46,994 nt of DNA from Thecamonas trahens ATCC 50062 (GCF_000142905.1 NW_013657668.1:1-46994), one strand, 5' to 3'; counted from the first letter of the stretch, positions 1-46,994 are shown. The notes: generated by a model not told the origin, from the sequence alone. Program-made: numbers and translations.

Positions 1-819
1 CACTCACCGTGCACTATCACCAGTACAAATATCGCCGTCATCCATTCCCATCTTCCTCGGCTCACTTGCGTGTTGACTTGTTTGCCCTAGGCGGTTGAGC
101 ACGTCCTCGACCGCCCGACCCCGCACATGCCCCCCACCAACCTCATTACCAGCTATGACTAATCTGATTTCACTACTATTCTACTACATACACACACTAC
201 GTTCATGCACAATCTCCAATCCACAGCTGCAGTATTCCAGAATCGGAGTTCTGCCGGCTCGGCCCCAGTTGTTGGCCCTGTGTCCCTTCGATGCTGCTGA
301 CCCCTCCTCCGCGGGCCCATCTCCGACCCCCACTCCCCAACCTGTCCACCCACAACCACCACACCAACACCCCACATACTCACTACCCCTGCAAACATAG
401 CCACCCACTTCCCGTTCCCCGATACGTACATCAGCCGACGCCAACCCGTCAACAGCATCGCTGCCGGCCGCCTGCTGCTGACCGCTGACCGCCGCCCGCC
501 GCCGACCGACCACCGCCGGCACCACCGAGAGCAAGCTAGCCATCGACAGGGCATTGGAGGCCATGCATACGGATAGCCACATCATTGGCAATGCCTACCA
601 GTCCACTCTCCAACCCACTTCTCCCCTCCCTCCTCCGGCCTTGCCCATCACAGCCCCCACCGGCCTGCTCATCGCCAGCCGCCCCTGCCGCCGACCACCG
701 AGCCAGACGACGAGGCCCATGGACTGGCCATGGCGTGGAAGAACAAGAGAGGCAAGCACGATCGATAAGCAATACAATGATGGGCTAGAGTGCAGTGGTC
801 TGCCTTGTCTTCCAATCCC

Positions 820-2484
820 ATGCCCTCGTCTCCATCGACGTCCATCTCAACCCAATCCATCCCGCCCTCCTCGCCCTTGCCGCCCAAGTACCTGCCTCCG
901 TCATCTCACACATCCCCTGCCCCAACCCTGCGCGTGGTCATCTCTCATCCCACACTGCAGACAGTACAAATATCACCATCATCCGCCACCATCCACTCTC
1001 ACTTGCACAGCCTCGTCGCGAATGCCATTCCGCCAACTTTCGCGCCATTTCTGTGCCAGCCCGCCACCCACCCTTCTCTTCCTCAACGCCCCACCAGCAG
1101 ACGCACACACACCTTCCGGGGCCACATACCCCTTCCTTCTGTTATCATGTCTTATGTTAATTACTACTACTACATGCATGGCATCACGCCGCCGTCCCCG
1201 TCACCGCCGCCCTCGCCGCCTCTCTCGCTGCTCTCGTCGCCGCCGGCCGCACCGAGTGCCCTGCATGCATCGCTTGGTGTCATCTACGACGACCGCATGC
1301 TTGCCCACGCGCCCAAGTACACCGGCCATCCCGAGCGGCCTGAGCGCTTGACCGCTGTTATGGACCGCCTCCGCGCCGACGCGCTCCTCGACTCGGCTCG
1401 CGTCATGGCCGGCGTCGAAGCCGATGAGGACGACCTTGCGCTCGTCCACTCTCGCGAGCACATTGCCCAGGTCCAGGGTCTCAGCGCACTGCCGCAGCGC
1501 GAGGCCCGGCTCCTCATGCGCAAGCTTGACTCTATTTATTTTAACGAGCTCTCGCCGCTGGCAGCCTCGGTCGCCGCCGGCTCGACTGTCGCCATCACCC
1601 ACGCCGTACTGGCTGGCGAGCTTGATGCTGGCGTTGCCGTCGTTCGTCCGCCTGGCCACCACGCCGAGCCAAGCGAGACCAAGGGCTTTTGTTTCTACAA
1701 CAACGTTGCTGTCGCTGCTGCTGCGGCGCTCAAGTCTGGCGCAGCCTCCCGTGTCCTCATTCTCGACTGGGACGTTCACCATGGCAACGGGACCCAACGC
1801 ATGTTTGAGTACTCTCCCGACGTGCTTTACATCTCGCTTCACCGTTTTGACCACGGCCGCTTCTATCCGGGCACTCGCTACGGAGGACCGACCTCGATTG
1901 GCTTTGGTGCCGGTAAGGGCTACTCGGTCAACATCGGCTGGAATCATCGCGACTTCCGGCCTCGCCCCAAGGCCTTTGTCTTCGACATGAGCCCAGACGC
2001 TCCCGACGCGCCTGCCGAGCCCGACGAACCCGAGACTCCGGCCCACAATACCGCTCCGGGCGATGCGGAGTACATGGCGGCCTTCAGCTCGCTCGTCATG
2101 CCCATTGCCACCGAGTTTGATCCCGATCTCGTCCTCATCTCCGCCGGCTTTGATGCTGCTGTTGGTGATCCGCTCGGCGAGTGCGAGGTCACACCACAAG
2201 GGTATGCGTTTATGGTTCATGCACTCTCATCGCTGCCGTCGGCCAAGGTTGTCATCGCCCTCGAGGGCGGCTACAACCTGGAAGCCATCTCTGTCTCGAT
2301 GTCAGCGTCCGTGTCTGCACTTGTCGACGCTGCTGCGCCCGACGGGCCCGATACCTCGGCCAGCGGGCCGTCCGGCTCGTCGCCACCTCTCCTTGCGCCG
2401 CATCCATCTGCCCTCCGCTCCATCGCCACTGTAGCTGCTGTCCTTGCGCCACACTGGAAGTGCTTGCCGGATCCGTCGTCGTAG
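820..2484 (+). CDS. Class II histone deacetylase (HDA1/HDAC6/HDAC10-like, single catalytic domain)
   Basis: Motifs HPERPERL, RPPGHHA, GFCFYNN, DWDVHHGNGTQ, SAGFDAAVGDPLG, LEGGYN. Start uncertain (ATG 820 or 1147). Confidence 0.93.
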   Translation: MPSSPSTSISTQSIPPSSPLPPKYLPPSSHTSPAPTLRVVISHPTLQTVQISPSSATIHSHLHSLVANAIPPTFAPFLCQPATHPSLPQRPTSRRTHTFRGHIPLPSVIMSYVNYYYYMHGITPPSPSPPPSPPLSLLSSPPAAPSALHASLGVIYDDRMLAHAPKYTGHPERPERLTAVMDRLRADALLDSARVMAGVEADEDDLALVHSREHIAQVQGLSALPQREARLLMRKLDSIYFNELSPLAASVAAGSTVAITHAVLAGELDAGVAVVRPPGHHAEPSETKGFCFYNNVAVAAAAALKSGAASRVLILDWDVHHGNGTQRMFEYSPDVLYISLHRFDHGRFYPGTRYGGPTSIGFGAGKGYSVNIGWNHRDFRPRPKAFVFDMSPDAPDAPAEPDEPETPAHNTAPGDAEYMAAFSSLVMPIATEFDPDLVLISAGFDAAVGDPLGECEVTPQGYAFMVHALSSLPSAKVVIALEGGYNLEAISVSMSASVSALVDAAAPDGPDTSASGPSGSSPPLLAPHPSALRSIATVAAVLAPHWKCLPDPSS

Positions 2485-2497
2485 CTGTAGCCGCTGC

Positions 2498-3889
2498 TCA
2501 CGCCTCGATCAACTTGTTATACTGCTCAAGCGCGTACACCACGGCGTCGAGCGTGTCGCAGAGGTGGACAACGGTCTCGGCCACCTTGCCGGGCCCGGTC
2601 GTCATCATCAGCATCTCAAATGCGGCTGCAGCCTCGTTCGCAAACACCTGCGCCCGCACCGAGTACACCGGAAGGTCAAACTCGAGGAACTCGGCCGGCT
2701 CCGCCAGCTCGTTGTTGATGTTGTTGATGAGCTCGCCGAGCGTCCGCATGGCGAACATGTCCAGCTCCTCCTTCGACTTGCGGCACGCCTTGGCCACACG
2801 CCGGCCGGCATACACCGCAGCTTCGGCAGACTCGACAAGCGCCACAAGGATCTCCTTGCGCTTGCGGAGATCCTCGAGGTCGCCGCGCGTCACTTCCTCG
2901 TCAAACTCGTCCTCGTCCTCGGTCGACGACGACGACGATTCACCCGCGTCCTCACGCGCCTGCTTCTGCACAGACGACAGGATCGCGTCGGCAATCGCAC
3001 CAGCGAGCGCCGACTGGCGCTTCGGCGACCGCAGGTCACCAGCGTCGTCCGACCCACGCCGCCGCTTGCGCGTCCGCCGCCCGGAAGCCGCAGCCGCAAC
3101 ATCCTCGGCCTCGCGCGCCGCCGCGTGCTCAAGCAGCAGCCCCTCAATCTCCTCCGAGTCGACATCCGACCCGACCTCAATCTCGATCACGCCCGACTCC
3201 GACTCCGAGTCGGTCTCATCATCGTCTGTCGACTCGCCCTCCACAGCCACAAGGTTGCCGGCCGCCACCTGCTCCTCCAGGAACGCGTTGAGCTCGTCCT
3301 CGTCCACATCCGACCCGATCTCGATGGTCACAAGCTCCTGCTCGCCGTCATCCGACTCATCGTCCGACTCGGACGACTCGCCCTCCATCGCAATGAGGTT
3401 GCCGGTCGCAGCCTGCTGCTCGAGGAACTCGCGGAGGTCGTCCTCGTCGACGTCCGACCCGATCTCAATCTCCACAATCTCGCCGTCGTGCTCGTGGTCG
3501 TCCGAGTCCGAGCTTGACTCATCCTCGTCCGACTCGGAATCAATGCGCTCGACAGCCACCACGTTGCCGACCGCCGCCTGCTGCTCGATGTAGTCACGCA
3601 CGTCGTCAGAGTCAACGTCCGAGCCGAGGTCAATCTCCACAACCTCGTCGTCCTCATCCGAGTCCGACGCGCTGCCCGAGCCCGACACCGGCTCCACATC
3701 AATAATGTCCTCCTCGTTCAGCTCCTCAGAGCCGCCCGCCTCAGAGTCGGCGTCCGACGCCACCGCGTACAGCACAGGCTCGTCCGAGTCGAGCACCACA
3801 AGCCGTTCCGAGACCGATGACGTCGACGAGTCCGACGACGAGCCCGACTGCGGGACAATCACAACATGCGAAGAACGGTGGGGAGACAT
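2498..3889 (-). CDS. Hypothetical acidic protein with four internal repeats of about 45-50 aa and a helical C-terminal domain
   Basis: Long ORF with coding-like codon bias; ATG at 3889 (MSPHRSS); repeats of the form (V/I)EI(E/D)xGSDVDxDx(L/V)xx(F/Y)(L/I)EQQAAxGN(L/V)VAVE. Confidence 0.75.
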   Translation of the reverse strand: MSPHRSSHVVIVPQSGSSSDSSTSSVSERLVVLDSDEPVLYAVASDADSEAGGSEELNEEDIIDVEPVSGSGSASDSDEDDEVVEIDLGSDVDSDDVRDYIEQQAAVGNVVAVERIDSESDEDESSSDSDDHEHDGEIVEIEIGSDVDEDDLREFLEQQAATGNLIAMEGESSESDDESDDGEQELVTIEIGSDVDEDELNAFLEEQVAAGNLVAVEGESTDDDETDSESESGVIEIEVGSDVDSEEIEGLLLEHAAAREAEDVAAAASGRRTRKRRRGSDDAGDLRSPKRQSALAGAIADAILSSVQKQAREDAGESSSSSTEDEDEFDEEVTRGDLEDLRKRKEILVALVESAEAAVYAGRRVAKACRKSKEELDMFAMRTLGELINNINNELAEPAEFLEFDLPVYSVRAQVFANEAAAAFEMLMMTTGPGKVAETVVHLCDTLDAVVYALEQYNKLIEA

Positions 3890-4141
3890 GGTTGAAGGGT
3901 AACTAGCTACGACTTGCTTGACAAACAGCGTGGGAAAGTTGGGTGTCGGCTGGTCTGCTGTCGTGGCCAACAGTGCACAGGGGGGGGGGAGGAGCCGAGC
4001 TGCGGATGGATGGATGAGGATGGATGGATGCAATGCGACTCGGTCGCCCAAGCCAAACTTTCACTTTCGCCCAACTGACGGGACGATGACGACGTTGGCT
4101 GGTTGGTGGCCCGGCCCGAGTCCGCTGTCGCTGCCGAGCAG

Positions 4142-6760
4142 CTAGTCTCCCGACGGCCGCGACGACGGCAGCGGCGGCGGCGGTGGCATGACAATCGGCG
4201 GCAAATGGCTCGGCGGCCCGCCGCTCCCGCTGCCAGGCCCATGGCCGCCTACGTGCTGGCTCGGCAGCACGTGGCTCGACGGCGGATGCATGCTGCCAGA
4301 CATCAGGCGCGAGGAGAACGGCATCACCTGCGAGGACATGGCCTCGGACGGCGGCGCCGGGACCGGTCCGGATCCCTTCTCGCTCTTGCGCTTGCTCCGC
4401 ATCGGCCGCAGGAACGGGTCCGAGACGAGCGTAAGCACGTCGGGCCGCGCATGCTGCGAGTACTCGAGGCAGCGCTTGATGAACGCCTTGGCCTCCTCAG
4501 AGACCTGCGGCTTGGACGGGAAGACAACCTGCCGCGCGTTGATGATCACATTGTCCTTCAGCAGGTTCTTCTGCGAGAGGTCGTTGCCAAACGGCTTGCG
4601 CCCATACAGCATCTGGAAGAGGAGGACGCCCACCGACCACACGTCGACCTTGGACGAGATTGTCGGTGGGGACGGTCCCACCACAAAGCACTCGGGTGGG
4701 AGGTACCAGTACGTCCCGGCGCCCTGCGAGGTCAGCTCCATGTTCGACGCCTCAGACTCCATGATCTTGGAAAGGCCAAAGTCGGTCACCTTGGCCATGC
4801 CAAACTTGTCAAACAGAATGTTCGCAGGCTTGAGGTCGTAGTGGATGACCGGCCGCTCCAGCCGGTTAATGTACGTGAGAGCAGACATGATCTGCGCCGT
4901 AATCGACCTCGCCGCCCGCTCCGGCAGCTTCTTCCGCTGCTTGAGCACTTCGTCGAGGTCCGAGCCCTCGCAGTACTCGAGGACCGTGCAGAACGAGTTG
5001 CGGTCGATCTCAAAGACGTCAAAGAGCGAGACAATGTTGGGGTGGCCCAGGTTGTGGTGGATCTGGTACTCGCGGATGGCGTGCCGCGTGTAGTTGGACT
5101 TTTTCTCATCCGACCAGTGGCCCGAGAGCTGGTGAATCTTGCATGCCACGTACCGCAGCTCCTCGAGGTCAAACGCTTTGTACACTTCCGAGAACCCGCC
5201 CTTGCCGAGCAAGTTGAGCAGCATGTACCGCGAGTTGAGAATCTGCTGCTGGTTGAACGGCGAGTTGTCCTCGTCGTGCGCTCGCCGCAGATCGCGGATG
5301 AGCACGTGCTTTTCGGCCTCGAGCCGCTCGCGTGCGTGGAACAGCTCTCCCTCCTCCTTCTTGGCCTTTTGCAGCTCGAGCCGGAGCACCTCCTCGTAGT
5401 GCACCACAGACTCGGAGCTCACCAGCGTCCCCGCCGGGAACGCATCCGACGACGTCTCGTCCTGCACAAGCACCTGCGTCCCGCCACCGATCCCCCCAAG
5501 CGCCATCGGCTTCAGCTCCACCACCGGCGGCGACTTGACTCCGCCGGGCACAGACGATGCCCCGGTCGAGAGCTTGCTCTTGTGCTTGAGCTTCGACAGC
5601 TTCTTGCGTTCCTTCTCCAGCGCCTCCTTGCGCGCACCGAGCCGAGCAAGCTTCATCTGCAGCTCCAAAAACTCGAGCCCGTCCTGCCACACCTCCACCA
5701 CCTGGTGCCCGTGCCGCTCGCGCGTGATGTATCCCAGCCGCGCCTGCGCCTGCTTCAGCCGCCGCCGCTCCTCAAACATCGCCGTCCGCGTCTGCTCCAC
5801 AAGCATGTCGATCAGCAGCGACGTCATTCGCGACGTCCGCGACTTGTACCGCGACTCAAACTCGTTTCGCTGCTGCACAACGTGCGAGAGCTGCATTTCA
5901 AGCTCGGAAATCCGGGCGCTCGCTGCCGCTGCCGCGGCGCTCGCCGCCGCAGTCTCGGCCTCGGTCGGCTCGCGCGAGCCCGAAACAGACGTCGACCGCA
6001 GCCGCTGCCGCTTCGACATCCGCTCGTCCTCCTCGGGCGGGACAGAGCCCGACGACGACGGCGAGCCGCCGCGCCCATTCGACCGCGACCGCTTGCGCGA
6101 GCCCGCTCCCTTGGACCCTGAACTCCGTCCGGGTGACGACGGCGACGCCTCGTTCGGCTGCGCCGCCGCCTGCGCTTTCTCGATCCGAGAAAATCTCTGC
6201 CGAATCTGCTTTGCAGACCGGTTGAGCTGCTTCTCGCTGACAATCCGCTCCCAGTCCTTGCCGAAATCGCGGACGCCAGCCACAATCGCCCAGTCCTCCT
6301 CTTTGGAAAACCGCTTGCCGCGCGACTTGATCGCGCTTGCGCTTGCGCTCGTGTTCGACCCGCTCAGCAGCAGCGGGTGCGTCATCGGGTTCGCCGCAGA
6401 CGGGTGCGTCACACGCGGCCCGCCGGGCTTCTCGGGCTCGCCAAACGATGCCCCGCCTGGCCCGGCCACAGGATACCGCAGCTGCTGCAGCGCAAGCGGA
6501 ACAGCCCCGCCGCCGGGCAAAGACGGTGGCCGCACCCCGCCGCTGGCCCGCACCGGCGACGACGACGCCGCAGCCGCTTCCGCTGCAGACACCGACTCGG
6601 CCGACGCCACACGCGGCACAAGGTCCATCATGCCCGACGAAATGGGCTTGCCCTGCATCCGCGCCTCAAGTAGACTCCGACGGTGGTCCGTTAGCCCGTG
6701 CGAGCTGCTCGCCACAGGCCCTCTGCTCAGCCCACGCGTGTCCGACGACTGCTGAGCCAT
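4142..6760 (-). CDS. TLK: Tousled-like Ser/Thr kinase with an N-terminal Myb/SANT-like domain
   Basis: TLK-diagnostic kinase motifs LGKGGFSEVYKAFDL, YVACKIHQL, HYDLKPANIL, TDFGLSKIM, ELTSQGAGTYWYLPPECF, ISSKVDVWSVG; upstream coiled coil with EVWQDG. Confidence 0.95.
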   Translation of the reverse strand: MAQQSSDTRGLSRGPVASSSHGLTDHRRSLLEARMQGKPISSGMMDLVPRVASAESVSAAEAAAASSSPVRASGGVRPPSLPGGGAVPLALQQLRYPVAGPGGASFGEPEKPGGPRVTHPSAANPMTHPLLLSGSNTSASASAIKSRGKRFSKEEDWAIVAGVRDFGKDWERIVSEKQLNRSAKQIRQRFSRIEKAQAAAQPNEASPSSPGRSSGSKGAGSRKRSRSNGRGGSPSSSGSVPPEEDERMSKRQRLRSTSVSGSREPTEAETAAASAAAAAASARISELEMQLSHVVQQRNEFESRYKSRTSRMTSLLIDMLVEQTRTAMFEERRRLKQAQARLGYITRERHGHQVVEVWQDGLEFLELQMKLARLGARKEALEKERKKLSKLKHKSKLSTGASSVPGGVKSPPVVELKPMALGGIGGGTQVLVQDETSSDAFPAGTLVSSESVVHYEEVLRLELQKAKKEEGELFHARERLEAEKHVLIRDLRRAHDEDNSPFNQQQILNSRYMLLNLLGKGGFSEVYKAFDLEELRYVACKIHQLSGHWSDEKKSNYTRHAIREYQIHHNLGHPNIVSLFDVFEIDRNSFCTVLEYCEGSDLDEVLKQRKKLPERAARSITAQIMSALTYINRLERPVIHYDLKPANILFDKFGMAKVTDFGLSKIMESEASNMELTSQGAGTYWYLPPECFVVGPSPPTISSKVDVWSVGVLLFQMLYGRKPFGNDLSQKNLLKDNVIINARQVVFPSKPQVSEEAKAFIKRCLEYSQHARPDVLTLVSDPFLRPMRSKRKSEKGSGPVPAPPSEAMSSQVMPFSSRLMSGSMHPPSSHVLPSQHVGGHGPGSGSGGPPSHLPPIVMPPPPPLPSSRPSGD

Positions 6761-7462
6761 GTTGAAAATCGTCGAAACTCGTCAACCTTGCCCTCCTCCG
6801 CCGCTCTCAAGACGCCTGCTGTCGCCCTCTGCTGATCACACACGCACGCTACCTGAACCCGTTCTGCTCTTGCAGTCCTCAAAGGCTACTACTCCTGCAA
6901 CCACTGCTCTGCTTCCCGCTACACGCCGGGAGGAACGTCAAGTGATGTCCAAACTTTCCCCCCTTCCTCGCCCCTCTCCCAATCACTCGGAATGAACTAT
7001 GCAATCGTCCAAACGTGTTTTGTGTGACGACGGCAATTACGCCAACAGGCGTCCCGATCTCCACACCGCCATCTTGCTCACTCGATGCTCCATCAGCGCC
7101 TCCTCTACTCTAATATCTTCTGATCATAGCCCCTACATTTGCCTTCCCTTCTCCGACCCTCCTGCTTGCCTCCTCCCTCCCCCCTCCGGCTTCTCCCCGA
7201 GTGTGCCCTGGTCTGGTTTCTCGCTCAATGGGGTGATGTGTTTTCTTTCTCTGGAAATGCCCTCGCCCGCTGGGCACCTCGGCGTCTTGCGCCTCGCTCC
7301 TACGACGAGGCACATTGTCTTGCCGTCTGCACGCCGAGACACATGGACGTCTTGGCGGATCGCAAGACGGGGGAGCCTGACGGCAACATCGCCGCCGGCG
7401 ATGGCGGCAAGCTCGGCTAGCGCGCCACGTGCAAAGTGGTTGGTTGGATAGCTACCGACCAG

Positions 7463-7891
7463 CTACGCCATCGGCTGCTGCGGCGGCGCCATTGAGCCGT
7501 TCATCATAGCAAATGCCGTCTGACGCTCGAGCTCGATGGCGAGCGGGACGACGGCCACTACAAACGACGAGCCCACAATCCATGCGTAGCGCCCAAGCTG
7601 GAGCGCAGCGACCTTCGAGTGCTTCCAGATCCACTGCGACCACTCCTGGAGCGGCGTCTGCTCAACAGTAAGCTGCTTGGCTACTCCATTGTCGCCGCAA
7701 TGGCTCCCTAGGTAAGTCCTGCGCCCCTGTGCCTGCGCTACAGTACCCCCTTTGCGTCTCCGCCTTGATCCCCTCCGTCGCACGACCCGCCAGCCGCACA
7801 CAACCGCACATGGACCCTAACACACCCTCGCCCTCGCTCCATAGAGGGCCACGCCTCCCCACGCCCTCCCGCTTCACGTACTCTCAGACAT
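7463..7891 (-). CDS. TOM22: Mitochondrial import receptor Tom22 (short form), two exons
   Basis: TM segment AWIVGSSFVVAVVPLAIELERQ matches the Tom22 W..TT/SS.....P...E.E signature. Micro-exon ATGTCTGAGA (7891-7882) is followed by a GTACGT donor; several phase-compatible acceptors lie between about 7680 and 7740. Confidence 0.72.
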
Positions 7892-8383
7892 GGTGAGTGG
7901 TGGAATCAAGTGTATCGCCTCTCCTGCGACTGTCCTCCGCCCCCCCCCTCCCCCGTTTGCCGCCTCTCGCCGGCACTTGTCCGATGACGCGCCGCCAGCC
8001 GCCCATCATCATCACGCCATCCCCTCCATGCGCCCCCATCACCACCACTTCCGTCACTGCAATGCAACCAACCTTGCCACATGTGTGCGGCTTCGTCCGA
8101 ACTTCTCTCGCTTCTCTCCCAAACTGCTCTGATCGGCGCACCGTAGCCCTTGACCGTCCCGATCCTACCTCATACCTGACCCCAGTGCCCGCTCCCGCCC
8201 GCAACCATCTGCTCCCGCTCCATCCGCGCCATACTCATGCCGCTTCCCTCTCTGGTGCCTTGTATTGCCAAATCGCTTGCCTGCTGTCCTGCTGAGAAGC
8301 ATAGCTGCACAAGCCACCCGTCACGAGTTTTGCCCGCCCACCCTGCCACCACCACCTCTCCCACACACCCATACTTGTAGACC

Positions 8384-8910
8384 ATGAGCAGTCCCGCCGA
8401 CTTCATCATTCTCTCTGACGAGACCGTCACCATGCTTCGGGAGCTCTTCTCTGCTCTCGACCAGGACGGCGACGCGGTCCTTACCGCCAACGACTTTTCC
8501 TCGCCTTTCAATGGCCGTGTACGTTACCTGCTCAAGGTTGCGCTGGTGAGGAGGGGCAGGCGAAATGGAAAAAACCGCGACTCACCTTCCCCCCTCTCTG
8601 CCCCCTCACCCTCTTCCCCCCCCCCCTTCCTCCCCTCCCACCCCTGCACATCCGCACTTTACAGATGAACGATGTTGGTCGGCAGAAGTTCATCATGCTC
8701 CTCGAGAACTTTGACCAGGACGGCGACGATTGCATCGAGTTCCCTGAGTTTATCTACGGCTTCAAGGCCATGGCTGCAAACACCGCCGCCCCCACCCTTC
8801 TTGGCGTCGAGGGCCTCACCTACGGCGAGATCATCGCCAAGCTCCAGATCGCTGCCAATGAGCTCATCTTTGAGTTTGCCCAAGAGCTCTTCCAGGCCAT
8901 CTCGTCCTAA
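8384..8910 (+). CDS. Small two-EF-hand calcium-binding protein, two exons (intron 8519-8664)
   Basis: EF loops DQDGDAVLTAND and DQDGDDCIEFPE; GTACGT donor and TTACAG acceptor join in phase 0. Confidence 0.85.
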
Positions 8911-9013
8911 ACCGCACACCACCCGTAGCCCGCCCCTTTCCCCCCCCTCCCCTCTCGCACCCCTCACACCCCACTCCCACCCAGGAACCCCTCACACGCA
9001 CACGCACACATAC

Positions 9014-11651
9014 ATGCGTAGCATACTACTCTTACTTCTACTGGGCCTCTGTGCAACCGCAGTTTCCGGGGCGAGCATGCTACGGGGCATCCCGGTTGTG
9101 TACGTCGCCGTCGTCCACGTGCGCTGACAGCAACACGCAATGGAAGCTGTGATCGATAGTACACTCACGCACCTCGCCCCATCCCTTTCTCCACGCCACT
9201 CCCACACGCAGCGCAACGTCGTATGCTACAGAGACCCCGCAGCCGCTCGGGCGGTGCTCTGACAACAGTCACTGCGACATCGGATCCGTCTGCTCGCCGC
9301 ACGGCTCGTGTACGCCGCGCGACGCCTGGCCGGCCGATACAGACCCTGTTGGCATCCGATGGACGCTCTACGCCGCAGTAGCGGCTGTTGCACTTGTGTT
9401 CTCGTACTTTTCGTTCACTCCGCGCGTGCCGATGTTGCGATCCCCGGCCAACCTCTTTGCTGCGATGGCCTGCGCTCTAGCAGCCGTTTTTGTCGTCTCG
9501 ATCCTTCTCGACCCGACTCCCAGCGTCCATGTCGCGCCTCTCTCCCCCGAGCTCCTGGGCAACGCCACATGCGTCGAACGCTACGATCCAAGCTGTGCTC
9601 CGTTTGTTTGTGAGACCCGGGCTGGCCACTGTCTCGCCAGCTGCTCCTCGCATGTCGACTGCACCGATGTTGGACTCGCCTGCGTCGGCGGCGAGTGCGT
9701 CGCTGCAACCTCGCTCACCTCTCAGGCGGTCTACACCTGGCGAGTGATCCTGACGCGCGTGGTTGGTATGTTGGCCCTTGTTGGGCCGTGGGTTTTTGTT
9801 GACATCTTTGTCGCTCGCCCATACCTGTACAGCGTCGACTTTATCGCCGTCCCGGTCTACGCCTTCTTCGCCTGCCTCTGGCTCCTTGCTACCGCCTACA
9901 CCGCTTCGTCTGTCGGCTACGTGCACACGCCGCCGCAGTACGAAAAGTATTCAACCCGCTACTTTATGTGGTCGCCTTCGGTGCCGTTGGACCTGGGCGA
10001 AGATGCGTTTGCCTACTTCGCCTCGTATGGCCTCATCGCCCGCGCCGTCGCCACGCTTCTGCCATCGGCAGCTATGGTACTCGCAACATCCTGCACGACT
10101 CGGCTTGTTGGTGCCCGCGCTTACCGTCTGCGTGCTCTTCCGCTCACTATCGCTGTCGTTCTCTCCATTGCTAGCGCCGCACTTGGCATTCCGCCGCCAA
10201 CTGTGTTTGTGCTCGTCGCGCTCGTTAGCAGCTACATGCAGCATGCCTGGGATGACTCGTCGATCCGGCTTCCGGCAGCCTTTTTTGCGCTCGCCGTCTT
10301 TAGCTACCCAGGCGCGGTCATGCTCGACTTCATGACCACCATGCCATCTGAAGTCACGCTTGGCTTTGCGCTGCTGCTGGCCCTGGTGGCGGGTCTGCGG
10401 TTCCGACCCAACAATCGCTCAGTCCGGGCGTGGCACTGGCACCGTGCCGCTATCCTGGCCGTCACCGTATCCATCGCCGTTGTCATGTGCATCACCTATG
10501 CCCCCTCCAAACCGCCGACGGATGGCCTTCCATGCTCGCCGCAGGCCATGTCACACTGCTACCCGCTGCGGTGCGAGTATGCGGCCGGTGCATGCATCAG
10601 CTCGTGCGCCGGGAGTGACGAAAACTGCATCGCCGGCTTTGTCTGCTCCGACGTCAGCGGCCGGCCGACCTGCGTCCCTCTCGTTGATGCCGAAAACCCA
10701 GAAGCCGAGCACTCCAAATCGTGGCTCTATCCGTTCTCGATGGTCCTCGTCCTGCTCGCCAATCTTTGTGCGGCAGCGGGCTCGATCTGCTTCGTTTTTG
10801 TCGCTGGCCCACGGCTCTCCGTTCGCGCCCTCGTCGCTGTTTCTGTCGTTGCGCTTGGTCTTGCTCTTCTCTTCTCGCTGTTTGGCATCAACATGCTCGC
10901 GCTGCCGACCTCGTTCATCTTTGCTCTGTTCTATGACTCGATACTCACCGCGACAACAATGGCAGTCACGCTTGCGTCGTCGCTCGCCACTGCGGCGACA
11001 ACTTGGCTGTCGGAGCCTGACGCGGTCGTCGTGGCCACACCCAGTGCTGCGACATCCAACGCAACAAGCGTCGAATGCGCCGCCACCTTTGCCGTCGCCT
11101 GCTTTCCGTTCACCTGCGACGTGACTGCGGCCGCGTGCAAGAGCGTCTGCGCCTCCGATGCCGAGTGCTTCCTCTCGACTTTGTGCATCGACGGTGTGTG
11201 CCAGGCGAGCGCCACCGCCGAGCTTGCAGTCTCGGGCTGGACAGTTGCGGTGCTTGTTGCCGCATGCCTTGCGTTTATCGCTGTCTCGGCCCTGCTCCGT
11301 GCGTGGGACTCGGTCGGCTACGGCACGGTTGCGCTGGGTATGATCATCGGCATGCGCGTTGCCATCCGAAAGCTGCCGGGTGTCTCGGTCGTCGACAAGA
11401 TGGGCGACGTGACGACTAGCAGCGACTACGCCACCATCTACGAGGTCGCCCAGGCTCCGCTCGCGTTCTTCCGCTCACCTCGGGCTCTGATTCCGTCGCT
11501 AATGCTTATCTTCTCGCACAAGCTGGCGATTACGGTCGTCACCACGTACCTGGCCTTGGGTGCACTGCGCGGCAGCCGGTACTTTCCCGAGGCGCCTTGT
11601 GGTTGGCCGCGTACCTGTTCCCGAAGCTCCGCTGGGGGACTGCTGCTTTGA
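9014..11651 (+). CDS. N-terminal part of a multipass membrane protein with extracellular 8-Cys modules; probably one gene with the RBR ORF downstream
   Basis: Signal-peptide-like MRSILLLLLLGLCATAVSG at 9014 (5' exon structure unresolved); frame open from about 9210; many hydrophobic segments alternate with C-x7-CxP(F/L)xC-x6-CxxxC-x5/6-C-x5/6-C-x4/8-C modules. Confidence 0.7.
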
Positions 11652-13707
11652 TTGCATGGCGTACGCTCGCGGTATACCGTGCCGACGTGCCCGGTGGCCT
11701 CAACCCGCGGCGCTCGCTGTCGCGTGCCCACCGCATCCGCCGGGTGGCGTTGCTGCTGCTCGGACTTGGTGCTGCGCTGGCGCCCGAGCTTCACCGGCCT
11801 CGTCCGGAGTGAGCGATCCTGTACGTGCGCCGTCAGGCGTGAGGGCGACTGCCTTTGCCGGCCACTCGCTGCAGCCGCTGCCGTTGCTGGAGGGAGCTGG
11901 CGTGAATTCTTCGAGTGCCGAATGCAGCGCCGAGCTTGACGTCCGCTGTGGGCCTGCCTACAAGTGCGATGTCGTGGGAGGAAAGTGCCTTTCGTCATGC
12001 TCTGTGCACGCGCACTGTTGGCCGATGCACGCGTGCGTCGACGGCGACTGTGTCCCACTGGGTGGTCCTGAGCCGAGGCCGTGGCTCGTCGGCACGCTCA
12101 CCATCACCGCGCTGTCATTGTGCGGCGTTGCCGCGGCCCTGTTTGTCACGCTCCGCGTAGGAGCCCGAGCCAGGGGTGTGATCCTGGGTGTGAGCGTGTT
12201 CGTGGCGACAATCATTGTGGTCGCCGCCGGGCTTGACGTCCTGGGCACATCGCCTGATCCGCTCTCTTCACGAGCGGTGGCAAGCTCGGCAGCGAAGGAT
12301 GCGCCCGTGTGCTCTATGGTGCTTGACTCAGTCTGTGCGCCTTTCCGGTGCCACACCGGGCGTGGCCGTTGTGCCAGGGCATGCGCCGCCAGCAGCGACT
12401 GTGGACCGGGCTTTATCTGCGACAAGGCAAGCAGGGCGTGTGTGGACAATGACTTGCGCCACGGCTGGCGGTGGGTATTCTACCTCGGAGCGACCGGCGT
12501 GTTCTGGTGGGTAGTCCTGGCCGTGATTCCGTGGCTGCGGCGAACAAGGCAGTGGTGGCACGAGCGCGAAGCGCGCCGCAGGCTTGAAGCCATCGAGGCT
12601 GAGCGCGAGGCCATCAAGGCCGAGATCGCGGCCAAGAAGCGTGCGCACAAGCACCGCCTTGACATTGACGTGCCTGTGGTCGATCCGACCGCCCCGCGAT
12701 ACGATCCATCCAAGCCGACGCCGCTGTACCCGTCGCCGCGGACAGCGGCAGCAGTGCGCGCGTTCTTCTCCGGCGACGACCACGGCGCCGACAGTGCCGG
12801 CTTGTCAGCCGCCGCCGACCTGGTTGACGACCCGAACGCGGTCTTTCGGCACACCGACTCGGCATGCTGCGTCTGCTTTTCCGACACGGTGGCGGTGCGG
12901 ATGCTGGGGCGCGCGTGCCGGCACGGGTTCTGCGACGAGTGCGCTGAGCAGGCGCTCAACACCATTGTGGAGAGTGGCCAGTTCCCGGCAGCGTGCCCGG
13001 GCTGCCTGGCTGATGGCGGCATGGCAGCGCCTGTCGAGACAGCCTTCATCCCTGCCCACGTCATCGAGGCGCTGGTTGCCCGTGGCGTGCTCTCCATTCC
13101 GTTTGGCCGCAAATTTGTGAGTCAGCAGGTCATGCACGCCTTTGACCGCTCGCAGTTTGTCTGCTGCCCGATCTGCGACCTCATGTGCTTCAAGCCGAGC
13201 TGGGACGACAAGGTTGTCGAGACCATGGTTGAGCCGTGGCGAGTCGAGTGCCCGGCATGTGAGTCCGCCTTTTGCATCAAGTGTAACGAGTACTACCGGG
13301 GGCACGCCGGGCTCACTTGTGAGGACTTTGAGTCCAAGACCCAGCGGGCGGCCGAGGCTGCGTCGATGGGCCTCATCCTCCAAACCGCCAAGGCTTGCCC
13401 ACGGTGCGGAACCGGCGTCACGCACTGGGCCGGTCACGGTTGCCACCACATCTCCGGCTGCTGCGGCTACGATTGGTGCTTTGTCTGTCTCGAGCCTCAC
13501 CCGTGCTCGCGCGTCGGCCACGCCCTTTTTTGCGACGACGGCTGCGGCTGCGTCCCGTGTCCGATCTGCCGCCCAGGCTCGCCGTGCGACAAGTGCCCTG
13601 GCGGCGATCGCTGCCCAAGCTGCTCCGGCGTCGCACCCTCCACGGCTCTCAATCCGGTCGATGCCCCAGACGATGCGGGCATGATAGACCTTGTGGACGT
13701 GATATAG
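11560..13707 (+). CDS. C-terminal part: two more 8-Cys modules, TM helices, coiled coil, RBR (RING1-IBR-RING2) E3 ubiquitin ligase and Cys-rich tail
   Basis: RING1 CCVC...CRHGFCDEC...CPGC; IBR CPIC...CPACESAFCIKC..HAGLTC; RING2 KACPRC...GCHHISGCCGYDWCFVC with the catalytic Cys position present. Coding-like sequence starts at about 11800. Confidence 0.85.
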   Translation: MHCAAAGTFPRRLVVGRVPVPEAPLGDCCFDCMAYARGIPCRRARWPQPAALAVACPPHPPGGVAAARTWCCAGARASPASSGVSDPVRAPSGVRATAFAGHSLQPLPLLEGAGVNSSSAECSAELDVRCGPAYKCDVVGGKCLSSCSVHAHCWPMHACVDGDCVPLGGPEPRPWLVGTLTITALSLCGVAAALFVTLRVGARARGVILGVSVFVATIIVVAAGLDVLGTSPDPLSSRAVASSAAKDAPVCSMVLDSVCAPFRCHTGRGRCARACAASSDCGPGFICDKASRACVDNDLRHGWRWVFYLGATGVFWWVVLAVIPWLRRTRQWWHEREARRRLEAIEAEREAIKAEIAAKKRAHKHRLDIDVPVVDPTAPRYDPSKPTPLYPSPRTAAAVRAFFSGDDHGADSAGLSAAADLVDDPNAVFRHTDSACCVCFSDTVAVRMLGRACRHGFCDECAEQALNTIVESGQFPAACPGCLADGGMAAPVETAFIPAHVIEALVARGVLSIPFGRKFVSQQVMHAFDRSQFVCCPICDLMCFKPSWDDKVVETMVEPWRVECPACESAFCIKCNEYYRGHAGLTCEDFESKTQRAAEAASMGLILQTAKACPRCGTGVTHWAGHGCHHISGCCGYDWCFVCLEPHPCSRVGHALFCDDGCGCVPCPICRPGSPCDKCPGGDRCPSCSGVAPSTALNPVDAPDDAGMIDLVDVI

Positions 13708-13908
13708 CTAGTCCGCTCTTGTTGCTTCCGTTGTCAGACTCTGCTGTCGCTTTGCAGCAGGCGTGTGTGTGTACGCCCTCGTCCCCACCTCTATCGCCAC
13801 CACCCCTCTCCCACACGCATACATACACACATACATACATACATACACCCAACACCCATACATACACGTACACACCTCATCCCAACACAACCACGCACGC
13901 ACACATAC

Positions 13909-14658
13909 ATGTCGTTTCTCGCCACCACACTCGGCACGTTTGCGGTGCACGAGGCCGGGTGGCTGGCAAGCAACCTGCCGTACCTTGTGGCCGCCGATCG
14001 TGGATGGTGGGAGGCATACAAGGTGGTGCGAGTGGGCAAGGCGCGCGAGCCTGGATCGGACGAGCGATGGGCGCTGTTCTGGACCATTCTGGGCGATCAC
14101 TTTAAGATGATGCTGCCACTGCTGGCACTCGCGTACTACCCGCTACTGGCGCACCTCTTCACCGCTGATGCCATGCCGTCGTGGCTCGAGGCGCTCGCGG
14201 CGTTTGTACTCTTCAACGTTGTCGAGGACACGCTCTTCTACTGGGTTCATTATGCGCTCCACGTGCCGCGACTGTACAAGGCCATCCATCGCAAGCATCA
14301 CGAGCACGTGGTCACGTTTTCGCTCACCGGCGAGGTCTCGCACCCGCTCGAGTTCCTCGCCAACATCCTTGTTCCGCTCATGGCCGGCCCTGTCCTTCTT
14401 GTCCTTGCCTACCGCAAGGTCCACCTTGTCGAGTTCTGGGTCTGGATCGTATTCCGCACTATGCGCGGCGCCGACGCCCACTCGGGCTACCAGCTCCCGT
14501 TCCATCCGCTCCGCCTTCTCTCACCCATCTACGGTGGGCCCGCCTACCACGACCACCACCACTCCATCCGCGGCCGCCAGACCAACTTTGGCGGATACCG
14601 GTTCTGGGACTGGCTGTGCGGTACATACTCGCCCGGGCCTGCCGCCAAGGCCGCTTAG
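13909..14658 (+). CDS. Fatty acid hydroxylase/sterol desaturase superfamily enzyme, C-4 methylsterol oxidase (ERG25/SMO)-like
   Basis: His boxes HYALH, HRKHHEH, HDHHH; EDTLFYWVH, HPLE, DAHSGY, WDWLCGT. Confidence 0.9.
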   Translation: MSFLATTLGTFAVHEAGWLASNLPYLVAADRGWWEAYKVVRVGKAREPGSDERWALFWTILGDHFKMMLPLLALAYYPLLAHLFTADAMPSWLEALAAFVLFNVVEDTLFYWVHYALHVPRLYKAIHRKHHEHVVTFSLTGEVSHPLEFLANILVPLMAGPVLLVLAYRKVHLVEFWVWIVFRTMRGADAHSGYQLPFHPLRLLSPIYGGPAYHDHHHSIRGRQTNFGGYRFWDWLCGTYSPGPAAKAA

Positions 14659-14877
14659 CCTCTGAGATCCATTCGCTCGCTCAAGCTACTAAGGCTGTTC
14701 TTGACCTTGACAGCTGCAGTACGTAGCGCTCTTGCATAACACACGCTCCTCCCGATCCATGTCGTGTAGCGCTGCAGTCCGGGGCGTGCCCGCACGCCGC
14801 AGAACACCGCACGACGAAATCCGACGTCACCTGTCGCTAGCCGCAGCCAACCGAACCAGGCCCTCCAGCCATCCAGA

Positions 14878-16683
14878 ATGGACGAGGCCGGCCCGTCGAC
14901 TCGAGACGGGCTTCGACTCACGGTACATGATCTCCCTCCCGAGCTCATGCTTCACATTTTCTCGTTTGTTGACACTGCCACGCTTGTCCGCCTCCGGCGC
15001 GTCTGCTCGACCTGGCGCTCTCTCGCAGAGGACAATGCTCTCTGGCGCAAGCTGGTGACCGGCACGTTTGAGCGATGCGGGCACCAGATCAATGGCAACT
15101 CCGATCTGCGGCCTGCTGCAGAACTGCACCTGGCATCAGTTGTCTCGCGCCACTTCCAAGCTGTCATGGCTGCCAATCCCGACCTGGCTGCCCGCCGTCC
15201 CGACTTGGATCGCCCGCTCCCGCCTTTGCTGGCTGCTCCCGCCGAGCGAGCGCGATCCTCCGTGGCTCGTCATCACGAGAGCGAGGAGAGCAGCGCAAGC
15301 CGGAGCAGTAGTGATGCCAATAGTTGGGTTGATGTCGCCGGCCTAGTCATGACCTCTCGCCAAGTGCGGTCGTTGTCCGACAGGGAGGCGCCGCGCGGCC
15401 CCCACCCGCCGATTACTTCGACCGAACACAATCCGCAGCAGTTCTTCATCAACCACACGCTTCCGGAGGAAGCGATGGGTGACTTGTTGGCACCGGTAGC
15501 AATGGTGTCTCAGGCGCAAACGCAGGATCGTCCGTTGCTGAGTGCCGAGATTGTGGCGCAGTTTGTGCCGACGCCTGGGCTCAACTCGGTCTACCGCGCG
15601 GTCGACGCGATGGCGATCAAGTCTGAAGACGCGCTTGTTGCGTGGCGGACGAAGCTTCGCGAGGAGCGGTTTGGCGAGTTGTTTGCCCTTGTGTTTTCTG
15701 TCATCATGCTTGCGTCGTCGGTCTTTGAGTGTGTGGCGATCGTGCTCCTTGCCGACGGCATCGTCGACTGGTCCTGGCGGGTTCTCGTTCCGATTGCCGT
15801 CTTCTATGCCCTCCTTCTTCTCACGATTCCATTTGATGTTGGATCGAAGAGTCCAGGCGGGGCGTGCTTTATGGCGTGGATGGTAGTCTGGACGCTGCTT
15901 GCGGTTGTCACCTTCTGCTGCCGTGGCGACAATGTGGTGGTCGGTGAGTGGACGCCACACAGCGTGTACCTTCCGCTCAATGCCGCGCTTCTCCCAATTG
16001 AGTTGTATTGGGGCATGATTTCAGGCGCGATGCTTGTCGAGGCGTTTCGTTCGCGCCTGCGCGGGCTCGCAATCCGTGTGTACTACGTCTTTACCGGCGG
16101 CGCCATGCTCATCCCACTCTCCTTCCTCATCCAGTGGCAGATCGAGTTTCCGGGCAGCAAGGTGACCTCGTGGTGGCACGCTCTGACGCCGTTGATTGTG
16201 GCGGTGTGGATGTTTGCGCCGACATCGACCTTTGTGCTCTTACTCGACGCCGCTGTGCTTCAGCTCCCAATTGCGACCGACGGTGTCCTGTCCTTTGTCG
16301 GCTGCATGGGAGCCATGTCGATCTACGGCGGCATCTTTGTCACGGTCGCCACCAACTCGCTACACAATAATCAGACGCTGGCGTGGGCCTTCTTTCCGGT
16401 CTTTTTCATCCAACTCTACTCGCTGGTGGCCATCGGTCTCATGAGCTTTGAGTCGCGCGCCTTCTACGGCTGCTGCCCGCGGCCGTGCATCCCGCTCTGG
16501 CGGACGTCACACCTGGGTGACGGCTCGTGCTGTCAGCCGCCGGTGACTCCACCCGCCTCGATTCTACCACGATCCGCAGCCTGGGCCGCCGTCGCCACCT
16601 CCCTTGATCGGCTCGCAGTTGCCAACCGCCCTGCATCTGCCCGCTACGCGTCCGACTCCGCGTCGCTGAGCGATGTCGTGTGA
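14878..16683 (+). CDS. F-box protein with C-terminal multipass membrane domain (TMEM185/FAM11-like repeats)
   Basis: F-box LPPELMLHIFSFVDTATLVRLRRVCSTWRSLAEDNALWR; about 8-9 hydrophobic helices with W.W....P motifs (DWSWRVLVP, WTPHSVYLP, SWWHALTP, WAFFP). Confidence 0.85.
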   Translation: MDEAGPSTRDGLRLTVHDLPPELMLHIFSFVDTATLVRLRRVCSTWRSLAEDNALWRKLVTGTFERCGHQINGNSDLRPAAELHLASVVSRHFQAVMAANPDLAARRPDLDRPLPPLLAAPAERARSSVARHHESEESSASRSSSDANSWVDVAGLVMTSRQVRSLSDREAPRGPHPPITSTEHNPQQFFINHTLPEEAMGDLLAPVAMVSQAQTQDRPLLSAEIVAQFVPTPGLNSVYRAVDAMAIKSEDALVAWRTKLREERFGELFALVFSVIMLASSVFECVAIVLLADGIVDWSWRVLVPIAVFYALLLLTIPFDVGSKSPGGACFMAWMVVWTLLAVVTFCCRGDNVVVGEWTPHSVYLPLNAALLPIELYWGMISGAMLVEAFRSRLRGLAIRVYYVFTGGAMLIPLSFLIQWQIEFPGSKVTSWWHALTPLIVAVWMFAPTSTFVLLLDAAVLQLPIATDGVLSFVGCMGAMSIYGGIFVTVATNSLHNNQTLAWAFFPVFFIQLYSLVAIGLMSFESRAFYGCCPRPCIPLWRTSHLGDGSCCQPPVTPPASILPRSAAWAAVATSLDRLAVANRPASARYASDSASLSDVV

Positions 16684-16775
16684 CGGCAGCCGTGAACGCC
16701 CATCCAGTACACACCCGTTTGCTTTACTCACTGCTGATATTGCAGCCGGCCCTTCGCGACGCCAGGTCGCCATCA

Positions 16776-17183
16776 TCACGTCTGCTGGGTCTGCTCCAGC
16801 AGCAGCTGCTCGCGGGCCAGCGAGTCCAGCCGCTCGCAGGTGAGCATGTCGGTGAGGACCTGGATCTTGAACTCCAGCAGGCGATTCTTGTTCTTCAGCT
16901 CACGGTTCTCCCTCAGCAAGCGATCAACCGCCTCTGCCTCCTCCCCACCCAGCCCCTCGCTCGACTTGATCGAGTCCGGCACCCTGCGCATCCGCTTCTT
17001 CCGCCTCCGTTGCGAAGCCGTCGACGTTGTCGACACGTCCATGACCGTCACCCAACCCGCGTCACTGCAATCCAAGTACGAGCCCGCTTCAAGCCACACT
17101 AACCACCGTTTCCGACCACGCCCTCCCTCGCTGTTGGTGTGCGACAAGTGTACCCTCCCGCGGCAGCTTGAGTCCAAGCCCAA
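16776..17183 (-). CDS. Chibby-family coiled-coil protein (basal body/ciliogenesis), 5' end uncertain
   Basis: LLRENRELKNKNRLLEFKIQVLTDMLT resembles Chibby LEEENNLLRLKVDILLDMLS; LEAGSYLDCSDAGWV resembles LAGQSLKFENGQWI. First in-frame ATG is at about 17042. Confidence 0.55.
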   Translation of the reverse strand: MGLDSSCRGRVHLSHTNSEGGRGRKRWLVWLEAGSYLDCSDAGWVTVMDVSTTSTASQRRRKKRMRRVPDSIKSSEGLGGEEAEAVDRLLRENRELKNKNRLLEFKIQVLTDMLTCERLDSLAREQLLLEQTQQT

Positions 17184-17280
17184 GCCTAAGCCGCCAGCCC
17201 AGGCCGCCAGACCTGGCCCGTCGCTCTCCGCTCACCGTCCACCACACCCAACTCCCGAACCCCCCCCCCTTCCAAACCAA

Positions 17281-17281
<1 letters not shown>

Positions 17282-17364
<83 letters not shown>
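17282..17364. repeat. (CA)n microsatellite, about 41 units
   Basis: Perfect dinucleotide run between the divergent Chibby-like and ATG101 genes. Confidence 0.98.
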
Positions 17365-17365
<1 letters not shown>

Positions 17366-17487
17366 ACCCCCCTCCCTCTATTCCCTTCACCCTCGCCCTC
17401 GCCCTCGCCCTCGCCCTTGCCCTTCCCACTCCACCTCACGCAAAGTCGGCGACCAAACCGGTGGTGTTCCACAAAGCCAGGCACGCC

Positions 17488-18267
17488 ATGAACTTTGCGG
17501 CGTTCAGCCTACCGCTGGTAGTGGTGGATCGATCACGGGCGCCCGAAGTTGTCCGTGCTCTGCTCCACACAGTCCTGTTTCAGAGAACGTTTGTAGAGAG
17601 TGATGGCTCGGACGCAGTCGTTCCGGTCCCGGTCGACATGGACCTCGGACTCAACATCTGCTATCTCATGTCGCCACGCAACGAGGATGACGTGGATGCG
17701 CAGGTCGCTGCCTTTGCCACACGCATCAAGGCTGCGACGGTGCAGATGCTCGAGGTGCCGGTGGCTGAAGCCGAGGTCATGCCGCCGTCGACATCGTCCA
17801 CTGAGGGCGACGCCGCTGGTCCGCGCGACGCCACCGGCACGCGCCTCCGCTCGGTCGAGGGCGTGGCCGATGCTCTGCAGATCTCGTTTATCGAAGGCCG
17901 GCGCAAGAAGGTGCTGTTCTGGGAGCAGTCGGACTATGTCCAGTGGGAGCGGTGGACGCTGTCGCTGGTAATCATCGAGCTGCCGCAGTCTTCCGAGGCG
18001 CGCCTCGAGTGGCATGCCATTGTCGAGGCCTCTGTCCGGGCGGCCCTCGTCGCTATTCTCGACCGTGTCGCCGCCAAGCGCGACCACCTGCCGTCGCTCG
18101 ACAACATTGAGCCAGACTCGGGTCACGAGTTCAAGGTCCTCCCGCCTGAGACTGCTCTTGCGTCGGTCTCGGGCGCCACCGTGCCGGCGTCGCCGCCGGC
18201 GGCATCGTCGTCGACCTTTGCCTTTTTCCGCTCGCTCGGCTCGTTCAAGCCGGGCGACCGGGTGTAG
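17488..18267 (+). CDS. ATG101: Autophagy-related protein 101 (HORMA domain)
   Basis: EVVRALLHTVLFQR, ISFIEGRRKKVLFW (WF-finger region), VQWERWTL, KRDHLP. Confidence 0.85.
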   Translation: MNFAAFSLPLVVVDRSRAPEVVRALLHTVLFQRTFVESDGSDAVVPVPVDMDLGLNICYLMSPRNEDDVDAQVAAFATRIKAATVQMLEVPVAEAEVMPPSTSSTEGDAAGPRDATGTRLRSVEGVADALQISFIEGRRKKVLFWEQSDYVQWERWTLSLVIIELPQSSEARLEWHAIVEASVRAALVAILDRVAAKRDHLPSLDNIEPDSGHEFKVLPPETALASVSGATVPASPPAASSSTFAFFRSLGSFKPGDRV

Positions 18268-19066
18268 TAGCCGACGCCGCTGCCTGTGGCGGCGCCCATG
18301 GCGTGATTCCCAATGAACTCCGGACGGCGCCAAGGCTCGCCCGCGACTGGAGCAGCTCCTCATAGTACACACACATGAGCGGTGCCTTGAGGCTGCTGCG
18401 GGTGCTGATGGCCCACGGGATGCCGCGGGTGAGCAGCCGCTTTCGGGCCGCTGCATCGACGTGCGAGGTGATGAACGGGCCGGCCAGCGCAGAGAGCACG
18501 TTCATAGGCAGCCCGGTCTCGCCGGCCTCGATCCACTTGAGCATGACCTCGCCCTCGACGTCCGGCTTGACCCCGTAGAGCACATGCCAAAAGTCGTGGA
18601 CCTGTCGGTACCGCAACATGACGTAAGCCAACTCGTCGTCGTCCACAAACCGGACCGCCGGCCGCTCGTCAGGCGAGAACCCATGGGTGGCAAGAAACGT
18701 GCCGTAAGCAGCGGCAAACGAGCTCTCCGGCGTGTTGGCAACCACGCCGGCGGCCTCATCCGCCGCCAGCGCCGCAGCAGCCTCGGCCGCCGTGGCTGAA
18801 TCGATCATCGGCCGCTCCGCCAGGATCCTCGCCCCGGTCTCATCCCTCGCCATCTGCGCTCGCATCGTCCGCAGCGCCTCCAGTCCCGTCGTCTCCCCGA
18901 GCGCCGACACCAGATCCGCCCGTGTCGGATCCAGGAATGCACCCACGGCTGCGCCCGCCGCCAGTACAACCCGCTGCAGCGGCGACAAGCTCGCCGCCCT
19001 TCGTCCGCTCGCCGTCACCGCACCACGCACCACGCCCACGCCTGCTCCCAGCACCGACCGCAACAT
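18245..19066 (-). CDS. COQ4: Ubiquinone biosynthesis protein COQ4, mitochondrial
   Basis: DPTRADLVSALGETTG, RILAERP, YRQVHDFWH...GE..LKW.E...TGLPM (HDxxH-x11-E zinc motif); Arg-rich targeting peptide. Confidence 0.95.
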   Translation of the reverse strand: MLRSVLGAGVGVVRGAVTASGRRAASLSPLQRVVLAAGAAVGAFLDPTRADLVSALGETTGLEALRTMRAQMARDETGARILAERPMIDSATAAEAAAALAADEAAGVVANTPESSFAAAYGTFLATHGFSPDERPAVRFVDDDELAYVMLRYRQVHDFWHVLYGVKPDVEGEVMLKWIEAGETGLPMNVLSALAGPFITSHVDAAARKRLLTRGIPWAISTRSSLKAPLMCVYYEELLQSRASLGAVRSSLGITPWAPPQAAASATTPGRPA

Positions 19067-19941
19067 GATGCTCTCACTGGCTGCCTCGGCTATCCTTGTC
19101 CAGACCACTCCCTCGCCTTTGCCCTGCCCTTGCCCTTGCCCTTGCCCTAAGAGTCGGGTGTTGCCCAAGCCTTTGACCTTGGCCTACGTCTCGCGCACCT
19201 TGCTGTGACGCGCTCGGCAACAACAGCCCTCCGCCGTCCATCGCAGCCCCCCGTCGCCCATCGCAACCCTCCGCCGTCCATCGCAGATCTCAGAAAAGCC
19301 ACACACTCCTCCTAACTAGAAACCAGTGCCCATCATCGACCATGCCACCATCATCCACCGTCTCTGTCGACAAGGGCACTGATCACATTCGTTCACAACG
19401 TGGAAGGTGGGGAAAAAGTGGCCGATTGGCGTTCACACACGATTGATACCACCACGTGAAAGACCGAGGGGGGAGACGACCATGTCATAGAAGGTACACC
19501 TGGTGTGCCCACCACGACATTATCCATCTCTAACCAATAACATAAGCCACCGTCACCAATGATCATTCTCTCCCGTCTACTATCGTCGCCACCGCCATCA
19601 CCACATGTTCGCTCTCAGCAGCCACCGCACAGCCAGAAACGACCGTGACACCAGAGACACTCGCCACCGCCACCCTCCTCCTTCCCCACCACCACCACCA
19701 CCACCACCACCACTTCTCCACATACGCATTTCACAAGGGGTGCAACATGGCCGACACTCCTCCGAGTACGTGTGTTTGGTAAGAGGGGAGGAGGAGGGGG
19801 GGGAGGGAGAGGAAGGAGGTGGGGGGAAAGGGGGGGGGGGGGGGGGGGGGGGGGGGCTGGCTCCAATGGCGCGACCTGTGGTGGCTTCATGGCGAAGGGA
19901 TGAGGACTGGGACAAGGGCAGGGGGGGGGGGCTGTGGACTC

Positions 19942-20244
19942 ATGGTGGATGTAGAGGATGAGGCGCCTGAGACTCGGCAGGTGGATGGTGAGCAGCAGAA
20001 TGGTGGGCCAGCGGCTTCGGTCAAGTTGGACGACGACGACCTGGCGCTGTTGGCGTCGGTGGAGCAGCAGAGCCGGACGGACATCCTCCGGAGCCAAGCG
20101 ATCACAGCTCCGAAAAAGGCCAAGAAGAAGAAGAAGAAGAAGAAGAAGGAGAAGGAGTCCGAGTCTGGAGAAGACGCAGACGTTGTCTTTGACCACAAGC
20201 AAATCACCGACGAAGAGCGCGAGCTGCTGGAGATGCTGGGCTAG
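19942..20244 (+). CDS. Hypothetical small charged protein with poly-Lys tract
   Basis: 100-aa ORF with coding-like codon usage; no family recognised. Confidence 0.5.
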   Translation: MVDVEDEAPETRQVDGEQQNGGPAASVKLDDDDLALLASVEQQSRTDILRSQAITAPKKAKKKKKKKKKEKESESGEDADVVFDHKQITDEERELLEMLG

Positions 20245-20371
20245 ACTGGTAGCCGCGCTCTCCTCCAGCCACGATCACGACACGACCGTCATTGGGTTTG
20301 GGGCCTTGCATGTAATGAACTCTCTGATCCACCCAATGGTCATTGGCGGGGAAACGAGCGGGGCGAGAGAG

Positions 20372-22611
20372 CTAAGCGTCGTCACCCATGGCGGCGACTA
20401 GGGCGTCGATGCGGGCAAACTGGTACGACCAGTCCGGGTAGAGGAACTGGCGGAGATCGTGGCGGTTGTCATCAGGTGAGTACGACTCAGCGTGATAGGC
20501 CGGGGTGAGGGTGGTCATCTTGTGGCGGTTGCGGCCGTACATCTTGAAGAAAAACTTGACCTTGTCGGCGACGGCAGCCGGGGACAGGTGTGGCCACTTG
20601 CGGACGAGGGCCTCAAACATGGAGACCGGGCCGGCCTTGCCGATCTTGCGGAGGCGACCGTACTCGGTCAGCTCGGCATAGGTCATGCCCATGTCGGCCT
20701 CGTCGGTCTGGGTGTAGTCGGCGGTGATGGGCTCGAGCTCGGCTGTCGGCGGCGCCGCGATGATGTCGGCGAGCGACGAGTAGCCGAACCGTTCGGTAGC
20801 CCAGGTCATGAACAGCCGCAGGTCGGCCTTGCAGATGGCGCCGATCGGGTTGACGTCTGCTGCCGAGCAGTCGTACTTGGTGTAGTACCCGCGGATGGCC
20901 TCATCGACGTTGGCCGAGCCGAGGACGAGGAGCCCGCCGCCAGGTCCGCGGACGGTGGGGATGAGCTGGCCAAACAGGTAGGCGATGACCATCCGCGACC
21001 GCGCCTGGATGTTCTGCAGTGCCAGGTTCTCAGCCCACGACCCGCCGTGGACCTTGAACTTGGGTGTGAACGAAGTGGTCTTGGCGAAGAGACTCTCAAA
21101 GGCAGACACAACCTCGTCGATGTTGATGTCGAGGTGGTACGAGCCAACTTGCTCCGCGAGCGCGGCCGCCCGCGCCCGCGTCTCGGCCGACGAGTTAGAC
21201 GTACCCATGTAACACGTGACAAAGATGGCGTCCGCAATGGCCGCCGGCGACTCAGGACGCCAATCCGGCTCCGACTCGGGCACCCGGACCATCCGCCGCA
21301 AGTCGGCAAGGACCTGCGCGTCCGGCCCGTCCTCGCTCATCACCGCATCGTACACCATGTGGCACATCGAGCCGACAATCGTCGCCGTCGCCGACGAGTC
21401 AATGCCACCCGAGAGCGGCACAAAGTAGCCTGAGAGGCCCGACCGCCGGAGGTAGTCCCACAGCCAGGCCGCCGGCCCGTACGCAATCTCTTCCTGCGGC
21501 AGCGGAATCCGCGGCTTGCCCAGCGCCTCGGTCAGCGCCCGCCTCCGAGCAAAGGTCGAAGAGAGAAAGACCGAGCTCACCGCATCCGCCGAGGCCGACG
21601 GGTACATCGGCGCGTCCGCTGCTTGCTTGGACGCCGACGCCACACCAGCCCTGAACGAGCGCACAGCGTCGAGGTCCACCGTCGCCGTCACCACGTCGAC
21701 GTCGCGGAGCGAGAACTGGTCGCCCTGGGCCACCAGCTTGCCATTGCAGAAGATCATGGCGCACCCGTCGTAGTAGCACCGCCCGCCGTCGCAGCCCTTT
21801 TGGTTGGCGTACAGGTAGATGCCGCCGCACTTGCGCGTCGCGTTGCCTATGAGGTCGATCCGCCGCGAGAGCTTGCGGAGCTCGTGGTGCGAGCCCGAGC
21901 CGTTGCCAAAGATGTCCACCCCGTCGAGCGCCATGCTGATGTGCGGCGCTGCCGGCGTGAAAAGCTCCTCGCACGTCTCCGACCCGAGCGTGGCATCGGC
22001 AAACCGCAGCACGCCGTCGCCAAACGGCGCTTCGGCCTGCCCCGTTACCTCACGCAGAACCCGCGGGAGTGCGACCTCGATGGTGGTCCGCGGCCGCGAC
22101 CACGCCGTGAACCACCGCTCCTCCCGGTAGTTGCCGTCGTTGGCTAGATGCATCTTAGGCCGAACAAGCACAATACGCCCGTCGAGAACAAACACTCGCA
22201 CATTGTACAGCACAGATCGGAAGACATATGGCATGCCCACGTCCAGCAGCATCCCCTCGGACGCACCCGACGTGATCAGCTCGGCAAGCACCTCCACCGA
22301 GTGGAAGAACGTATCCTTCTCCAGAAAGTGATCCTCACACCCATACCCTACGCCGCCATCAACATCACCACCATCATCATCATCAGTACATGCTCGCCCA
22401 GACCACCACACGATCTGCCTCCCTTCCCACGCCCAGCACCGCCCGCCTTTGCTACCCTACCTGGAATGCACAGCTCGGGTGTAATGAGGTACGAAGCACC
22501 TGCTGCCTTGGCCTCGGCCACAGCCGCCAGAATCCGGTCACGGTTGCCGGTAAAGTCCAGCGCAAACTGATTGAGGGCACATGTGGCAACCGTCACAACC
22601 GTCGGGTCCAT
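20372..22611 (-). CDS. NADSYN1: Glutamine-dependent NAD(+) synthetase, two exons (intron 22348-22460)
   Basis: [80 protein letters not shown]; GT-AG intron restores the frame. Confidence 0.97.
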
Positions 22612-22727
22612 CCTCTACTCCCTCTCTCTACGCGTCCAGAGTGTAGTGTACTCGACCTCGTCCGTCATCGAACGCAGCTTCCAACTCGGCTCCCGCAGAG
22701 CCTGCTCCACCCCCCCCACCCACCCAC

Positions 22728-22758
<31 letters not shown>

Positions 22759-23019
22759 GCTCATCCGCTGAGATGCGATGACAAGGGGCGATGATCTCAA
22801 CAGCAGAAGGAGACAGCTGGAGACATGATCGTCATCGTCATCGTTATCGTCATCGCGATCGTGATGGTGAAGGCGAACACAGCCACACCTCCGCCACCTC
22901 ACGGCCCATACCCATACCCCCCCACACACACATACACATACACCACTTCGCTCCACACACGCCACACATACTCACACACATACACATACGCATACACACA
23001 TACATATATATTCGCATAT

Positions 23020-23907
23020 ATGGCTAGCGCAAGTGTGCTCGGCCCTGAGCAGGACGCCGTCATTCAAGGCGGCAAGCTGGTGGTACGGACGCGGGCGCTC
23101 AACGCATACCTCGTCTGCGAGCTGTGCAACGGCTACTTCCGCAACGCCACCACGGTCTCAGAATGTTTGCATACCTTCTGTGAGCCGTGCATTCTGCGCC
23201 ACTTTGACTCGGGCTCAACAAAGTGTCCCACGTGTGAGACCGACCTCGGCGCCGACCCCTTCACCGCTATCCGCCAGGACATGGCCCTCAAGTCGCTCGT
23301 CGAGCGTATCTTCCCCAACGCCGGCCCTGGCACCGAGCCGAGCCGCAAGAAGAAGCGCAAGCGCTCGCGCTCGAAATCTACCGCGACCGCAGCCGGGGCC
23401 GGAGCCGCAGAGACTCCGACCAACGACGCTGCCGCCGCCGCCGAGGCCGGCGAGCCCGAGGCCAAGCGGGCCCGCAAGCTTGAGAACAAGAAGAGCGCCG
23501 CGCAAAGCGGACGAGTTGGTGATGTGTCTGTTACCACAAAGTATCTGGGCATGGACAAGAGCGCGCTCCCGCCGAACGTCTCGGTCTCGTCCAAGGGCAT
23601 TGTTACTGTCGACAACGTCGACTGGGTCAAGTTTGCTGTGCACCCCGACCCCAACGACGCCGCCACCCTGGCCCTCCCGTCCATCGCGTCTGTTATGCAA
23701 ACCAAGGCCTCAATCGACATCAAGCGACTCGCCAAGCACCTCCGCAAGAAGCTCTGCCGCAACATCCCGGGTGCCAAGATCGAGATCTTGTTCAACGGCG
23801 AGGTCTGCGCGCCGGAGTTCTCGCTCGAGTTTATCATCAAGACCCGCTGGCACTCACGCGACTCGGCCGACGTCCTCGACCTCACCTACCGCATGATTCA
23901 GTCGTAG
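23020..23907 (+). CDS. Polycomb group RING finger protein (PCGF/BMI1-like; RING plus RAWUL)
   Basis: LNAYLVCELCNGYFRNATTVSECLHTFCEPCI...CPTC...IRQDMALKSLVERIFP; C-terminal RAWUL-like region IEILFNGEVCAPEFSLEFI...LTYR. Confidence 0.9.
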   Translation: MASASVLGPEQDAVIQGGKLVVRTRALNAYLVCELCNGYFRNATTVSECLHTFCEPCILRHFDSGSTKCPTCETDLGADPFTAIRQDMALKSLVERIFPNAGPGTEPSRKKKRKRSRSKSTATAAGAGAAETPTNDAAAAAEAGEPEAKRARKLENKKSAAQSGRVGDVSVTTKYLGMDKSALPPNVSVSSKGIVTVDNVDWVKFAVHPDPNDAATLALPSIASVMQTKASIDIKRLAKHLRKKLCRNIPGAKIEILFNGEVCAPEFSLEFIIKTRWHSRDSADVLDLTYRMIQS

Positions 23908-23950
23908 CTATAAAGCCGCCATGTTATCTCGATCCTGTTCCTCGCCCGCC

Positions 23951-24943
23951 TCATCCCCACTGCGGACTCGCACCCTGCGGCGTAGGCCCAAGGGTGGCCG
24001 GCCCCGGCGCCACAAGCAGCTCAAGCACCGTGCCGCTGCCAAGGCCGTACGACGCCAAGGTCCGCGATGCATCGAGGAGGACCAGGCCGTCAGGCGGGAC
24101 GCCGCCAGCAAAGGCCGGCGCCAGCTCGAGGCTCTCGCGCGGGAGCCCAGCCTGCCCCGCAACCACGCTCTTGACGTCGGCCACCGTGTGCGATGCCGAG
24201 ACAGAGAGGGTGAAGACCTGGTTCCCACTCCGCCACCGCACAGAAATCTCGAACAGAGGCTCGTCGCCGCTCGCGTCGACCAGCTCACCGTCGCTGCTGA
24301 ACCCGTCGTCGAGCTCGTTAGCGCCAGTGTCGGCCCCGGTGTGGGCCTCGAGCGCCTTGGCCATGGCCCACAGCTCCTCTAAATACGGAAAGGCCGAAGG
24401 CCCGTCGCCCAGCGGCGGCGCTTCCAGCGGCGGGAGGTCTGGCATGCCCAGGACCCGCCCAACCCTGATGAGCGCCGCCAGCGCATCGCGCGCCGCGTTG
24501 ATGTCGTGCGCGTGCGCAGCCGTCACGTTGACATCGATGACCAGCGGTTCGCCAAACCGCCGCCCGGCAGCGTCCATAAACGCCCAGCTCGACAGCGCCC
24601 GCCCGCCCGTCTCAGGCGCCTGTACCTCGAGGCTCACGTTGATCCGCTCGCCGGCGCCCACCGCCGGCAACGCGATCGAAGGCGACTGGGCGAGCAAGCT
24701 GCCCGAGACAAAGACCAGAAACGCCCGATCCCACACCTCGACGCCGTCGTTCACCACCGACCAGGTCTTGATAAACGTCACGTTGGGTGCCAGCGCCGTT
24801 CCTGGCGGCACCGTCACGTCTCCGACCACACGGACAGAGAGCGGTGACTTTGAGCTACTCGGCGACGCCGACCGCTCCCTCCGCCGCGGTGACCTGCCAC
24901 TTCCTCCCGCCGCACGCGGCACCCGCCGTCTCTTGTACGGCAT
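23951..24943 (-). CDS. NBR1/ILRUN-type FW (Ig-like) domain protein with C-terminal ubiquitin-like domain
   Basis: DVTVPPGT...FIKTWSVVNDGVEVW...APETGG..LSSW..MD..GRRFGEPL (FW domain); TVADVKSVV...GLP...L...RTLASYGLGSGTVLEL (UBL). Confidence 0.82.
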   Translation of the reverse strand: MPYKRRRVPRAAGGSGRSPRRRERSASPSSSKSPLSVRVVGDVTVPPGTALAPNVTFIKTWSVVNDGVEVWDRAFLVFVSGSLLAQSPSIALPAVGAGERINVSLEVQAPETGGRALSSWAFMDAAGRRFGEPLVIDVNVTAAHAHDINAARDALAALIRVGRVLGMPDLPPLEAPPLGDGPSAFPYLEELWAMAKALEAHTGADTGANELDDGFSSDGELVDASGDEPLFEISVRWRSGNQVFTLSVSASHTVADVKSVVAGQAGLPRESLELAPAFAGGVPPDGLVLLDASRTLASYGLGSGTVLELLVAPGPATLGPTPQGASPQWG

Positions 24944-25129
24944 GGAGACCTTCTACGTCCTGCAAGTTGAGTGCTGCCGCTTGCTCTGGTCTTTGCCAAT
25001 GCCCTTGCCCTGCTCCCGGTGAGCAGGCTGCTGCCGTTTGGCCAAACTGCGCCGGTTGGCGGCAACGCGCGCGCGTGGGAAGGCGAACAACAACGTTATA
25101 CTGACGCAGACAAAGGTGCGCCAATGGTT

Positions 25130-26215
25130 TTAGTTGGACGAGCCAGAAGAGTTACGTCGGGCCTCGGCGCGTAGCTGGGCATCGGCTTGCACCAGATCGC
25201 GGAGAACCTTGAGCCGGATCGGGCCTGACGACCGAGCGGAGGAGACGGCAAAGAAGACGTCATGGTCGGCGGTCGCCTGACTCGGGCTTACCAGCATGGT
25301 GACTGTGGGATCGTCGCAGGCGGTGACCCATGCGTCATAAGCGGCCAGCTCGCTGTCGACATCTTCGGCGACGACAGCAGCGGCGGCGATCTCGCGCATC
25401 AGCGCCCGCTGCGCCTCGCGCAGAGCTGCCTGCGCTGCCTGAGCCACTGCTCGCGCCGCCAACGCCGCATCGGCTGCCGCGTACTCAATTTCATACACAT
25501 GCTGGCTCGCCAAATGCGCAAAGATGAGGCAGAGGAGCTCGGATGGAAGCAACGGAAGGAGACAGGCCGAGGCGTAGCGGTACTCGCCCGAGTCGGGATC
25601 GTGCGAGCGGGCAATGACCAGAACAGTGAATACCTCGTCGCGAAAGGCTTTGGGAAAGTACCGATGCCGCTGTGGCCTCCACCAGCGAGTCCGTGCCTCG
25701 GTCCACGCCTCGATCATCGCCGTTACGGCGGCCACGTCGTTGTCGCGATCGGCGATGGTCCGAAAGTCGCGATGGCAGATGTCGATGAGCGTCATGCCAT
25801 TGTGTGTGGCGGTGAGCACAGGCGAGCCGGCGTCGAGCAAGAATCGCACCGCATTGACCTGGGCGTACCACGTTGCATCCGCCAGCGGAGTAAAGCCGTA
25901 CGCATCGCGCGAGGCAATGCTGAAGCCAAACTCGGCGACGAGCCATCTCGCGAGTTCTTCGTGACCGCCCCACACCGCCCGATTGAGCAGAGTGTTCCCT
26001 CGCTCATCGCGCAACAGTGTGATGTCAAGCGGCGCCAAGGCTCCCGACTCGCAATCCTCGGTCGACTCTGCCTGCACCAGGCTGATGTGCATGGCCACGG
26101 CCTCGGCGTCTCCGGCCTCGGCAGCGTGGAACAAACCGACCTGTGCGGGGGTCGCATACAGCACCGTCTCCAGCTCGTCGTCCTCCTCCTCCCACTCTAC
26201 CACATGCCGCCACAT
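25130..26215 (-). CDS. Ankyrin-repeat protein with an F-box/SOCS-like motif after the repeats
   Basis: Ankyrin repeats GNTLLNRAVWGGHEELARWLV, GFTPLADATWYAQVNAVRFLLDAG, GMTLIDIC; then WRPQRHRYFPKAFRDEV and LPSELLCLIFAHL. Confidence 0.82.
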   Translation of the reverse strand: MWRHVVEWEEEDDELETVLYATPAQVGLFHAAEAGDAEAVAMHISLVQAESTEDCESGALAPLDITLLRDERGNTLLNRAVWGGHEELARWLVAEFGFSIASRDAYGFTPLADATWYAQVNAVRFLLDAGSPVLTATHNGMTLIDICHRDFRTIADRDNDVAAVTAMIEAWTEARTRWWRPQRHRYFPKAFRDEVFTVLVIARSHDPDSGEYRYASACLLPLLPSELLCLIFAHLASQHVYEIEYAAADAALAARAVAQAAQAALREAQRALMREIAAAAVVAEDVDSELAAYDAWVTACDDPTVTMLVSPSQATADHDVFFAVSSARSSGPIRLKVLRDLVQADAQLRAEARRNSSGSSN

Positions 26216-26877
26216 AAGGATATCTGCCTGGTGAGAGCCAGGATGTGGGTAATGACAGGCAGTGTCAGCGGGTGGGGGGAGTGGGTGTGGGTGTGGGGTA
26301 CGAGTGGCGGCGCGCACGGCCGCCTGACAGGCCGCCAGCCAGCAGAGCGCATGCAGTCAAACTCGACCATCGTACCGTTTTGACACATGGTTTTTTTTTG
26401 CTTGTTGGAGAGTAGGGAAGGGGGTGGCCGGCGACGAAACCGGTGGTGCTTGCACAGACGCGAGCTTGCGCCGGCGTGCACGTGCACTCTGCTTTGCGTG
26501 GCGAGCAGAGGCCTGGTCGGCGGTAGTGTGCATGACTGGCTGGGTGTCAGCGCCAGATCAGCCGTGAACAACCGTGGGCGAGAGAGAAAACACAAAGAAT
26601 GTGATCGACAGCGAGCGCAAGCGTCGACGCCATCAAGATGGGCAGCGGCCAGGACTCTAGTTAGGTCACACACACCCCGAGTCCGCTCCACCTTTCGCAT
26701 CCCAACCTACGCCACATCACATCGCTCACCGCATCGCAGCCTGGCAACAGGGCCATCAAACGCGCGACATGACAGGCACACTGCGGCAGAGAGCGGTGAG
26801 CGTGGAGGGCAAGCGAGAGGGGGGAAAGAAGCAAGGCACAGAGCGCCGTCACAAACAAGACGACGAGGCTAGCCTAG

Positions 26878-27556
26878 CTAGTCCTTGTTGATACCAAGAA
26901 TGCGCTTGCGGTGCATGTACGGGAGCTTGGGGATGAGGGCAAATCCGACGGCGACGACGTTGATGACAAACTGGGTGGTGGTAAAGTGGGCGTAGTGGCA
27001 CGAGATGAGGAAGAGGACGACCGGGACTGCAGTGAAGAACTTGCGGGTGGTGGTGAACTGGACCTCATCATCGAGCTGCTCCCAGAGGGTGAACTCCTTG
27101 AACTCGCCCTGGTTGTGCTCAAACGGCGTGCCCTTCATCCAGTGCCACGTCACAAACGTGGTCTACCCATCCATACACAAGCCGAACGCACACACCCACA
27201 ACCACCGTATGCAACACACATCACCATAAGTACATTTCCCCTCTCCATGCGCTGTTTCATCCCCGTAGCCCAAGTCATGCTACTGGTAGGCCTTCGGATA
27301 ACTCTGGCCACCCCCCGCACCCCCCTCCCCCGACCTCTCCCTCCCGACCGCTTCCTTCCTTTCCAGAGCAAATCAAACATACCATAGTATGGAGGACATT
27401 GAAGAGAGTCCAAGCCGTCGTCGACGCCATAAAGCCCTGCAAGAGGTAGAGGAAGAACCGGAAGCCACCAATGAGACAGAGGTAGAAGATCCAGAAGCCG
27501 CGCCCGTTGATCCATGTCGAGTTTGGGTTCACCGCGTTCGGTGCTGCCTCGTCCAT
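26878..27556 (-). CDS. ORMDL: ORMDL/ORM1 family sphingolipid synthesis regulator, two exons (intron 27163-27382)
   Basis: NPNSTWINGRGFW, AWTLFNVLH, HWMKGTPF..NQG...TLWEQLD...QFTTTRKF, PKLPYMHRKRILGIN; GTATGT...TAG phase-0 intron. Confidence 0.95.
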
Positions 27557-27732
27557 GTTGGCCTTTGCAGTGAGAGGAGTGTTGCTCAGATTGTTTCGAC
27601 GCAAGTGCCCCGTGCCTGTCCGGCAGAAAGACTGGCGATCACGGCCGTATTAAGGAGACACGGTGAGGGAGGAGGGGAACGTGTTACGATCGCATGGCTG
27701 CTCGGCAGTGAGCAGCAAGGAGGAACGGCTGG

Positions 27733-27766
27733 TCACGACGATGGCGCGGCGACATCCATGGCGGTC

Positions 27767-27802
<36 letters not shown>

Positions 27803-29192
27803 GCGCGGGCCTGTGCCTGCTCGGTGCCGACTAGATCGCGCACGACGGCAAAGAGACCAACGAGGGCGCCGAGCTGGACCCGCTCGGTGGTGGCAAAGGT
27901 GAGGCGGTACTCGAGATCGGCGAGCTCCTTGAGCAGGACGCCGAGGACGTTAGACGAGAACTGCATGGTGGCGACGACGACGTGGATCTCGCGCACGATG
28001 TCGATGAGGGCAAGCCCCTTGTCGGTGCAGAGCTTGGTGACGGCGGCGTACGCAGTCGAGTACGGGTCGTTGAGCATCCAGCGGAGAATGAGCTTGATGT
28101 CCGACGGCATCGGGGCGCCGGTCGTCGAATAGATAAGCTCCTCGTCCAGGACGGTCGACGCCAGCGACGCCGACTGCAGGATGTTGAGGCACTTGCGCAT
28201 GTCGCCCTGCGAGAGCCGCAGAAGCGCCGACTTGCCGTCAGGCGTGAGGGTGAGGCCCTCGGCCTCGAGTACGTGGTTGAGCCGGTGCTCGATCTGGTCC
28301 TGGCTCAGCGGCGCAAACCGGAACCGCATGCACCGCGACTGGAGCGCGGGAATGATGTTGGAGACGTAGTTGCAGATGAGGCAGAATCGGGTTGTCCGCG
28401 AGTACTTTTCGATGATGCACCGCAGCGCGTTCTGCGCCGTCTTGGTCATGGCATCGCACTCGTCAAGAATGATGAGCTTGAACCCGGTAGCAAACATTTT
28501 CCGTGTCGACGCAAACGACTTGACCTGATCGCGAACCACTGCAATGCCTCGATCATCAGACGCATTAAGCTGTCCACCCCCCCCCCCCATCCACACACAC
28601 ACACACATACCCGCCGCCCGCGTCGACGCGTTTGTCCCTCCCGAGAGGTGAGTTGTCGCCCTCTGCAAAACATGCCGTACACACGCTCATGACGTTACCC
28701 AGACCCCCTTTGCACACACAGACAAAGAGGATGATGTGGAGGTTTCGTCCGCGTGTACGTTGTTGCGGTCCACCCTGGAAGGCCTCGACTGTTGGAAGCC
28801 TCGTGTGGGGAGGGACGGAGGGAGTGGCGTCGATCCCGACGTAGAATCTTCAGGGGCGAGGAGAGGGCAGATGGTGGGGGGCATAGGCAAGGCAGGAAGC
28901 AAGGTAGGGAAGAAATGATGTGGCATGCAGTTGGAGAATACGTTGGAGGGGGGAGCAGGCGTACCTCTAGGATCATGGACTTGTACGAGGGGCCAAACAG
29001 CTGCTTGGCACAGGCAAGAATGGTCGAAGTCTTGCCCGTCCCCGGCGGGCCGTAGAGCAGCAGGTGCGGCATCTGCTGGCGATCGATGAGGGTCTCGATA
29101 GTCGAGATGATCTCCTTGTGCGAGATAAGTTCATCCAGCGAGTTGGGTCGGTACTTTTCCACCCACGGGAGGTTCGGGCTCACGCTCGCCAT
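27733..29192 (-). CDS. RFC5: Replication factor C small subunit (human RFC5/yeast Rfc3 type), two exons (intron 28570-28964), poly-Q tail
   Basis: PWVEKYRP, PHLLLYGPPGTGKT, ELNASDDRGI, FKLIILDECDAMT..AQNALR, IIPALQSRC, GDMRK. Confidence 0.95.
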
Positions 29193-29487
29193 CGCCTTTG
29201 GGCCGTGGAGGGGGAGAAGTGGTGACCGAGTCGAACGCGACGGTGACGGCGACAGCGAAAACGGCTCGAACCCTCTCACTGCGCGAGTTTTGGAGGGAGG
29301 CGAAAGACAGCCACAACTCGATGATCCCAGAGATCGAGCGACGGTCAGTGGGTCGAGAGGGGATATACGTGTGAAGGGGTGGATGGCAGCAGGCTCGGTG
29401 CCTTGGTAGTGCGGGTGTGCAGGAAGAGAGGTCTCCTTTAATCATAACGAGGGCTCAGAACGAGGGTCCAAGGCGCAGGACGTTGGC

Positions 29488-32300
<2,813 letters not shown>

Positions 32301-32430
32301 GTTGGGAGAGAGGGCGGTGGAGTGTGAGGCGGAGGCGTCGTGGTGAGAGGGAAGGGCGGAACGTCGCACGTGCAAAAGCCGCGCTGCGGCATGACAAGCA
32401 CATCGCTGTCACGTGCACGGAAGAAGGCGT

Positions 32431-33759
32431 TCATTCCCAGTCATCATCGTCGACATCGATCCAGAGGTTGGCGTCCTCGACTGGGTCAACAGCCTCAAGC
32501 TCGACATCGACGGCCTCGCCGACTGCGTCACCCGGAAGCAGCTCGCTGTACGACCCTGCAGTAGTCGAGCTAGTGCCACCGGTGCCGGTCTGCTGGCTAG
32601 TGTAGTAGCGGTAGCCAAAGAGACCAGCGGCGCCGAGGACCATGACTACGAGGGCAAAGATCGTCGACGACGACGACGATGAGCTTGTGGTGTCGGTGCC
32701 GGTGATGACCGGGCGCCGCTTGGGCGCGGGTGGCGGCGGAGGTGCGGCGGCGTCGGGTGGCGGCGGCGGCGGAGGTGCGGCGGCGTCGGGTGGCGGCGGC
32801 GGCGGAGGTGCGGCGGCGACGGGTGGCGGCGGCGGCGGAGGTGCGGCGGCGTCGGAAGGCGGCGGCGGCGGAGGTGCGGCGGCGTCGGAGGGCGGCGGCG
32901 GCGGAGGTGCGGCGGCGTCGGAAGGCGGCGGCGGCGGAGGTGCGGCGGCGTCGGAAGGCGGCGGCGGCGGAGGTGCGGCGGCGTCGGAAGGCGGCGGCGG
33001 CGGAGGTGCGGCGGCGTCGGAAGGCGGCGGCGGCGGAGGTGCGGCGGCGTCGGAAGGCGGCGGCGGCGGAGGTGCGGCGGCGTCGGAAGGCGGCGGCGGC
33101 GGAGGTGCGGCGGCGTCGGGTGGCGGCGGTGACGGTGAGGGCGAAGGCGGCAGCGGTGACGGACTCTTTGTCACGCATTTCCAAATGGTCTCCCAAATAT
33201 CGGTGAACTTGGCTTGGAGCACGAACTCTTCGGCATAAGGACGGGATGCCTCCCAGATGAACTGATCATTCAGCTCCATGACCTTCTTTCCGGCGGCGTG
33301 AGTAATGCGGAAATCGTCGCCGAGGGCACCCCCTTGAACAGAGAACCAAGACAGGTCAGGAGCACATCGCCAGTTGAGGCCAGGACAGGCCAGAGCGCCA
33401 ATCCCATCTGAGCCACTACTCCAATTGAGGTCAGAACAGATCCGATCCTCGTCGCCATCGACTTTGAACGTGATGGTCAACTCCTGGCCCTCATAGGGAT
33501 CGATTTGACACAGCCACTCGGATGTTTCCTCGATGAGGTTGCACTTCGAGGTCTTCTGAGGTGCCGATGTCAAGATCAAGTCGGACACAGGGTCATTGCC
33601 ATCTACCTTGATCAATAAAGAGTAGAGCACTCCGTCGTCACTATGATCAGCACCAACGATGCACGCACATGGCGGGGGCGGAGTCGAGCCTACAGCTCGG
33701 CCTCGCATCAGGCACGCCACGCCAAGCACAAGCACTACAACCACACTCAGTCTTGTCAT
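32431..33759 (-). CDS. Type I membrane protein: signal peptide, Cys/Trp-containing ectodomain, Pro-rich stalk, TM helix, acidic tail
   Basis: N-terminal MTRLSVVVVLVLGVACL; about 12 PPPPPP(S/P)DAAA repeats; TM IFALVVMVLGAAGLFGY; tail containing YSEL and ending WIDVDDDDWE. Confidence 0.85.
   Translation of the reverse strand: MTRLSVVVVLVLGVACLMRGRAVGSTPPPPCACIVGADHSDDGVLYSLLIKVDGNDPVSDLILTSAPQKTSKCNLIEETSEWLCQIDPYEGQELTITFKVDGDEDRICSDLNWSSGSDGIGALACPGLNWRCAPDLSWFSVQGGALGDDFRITHAAGKKVMELNDQFIWEASRPYAEEFVLQAKFTDIWETIWKCVTKSPSPLPPSPSPSPPPPDAAAPPPPPPSDAAAPPPPPPSDAAAPPPPPPSDAAAPPPPPPSDAAAPPPPPPSDAAAPPPPPPSDAAAPPPPPPSDAAAPPPPPPSDAAAPPPPPPPVAAAPPPPPPPDAAAPPPPPPPDAAAPPPPPAPKRRPVITGTDTTSSSSSSSTIFALVVMVLGAAGLFGYRYYTSQQTGTGGTSSTTAGSYSELLPGDAVGEAVDVELEAVDPVEDANLWIDVDDDDWE
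32728..33130 (-). repeat. Coding 33-bp minisatellite, about 12 copies
   Basis: Plus-strand unit ggcggcggcggcggaggtgcggcggcgtcggaa, near-perfect copies. Confidence 0.95.
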
Positions 33760-33834
33760 GGCAGCTTAATCAGCAGCAGCAGATACAGATCGTAATAAGC
33801 AAAGGCACCAGATCCACAATCTCGGAACACTCAG

Positions 33835-33951
33835 CAGCAGCAGGAAGCGGCGGCAGCAGCAGGAAGCGGCGGCAGCAGCAGGAAGCGGCGGCAGCAGCAG
33901 GAAGCGGCGGCAGCAGCAGGAAGCGGCGGCAGCAGCAGGAAGCGGCGGCAG
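33835..33951. repeat. 19-bp tandem repeat CAGCAGCAGGAAGCGGCGG, 6 copies
   Basis: Six perfect contiguous copies with no spacers, just upstream of the ATG at 33759. Confidence 0.95.
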
Positions 33952-34790
33952 TCAGGAGAGCGAGAAACAGCCAGCACCTACCAGAGTGACCACACGAGCA
34001 GCAGGATCCAAACAAAGGCCTCAAGTTGGTGTGGCACAACTACGTAGAGTCTGTTGTGGAGGGAGTTGAGAGTACCTTGCTCTTGCCCGTCTACCTCGCA
34101 CCACACTCACTAGCTGTGCTCGATGTCGCCAGCAGGTCATTCGGTCCGACGCGATGACGTCGACCAATCAAAGACCACACCACTCATCAATCACGTGACA
34201 GATCGTTGCTCCGTGAAGCATGTGATCAGAGAGCAGTTGCGGCGGTGAGAGTGGGGCAAAGATGACGTGCCAAGGCAGAGTCACGGTCAGTGTGATGCCA
34301 CTGTGGATGGGCAGCGGAGACGAAGGTCGGAGGAGGGGGGGGAGGGGGGAGAAGGCAAGGCAAGGCCGGCATCTGTACGACCTCGTCGACACATGATCAG
34401 ATGAGGATGTGGGTGGCGGGGCGATGCATCGAGCCTGTCAAGTCACGCGCGTTCTCACCCAGTGCGCGTCACCTATCTGATAGAACAACTCCGCCTGTTC
34501 AGATCAGAGCTCAACAGTCAGGGCCGGATACACCACACACAGGCCGACCCAACCCATCCCAACCAGCGCCACACACGCCAAGCACTCCTCCACTCCTCCC
34601 CGACAATTGTATCGCAGCTGATCTGTCGAAAGTGTGCGGTGGGGCCGATCGAGAGCGAGACGGCAGCGGGCAGTGGTGAGCGCGACACGAGGGCGGAAGC
34701 CGGCCAGGGCTCGGAGCGCGGAGCCTTGGCCGGAGACGTGCACGGGCCACACCCAACTCGTAGGAGAGACCAGAGAGTGGCGAGAGCAAC

Positions 34791-37700
34791 ATGGGTGTCA
34801 AGAACCTCTGGCGGGTGGTAGAGCCGACTGGGCGGCGTGTACCGCTCGAGGCGCTGTCGAACCAGCGGCTGGCTATCGATACCTCGATCTGGCTGGCGCA
34901 GTTCATGTCAGCCATGCGGGATGCAGATGGCGAGCCGCTGCCCAACGCGCATCTGCTTGGCATGTTCCGCCGCATCTGCAAGCTGCTCTTTGTCCGCATC
35001 AAGCCGGTCTTTGTCTTTGATGGCGCTACGCCGGCGCTCAAGCGGAGGACCGTGGCAGAGCGCGCGCGGCGCCGCCGCGCCGCCGAGTCCGCTGTGTCCG
35101 TGCCTGCGGCCCAGGCTGCGCGCAAGCTGCTCAAGCAGCAGATTGCGTCGGCAGCTGCAAAGTCGGCTGGCGCCAAGGCTGCCGGATTCACGTCGCGATC
35201 CGGTGGCACTGCAGGTGTCGCGGCGCCGAGAAGCACGCAGGCCGCCTCTGTAGACACCGAGTCGGACGAAGAGGACGAGGAAGAGGACGAGGAGGAGCTC
35301 CAGCGTGCGCTGGAGGCGCTGGATGTTCCAATGGATTTGAGCGCGTTGGATATGGAGGTCTTCAAGTCGCTCCCGCCGCAGCTCCAGCGGCGGGTCCTGC
35401 GCGCCATGAAGCGCAAGCGCTGGATCAACCGTGCCCACCGGTACGAGCGGCTGCAGGAGCTTGCTCCGACGTCAGACGCGTTCTCGCTGTACCAGATTGA
35501 CTCGTTGGTCAACAAGCACGACATCACCGCAAAGATGCAAGAAGCTAACAAGGCGCTGGAGAAGCAGGTCGACGTCGTGCTGGACCATGTCGACGACGAC
35601 GATCTTGCGCCGCCGGCGCAGACCGAGCAAGCCGGCATGGCCTCGATCGATGTCGGCTCGCACGGCGTTATCTCGGTCCCTGCCCACAAGATTATGTCTG
35701 ACGCCTCGCAATACTACATCCTCGCCGAGCTTCCGTCTTCATCCACTCGCGGGTGATGGGCGTGACCGGCCATGTCGACGATAAGTCGCTGGCCGCAGCC
35801 CGGATGCACACGTCCAAGACTGCAGCGTCCAACCCGCAGCCGACCTCAACGGCCAGCACTGGTGCCGGCTCAAACGACGACGGCCCCATCACTATTGCTG
35901 TCGGCGACGCGGACGATGCCTTTCCTGTCGACTTTTTTGACCAGTACGCGGCCAAGGCTACACAGCCGACCTCAACGGCCAGCACTGGTGCCGGCTCAAA
36001 CGACGACGGCCCCATCACTATTGCTGTCGGCGACGCGGACGATGCCTTTCCTGTCGACTTTTTTGACCAGTACGCGGCCAAGGCTACACAGCCGACCTCA
36101 ACGGCCAGCACTGGTGCCGGCTCAAACGATGACAGCCCCATCACTATTGCTCTCGGCGACGCGGACGATGCCTTTCCTGTCGACTTTTTCGACCAGTACG
36201 CGGCCAAGGGAACAGCCTCCTCCTCTTCCAAGACCTCCACCGCCCGAACTGTTGTCGATCTGACTGAAGACGATGCACTCGATATTGTCGCCGAGTCTCG
36301 GCAGCATGCGGGCGGCGGATTCGTGGCCGAGTCTAGCCCTGCCGGCGGGTTCATGACCGAGAATGCCGAGATCCCTGAGGAGCTCGCGCAAGAGCTTGCC
36401 GAGCTGAACGCGCTTGACGACGGCGGAACGACGACCGACGAGGACGGGGCAACGACCGATGAGGATGAGGACAAAGACTACGGTGGCGGATCGGACGTGG
36501 TCGACCTTACAATGCAGGGCCGGTTGGCGCAGTTTGAGGCGTCGGTCGCGGCGCCAGCCAGGCCGCCTGTGGCCAAAGGCCCGGGCGCTGTGACCCGCGG
36601 CGGGTTCCTCTACTACGGAGCGAGCGGCGGCAACAGCATCGCCGACGAGATGGCCGAGCGGGCTGCACTTTCCGACAGCTCGTCGACAACCGCCGACGAT
36701 GTCATGTCCGAAGTCGGGGCCAGCGCGTCGGACTCAGAGTCTGCAGACAACGATGGGTCTGGCGACGACGAGGCCGAGCTGCCGGCCGACGGCGGGGGTC
36801 TCGCCGCGGCGGCTGATGGCGACTTTGCCAGCGACCTCTCCAAGTGGGACGACCACGGCGTGGAGCTTGTGGATCTTCTCGTCTCGGCGTCGGTGCGCAA
36901 GGCGCTGGGTGCTGGCGGTGAGACGGCGCCGAGTGCGGCGGCGCGTGCGCTGCAAGCCGAAACTATTTCCGAGGAGCTCGTGTTCGAGTGCGCGTCGCTG
37001 CTCGACGTCATGGGCATTCCGTACATCCAGGCGCCGTTTGAGGCCGAGGCGCAGTGCGCGGTGCTACTGGAGCTCGGCCTCGTCGACGGCATCATCACCG
37101 ATGACTCGGACGTGTTCCTCTTTGGTGGCGACCGGGTGTACCGGTCGTTCTTTGACGAGCGGCGCTACGTCCGGCGGTTCGACATGTCGGTGATGAAGGA
37201 TGAGCTCGGGCTGGACCGCGACGCGCTCGTCTTTCTCGCACACCTGCTTGGCTCCGACTACACAGCGGGCGTACACGGGGTTGGCGCCGTGACCGCGATG
37301 GAGGTGCTCGCGGCCTGGCCGCCGAGCGAGTATGGCGGCGGGCGCGAGGGCGTTGTTCAAGCGCTCGAGGCCTTCAAAGCTTATGTGACTGCGCTCCCGC
37401 ACGAGGCCGACGCGCTCATCGCGGGGCGTCCGGAGCGGCTGCGGGTGCGGGCGGCGGTCAAGCGGCTGCAGTCGACGGTCCAGCTTCCTGCGCGGTTTCC
37501 AGACACCGCGGTGGTCGAGGCGTACCTGGCGCCCGCCGCGACGCGCGACGACGAGCCGTTTGAGTGGGAGGAGCCGCGGTTCGACGCGCTGGAGCAGTTT
37601 GCGGTTCAGACATTTCGCTGGAGCGCCGAAAAGGCGGCCACTGAGGTGGCGCCGGTCCGGGCCTCGTACGCCGAGCTTGTGCCGGCCAAGGTCCAGACCA

Positions 37701-38353
37701 AGATCGACGCGTTCTACCTCGGCGCCGGCGCCGGCGGCCTCGAGCACATCACCCGGATCGGCTCGCGGCGGCTGCGCGGCGTGGTGGCGCAGCTGCTGGG
37801 CGTCAAGCTCTCGTCGCTGCCTGCGCCGCCGGAGGAGGAGGCGCGGGCGACGGCGCGGAAGCGCAAACGGAAGCGCGGCGCCGAGCCTGCGCCCGCCGAG
37901 GCGAACGCGCCGCTGCCGGCCGTCGCCGATGTCGACATGTTGCGGATCCACGATGCGCTGCACAACTACGCGGTGCGGCGGGTGGTGGTCCAGGGCGAGG
38001 CCCGCGAGGTGCAGGTCTTTCCCAACTCGGGCTGCCGCTTTGTGGCCGTCGGCCCGTACACCTTTATCGAGCAGAATAAGGCCAAGGACTCGTACTACGC
38101 AGCCAAGGCCCGCGACGGCGCACTCATCTCGTGGATTCCGACCAAGGACGGCTCGCAGTGGGGCTGCATCTACAACTCGGTCATCAAGCATCCGCTCCCG
38201 CCGCTCTCGGCCGTCGATCCCTCGGGCATGCACTCGTCCGAAGAGTGGACCCCGCACATGCTCGCCACCCTCGAGGCCACGCTAGCATCGGTCGAACGAG
38301 GCCAGGCTCGAGCCTCACCGGCTCGCCCGGCCAAGCGGGCCAAGCCGTCGTAG
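34791..38353 (+). CDS. RAD2: XPG/RAD2 (ERCC5) nucleotide-excision-repair endonuclease, split over two frames at about 35753
   Basis: N-domain MGVKNLW...LAIDTSIW...[17 protein letters not shown]; UBM-like [13 protein letters not shown]; I-domain [16 protein letters not shown]...[32 protein letters not shown]; PIP-like QTKIDAFY. Confidence 0.93.
35837..36209 (+). repeat. 126-bp (42-aa) coding tandem repeat, 3 copies, in the XPG spacer
   Basis: Units start at 35837, 35963 and 36089; [42 protein letters not shown]. Confidence 0.95.
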
Positions 38354-38388
38354 TAAACCGCTCCGAGAAGTGGCGACTCGTTAATCGG

Positions 38389-38760
38389 CTACCGCGGCAG
38401 CTGATCGTCGTCGGAGCGGGCAGTGTGGATCATGTTGAGGAGCTCGGACGAGGCGACCGAAGAGCCCGGCGGGTCGAGCGAGACGTCGAGCATGGGGTTG
38501 CGGGCGGCGAGGCGGAAGCCCTGAGCGCGATCGCGGAGATGAAGATAGCCCTCCATGCGGCGGCCAGTCGGATAGAGAACTTCATGCGCAGCTGGCACGT
38601 GATCGCACGCCACGCACGCCTCGCCCTCGGTCGACGAGTATGCCGGGCACGGGCACGAGAGGCACCGCCCGCGCCGCACCCCGTTGTCGTCGCAGCACTC
38701 GGGCGCCGTCTCCTGCGTCCCGTGCTTGTCGGTGCACGAGCATGCCCTACACATCGACAT
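38389..38760 (-). CDS. Small Cys/His-rich putative zinc-binding protein
   Basis: ATG at 38760; CRACSC...CC...CLSCPC..Y...CVACDH....H; coding-like codon bias. Confidence 0.6.
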   Translation of the reverse strand: MSMCRACSCTDKHGTQETAPECCDDNGVRRGRCLSCPCPAYSSTEGEACVACDHVPAAHEVLYPTGRRMEGYLHLRDRAQGFRLAARNPMLDVSLDPPGSSVASSELLNMIHTARSDDDQLPR

Positions 38761-39850
38761 GGTGAGGATTAGGGGGGGGAGGGGAGGGGGGGGGGGAGGG
38801 ACGAGGAGGCAGGCAGAAGCAGAGCAGTGTCTCCCAAGCTCCGGCACCAGCTCCAACTCTGACCGCGCTGCGTCCACGGGGTCGTCGAACGAAACGATCG
38901 GCTGGCTCCGTTGGGTGGCTGTCGGCTGGCAGGTCGCCGGCTCGCCAGTATGACAGCGAAGCACAAATAGGGGCGAACTAAATACTTGGCTGACACAGCC
39001 ACCCGCCCAACCATGGCAGGCGCGCACGTGCCGCCGGTCAAAGCTAAGAAAAATGTGTGTCATGGCAGCGTGGCCGCCAGCTCAGCCCCCGCAACCTCCG
39101 CAAGAGTCGACTGCCAACCTGTACCCGGTGAGCAACACGGCTGAGGGCACAAGATACAGGCGTAAATACCACTGATGGCCATGTTGTGCCCACTCCAAGG
39201 ATAAGCAGGCAGCAGGCAGGTGATCATTGGCCCCATGATGGGATTGTACACGTGGAGGGGGCGAAGGGTGACCCGGTGATCGTGCACCACGACGAAGCGC
39301 TGGGCGTCGGCGAAATGCGGAGAAACTCGGATATTGGACGATGGACGAACAAATGGTTCAAGAATGGCTGCATTGGAGATAGGTAAGAGTTATGGCGTGA
39401 TTGAAGTTTGGCGACGTCGCCCCGCCACACGCGACTTACCCGACACCTATTCTGCAGCGCCCCGTGAACCAACGTTGTTACACCGAGGGAAGGGCAAGTC
39501 GATATGTCGTTTATGCGTGACTCTGAGATGAGTCTCGCTCCTCTGTCCGTGGAGAGTCTCTCTTCTGCCATGCTCGGGAGCCCTGGGAGCCTCCTCGCCT
39601 CGCCGCTTATGGACGAACTGTTCGGTGCGCTGACTGGCAGCTGGGAGGGCGGCAACCCCCGCAGTCAAGCCCACCATCGGTCCGCCTCCCGCTACGGACG
39701 AACATTGCCTCGCAATCATCAACGCCTACGCCCAACCCTATCTCATCGATCTCGTCGTCGTCGCGCTCCTCTTACTCGTCGCCGGTCTCGCCAAGCCCGG
39801 CCACTCCGCCCGAGACTCACCCTGTCGCGTCGGCGGCGACGACGTCGTCC

Positions 39851-41959
39851 GTGCAGCAGCAGCACCACCACCACCACCACCAGTCGGGCGGCGCCGGCAA
39901 ATCCCATCCCGCCATGCGGCCCACAGCCCACATGCAGGCGCACACCTCGGGCGCGGCAGGCACGCACGCCTATGCACATGTGCATGCTCACGCGCACGCG
40001 CAGCCGACTTCCTTTTCCATGGCGCAGGGCGGCGGCTACTTTCAGGCCTCTGTCGCCCAGCACGGTTACCTCGGCTACGCACCGATCCAGGGCCACAACT
40101 TTTTGGCTGACATCCCCAACTGGCCCGGCCATGCCAACAAGGCTGCTGCCGCCAGAGCCGTCCCGCTGCAGGGCGCGCAGGCCACGGCTGGCCCGCCGCG
40201 CCCGCCGACCGGCCCGGCCGCCGTCCCGCGCAAGTCGCGGTCATGCGACCGCTGCCGCGCGTCCAAGCGCAAGTGTGTTGTCGACGACGGTGCTGCCGCC
40301 TGTCGCCGCTGCCTCGGCGTCGGTGCCTCGTGTACCTGGCTAGTGCCGCCGAAGAAGCGCGGCCCCAAGCCCAAGTCCAAGTCCAAGTCACAACCACAGC
40401 CGTCCGCGCCCGAGCTCTCGCTCAAGCGCAAGCGCGACGACGATTCGCAAATCGGGACGATGGCGCTGACGCTCCGCGAGACCCGCGAGCCAAAGGTCCT
40501 CCGCACCCTCTCTTCGGCGGACGTCGGCCGGCTCACCGCGCTGCCTATGCCCATGCCTACTGTCCTCCCAGTCTCCGCCGTCGAACTCAACTACGCCAAG
40601 GCCTTCTTCGACCTCGACCTCTACCGCATGCTGCCGTCGGTTCCGCCGGCGGCGACCAGAGCCGTGCTCGACATCTGTTCGTGGGCACGGCCTGCGCAGC
40701 CGGGCGCCATTGCGCCGTCGGTCTCGCCGGTTCTCGAAGTACTCACCCGCCTGGTCATTGCCTGTGGCGCGCTCTCGCTCGGCGATCTGACCTCGTCACG
40801 CGCGCTCTCGCGCATGGCCTCGGACCGCCTCGGTGAGCTCATGTCCCACCATACGCCCGAGGCCATCGCCTGCCATCTCCTCTTCACGTTTCTCAACATG
40901 GACGGCAGCTTGCCGCGCGCGCTCACGCACGCGCTCCTCGCCCGCGACCTCGGTGTCCACCTCGACAGCAAGGAGCCGGTCCCCGGCAGAATGTTTACCA
41001 CACCTGCCTCCCCCGCACTTCGTCTCGAGACAGTCTTTTGCGAAGCTGCCATTCGCCAGTCCCGCCGCGTTGAGGCGATGCGCTCCGACACAACCTTTTC
41101 CGCCTCGCCGGCCTCGGAGCCATCCAGCCCGATGTCGAGCTCGTCAAGCTCGTCGTCTTCGGTTATGGAACCGTCGCCGTCGCCGGCCCCTAGCCCGGGC
41201 ATCGCCGCCGTCCTCCCCATCATCTCGTCGGTCAACAAGCTGATGCATGAGACCAACATTCCGTTTGTCATTGTCCTCGCCCGCAAGATCGGCCTCGTCC
41301 CGAGTGACCTCAATGACCTCAACGTCGAACACGCCATCCCGGCCGCCGGGCCGCGCACCTTCAAGCTCTTTGCTGCGCTTCTCGGCCACTGCGACATCGA
41401 CCTCGAGTCGTCGTGGAAGCCAGTCTCGTTTGCCGACGCCACCTCGGACCTCCAGCGGGCCAAGCTCAATCAGATCCTCGACAATGCGCCGCTGCCGGAC
41501 AGCATTGTCAACGACCGCCGCTCGTCGGCCGAGGTCATTGGCGTCATCCGCAGTGCCCTCGTCGAGTTTGAAGACACGCTCGAGACGCCCCAGCTCAAAG
41601 CATCGTCGGCGCAGTTCACCCCGGTTCTCCCGCTTCTGGCCCCACTCCGCCTCGCGCTCTCCTCGATCACCAACCACGCTGAAGACCTTAACTGCGTCCC
41701 CGACAGCATCGAATGGGAGATGGTCGCCATTGGCGAGGAGCTGCTCCGCGACTCGCATGCGCTTAACGCCCGCCTCAACATCCACCTCAAGACCCTCGCC
41801 CTCTTTACCCTATTCTCGATGAAGCGTGGCCAGTCGCGCGCTTGTGCCCAGCTTGCCCGCGTCCTCCAGCGCACTCTCCCGCTCTGCTCCTCGCGCGTCG
41901 CCATGGCCCTCTACGTTCTCGTCATCGACGGCTGGAGCGTTGATTTGCTGTCCTCGTAG
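39851..41959 (+). CDS. Zn(II)2Cys6 (GAL4-type) transcription factor; 5' end probably extends to about 39504 across a frame break
   Basis: SCDRCRASKRKCVVDDGAAACRRCLGVGASCTW..PPKKRGPK fits C-x2-C-x6-C-x8-C-x2-C-x6-C; helical middle region; His/Gln-rich N-terminus. Confidence 0.88.
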   Translation: MQQQHHHHHHQSGGAGKSHPAMRPTAHMQAHTSGAAGTHAYAHVHAHAHAQPTSFSMAQGGGYFQASVAQHGYLGYAPIQGHNFLADIPNWPGHANKAAAARAVPLQGAQATAGPPRPPTGPAAVPRKSRSCDRCRASKRKCVVDDGAAACRRCLGVGASCTWLVPPKKRGPKPKSKSKSQPQPSAPELSLKRKRDDDSQIGTMALTLRETREPKVLRTLSSADVGRLTALPMPMPTVLPVSAVELNYAKAFFDLDLYRMLPSVPPAATRAVLDICSWARPAQPGAIAPSVSPVLEVLTRLVIACGALSLGDLTSSRALSRMASDRLGELMSHHTPEAIACHLLFTFLNMDGSLPRALTHALLARDLGVHLDSKEPVPGRMFTTPASPALRLETVFCEAAIRQSRRVEAMRSDTTFSASPASEPSSPMSSSSSSSSSVMEPSPSPAPSPGIAAVLPIISSVNKLMHETNIPFVIVLARKIGLVPSDLNDLNVEHAIPAAGPRTFKLFAALLGHCDIDLESSWKPVSFADATSDLQRAKLNQILDNAPLPDSIVNDRRSSAEVIGVIRSALVEFEDTLETPQLKASSAQFTPVLPLLAPLRLALSSITNHAEDLNCVPDSIEWEMVAIGEELLRDSHALNARLNIHLKTLALFTLFSMKRGQSRACAQLARVLQRTLPLCSSRVAMALYVLVIDGWSVDLLSS

Positions 41960-42183
41960 GAGCTCAAGACCGCTCCTTCCTCTCCTTCACTCGCCAGGTT
42001 CCCCCCCCCCTCATTGGTGGCTGGTTGGAATCGCCCAAACGGGCGCAATCGGAGTCTGCCCCCAAACGGGCGCAATGTCCCGCGGCAGCACAAAACCGCA
42101 CCCAGTCCCGCGCACATTCCGCTATTCTGCCCCACCCAAACACCTCTCCTTCTCTCTGAAGCAAAGAACCTAAACTAGAGAAC

Positions 42184-42987
42184 ATGACCGAGTACAAGCT
42201 TGTTGTTGTTGGTGGCGGTGGTGTCGGCAAGTCCGCCCTCACCATCCAGCTCATCCAGAACCACTTTGTTGATGAGTATGGTACGTCACCTCCCTACCTC
42301 CGCTTGCCCATTTCGCCAACAAAGTGGACAGACTTCATGGCACACACCACATACCCCCTCCTCCCCGCCTGTCTCGCTTTCCATGGCCTCTGTCTGCCAC
42401 ACGTGCCGCACCACCCCCGAGCCCGTCGGCCCCTCTCGGCTCTTTTTTTCGCCCAATTGGGGGCGCGCGCCAGGCAGCACCACTTTGCCACTCGCCACTC
42501 ACTCGCCATGTTGGAGACAGACCCCACCATTGAGGACTCGTACCGCAAGCAGGTCATCATCGACCAGGAGACGTGCCTGCTGGATATTCTTGATACCGCC
42601 GGACAGGAGGAGTACTCGGCGATGCGTGACCAGTACATGCGGACCGGCGAGGGCTTCCTCTGCGTCTACGCCATCACCTCGCGCTCGTCGTTTGAGGAGA
42701 TCACCGCGTTCCGCGAGCAGATCCTCCGTGTCAAGGACGCCGACGCTGTCCCGATCATGATCTGCGGCAACAAGTGCGATCTCGAGTCGGAGCGCCAGGT
42801 CTCTGCTGCCGAGGGCGAGGAGCTTGCCAAGTCGTTCACCGTCCCGTTCCTCGAGACCTCAGCCAAGACCCGCGTCAACGTCGAGGAGGCGTTCTTCCAG
42901 CTCGTCCGTGAGATCCGTCGCATGAAGAAGGACGACTCGGCAGGCGGCAAGCCCGCGGGCAAGAAGAAGAAGTGCCTCATCCTTTGA
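42184..42987 (+). CDS. RAS: Ras GTPase, two exons (intron 42281-42520), C-terminal CaaX CLIL
   Basis: [79 protein letters not shown]. Confidence 0.98.
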
Positions 42988-43718
42988 ACCGGTGGCGCCC
43001 TTCCCTCCCCCTCGATCTGGCTCTGGCTCTGGTCCTGCACTGATGCACGGCCACTTGGCCGCCTCTTCCTCCTTTCCCTGTCTTTACACATCAAACAAGC
43101 ATACCCTGACGCCTGACCCCGCCTTGTCCCCCCCCCCTCCACCCCCACTCTTCCTCTCCTCCTCTCCACAGTGTGAGGAGCCACACAACAACAGGTCTCT
43201 CAACCGTAAACGCCTCGATCTTTTTCACCAGCCATCCATCACTCTCCCACCCCCGCCCCCGCGATCTTCCCTTTGCTGTCATCCCTTCTCCGCAAGATGG
43301 GTAAACTTGCTGCACCGCCATCTGGCCAACTCCACCCTATCGGGTGATGCTTACTATGTCACCGCAACATGATCACGGATTTTCGACCTCTTTTCCGCCA
43401 TCGCCACACGAGCCATGGCGCCCGCTCTTGATGAGGCAGTTTGTGATATGGTCACGATCGCCTGATAAAGATGGTAACCGCGGGAAGCTTATAGCCATGT
43501 ACGGCGGTCTACGATTGTGTTTGTGTATATGTCTGAGTATGATTGCTGCCTTGGCCGCCTCCAGCCGCATCCTTACCGCCTCTCCCTCTCACCTTGTGAT
43601 CGTCCACCCTCACTCCCCTCATCGATCATCATCACCACCCCAACTGCTTCTCCGATCCCATCCCCCATGAACACTCCCTCACACCCGTGTGATCTTCTCC
43701 CTTCCCCCCCCCCCCCCC

Positions 43719-43860
43719 NNNNNNNNNNNNNNNNNNNNNNNNNNNNNNNNNNNNNNNNNNNNNNNNNNNNNNNNNNNNNNNNNNNNNNNNNNNNNNNNNN
43801 NNNNNNNNNNNNNNNNNNNNNNNNNNNNNNNNNNNNNNNNNNNNNNNNNNNNNNNNNNNN
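43719..43860. other. Assembly gap (N run) flanked by poly-C
   Basis: 142 N characters. Confidence 1.
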
Positions 43861-43963
43861 CCCCCCCCCCCCCCCTTCTGCCCGTCATGCCCCTACTTGA
43901 TCACGATCATGGTCACTGACGCCATCACCGCTCTCAGCCCCCCCCCTCCCCACCCACGCCGTG

Positions 43964-45397
43964 ATGGACGAGTCACGCAAGAGGAAGCGAAGCCCGGGCG
44001 AGGACGGGCAAGGACCGGGGAGCAAGCGGGCGACGGGTATGGGAGGGACTAGCGAGTTGGGGAGCGGGACGGGTATGGGTATGGGCAAGAGCCTGGGGCT
44101 GGGCAAGGGCAAGGGGCTGGGTATGGGCAAGACGCTGGCAGGAATGGCAGGAATGGCAGGAGCAGCAGCAAGAGGAGGCAGTGGTGGTAGTGGTGGCAGA
44201 GGTGGTGGGCATGGCAGTACGGGCAAGCACGGAAGTTCGACAGAGTTTACGGCGGCTGACGATGCGGCGCTGGTGGAGGCGGCGCTGCAGGGCGTGGTGG
44301 CGCCTGCCGTGGCTGCAGTGGCGGTTCCGCTCTCGGCTCCGTTCACCCCGCATGACATTGCCGCGCGTTGGAAGTATTTGCTCAACTATGCCACGCCTGA
44401 GGGCGGGACAGGCAAGGGATCGCCGCTGGCAGAGCTGGCATCGGCGCGCAAGGCGCTACGCTCGGCTGATGTGGTGTGGTCGGCCGAGGAGGACAAGGTC
44501 CTGGCCGGGTACTCGGGCCCACGTACGGCCGAGGCACTGCAGGCGCTGCTGGGGAGCCACGCGGCGGTTTTCCACCCGACGCGGACGCCGAAGGACTTGC
44601 TGGAGCAGCTAATGGTGCTGGACCATGTGGCGGCGGTGACAGCGGCGGCGCCGCAGTCCGCGTCATCGTTCGCAGCGCTGGAAGAGGAGCTCTTTGCGGA
44701 CGCCGACCGCACGCTGTGCAAGGTGATGAAGGACAAGCTTCGGTGGTCGGAGCGGGCGCACCTTGTTCCACTGCTGGAAGGCGCGCTGGCTGCGGGCGGC
44801 GGGGCCGAGGCCAGGGCCGGAAACGGGGTGCCGTCTGCGGCGGCGGCGCAGGCGCTGCTCGCAAACGAGGCGTCCTCATTTGAGCTTGCCACCGCGCTTC
44901 GCGACGCCGAGTGGGTCCGCAACACGGTGGCACACGCCGATCGCGTAATGGAGCTCGAGCCGCTTGTCGAGCTCCGGCGGCACATGCAGTGGTCGCCGTC
45001 GACGCTCGCCCTCCTCCGCGGCTCCAAGCTGTTCTTTGCCATGGCATACGCCGGCTTTACCTTTGGCCGCGGGTCGGGGCCTGCCGACGTTGATCTTGCG
45101 GTCGAGGGCGCGTGCCCCAAGGTGTCGCGGCTGCAGGGCGCCATCAAGCTCAAGGCTGACGGCTTCTTTTACCTGGTCAACCTCGGCTCGGCGCGAGTGG
45201 CGGTCAACGGGGCGCGGCTTCGAAAGCACGGCTCGATGCGGCTGCCACACAACGCATGCCTACAGATTGCTAACCTCACGTTTATCTTCGAGGTCAACCA
45301 GGTGGTCATGCCGCAGGTGCGCGCGGCGCTGGCGCCTGCGCTCGACGCCGCCAAGGCTGCGGCGAGCGCGGCGGCAGGCTTGCGGACGCGGACGTGA
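43964..45397 (+). CDS. MCRS1: Microspherule protein 1 (MCRS1)-like FHA-domain protein
   Basis: DIAARWKYLL, WSAEEDKVL, FHPTRTPKDL; FHA LALLRG...FGRG...DVDLAVEGACPKVSRLQGAIKL...F.LVNLG...VNG. Confidence 0.88.
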   Translation: MDESRKRKRSPGEDGQGPGSKRATGMGGTSELGSGTGMGMGKSLGLGKGKGLGMGKTLAGMAGMAGAAARGGSGGSGGRGGGHGSTGKHGSSTEFTAADDAALVEAALQGVVAPAVAAVAVPLSAPFTPHDIAARWKYLLNYATPEGGTGKGSPLAELASARKALRSADVVWSAEEDKVLAGYSGPRTAEALQALLGSHAAVFHPTRTPKDLLEQLMVLDHVAAVTAAAPQSASSFAALEEELFADADRTLCKVMKDKLRWSERAHLVPLLEGALAAGGGAEARAGNGVPSAAAAQALLANEASSFELATALRDAEWVRNTVAHADRVMELEPLVELRRHMQWSPSTLALLRGSKLFFAMAYAGFTFGRGSGPADVDLAVEGACPKVSRLQGAIKLKADGFFYLVNLGSARVAVNGARLRKHGSMRLPHNACLQIANLTFIFEVNQVVMPQVRAALAPALDAAKAAASAAAGLRTRT

Positions 45398-45429
45398 AGA
45401 ACGCGACGCAAGGTGAAAGGTGAGCTCCC

Positions 45430-46447
45430 TCACAGTGTCGTCTGGCCAAAGGCTGAGAGCACCATCTGGACAGCAACCTTGGCGGTGGCGTTGCGCGTGT
45501 CGAGGACCGGGTTGACTTCGACGACGTCGAGCCCGCACATGCCGCCGTGGCGGGCGAGCATCTCCATGATGAGGTGGCCCTCACGGAAGGAGATGCCGCC
45601 GGGCACGGGCGTGCCCACGCCCGGGGCCACGGACGGGTCGAGCGAGTCTGCGTCAAACGAGACCGCAAACGAGTCAGCGACGCCCGGAGCGATGATGTTG
45701 AGCGCACGCTCCATGACGTTGGCCATACCGTGGCGGTCGATGGAGGACATGGTAAAGACATTGTGGTCCTCGATGAGCCCGAGTTTGGCCATATTGTCGC
45801 GCTCGGCCGGGTCGACGTCGCGGATGCCGACGCACGCCACCCGCGACGGGTCGAACATGCCGTCGGGCCCACCGACGGCCGCCGAAAGGCCCGGCACCTC
45901 GAGGCCGAGCAGTGCCGCGAGGGGCATGCCGTGCAGATTGCCCGACGGCGACGTCTCGGGCGTGTTCATGTCCATGTGCGCATCGATCCACAGCAGCCCG
46001 GCCTTGGCCTGCCCGGCCGCAACCCGTGCCCGCTGAGTCCCCGACATCGAGCCGGCTGCCAGCGAGTGGTCGCCGCCGAGAACCAGCGGCACCGAGCCGC
46101 GGGTGACAATGTCCTCGACCACCTCGGTGAGCGACGCGACCGCTGCCCCAATCGGCCGGTGGTTGCGGGCGTTGACAACCTTGTCGTCAAGCTCGCCGGC
46201 GTCGGCCATCTCCTCTCGCGTCGGCACGTGGATGTTGCCTGTGTCTGTCACAGAGCTCACGTCCTTGAGCTCCGCGAGCTTGGTGAACAAATCCGCCAGC
46301 CGCAACGCCGACGGCCCCATGTCGACGCCTCGCCGGCCTGCGCCCATATCGAGCGGCACGCCCACTACTTCGATCGAGATCTGCCTTGCTGCCGTCTACA
46401 TAGGGGGTGAGTTGTGCTGATGACCTTGACCTAAGCGCGTCAGCCAT
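45430..46447 (-). CDS. Arginase (ureohydrolase family); first exon uncertain
   Basis: GVPLDMGAGRRGVDMGPSALR, LGGDHSLAAGS, WIDAHMDMNTPETSPSGNLHGMP, SFDADSLDP..APGVGTPVPGG, VEVNP. The ATG at 46447 is in another frame and needs a short intron. Confidence 0.93.
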
Positions 46448-46994
46448 GATCTTGACCAGCACCTCCGCCTCGGTCGATGATCACGACTCATGACCACGAC
46501 ATAACCATGACGCGCGACCCATGACGCGCGACCTGTGGCCCATGCATGACCACGACCACGACCACGACGTAACCATGACGGCACCACGGCAAGACCAGCC
46601 AGCACCGATCTGGTCCACCTCGACCACCACGAGACCAACCACAAGACCGACCACAACGTCCACCACCTTGGACACCAATCCGATCATGCCCCCCTCCCTC
46701 CCCCTCTCCTCCCCCCCTCCCCTCCCCCCTCCCCCGCCCCCCCCCCCTCCTCCACTGTGCCTGGCAGCCCGACACCAACTGCACGCAAAGACTATCCGAG
46801 ACGGGACAACGTACAGGGACAGCCATGGCAAGGGTAGAGACACGGGAAACAGCGCGACAGCCAGCTGCAAGCATATTGGGTATGATACGGGTTGAGGAGT
46901 GGAGTGGAATGTGTGCTCCCCCCCCCCCTCCCCCTCCCTCCTCCCTCCCTCCTCCCTGCCGTCCCCTCACGACTCGGCCCATCGCCCACCACTT

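What the first reader, a model, noticed from the sequence alone, without database searches (positions are those of the whole stretch)
9014..13707. Receptor-like E3 ligase: multipass membrane protein with repeated extracellular 8-Cys modules and a cytoplasmic RBR domain
Seen: signal peptide, one partial and five complete 8-Cys modules (about 9255, 9570, 10532, 11076, 11923, 12310; consensus C-x7-CxP(F/Y)xC-x6-CxxSC-x5-C-x5-C-x4-C). Each module sits in a loop between blocks of TM helices (roughly 20 in total). These are followed by a coiled coil, a complete RING1-IBR-RING2 with GCHHI and a further Cys-rich tail. The same module occurs in both ORFs, which argues for one gene of about 1500 aa. Established: membrane-bound RBRs (RNF144, RNF19, RNF217) have only 1-2 TM anchors and no ectodomain, and ligand-sensing membrane E3s (RNF43/ZNRF3) use simple RINGs. 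The module reminds me of myxobacterial Cys-rich surface repeats (recollection, unverified). Inference: an undescribed sensor coupling extracellular or lumenal binding to ubiquitination.
Basis: partly seen in the sequence, partly recalled or inferred. Interest (0 to 1): 0.8.

Follow-up and report, generated by a model that had tools for sequence, protein, structure and literature searches.

The report
Multipass membrane RBR ubiquitin ligase family
A gene of the marine flagellate Thecamonas trahens encodes a ubiquitin ligase of the RBR type anchored by many membrane helices, with five small disulfide-rich modules in the outward loops; this design is shared by four sister genes and two relatives from public environmental sequence data (one a Tara Oceans contig), is undescribed in the papers searched, and is split in two by the public annotation.

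Summary
Window 9014-13707 (+) carries a signal peptide, a half module, five complete 8-Cys modules at the stated coordinates, about 17-19 hydrophobic helices, a coiled coil, and a complete RING1-IBR-RING2 with the catalytic Cys in GCHHI and a Cys-rich tail.

The genome is Thecamonas trahens, which has introns. The first frame change is a GT-AG intron (9100-9211), which an existing gene model also uses. The second (about 11579-11874) is probably an intron, but its borders are unresolved and no transcript evidence was found.

Four paralogs in the genome and two relatives from environmental data (a Tara Oceans contig and a Logan run) have the same layout in single open frames. That layout is signal peptide, half module, [TM-TM-module] x5, one TM, coiled coil, RBR, Cys tail, and a UBA-like end (P0007 breaks off before the tail). 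The one-gene reading is therefore well supported. Public models instead split the locus into 841 aa and 383 aa proteins and omit modules 4 and 5.

The module folds confidently (pLDDT 94) but matches no Pfam or NCBIfam model and no PDB fold. It also sits next to the membrane in two surface proteins, which argues that it faces outward.

Ligand-controlled ubiquitination remains untested. A disordered linker of about 70 aa favours a tethered ligase. First readers of this scan flagged the four paralogs on other DNA of the same genome.

The parts
9014..9099 (+). Exon 1: start codon and signal peptide (MRSILLLLLLGLCATAVSG...), frame 2
   Evidence: Existing gene model P0142 starts here and uses the same splice.
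9100..9211 (+). Intron 1, 112 nt, GTACGT...pyrimidine tract...CAG; joins frame 2 to frame 0 through a split Val codon
   Evidence: P0142 residue 30 onward maps to 9213 at 100% identity.
9212..11578 (+). Exon 2 (frame 0; open to 11648; 3' border not fixed): half module, modules 1-3 and about 14-16 TM helices
   Evidence: codon-usage score positive in frame 0 up to about 11595.
9255..9311 (+). N-terminal half module CSDNSHCDIGSVCSPHGSC (matches the C-terminal half of the 8-Cys module)
   Evidence: The module HMM hits the equivalent position in paralogs and in P0142 (E 7.6e-4 to 2.5e-3).
9348..9509 (+). TM hairpin 1 (two helices)
   Evidence: Hydropathy.
9570..9698 (+). 8-Cys module 1
   Evidence: E 3.0e-12. 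AF2 model of this module has pLDDT 94.
9759..10502 (+). Expanded TM block, 7 or 8 helices (canonical paralogs have 2 here)
   Evidence: the count is not resolved.
10533..10673 (+). 8-Cys module 2
   Evidence: E 3.7e-10.
10743..10973 (+). TM block, 3 or 4 helices
11076..11201 (+). 8-Cys module 3
   Evidence: E 1.9e-11.
11241..11565 (+). Two TM helices (11241-11297 and 11484-11565) with a loop of about 60 aa
11579..11874 (+). Probable intron 2 (frame 0 to frame 1). Borders are unresolved and several GT-AG pairs fit. An assembly indel inside 11503-11648 is the alternative
   Evidence: Frame 0 stop at 11649 and frame 1 open from 11503. No frame scores as clearly coding from about 11600 to 11850. 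Candidate splice pairs are listed.
11875..13707 (+). Exon 3 (frame 1): modules 4-5, three TM helices, coiled coil, linker, RBR, Cys tail, stop
11923..12051 (+). 8-Cys module 4
   Evidence: E 3.7e-12.
12097..12234 (+). TM hairpin (two helices)
   Evidence: AF2 helices 69-94 and 100-123.
12310..12441 (+). 8-Cys module 5
   Evidence: E 6.3e-12.
12472..12645 (+). Last TM helix, continuing without a break into a charged coiled-coil helix
   Evidence: AF2 H193-257; sequence.
12646..12864 (+). Linker modelled at low confidence, with two short invariant motifs (LDxxVP, PTP)
   Evidence: Block pLDDT mostly 46-60; invariant D263, P267 and P281.
12865..13005 (+). RING1 (C3HC4)
   Evidence: Invariant Cys and His. 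The profile aligns to ARIH1 residues 180-382 across the RBR.
13165..13320 (+). IBR
   Evidence: Pfam IBR E 4.8e-4, which is below the gathering score; profile and fold matches.
13396..13488 (+). RING2 (Rcat) with CPRC...GHGCHHI; the catalytic Cys codon is 13441-13443
   Evidence: C508, P509, C511 and C523 are invariant in 65 sequences. Aligned to CNHM of ARIH2.
13489..13623 (+). Cys-rich tail (HPC...LFCDDxCxCxxCPxCRPGxPCxxCPGxxxCPSC), shared with a wider protist RBR clade

Best explanation
The locus is one gene of Thecamonas trahens. It encodes a member of a small, so far apusomonad-type family of multipass membrane RBR ubiquitin ligases. A cleavable signal peptide puts the N-terminus outside the cytosol. 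Pairs of TM helices then alternate with small 8-Cys (four-disulfide) modules, so that the half module and all five full modules face the exterior or the lumen. A final TM helix continues as a coiled coil into the cytosol. After a flexible linker comes a catalytically complete RING1-IBR-RING2. Inferred mechanism: RING1 binds an E2~ubiquitin, ubiquitin is passed to the RING2 cysteine (codon 13441-13443), and it is then transferred to lysines of proteins near the same membrane. The TM and module array provides localisation and partner or substrate recognition. In this reading the enzyme is a membrane-tethered ligase rather than a rigidly coupled sensor. Shown here: the sequence features, the family, the conserved architecture, the RBR fold and the confident module fold. 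Inferred: topology, catalytic activity, substrates and any regulation by the modules. The window copy is the divergent paralog, with extra TM helices between modules 1-2 and 2-3 and no UBA-like end.
For: The organism was named and by earlier scan notes. Five paralogs are present in the genome. C19, C46 and C50 are single open frames of more than 1,636 aa, 1,341 aa and 1,449 aa, with the layout SP - half module - [TM TM module] x5 - TM - RBR. The same layout occurs in P0006 (1,333 aa, one ORF on a Tara Oceans contig) and in P0007 (1,172 aa, Logan run SRR30952584). P0006 is 39% identical to C46 and P0007 is 37% identical to C19 over their full length. The seven module-bearing proteins form a clade with 98/96 support, and C46+P0006 pair at 99/98, so the duplications predate the species split. 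The window holds exactly the family's number of modules: 3 in the first frame and 2 in the second. Intron 1 is canonical and is used by model P0142. For RBR membership, the profile hits ARIH2 and ARIH1 at E 2e-10 and 1e-9 across RING1 to RING2. Foldseek matches HOIP, RNF216, ARIH2, Parkin and HOIL-1 at probability 1.00. The catalytic Cys is invariant in 65 sequences. For topology, module loops carry 0.97 N-x-S/T sequons per 100 aa against 0.30 in hairpin loops, and hairpin loops are richer in K+R (11.7 against 8.4 per 100). The module also lies just before the single TM of two type I proteins that carry DUF4215 repeats. Modules and RBR are the best conserved parts between orthologous pairs (49% and 56% against about 30% for TM helices and loops).
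Against: There is no transcript evidence for the exon 2-exon 3 junction, and no protein in the searched collection covers 11875-12528. The borders of intron 2 are ambiguous. The TM count between modules 1-2 and 2-3 in the window copy could not be fixed as even, so its topology rests on analogy with the paralogs. The window copy lacks the UBA-like domain that the four Thecamonas paralogs and P0006 carry. This assembly has at least one single-base frame error in a paralog, so sequence errors or real decay cannot be excluded. No functional data exist for any family member.
Confidence: 0.7

Rival explanations
1. Ligand-gated receptor-ligase. Binding of an external or lumenal ligand to the Cys modules changes the packing or dimerisation of the TM bundle, and this releases RBR autoinhibition.
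For: The architecture is receptor-like, with six exposed modules. The last TM runs as one continuous helix into a coiled coil, as in many signalling receptors. Modules are conserved between orthologous pairs. RBR ligases are typically autoinhibited (general knowledge; ARIH1 and Parkin structures are among the hits).
Against: The linker of about 70 aa between coiled coil and RING1 is modelled at low confidence (pLDDT mostly 46-60), is variable in length and is poorly conserved, which fits poorly with mechanical coupling. Outside the Cys scaffold the modules are only 32-38% identical between orthologs, barely above the loop background. No ligand, partner or autoinhibitory element was identified.
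Confidence: 0.25
2. Two separate genes, as in the public annotation: an 841-aa membrane protein (P0142) and a 383-aa soluble RBR ligase (P0005).
For: Existing models P0142 and P0005 map at 100% identity to 9014-11648 and 12583-13704. Frame 0 has a stop at 11649. No spliced transcript was found.
Against: This model leaves modules 4 and 5 and three TM helices (11875-12528) uncoded, although all their Cys are intact and the frame is open for 610 codons. The first 9 residues of P0005 come from another frame, and its modelled intron removes the last TM. Every intact relative joins five modules to the RBR in one ORF. The public model of the C21 paralog has a similar artificial intron that deletes a TM helix.
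Confidence: 0.08
3. A decaying paralog (pseudogene). The second frame change would be a real frameshift, and the copy would already have lost its UBA-like end.
For: The frame change lacks a uniquely convincing splice pair. The UBA_4 domain is absent. The membrane part is atypical, with extra helices. No ortholog of this particular paralog was found among the 150 best hits.
Against: There are two long open frames of 812 and 610 codons with no internal stops. All 40 module Cys, all zinc ligands and the catalytic Cys are kept. Codon usage and GC3 are coding-like on both sides and non-coding-like only across about 250-300 nt between them, as expected of an intron.
Confidence: 0.1
4. An ER or Golgi quality-control ligase (ERAD-like). 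The modules would face the lumen, and the multipass domain would recognise misfolded or unassembled membrane proteins, like Hrd1, Doa10 or TRC8 but with RBR chemistry.
For: Most known multipass E3 ligases are ER-resident (PMC4021871, and general knowledge). Topology predictions cannot distinguish lumen from cell exterior. The paralogs' UBA-like domain is of the type found in UBX and p97-adaptor proteins (Pfam UBA_4).
Against: The same module is used next to the membrane in two proteins that look like cell-surface proteins with large repeat ectodomains. No ER-retention motif or ERAD-family TM domain was detected, and Pfam found nothing in the membrane part.
Confidence: 0.15

Closest known systems
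Ariadne-type and other RBR E3 ligases (ARIH1/HHARI, ARIH2, HOIP, RNF216, Parkin)
   Same: Both have RING1-IBR-RING2 with a C3HC4 RING1, an IBR, and a RING2 carrying the Cys-x-His catalytic pair. The profile hits ARIH2 and ARIH1, and the fold matches at probability 1.00. Four paralogs and P0006 end in a UBA-like domain; ARIH1 also carries a UBA-like domain, though at a different position (general knowledge).
   Different: Those enzymes are soluble. This family has a signal peptide, 11-19 TM helices and repeated ectodomain modules N-terminal to the RBR. Its RING2 motif (H)YRGHxCHHI and its long Cys-rich tail after RING2 are distinctive.
Animal membrane-associated RBRs: RNF144A/B, RNF19A/B (Dorfin), RNF217
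   Same: Both combine an RBR ligase with hydrophobic membrane segments (PMC4021871).
   Different: From general knowledge, the animal proteins have one or two hydrophobic segments C-terminal to the RBR and no ectodomain. PMC4021871 states only that they have hydrophobic regions whose insertion had not been determined. Here the membrane part is N-terminal, multipass and interleaved with disulfide modules. No specific sequence affinity to them was seen, and this was not tested directly.
PA-TM-RING receptor-like ligases (RNF43, ZNRF3, RNF13, GRAIL)
   Same: The concept is shared: an ectodomain, a membrane span and a cytosolic ubiquitin ligase domain.
   Different: Those proteins have a single TM, a PA ectodomain and a simple RING-H2 that acts without a thioester intermediate (PMC4021871 and general knowledge). 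None of these features is present here.
Multipass RING ligases of the ER (Hrd1, Doa10/MARCH6, TRC8, RNF145)
   Same: Both have many TM helices joined to a cytosolic ligase domain.
   Different: Those are RING or RING-CH ligases, not RBRs. They have no repeated disulfide modules in their lumenal loops. Pfam shows no similarity in the membrane part.
Uncharacterised protist RBRs with the same RING2 and Cys tail (e.g. Paulinella P0012 and P0016, the dinoflagellate Biecheleria P0094, metagenomic P0034, P0063, P0083, P0119)
   Same: They share the RBR subtype (E 1e-26 to 1e-54 to the family profile), and several have 2-7 N-terminal TM helices.
   Different: None carries the 8-Cys module (module HMM). 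They fall outside the 98/96-supported module-bearing clade.
Myxobacterial-type Cys-rich acidic repeat (TIGR02232 myxo_disulf_rpt / Pfam DUF4215)
   Same: Both are small Cys-rich extracellular units. The DUF4215 repeat and the 8-Cys module occur together in two other Thecamonas surface proteins.
   Different: The sequence pattern is different (CGDG...EECDDGN). The module gives no hit to either model.

Membership tests
RBR (RING-between-RING) E3 ligases | RING1 with a C3HC4 zinc-ligand pattern | tested here: met
   C331, C334, C348, H350, C353, C356, C374 and C377 of exon 3 are invariant in the 5 paralogs and nearly invariant in 65 sequences. They align to RING1 of ARIH1 and ARIH2.
RBR (RING-between-RING) E3 ligases | IBR domain between the two RINGs | tested here: met
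   For the window protein, Pfam IBR scores E 4.8e-4 and 20.6 bits, below the gathering score of 24.3. P0006 scores 33.8 bits, above it. The family profile aligns through the IBR of ARIH1, ARIH2 and HOIP, and the fold matches whole RBR structures.
RBR (RING-between-RING) E3 ligases | RING2 (Rcat) with a catalytic Cys followed by His two residues later | tested here: met
   The sequence is CPRC-x10-GHGC(523)HH(525)I. C523 is invariant in 65 sequences and aligns to the Cys of GCNHM in ARIH2.
RBR (RING-between-RING) E3 ligases | Forms an E3~ubiquitin thioester and transfers ubiquitin | not testable with these tools
   This needs a biochemical assay.
Animal membrane RBRs (RNF144, RNF19, RNF217) | One or two TM segments C-terminal to the RBR and no ectodomain | tested here: not met
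   All TM segments lie N-terminal to the RBR. Nothing hydrophobic follows RING2.
PA-TM-RING ligases (RNF43, ZNRF3) | PA ectodomain, a single TM and a RING-H2 | tested here: not met
   No PA domain hit in Pfam. The protein is multipass and carries an RBR, not a RING-H2.
myxo_disulf_rpt (TIGR02232) / DUF4215 (PF13948) | Match of the 8-Cys module to the family model | tested here: not met
   No hit at E <= 1 for the window proteins or for single modules. The same models hit the two other Thecamonas proteins strongly (E 2e-80 and 7.7e-22).
Knottin / Dickkopf / Draxin-type small disulfide folds | Significant structural match of the module model | tested here: inconclusive
   The best Foldseek hit has E 2.3 (squash trypsin inhibitor). 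Draxin and Dkk4 score E 3-6. The best VIA-align hit is Draxin at Z 2.5. For a 49-residue domain, a weak match does not exclude kinship.
UBA-like domain (Pfam UBA_4) at the C-terminus, as in the paralogs | UBA_4 match after the Cys tail | tested here: not met
   The window ORF ends 27 residues after the tail, and no UBA-like frame lies downstream before the next gene. The four paralogs and P0006 have the domain.
The module-bearing RBR family itself (Thecamonas C19, C46, C50, C21; P0006; P0007) | Signal peptide, half module, five 8-Cys modules separated by even numbers of TM helices, a final TM, and an RBR with Cys tail | tested here: met
   All elements are present in the window in the same order. 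The window lies inside the 98/96 clade. The evenness of the TM counts in two blocks is unresolved.

The most novel reading that the evidence does not exclude
A new class of cell-surface receptor in which ligand binding to a row of small disulfide modules, threaded through the membrane by TM hairpins, directly switches on an RBR ubiquitin ligase in the cytosol. This would be a one-polypeptide route from an outside signal to ubiquitination, in a lineage close to the root of animals and fungi.
Probability: 0.2. Interest if true: 0.85.

Novelty: new variant of a known kind. Interest (0 to 1): 0.58.

Why it matters
RBR ligases are known as soluble enzymes or as enzymes anchored by one or two C-terminal helices. 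This family joins RBR chemistry to a large, regularly built multipass domain whose outward loops are each a folded disulfide module. Neither this building plan (module, TM hairpin, module) nor the module itself matched anything in the libraries and papers searched. If the modules bind something, the family would be a direct link between the cell exterior, or the lumen, and ubiquitination. Even as a plain tethered ligase, it enlarges the known design space of E3 ligases in a protist group that branches near the opisthokonts. A practical consequence is that the public gene models for at least three of the five Thecamonas genes are wrong: the window locus is split in two, and modules or TM helices are spliced out of the C46 and C21 models. 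Domain-architecture surveys based on those models would therefore have missed the family.

Tried and rejected
**Organism.** I first guessed a trypanosomatid, from GC content and CA repeats. One search named Thecamonas trahens, so I dropped that guess.

**Word-based protein searches.** Three searches were run. One search found only two paralog models. Searches were blank, and one search missed even known paralogs. These blanks therefore say little.

**Exact look-up of a neighbouring gene.** This was meant to retrieve the public gene calls around the locus.

**JGI metagenome scan with the family profile.** It returned two distant RBR loci without modules.

**ESM Atlas.** It was busy for new sequences. 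For P0142 the Atlas's own model is poor (pLDDT 0.38), and all structural neighbours have TM-score below 0.3. Most are Cys-rich proteins of Myxococcota, and the matches are not meaningful.

**Fold searches with the module model.** Neither Foldseek nor VIA-align gave a significant match.

**A frame-2 micro-exon or double frameshift across 11590-11810.** I considered this because that frame contains two hydrophobic stretches. Codon-usage scoring gave no frame clear coding potential there, so I kept it only as a minor possibility.

The exons were searched and folded by reference, one at a time.

Full report
**What is in the window**

The window has about 62% G+C. One search identified the genome as Thecamonas trahens ATCC 50062, because paralogous proteins carry the names AMSG_09394 and AMSG_04998. 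Earlier notes of this scan say the same. T. trahens is an apusomonad flagellate with spliceosomal introns, and this matters for reading the locus.

The finding spans three reading frames:
- Frame 2 holds an ATG at 9014 followed by MRSILLLLLLGLCATAVSG... and stops at 9125.
- Frame 0 is open from 9153 to 11648.
- Frame 1 is open from 11503 to 13704, with TAG at 13705-13707.

- a half module at 9255-9311;
- complete 8-Cys modules at 9570, 10533, 11076, 11923 and 12310;
- a charged helical stretch;
- RING1, IBR and RING2 with GCHHI;
- a Cys-rich tail.

**How the frames join**

The first junction is a textbook intron. GTACGT begins at 9100, a pyrimidine tract follows, and CAG ends at 9211. The intron is 112 nt long and joins frame 2 to frame 0 through a split Val codon. 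An existing gene model, P0142 (841 aa), uses exactly this splice.

The second junction is less clear. G+C at third codon positions and a codon-usage log-odds score, trained on the paralogs, show frame 0 coding up to about 11595. Frame 1 is coding from about 11850. No frame looks clearly coding in between. Many GT-AG pairs would join the frames without a stop, for example GT at 11579 with AG ending at 11813, 11843 or 11915, and I cannot choose among them.

A single-base assembly error in the overlap 11503-11648 is the alternative. Such an error, or a real frameshift, exists in the C21 paralog. There the frame changes within about 25 nt with no room for an intron, and the public model hides this with an artificial intron that deletes a TM helix.

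I found no transcript evidence. No protein of 120-381 aa in the 5.8-billion-cluster collection covers 11875-12528. Each exon was searched and folded by reference.

**The family**

A six-frame search of the genome with the 3' frame found four paralogs. Three are single uninterrupted frames:
- C19, more than 1,636 aa in the fetched locus (open frame of 1,906 aa in the genome);
- C46, 1,341 aa;
- C50, 1,449 aa.

Hydropathy and pattern mapping give the same plan in all of them. The plan is signal peptide, half module, five repeats of [TM, TM, 8-Cys module], one last TM, a coiled coil, the RBR, the Cys tail and a C-terminal UBA-like domain. Pfam UBA_4 scores E 1.5e-9 to 3.9e-5. C19 has one extra TM pair.

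The exhaustive HMMER search with a profile of the C-terminal halves (alignment A1) found 2,962 proteins at E <= 1e-3. Among the best 150, only these carry the module (module HMM):
- the Thecamonas models;
- P0006, 1,333 aa, with 7 cluster members;
- P0007, 1,172 aa.

P0006 is one ORF on a 6.6-kb Tara Oceans contig. Its neighbouring CstF77-like gene is 60% identical to the Thecamonas one, which indicates a related but distinct organism. One member of its cluster is a fragment held in the 'merc' collection, under a Tara Oceans run accession. P0007 comes from a 3.8-kb Logan contig of run SRR30952584.

P0006 is 39% identical to C46 over its full length, and P0007 is 37% identical to C19. In a maximum-likelihood tree of the RBR region, the seven module-bearing proteins form a clade with 98/96 support. 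C46+P0006 pair at 99/98 and C19+P0007 at 80/94. The paralogs therefore arose before these organisms separated.

The window copy lies inside the clade. It has exactly the family's complement of modules, three in the first long frame and two in the second. This is the strongest argument that the locus is one gene. Public models instead give an 841-aa membrane protein (P0142) and a 383-aa RBR protein (P0005). The first nine residues of P0005 come from another frame, and its modelled intron removes the last TM. Modules 4 and 5 are left unannotated.

**The module**

The 24 modules align with eight invariant Cys and the consensus C-x7-C-x-P-[YF]-x-C-[DN]-x5-C-x3-C-x5-C-x5-C-x3-5-C-V. AlphaFold2, given this alignment, predicts module 1 of the window with mean pLDDT 94.

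The fold matches nothing significantly:
- The best Foldseek E-value is 2.3, to a squash knottin.
- Draxin and Dkk4 score E 3-6.
- The best VIA-align hit is Draxin at Z 2.5.
- No Pfam or NCBIfam model matches.

In the whole genome the module profile finds 25 copies in the five RBR genes. It also finds one copy in each of two other genes. Both are type I membrane proteins with arrays of DUF4215 / myxo_disulf_rpt repeats, and in both the module sits immediately before the single TM. The module is not that repeat, but it keeps company with it. It is also independent support that the module is an exoplasmic, membrane-proximal unit.

**Topology**

With a cleaved signal peptide and 11 TM helices (13 in C19), all modules fall on the exoplasmic side and the RBR on the cytosolic side. 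Module-bearing loops hold 20 N-x-S/T sequons in 2,053 residues, often just before the first Cys, against 2 in 665 residues of hairpin loops. Hairpin loops are richer in Lys+Arg, 11.7 against 8.4 per 100 residues. Eight invariant Cys fit an oxidising compartment, and a zinc-dependent RBR that must meet E2~ubiquitin fits the cytosol.

The window copy departs from the canonical plan. Hydropathy gives 7 or 8 helices between modules 1 and 2 and 3 or 4 between modules 2 and 3. Even numbers are needed for a consistent topology. They are plausible but not shown.

**The ligase part**

The family profile hits ARIH2 and ARIH1 at E 2e-10 and 1e-9. The ARIH1 alignment runs from RING1 to RING2. Parkin, HOIP and RNF216 score more weakly.

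The AF2 model of the window's exon 3 product has mean pLDDT 74, with about 90 over the RBR. It matches HOIP, RNF216, ARIH2, Parkin, HOIL-1 and HHARI structures at Foldseek probability 1.00. In a 65-sequence alignment the CPxC of RING2 and the catalytic Cys of GCHHI are invariant, and the His two residues on is nearly so. The enzyme looks catalytically complete.

The same model shows the last TM continuing as one helix of about 65 residues into a charged coiled coil. This is followed by about 70 residues modelled at low confidence (pLDDT mostly 46-60), variable in length among paralogs. This stretch carries two short invariant motifs, LDxxVP and PTP. That linker is why I favour a tethered ligase over a rigidly coupled sensor.

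The RING2 motif (H)YRGHxCHHI and the tail FCDxxCxCPxCPxCxPGxPC define a wider RBR clade in Paulinella, a dinoflagellate and metagenomes. Several of those proteins have 2-7 N-terminal TM helices but no module. N-terminally multipass RBRs therefore exist beyond this family. No paper describing them turned up in the searches run here.

**Comparison with known systems**

A 2011 review lists RNF19A, RNF19B, RNF144A, RNF144B and RNF217 as the human RBRs with hydrophobic regions (PMC4021871). By general knowledge these regions lie C-terminal to the RBR and there is no ectodomain. The PA-TM-RING and multipass ER ligases use RING or RING-CH domains.

Four full-text searches found no description of an RBR with this architecture, nor of this Thecamonas family. 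The library does not hold most subscription papers, so this is not proof of absence.

I therefore file the protein as an RBR ligase, since all sequence-testable features are met, and as a new architectural variant. It is not a member of any named membrane-RBR subfamily.

**Mechanism, ranked**

- Most likely (about 0.55 within the one-gene reading) is a membrane-tethered RBR that ubiquitinates neighbouring membrane or cortical proteins. The module and TM array would give localisation and recognition.
- A ligand-gated receptor-ligase is possible (about 0.25) but has no direct support.
- An ER quality-control role is possible (about 0.15).
- Between orthologous pairs, the modules (44-49% identity) and the RBR (48-56%) are the most conserved parts. 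Without the Cys, module identity drops to 32-38%, close to that of the loops. The scaffold is constrained more than the surface.

**Status within the scan**

First readers flagged the four paralogs on other pieces of this genome as receptor-like RBR ligases (s1-760974, s1-753680, s1-758368, s1-747552). No follow-up was listed. These are the same idea seen on paralogous DNA, not independent evidence.

**Verdict**

The one-gene, modules-outside and RBR-inside reading is well supported by comparison with the family, but it lacks transcript proof at the second junction. The sensor function is speculative. The architecture is a new variant of a known kind of enzyme, restricted so far to Thecamonas and two related sequences from public environmental data.

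Noticed in passing
G000:C22:291825-291965 (L014 open frame 2875-4494) and G000:C12:246906-247046 (L015 open frame 1198-4866): Two type I membrane proteins have arrays of DUF4215 / myxo_disulf_rpt repeats (4 and 20 Pfam stretches). Each carries one copy of the 8-Cys module immediately before its single TM helix. This is a bacterial-type Cys-rich repeat combined with the apusomonad module.
   Followed up: partly
L012 about 4370-4395 (G000:C21 about 13370-13395): The C21 paralog changes reading frame within about 25 nt (GGCGGCCCGGA) with no room for an intron. This is a single-base indel, either an assembly error or a real frameshift. Public model P0002 bridges it with an intron that removes a strongly hydrophobic TM helix.
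   Followed up: partly
window 9014-11648 and 12583-13704: Existing gene models split the locus into P0142 (841 aa) and P0005 (383 aa). P0005 starts with 9 residues from another frame and skips the last TM. The public model of the C46 paralog (P0001) also splices out parts of modules that lie in a continuous ORF.
   Followed up: yes
proteins P0012, P0016, P0034, P0063, P0083, P0094, P0119 (big search): A wider, unnamed RBR clade has the RING2 motif HYRGHxCHHI and a Cys-rich tail. It occurs in Paulinella, the dinoflagellate Biecheleria and metagenomes. Several members have 2-7 N-terminal TM helices, and some have extra small RING-like fingers before the RBR.
   Followed up: partly
paralogs C19, C46 and C50, cytosolic ends of TM helices: Clusters of Cys sit at the cytosolic membrane border of the hairpin loops (for example CCCFSCFFYKCDPC, CSNKCCSPYS, GCCDRMP). 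They are possible palmitoylation sites.
   Followed up: no
window 12646-12720: Two short motifs in the otherwise variable linker are invariant in all five paralogs: LD(I/V)xVP and PTP. They could be docking or sorting motifs.
   Followed up: no
window 13909-14655 and 14878-16683: The downstream neighbours are a fatty-acid hydroxylase / sterol desaturase-like gene (HxxHH motifs) and an F-box protein fused to a multipass membrane domain.
   Followed up: no
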